Part shown: positions 1 to 1,140 of the stretch, in pieces | Numbering within the stretch: the stretch's first letter is position 1 | Layout of the letters: each line of letters starts with the position of its first letter | Assembly: GCF_003334355.1 (NCBI RefSeq) | Contig: NZ_QOWP01000095.1 | DNA: 1,140 nucleotides | Origin: Escherichia coli | GTDB lineage: Bacteria > Pseudomonadota > Gammaproteobacteria > Enterobacterales > Enterobacteriaceae | Strand: one strand, 5' to 3' | Notes under the pieces: generated by a model | Told to the model about the DNA's origin: nothing | Databases searched by the model: none | Seen by the model: the letters and a program-made list of their open reading frames with translations, nothing else | Position numbers and translations under genes: made by a program

Positions 1-158
1 GTCAGCCTGCCGTGACGGTCATACCGGTAAAGATAGTGCGCGTCACGGGCGATACGGTTATCCGGCCACATGCTGAGGGCGCTGTCCGGGTGCAGCTCCG
101 GGTCGGGCAGGCGGTTACCTGCCGGGTCTGTGGCATACGGGATATCAATGCCCAGGTT
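1..158 (-). CDS. ybfO: 5'-truncated orphan Rhs core fragment (internal Rhs core segment); continues beyond the left edge of the window
   Basis: Minus-strand frame with codons 158-156, 155-153 ... 5-3 translates without stops as [52 protein letters not shown]. This closely matches the Rhs core segment that I recall from RhsA (…[21 protein letters not shown]…WPDNRIA.DAHY.YR.D..GRLTEK), which lies roughly 330 aa before the DPxGL end of the core. GC content is high (58% in 1..60, 72% in 61..120), typical of Rhs core DNA. There is no ATG, GTG or TTG between the upstream TAA (191..189) and the homology start. The first in-frame ATG is at 71..69 and has no recognisable Shine-Dalgarno. It could equally be annotated as a pseudogene or remnant. 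The symbol ybfO is tentative and from recollection. Confidence 0.65.
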
Positions 159-188
159 ACATATAATAATAAGAGCAATTAACTTAAT

Positions 189-515
189 TTATTTGTTTAT
201 AATGCGCTTACTTAATACAAACCATTGAATATACCCTCCTGACAGAAAATAAAGCCATATTATTATCGCCATAATATACTTACTATCAATCCTTACGCCA
301 ATAATGTCTGATACAGTCCCTATAAATATTAGAGCAATAAAGAATACTATGCCTGTTGGAAAACATATTACCATCATTCCATAAGACATGAGACTAATTA
401 ACTCGCTCACATCACGAGTGGAGTCTAATAGTGAAAGTCTATGCATGGAAAAGAATAGTATTAAAAGCGATAAAGCCAGCCATATAGCTCTGAATAAAAA
501 AATAATATATTTCAT
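189..515 (-). CDS. ybfB: Small multi-pass inner-membrane protein (108 aa), presumptive cognate immunity protein for the upstream Rhs C-terminal toxin
   Basis: ORF of 108 codons with ATG at 515..513 and TAA at 191..189. A GGAG Shine-Dalgarno sits at 526..523, 7 nt upstream of the ATG. The start overlaps the toxin stop by 1 nt (TAATG), the usual toxin-immunity coupling arrangement. The protein has three hydrophobic segments by eye (IIFLFRAIWLALSLLILFFS, MMVICFPTGIVFFIALIFIGTV, IMAIIIWLYFLSGGYIQWFVL) and is very AT-rich (about 27% GC in 181..240), like the toxin tip and unlike the flanking core DNA. The symbol ybfB is from recollection of a 108-aa membrane protein downstream of rhsC in E. coli K-12; treat as tentative. 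Confidence 0.8.
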   Translation of the reverse strand: MKYIIFLFRAIWLALSLLILFFSMHRLSLLDSTRDVSELISLMSYGMMVICFPTGIVFFIALIFIGTVSDIIGVRIDSKYIMAIIIWLYFLSGGYIQWFVLSKRIINK

Positions 516-1140
516 TACATCACTCCGGTGAATACAAATCTAATAAAACGTCCAATGTTATTTCCGGAGCACTTCATCTTACATGTTTCTAAAGAATCAT
601 TAGACCAGTCTTGGCAGTTTTTAAATAGCCCTAAATTTATAGGTGTGAATATATCAGGCAATACAGAATAACGCGGCCTTACCTCTTTAAACTTCCCTTT
701 TAAACAGTTCTCCACACAACTATTATCGGTTTCAACGAGGTCACAACGGCCAGCAGCTTCTTTTGTATCATTACTTGCTTTACCTGGCCCCCATAGACCA
801 TCTCCTTTTGATTCTCCCCGTTGGTCTTGGCCACCACAAGTATAGTCCCCTTTACCATCTGGGACACAAAGATATTGATGATAGAACGGATTCCCCCATA
901 TATCTGGACCGCTTCTTTCACCAGTTCCGCCCATTGAATGCAGTGGCTTAATGCATTTTAGTGTTTCTAATCCTAATGGATCTATATTTGAGATCGGATT
1001 CAACGGATACTGATAAAAATTCCATCCCCCTTTCAGCCCAATCGGATCCTGAGTGATATATCGCCCCTGCAGCGGGTCATAATAGCGGTGGCGGTTGTAA
1101 TACAGGCCGGACTCCTCATCATACTGCTGCCCCGGCAGGC
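515..1140 (-). CDS. rhsC: Rhs-family polymorphic toxin, 3' portion (conserved core terminus plus variable C-terminal toxin domain); 5' end lies beyond the right edge of the window
   Basis: My manual translation of the minus strand upstream of the ORF-track start stays open to the window edge and reads [57 protein letters not shown], the canonical end of the Rhs repeat-associated core with the PxxxxDPxGL demarcation motif. The 'M' the ORF track places at 1003..1001 is a TTG codon inside this frame, not a real start. After DPLGL comes a 150-aa tail (967..518) with 9 Cys and a Gly-rich stretch, ending at a TAA stop (517..515). The symbol rhsC is a recollection-based guess from the 108-aa membrane protein neighbour and the downstream core fragment; Rhs cores are too similar between paralogues to assign on the core alone. 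Confidence 0.85.
518..967 (-). other. Variable C-terminal toxin domain of the Rhs protein (150 aa, Cys-rich, unclassified)
   Basis: Sequence after DPLGL: [150 protein letters not shown]. It has 9 Cys and 2 His, and I do not recognise a known toxin-family signature. Base composition differs from the core (about 32% GC in 541..600 versus about 58-72% GC in the core-derived stretch 1..120). Confidence 0.7.
523..526 (-). promoter_or_regulatory. Shine-Dalgarno (GGAG) for the immunity gene, embedded in the last codons of the toxin CDS
   Basis: Minus-strand sequence upstream of the immunity start reads ...TTCACCGGAGTGATGTAATG: GGAG, then a 7-nt spacer, then ATG. The same bases encode the toxin's final residues F-T-G-V-M. 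Confidence 0.6.
968..997 (-). other. PxxxxDPxGL motif ([10 protein letters not shown]) marking the Rhs core / C-terminal toxin boundary and the likely autoproteolytic cleavage site
   Basis: Direct translation: P at 997-995, D at 982-980, P at 979-977, L at 976-974, G at 973-971, L at 970-968. Upstream lies the conserved [20 protein letters not shown] block. Confidence 0.85.

Follow-up and report, generated by a model that had tools for sequence, protein, structure and literature searches.

Partial rhs cores that vary in length, carry dissimilar tips and lie as direct repeats downstream of intact rhs genes have been described by Jackson et al. (2009; PMC2935791). These fragments result from the displacement of a resident tip by a laterally acquired one; most of them lack a translational start, and they are considered "likely functionally silent" and are often degenerate. 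In the same study, the clade I loci of Escherichia coli were found to be "generally" free of dissociated tips. Poole et al. (2011; PMC3150448) named the orphan rhs-CT/rhsI modules and noted that full-length genes of other bacteria often carry such orphans in fused form, and that the orphan immunity genes keep their initiation signals.

The closest experimentally studied case is that of Salmonella Typhimurium LT2, where a partial core with a distinct tip and its own immunity gene, rhs-CT(orphan)/rhsI(orphan) (STM0292), follows rhs(main)-rhsI(main). A repeat of 522 bp at 95% identity suffices for recombination in this strain; after duplication of the locus, recombination joins the orphan tip and the main gene, and such cells outcompete their ancestors (Koskiniemi et al., 2014; PMC3967940). 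Reactivation of an orphan by recombination has been established experimentally only for LT2 (PMC3967940). In addition, the main and orphan tips of Salmonella Rhs proteins are associated with P2 promoters that lie within the open reading frames upstream of the DPxGL motif (Starsta et al., 2020; PMC7043789). A related arrangement is known from the orphan cdiA-CT/cdiI modules of the CDI loci in E. coli EC93 and EC869, whose tips have no initiation signals, keep the demarcation motif and are followed by expressible immunity genes; these modules were proposed to serve as a reservoir of diverse toxins and immunity functions (Poole et al., 2011; PMC3150448). They differ from the element considered here in belonging to the CdiA toxin family with its VENN motif and two-partner secretion, and in having no homology to the Rhs core.

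The window that we analyzed is a stretch of 1,140 nucleotides from E. coli (assembly GCF_003334355.1, contig NZ_QOWP01000095.1). We conclude, with a probability of about 0.9, that its positions 1 to 158 constitute the 5' end of ybfO (rhsO), an orphan rhs-CT module that belongs to the rhsC locus of E. coli. This element was known and annotated before, and it is a standard case of C-terminal displacement in polymorphic toxin loci. As clade I loci are generally without dissociated tips (Jackson et al., 2009), the rhsC-ybfO locus is one of the exceptions. The literature that we found on ybfO and rhsC consists of incidental mentions only and holds no expression or recombination data for the locus. 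The value of the present case is small and lies mainly in that the initial annotation recognized an orphan Rhs module from the raw sequence; the genome survey reported below adds modestly to it.

Gene order and base composition at the junction

The 3' end of rhsC, ybfB and the orphan fragment are all encoded on the minus strand, with the orphan located downstream of rhsC-ybfB (Table 1). The G+C content amounts to about 0.6-0.7 in the core vs 0.2-0.4 in the tip, the immunity gene and the spacer. Along the window it changes from 0.18-0.23 (subwindows 141-220) to 0.62-0.72 (subwindows 41-160), with a steep change across positions 160..120. The initial annotation had read this junction as the TAA stop codon of the immunity gene, an AT-rich spacer of 30 nt and an abrupt switch at about position 158 into GC-rich core sequence that begins in the middle of the domain; both the minus-strand sequence and the match to positions 906-1261 of the RHS_core model agree with this description.

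Table 1. Features of the 1,140-nt window and the evidence for them.
Feature	Position	Strand	Evidence or remark
3' end of main rhsC core	1140..968	-	Translation; NF041261 positions 1229-1261; rhsC annotation
Demarcation motif PxxxxDPxGL of main rhsC core: DPLGL	982..968	-	Translation
K-12-type RhsC C-terminal tip, 150 aa, 9 Cys, AT-rich	515..967 (including stop)	-	ORF list, translation
TAA stop of RhsC tip	517..515	-	One-base overlap with ybfB ATG
ybfB ORF, 108 aa, hydrophobic; presumed immunity gene of K-12-type RhsC tip	189..515	-	ORF list, annotation
ybfB stop TAA	191..189	-	Same frame as orphan core fragment
AT-rich spacer ATTAAGTTAATTGCTCTTATTATTATATGT, 30 nt, between ybfB stop and orphan core	159..188	-	5/30 G+C (17%)
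Ambiguous junction segment AACCTGGGCATTGAT (NLGID)	144..158	-	8/15 identity to the cores' AATCTGGATATCCGC (NLDIR)
Orphan Rhs core fragment, 5' end (ybfO/rhsO)	1..158	-	RHS_core match, PGAP partial CDS, K-12 annotation; runs on past left edge
First in-frame ATG of orphan frame	69..71	-	Start of K-12 ybfO feature (b0703); without Shine-Dalgarno
Polymorphic site in orphan: G (Ala) here vs A (Thr) in K-12	80	-	Alignment

No Rfam family was found on either strand of the window at E <= 1, and no repeats or structures were found within the window for the 30-nt spacer. Likewise, no terminator-like site was detected, either in the window or along the coding strand from rhsC to ybfC. Five promoter-like sites are present in the window (3.8 +/- 1.8 expected); they are located in the AT-rich ybfB gene and give no evidence of function. 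Two antisense ORFs on the plus strand (12..182 and 70..228) were dismissed as the usual spurious ORFs that occur opposite GC-rich coding sequence.

The fragment corresponds to ybfO of E. coli K-12

The window corresponds to positions 733151..734290 of the E. coli K-12 MG1655 chromosome (NC_000913.3) with one mismatch in 1140 nt, located at window position 80, and it covers the 3' end of rhsC, ybfB and the first 158 nt of the homology to ybfO (b0703). The ybfO/ybfC pair of K-12 MG1655 is the same element, with the same junction, spacer, frame and neighbors, and differs only by the single-nucleotide polymorphism at position 80, which exchanges Ala for Thr. The G (Ala) state seen here is that of the main rhsC core and is shared by other natural strains, whereas the A (Thr) state is found in K-12, W5-6, C41 and EC93. 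In K-12, ybfO is annotated as a pseudogene with a start that corresponds to window position 71. Independently, PGAP annotates a partial pseudogene ("incomplete, missing N-terminus") that begins 31 nt past the end of ybfB, i.e., at window position 158.

When the orphan frame is extended beyond the left edge of the window, it matches the NCBIfam model NF041261 (RHS_core) with an E-value of 2.8e-231 over positions 906-1261 of 1261, and thus only over the final 28% of the core. At 770.8 bits, the match scores below the cut-off of 2000 bits that defines a full-length equivalog over the 1261-position core, and this marks the orphan as a fragment and not as a full-length member. The Pfam RHS domain (PF03527) is also found in the extended frame. 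Relative to RhsC, the orphan starts at the equivalent of residue N894; hence, the N-terminal 893 residues are missing, among them the delivery region and the larger part of the YD-repeat shell.

Initiation signals of the orphan frame

Between the TAA codon of ybfB and the ATG at 71..69, there is not a single in-frame ATG, GTG or TTG. The best anti-Shine-Dalgarno pairing of this ATG amounts to -3.2 kcal/mol at a spacing of 10-12 nt and does not provide a useful Shine-Dalgarno sequence; for comparison, a pairing of -6.1 kcal/mol at 6 nt was calculated for the ATG of ybfB. Within the spacer, the in-frame ATT, ATA and CTG pair with energies of only 0 to -0.9 kcal/mol. Codon scan and pairing energies therefore agree with the initial annotation, which had reported no start codon at the junction and no Shine-Dalgarno sequence in front of the first in-frame ATG. 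A run of 39 codons free of a start has a chance expectation of about 15% at 3/64 per codon, so that the missing start is weak as evidence; the weight of the orphan observation lies in the mid-domain start of homology and not in the missing start codon.

Position of the homology breakpoint

Alignment to full-length cores supported the proposed breakpoint only in part: a core-like frame does run from about position 158, but near-identical nucleotide homology to full-length cores (K-12 rhsA, rhsB and rhsC) begins only at window position 143. In genomes that do not carry the junction, matches also begin only at position 143 (among the rows sampled from a search of 5426 complete genomes). The patch aligned to the NLGID segment reads NLDIR in the full-length cores of K-12 rhsA-D, O157 TR01, STEC435 and WCHEC000837. 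Since the homology starts at 143 and NLGID does not match NLDIR, the aligned sequences place the true breakpoint between RhsC codons 894 and 899. The patch 158..144 is ambiguous and may represent either the remnant of a diverged (donor) core or a scar left by the non-homologous end of the insertion. A search with the exact 26-mer of the junction, AACCTGGGCATTGATATCCCGTATGC, gave 0 matches in 100,044 species-representative genomes; consequently, no donor and no full-length core reading NLGID was found in this set.

The left flank in K-12 encodes a second tip and ybfC

The initial annotation had predicted that the tip and immunity gene of the orphan would be found immediately to the left of the window, and this is what the flank contains in closely matching genomes. 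In K-12, the orphan frame is open over 516 codons and leads through the rest of the core and the motif PVQYIDSMGL into a tip of 152 amino acids. The left flank of the closely matching genomes (K-12 and others sampled) consists of about 1 kb of core, the 152-aa tip and ybfC. Thus, the flank does continue as core and tip, and no upstream start with a ribosome-binding site was found. The PVQYIDSMGL motif of K-12 is a DS variant of the DP in the PxxxxDPxGL-type demarcation. Nucleotide homology with rhsC stops at this motif, and the 152-aa tip is unrelated to that of RhsC. In K-12, ybfC follows the orphan tip with an ATGA overlap, in which the ATG of ybfC is placed over the TGA of the orphan; ybfC possesses a Shine-Dalgarno sequence, GAGAGGAA (-6.0 kcal/mol, spacing of 7 nt). 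Neither Pfam nor NCBIfam assigned YbfC, the RhsC tip or the ybfO tip to a toxin or immunity family, and YbfB was without a match in NCBIfam. By analogy with the described modules, the orphan tip and YbfC are a candidate toxin/immunity pair.

The orphan core shares 97.2% nucleotide identity with nt 2695-3738 of rhsC over 1045 nt. Without gaps, the two cores form a direct repeat of 1020 nt that is 97.8% identical; its longest perfect block measures 224 nt, and the period of the repeat is 1871 nt. In Salmonella LT2, STM0292 likewise forms a direct repeat with the main core, which measures 522 bp at 95% identity, as compared to 1020-1045 nt at 97-98% here; judged by repeat length and identity, the E. 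coli repeat is predicted to be the better recombination substrate of the two. The systems differ in that recombination, toxicity and T6SS-mediated delivery have been demonstrated only for the LT2 element, and in that the two elements belong to different Rhs clades. They further differ in that K-12 and strains like it, to our knowledge, possess no type VI secretion system; a re-fused gene may therefore have no delivery route in such strains.

Among the four genomes sampled for the status of the orphan frame, the 516 codons are intact in K-12 and C41. In W5-6, an IS3 element has inserted into the orphan, and that of EC93 carries a frameshift. The main rhsC gene of C41(DE3) is N-terminally truncated. 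Together, these lesions speak against a maintained reservoir.

Distribution of the junction and full-length alleles with the ybfO tip

The ybfB-orphan junction was present, with at least 80% of the junction query covered, in 2644 of the 5426 complete E. coli genomes. It occurs in a single form among the matches listed, and no ybfB gene with another downstream sequence was seen there. The ybfO tip together with ybfC was found in 3617 of the 5426 genomes, which leaves about 970 (roughly 1000) genomes with the tip but without the junction. We sampled three of the latter, and in all three the tip was attached to a full-length rhs gene. Full-length annotation as "RHS element core protein" was seen in 17 of 58 full-coverage rows of a spread sample, a share that agrees with the difference between the two genome counts.

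In the O157:H7 strain TR01 and in STEC435, an rhs gene of 4200 nt (1399 aa) carries the ybfO tip, is directly followed by ybfC and resides at the same kdpF-ybfA...ybgA-phr locus. In WCHEC000837, the tip belongs to a 1395-aa rhs product encoded at the rhsB locus (nikR...yhhJ). A length of 4200 nt is exactly that predicted for a main-by-orphan fused gene (6071 - 1871), and it fits either such a recombinant or the gene as it was before displacement. The 3' core of the alleles from O157 TR01 and STEC435 has 20 and 24 mismatches, respectively, to the orphan core of K-12 vs 28 and 34 to the main core; this closer match at the same locus fits the view that the orphan core may be the remnant of an ancestral tip-bearing gene. 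Over the shared 1 kb, the pattern of core polymorphisms is a mosaic with no single switch or crossover point. Such a mosaic fits both an ancestral state and an origin by secondary deletion and re-fusion for the full-length alleles that carry the ybfO tip, the history of the cores being blurred by gene conversion between rhs paralogues.

The tip and ybfC show dN/dS values of 0.10-0.26 between lineages. Both are 100% identical between K-12, where the tip is orphaned, and STEC435, where it is attached, while the flanks differ by 1-3.5%.

Origin and present state of the orphan

The retention of only the 3' core, the absence of initiation signals and the occurrence of the same tip on full-length rhs genes of other E. 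coli strains bear out the interpretation of the fragment as a displaced orphan rhs-CT module, which had been proposed from the window alone. Under the displacement model (Jackson et al., 2009), the locus would ancestrally have contained a full-length rhs gene with a ybfO-type tip, followed by ybfC. A laterally acquired AT-rich cassette consisting of 3' core, K-12-type RhsC tip and ybfB would then have recombined into the core, and its insertion would have pushed the final 28% of the former core downstream, together with the former tip and ybfC.

The orphan fragment is presumably not translated as such, because its 5' end, which lies 30 nt after an in-frame TAA, has neither a start codon nor a ribosome-binding site; its sequence thus suggests a silent status in E. 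coli. It is probably co-transcribed with rhsC-ybfB, since no terminator is present between them, and co-transcription would allow ybfC, with its own Shine-Dalgarno sequence and ATG, to be made. YbfC would then protect against those sequenced E. coli strains, roughly 1000 in number, that possess the tip but not the ybfB junction. With about half of the complete genomes carrying the junction and about 1000 the tip without it, ybfC of K-12-like strains is a plausible candidate for an orphan immunity gene that is still in use against existing competitors. By analogy with Salmonella LT2, a RecA-dependent crossover between the two cores could remove 1871 nt and thereby join the old tip to the full-length gene again. 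With regard to the initial suggestion that the orphan can be reactivated by recombination, the repeat substrate is present in E. coli, and we infer the remaining steps from the Salmonella precedent. The rhsC-ybfO locus would be a convenient natural system to measure main-by-orphan recombination in E. coli.

Alternative readings of the ybfO fragment

The element might also be a pure relic, i.e., a decaying by-product of tip displacement in which at most ybfC is selected as an orphan immunity gene and re-fusions are rare accidents. We regard this as possible but less likely than not. It would be in keeping with the damage seen in two of the four sampled orphans (IS3 in W5-6, frameshift in EC93), with the annotation of ybfO as a pseudogene, with the retention of a Shine-Dalgarno sequence and an intact reading frame by ybfC, and with the absence, as far as we know, of a type VI secretion system from K-12; Jackson et al. 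(2009) moreover describe such fragments as silent and often degenerated. It is less readily reconciled with the intact 516-codon frame of K-12 and C41, or with a tip that is 100% identical in its orphan (K-12) and attached (STEC435) forms despite 1-3.5% divergence of the flanks. The dN/dS values of 0.10-0.26 also count against a relic, though they will in part reflect the time that the tip spent attached, and recombinational use of an orphan has been demonstrated in Salmonella (PMC3967940).

The orphan could also form an internally expressed module resembling a toxin-antitoxin system, in which a promoter inside the core and a weak start yield a little tip toxin together with YbfC inside the cell, so that the orphan would not be silent. 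P2 promoters inside rhs reading frames, with P2-like sequences reported in E. coli (Starsta et al., 2020; PMC7043789), speak for this reading, and a homologous region of 108 nt is present both in ybfO and in the main rhsC gene (window positions about 1138..1034). At the homologous positions, however, the Salmonella -35 sequence TTGACG is changed to ATGATG and the -10 sequence TACAAT to TACAAC, with loss of the invariant final T. Judged by eye, the region falls below the identity threshold of 80% used in PMC7043789; furthermore, our promoter scan detected no site in it, and no in-frame ATG, GTG or TTG preceded by a Shine-Dalgarno sequence lies near the tip. We therefore consider it unlikely that the orphan is other than silent in E. 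coli, whether through such internal expression or, alternatively, through rare products of ybfB read-through, as the sequence evidence argues against both. Even less credible is ybfO as a real protein of 477 amino acids initiated at the ATG at 71..69. The K-12 ybfO feature does start there, and the frame is uninterrupted from this codon to its stop in K-12, but the ATG has no Shine-Dalgarno sequence and specifies the conserved core Met of SMWPDN, which is also present in RhsC. Rhs homology reaches 29 codons further upstream, translation from the ATG would give a piece of the shell in which 72% of the core model is missing, and the gene is now annotated as a pseudogene. Least probable of all, to the point that we give it hardly any weight, is read-through of the ybfB stop codon or reinitiation at a non-canonical codon of the spacer, which would yield a YbfB-Rhs fusion or an N-terminally ragged fragment. 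The TAA at 191..189 and the orphan do share one frame and are only 10 sense codons apart, but a shared frame has a chance of 1 in 3, and the spacer contains neither a Shine-Dalgarno sequence nor a structure. TAA is known as the most efficient terminator in E. coli, which also counts against read-through, and we know of no precedent for a read-through or reinitiation product of this kind.

Related fragments at other rhs loci of E. coli K-12

A displaced orphan of the ybfO kind has counterparts within the same chromosome. Both yibJ at the rhsA locus and ylbH at the rhsD locus resemble ybfO in representing a partial 3' core that follows an immunity gene and in being annotated as pseudogenes. They differ from it in the length of core retained (about 471 nt in yibJ and about 252 nt in ylbH vs 1045 nt in ybfO) and in their breakpoints, each of them being an independent displacement.

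Exchange between and within rhs loci

In strain WCHEC000837, we found the ybfO-type tip together with a ybfC homologue (96.3% nucleotide identity) on a full-length rhs gene at the rhsB locus (nikR...yhhJ). Its presence there shows that the tip module moves between rhs loci. The flanks of the rhsC locus in strain W5-6 are 99.96-100% identical to those of K-12. Over its first 2694 nt, however, rhsC itself shows just 97.3% identity between the two strains. The core changes through exchange among paralogues, much faster than its surroundings do.

The sole difference between our sequence and K-12 across the window lies at position 80, within the orphan core. The orphan carries G (Ala) here, matching the main rhsC core; in the orphans of K-12, W5-6, C41 and EC93 the base is A (Thr). 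The G state is also found in other natural strains. Gene conversion involving the main core and the orphan core could account for this pattern.

Orphan cores and their decay

Orphan core fragments also occur at other K-12 rhs loci, with differing breakpoints, and among them ybfO has retained the longest core by far (1045 nt). The demarcation motif of the ybfO tip, PVQYIDSMGL, has DS where the canonical PxxxxDPxGL has DP, and the identical DS form is present in the full-length proteins of O157 and STEC435. The rhsC-ybfO locus is decaying in some strains: the orphan core is interrupted by IS3 in W5-6 and frameshifted in EC93, and C41(DE3) has lost the N-terminal part of the main rhsC.

Coordinates of the features discussed (L001, L006 and L007, K-12 rhsC, rhsA and rhsD loci; L002, W5-6; L004, WCHEC000837; L009, C41(DE3); L010, EC93)
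Feature	Location	Core kept
Full-length rhs with ybfO-type tip and ybfC homologue	L004 4328-9081	
First 2694 nt of rhsC, W5-6	L002 3433-6126	
First 2694 nt of rhsC, K-12	L001 2584-5277	
yibJ	L006 6222-6923	about 471 nt
Second orphan core fragment	L006 about 7620-7830	about 183-213 nt
ylbH	L007 5950-6660	about 252 nt
ybfO demarcation motif	L001 8170-8190	
IS3 in orphan core	L002 8665-9827	
Region of orphan frameshift	L010 2743-4255	
Region of rhsC truncation	L009 842-2386	
ybfC	L001 8651-9220	
ybfB	window 189-515	
ybfB TAA	window 189-191 (minus)	
Spacer and orphan core	window 1-188 (minus)	
RhsC tip	window 518-967	

The ybfB stop codon is in frame with the orphan core, and 10 sense codons lie between them. 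This shared frame is probably a coincidence, with a chance of 1 in 3; if the TAA were read through, a YbfB-Rhs fusion product would result.

Tip and putative immunity proteins

No family was assigned to the ybfO tip, the RhsC tip or YbfC in Pfam or NCBIfam, nor to YbfB in NCBIfam. Judged by eye, the N-terminus of YbfC (MKRVLFFLLMIFVSFGVIA/D) resembles a Sec signal, and YbfB is strongly hydrophobic. Together with the 9 Cys residues in the 150 amino acids of the K-12 RhsC tip, these features hint that both putative toxins, the RhsC tip and the ybfO tip, act in the envelope or periplasm.

Follow-up and report, generated by a model that had tools for sequence, protein, structure and literature searches.

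The Escherichia coli gene ybfB and the displaced Rhs core fragment that follows it lie in the same reading frame with a single TAA between them, and we consider it highly probable (about 0.93) that this shared frame, with no other stop in it, is a frozen accident of cassette splicing that plays no role in expression. The window, i.e., the whole 1,140-nt stretch of DNA that was analyzed, is the rhsC-ybfB-ybfO (rhsO) locus of E. coli, a classic rhsC element that is already known; the frame coincidence in it is real but ordinary and has no detectable consequence. What is added here to the known locus is only the base-level position of the junction between the ybfB side and the old core, which sequence comparison places at about 143–146, and the finding that its phase equals that of ybfB.

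In a megablast search of 5426 complete E. coli genomes the whole window was matched at 99.9% identity, and the PGAP annotation beneath the match reads rhsC, then ybfB, then "RHS element protein, incomplete, missing N-terminus." In the PGAP coordinates, ybfB covers exactly 189..515 and the RHS pseudogene has its boundary at exactly 158 (6189–6515 and 5538–6158, respectively, in the numbering of the surrounding locus, where 6001 is window position 1). The "immunity ORF" and "orphan core fragment" named in the original prediction are ybfB and ybfO/rhsO. The equivalent locus in K-12 MG1655 is rhsC-ybfB-ybfO (pseudogene)-ybfC, from which the window shows no difference in kind; it is the type locus itself.

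The 3′ end of rhsC occupies 515..1140 (minus strand) and consists of the core end and an AT-richer, 150-aa C-terminal tip, terminating with TAA at 517..515 (PGAP, NCBIfam). The gene is full-length, annotated at 1397 aa, and its core closes at a motif of the PxxxxDPxGL type with a variable tip beyond: DPIGL is encoded at 1048..1034 (-) and DPLGL at 982..968 (-), and the NCBIfam RHS_core and TIGR03696 models match residues 1–57 of the translated 1138..518 segment, up to the motif. There are thus two DPxGL motifs at the RhsC core end, DPIGL followed by DPLGL, 22 residues apart. GC content falls from about 0.6 over 1061..1140 to 0.32–0.42 by about 920..1020, across both motifs, and because the fall spans the stretch that holds them, we place the cassette boundary on the rhsC side near the DPxGL motifs. 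The tip itself (518..967, -) comprises the 150 residues after DPLGL and contains nine cysteines by direct count. It had no significant match in Pfam, NCBIfam or PADLOC, and Pfam returned a single sub-threshold match for the tip segment (OCRE, E = 0.019). On the basis of its position the tip is a putative toxin, and its target might lie in the envelope, given its richness in cysteine and its membrane-protein partner.

Directly downstream of the tip, in the position of an Rhs immunity gene, lies the small ORF ybfB (189..515, -), which according to the ORF list and the annotation encodes a 108-aa hydrophobic protein. With its ATG (515..513), ybfB reaches into the stop codon of rhsC, giving TAATG (513..517, -), the usual arrangement of translationally coupled toxin/immunity pairs. 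Kyte-Doolittle analysis gives YbfB hydrophobic spans characteristic of a small multi-span protein; it is annotated as "protein YbfB" in thousands of E. coli genomes and matched no NCBIfam or PADLOC family. A role in immunity is putative and is assigned from position, i.e., from its being a small ORF that overlaps the rhsC stop.

The orphan core ybfO/rhsO enters the window with its 5′ part at 1..143 (-), corresponding to RhsC residue 899 onward, and runs past the window edge. The GC profile marks a compositional break between GC-rich core and AT-rich tip/immunity cassette: values of 0.58–0.72 in 1..140 drop to 0.18–0.23 over 141..220, remain at or below 0.48 across ybfB and most of the tip, and return to about 0.6–0.7 at about 1080..1140. 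As expected of a displaced fragment of the same clade, the orphan core has neither an N-terminus nor a translation start of its own. No ATG, GTG or TTG occurs in the core frame between the ybfB stop and window position 71. The K-12 ybfO pseudogene is annotated from an internal ATG at 71..69, upstream of which there is no Shine-Dalgarno-like sequence, and the one ATG that the spacer contains (163..161) lies in another frame, with TAA directly after it. In K-12 the ybfO frame passes from the end of the core to a different tip, with ybfC behind it, so the orphan has its own tip and immunity gene; because its 517-codon frame is still open in that strain, fusion would give a complete protein. Promoter and terminator scans of the window gave nothing above shuffle expectation, and Rfam gave no match to it; since no terminator was found in the whole window, there is none between ybfB and the orphan.

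The shared frame was verified by translating the minus strand from 191 to 1. The TAA at 191..189 (context AAA-TAA-A) is the sole stop that separates the frame of ybfB from that of the orphan core. Beyond it, 188..159 supplies 10 sense codons, the Rhs core frame takes over at 158..156, and the frame stays open down to the window edge. The original prediction had claimed exactly this, i.e., one frame with a single TAA between the two coding regions, and the translation confirms it. Its second claim, of a membrane protein that becomes joined to the core fragment through a change in one stop codon, holds as well: the K-12 MG1655 frame that opens at the ATG of ybfB and closes at the ybfO stop has 626 codons, and the TAA at codon 109 is its sole internal stop. 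A single base change at this TAA would yield a fused ORF of 625 residues. Where gene prediction presents it as a novel "membrane-Rhs" protein, as might happen in draft genomes, stop-loss or a sequencing error is the explanation to adopt.

Two coding regions are in the same frame with a probability of 1/3, and shuffled spacers, with composition kept, are free of stops in a fraction of 0.40 for a length of 30 nt or 0.27 for 45 nt, giving a joint probability of the same frame and no stop of about 0.13 or 0.09, respectively. Stops do occur in the spacer's two remaining minus-strand frames. Three of 10 independent immunity-to-orphan junctions were in frame, as a probability of 1/3 predicts in this small sample (n = 10). 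Four of the 10 come from the rhsA, rhsC and rhsD loci of K-12 (yibA to yibJ, yibG to yibS, ybbC to ylbH, and ybfB to ybfO), five from an orphan array in Salmonella (contig L003), and one from contig L009. Among the three in-frame junctions, one has more stops in its spacer, and yibG to yibS leads into a stop-filled fragment. The observation is correct, and it is no more than chance would give. The original prediction had called the shared frame most likely a coincidence, and the chance level, the other junctions and the divergent homologs described below all favor that view.

The yibG to yibS junction (K-12, L012 6622..6891) is the second in K-12 at which the stop of the small ORF lies in the orphan core frame. 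In yibG, core-like codons (NKENP) begin before the stop, and yibS is riddled with stops.

The point at which core sequence begins was located by DNA comparison from both sides. From the core side, 598 of 605 nt (99%) are identical to the rhsC core, with an abrupt onset at window 143, i.e., RhsC residue 899, and matches to paralogous cores in other E. coli genomes also end at 143. Immediately beyond, 158..144 encodes NLGID at the place where the rhsC core has NLDIR, with 9 of 15 nt identical; the string LGIDIPY was present in none of the full cores compared (RhsA, RhsC, RhsD and three from Salmonella), all of which read LDI[R/T][I/L]PY. From the ybfB side, the stop codon and the spacer align with the 3′ flank of the ybfB homolog on L009, from TAAGTTAA through CATTGA, down to window 145. 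The alignment scores 32, compared to 15.4 ± 2.6 for shuffles, of which 0 of 2000 were as good; it includes 157..145 (ACCTGgG--CATTGA) and contains separate indels of 2, 3, 3 and 2 nt between the two flanks. L009 and the shorter contig L010 are the two sources of this spacer homology. The Salmonella 3′ flank did not align significantly to the spacer of the window; its score of 12 was matched or exceeded by 1731 of 2000 shuffles.

Because core identity starts at 143 and flank homology runs to 145, the true splice is placed by these alignments at about 143–146 and not at 158/159. On the same grounds the non-core spacer measures about 45 nt (144..188, -) rather than 30 nt; from the GC profile and the L009 alignment it is the non-coding 3′ flank of the rhsC-tip/ybfB cassette, it is open in the frame of ybfB and the core, and its ybfB-proximal part (159..188) has a GC content of 17%. 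The original prediction had described the frame relation across a spacer of 159..188: the frame was given correctly, and the boundary was not. Since 30 and 45 are both multiples of 3, the statement about the frame is unchanged.

The 15 nt that differ between the two boundaries (144..158, -; NLGID) are core according to PGAP and the RHS_core profile, and flank according to the DNA alignment. By the latter, weak protein similarity has led both the PGAP boundary at 158 and NCBIfam's RHS_core profile, whose alignment to the readthrough peptide begins at about residue 9, to carry the orphan core some 15 nt too far (to about 158–164), and the segment is probably flank DNA with GAT/ATCC microhomology at an illegitimate junction. 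We also considered whether 144..158 could be core from another Rhs lineage; LGIDIPY is absent from every full core compared and the L009 flank is the better fit, so this origin was set aside, not decisively, as RHS_core still aligns there. Annotation pipelines thus put the orphan boundary at 158, apparently by protein similarity, whereas the DNA evidence puts it at about 143–146, and a base-level position for the junction is useful for reconstructing Rhs tip exchange.

The junction is carried by 2684 of the 5426 complete E. coli genomes, about half being without it. Among the carriers, 2650 are 100% identical over 140..215 (76 nt), and each of the 27 full-length matches to 60..330 that were sampled is exactly 271 nt long. 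This constancy says nothing about selection, because the junction is essentially monomorphic by common descent of one event. In the other 34 genomes the junction is under 99% identical, and a rare stop-codon variant may occur among them. Two of these were inspected: one has a substitution inside ybfB at window 205, and the other, strain 2018-02-2CC, carries IS1 2 nt behind the stop codon of ybfB and has lost the orphan together with everything up to ybfD.

Outside this near-identical set, the cassette has other neighbors. In Salmonella enterica an rhsC-type tip (83% identical) and a YbfB homolog (66%) occur as an orphan module, in which the gene ends with TAG and is followed by a 122-nt spacer with an in-frame TGA and by a core fragment that starts from RhsC residue ~1185 in a different frame; the junction is alike in six contigs. 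L009 and L010 encode a YbfB homolog that is 78% identical, with the gene end TAATAA, and on L009, the longer of the two contigs, a 143-nt spacer leads to a core fragment from residue ~567 in yet another frame. A more distant homolog (53% identical) on L011 has no core fragment on its short contig. Comparison of orthologous loci and a search for spacer indels in related strains had both been suggested as checks with the original prediction. The former shows that the frame relation is broken in Salmonella and L009, with other frames, in-frame stops and indels of 2–3 nt; the latter turned up the 2–3 nt indels in the L009 flank, and within E. coli it has no power, given the identity of 2650 of 2684 junctions. 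A third suggested check was for fused annotations. Among the 42 YbfB protein clusters from a search of 5.8 billion predicted proteins, no YbfB-core fusion was found, which favors coincidence; the longer YbfB hits (126–171 aa) are read-outs into IS1 ends, frameshifts or N-terminal extensions, and none enters the core.

In Salmonella enterica the module with the 83% identical tip and its ybfB-type gene lies at L003 4086..4783 within a long orphan array, and a second copy of the tip (79% identical) is found at L003 8635..9413, where the ORF behind it is truncated by the end of the contig. Because it is found in a Salmonella orphan array, the rhsC-type tip/ybfB cassette moves between genera.

In the reading we prefer, a cassette comprising an Rhs core end, the AT-rich toxin tip, ybfB and about 45 nt of 3′ flank would have recombined into a resident rhs gene, and the old core end with its tip and immunity gene (ybfO-ybfC) would have been pushed downstream as a silent "orphan," i.e., by C-terminal displacement. 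The splice between flank and old core at about 143–146 would have set the phase relative to ybfB in that single event, to be inherited clonally thereafter, and it is because the phase was fixed in this way that the shared stop-free frame would be a frozen accident. Translation of ybfB would end at its TAA, and the orphan would not be translated from the junction. This sequence of events follows the published displacement model (Jackson et al., 2009, PMC2935791): through core homology, a piece that bears part of a core, a tip and the genes behind it recombines into a resident rhs gene, the old tip is shunted downstream, and the breakpoints are marked by core fragments that vary in length. The window shares the anatomy of the "dissociated tips" or orphan rhs-CT modules described in that work: a full-length rhs gene is followed by a small ORF and then by a same-clade core fragment that has a tip and an immunity gene of its own. 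Every structural feature by which a displaced Rhs module is defined is present at the locus.

Comparable arrangements are known from contact-dependent inhibition (CDI) systems. Orphan modules of the cdiA-CT/cdiI type likewise represent displaced toxin-tip/immunity pairs located downstream that retain a conserved upstream stretch and usually are without initiation signals (Poole et al., 2011, PMC3150448). They belong to the CdiA family with its VENN motif, in contrast to the Rhs PxxxxDPxGL motif of the window. Orphan CDI fragments generally are without initiation signals, and in E. coli EC93 the orphan is co-transcribed with the main genes and its toxin is not detectably synthesized (Poole et al., 2011, PMC3150448). 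The Salmonella Typhimurium orphan similarly consists of a core fragment, tip and immunity gene behind the main rhs gene; its toxin arises not from the immunity/orphan junction but from an internal promoter together with a CTG start close to the tip (Starsta et al., 2020, PMC7043789).

Any reading in which the shared frame is used, whether by readthrough of the UAA or by recurrent stop-loss, would yield a membrane-anchored fusion of YbfB, Rhs core (899 to the end) and orphan toxin. If true, this would mean intracellular, delivery-independent expression of a silent orphan toxin that is held in check by ybfC, analogous to the toxin-antitoxin-like behavior reported for Salmonella orphans; we give it almost no credence. 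In its programmed or leaky form, readthrough of the ybfB TAA would make the fusion a functional protein, and some features are compatible with this: the single TAA is followed by 517 open codons in K-12, there is no terminator-like site after ybfB, such that a transcript running on past ybfB could in principle bring ribosomes to the orphan, and the 10 codons past the stop encode hydrophobic residues, although DNA with a GC content of 17% encodes such residues anyway. Both release factors recognize UAA, which in E. coli leaks less than either of the other stops, and known cases of programmed stop-codon readthrough, such as A1 of phage Qβ, involve leaky UGA/UAG or stimulatory contexts and a conserved extension. 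The window resembles the Qβ A1 case in having one stop between two in-frame coding segments. It differs in that the stop is UAA followed by A, neither a leaky stop nor a stimulatory context, with no Rfam element and with the sole stable hairpin about 70 nt downstream, far from the stop; the AT-rich extension is not conserved, since neither the frame nor its openness is kept in the Salmonella and L009 homologs, L009 has tandem stops (TAATAA), and its spacer homolog carries 2–3 nt indels; and no fused ORF is present among the predicted proteins of the 42 clusters. We regard readthrough as extremely improbable. The frame might instead have been kept under selection for evolvability, so that a single stop-to-sense change could activate the orphan toxin as a fusion. 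The arrangement is constant in 2650 genomes, and a second K-12 junction, yibG to yibS, is in frame as well, but the constancy is that of a near-identical whole region and carries no power, the fragment behind yibG is riddled with stops, and seven of the 10 junctions are out of frame. In the protein databases searched, no stop-loss fusion was found, and the fusion product would miss the N-terminal part of Rhs, including the ~900 core residues that precede the orphan fragment. The documented route by which orphans are mobilized is, moreover, recombination within core homology (PMC7043789, PMC3150448), and selection on the frame is hardly credible against these points.

Phase could matter in a different way if ribosomes that finish ybfB restarted in the spacer and translated the orphan core and its tip as a separate protein, with translation of the two coupled. 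The gap is short (30–45 nt), no terminator was found, and the rhsC/ybfB pair directly upstream uses a TAATG overlap. Against this, the core frame contains no ATG, GTG or TTG from the stop to window 71, the spacer ATG is out of frame and runs directly into TAA, and the ATG annotated in K-12 is not preceded by a Shine-Dalgarno-like sequence. Termination-reinitiation would not require a shared frame anyway, and we consider it very unlikely.

Several minor features of the window were also recorded. The sole stable hairpin is a 7-bp, GC-rich stem (GGCAGGUAACCGCCUGCC) at 105..123 (-), about 70 nt past the ybfB stop and within core coding sequence (PAGNRLP); the 101-nt region around it folds with a z-score of -2.4. 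As no T-run follows, it is not a terminator, and it is probably incidental to the GC-rich repeat. ORFs of 52–58 aa at 2..178 (-), 12..182 (+) and 70..228 (+) lie across the GC-rich orphan core, on the opposite strand or in a different frame; these are typical spurious ORFs of GC-rich DNA and are without annotation in any genome inspected.

In strain 2018-02-2CC (L016 2440..2530), which carries the IS1 insertion, ybfB is annotated as frameshifted, and several YbfB variants in the protein database (P0003, P0007–P0009) also read into IS1 ends; the AT-rich 3′ end of ybfB seems to be a target for IS1. Within the orphan, at window ~82..84 (-), the sequence reads DSALS, and the main rhsC core and the orphans of K-12 and W5-6 read DSTLS. 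This is a single-base polymorphism and one of the few differences in the 99% identical core copy.
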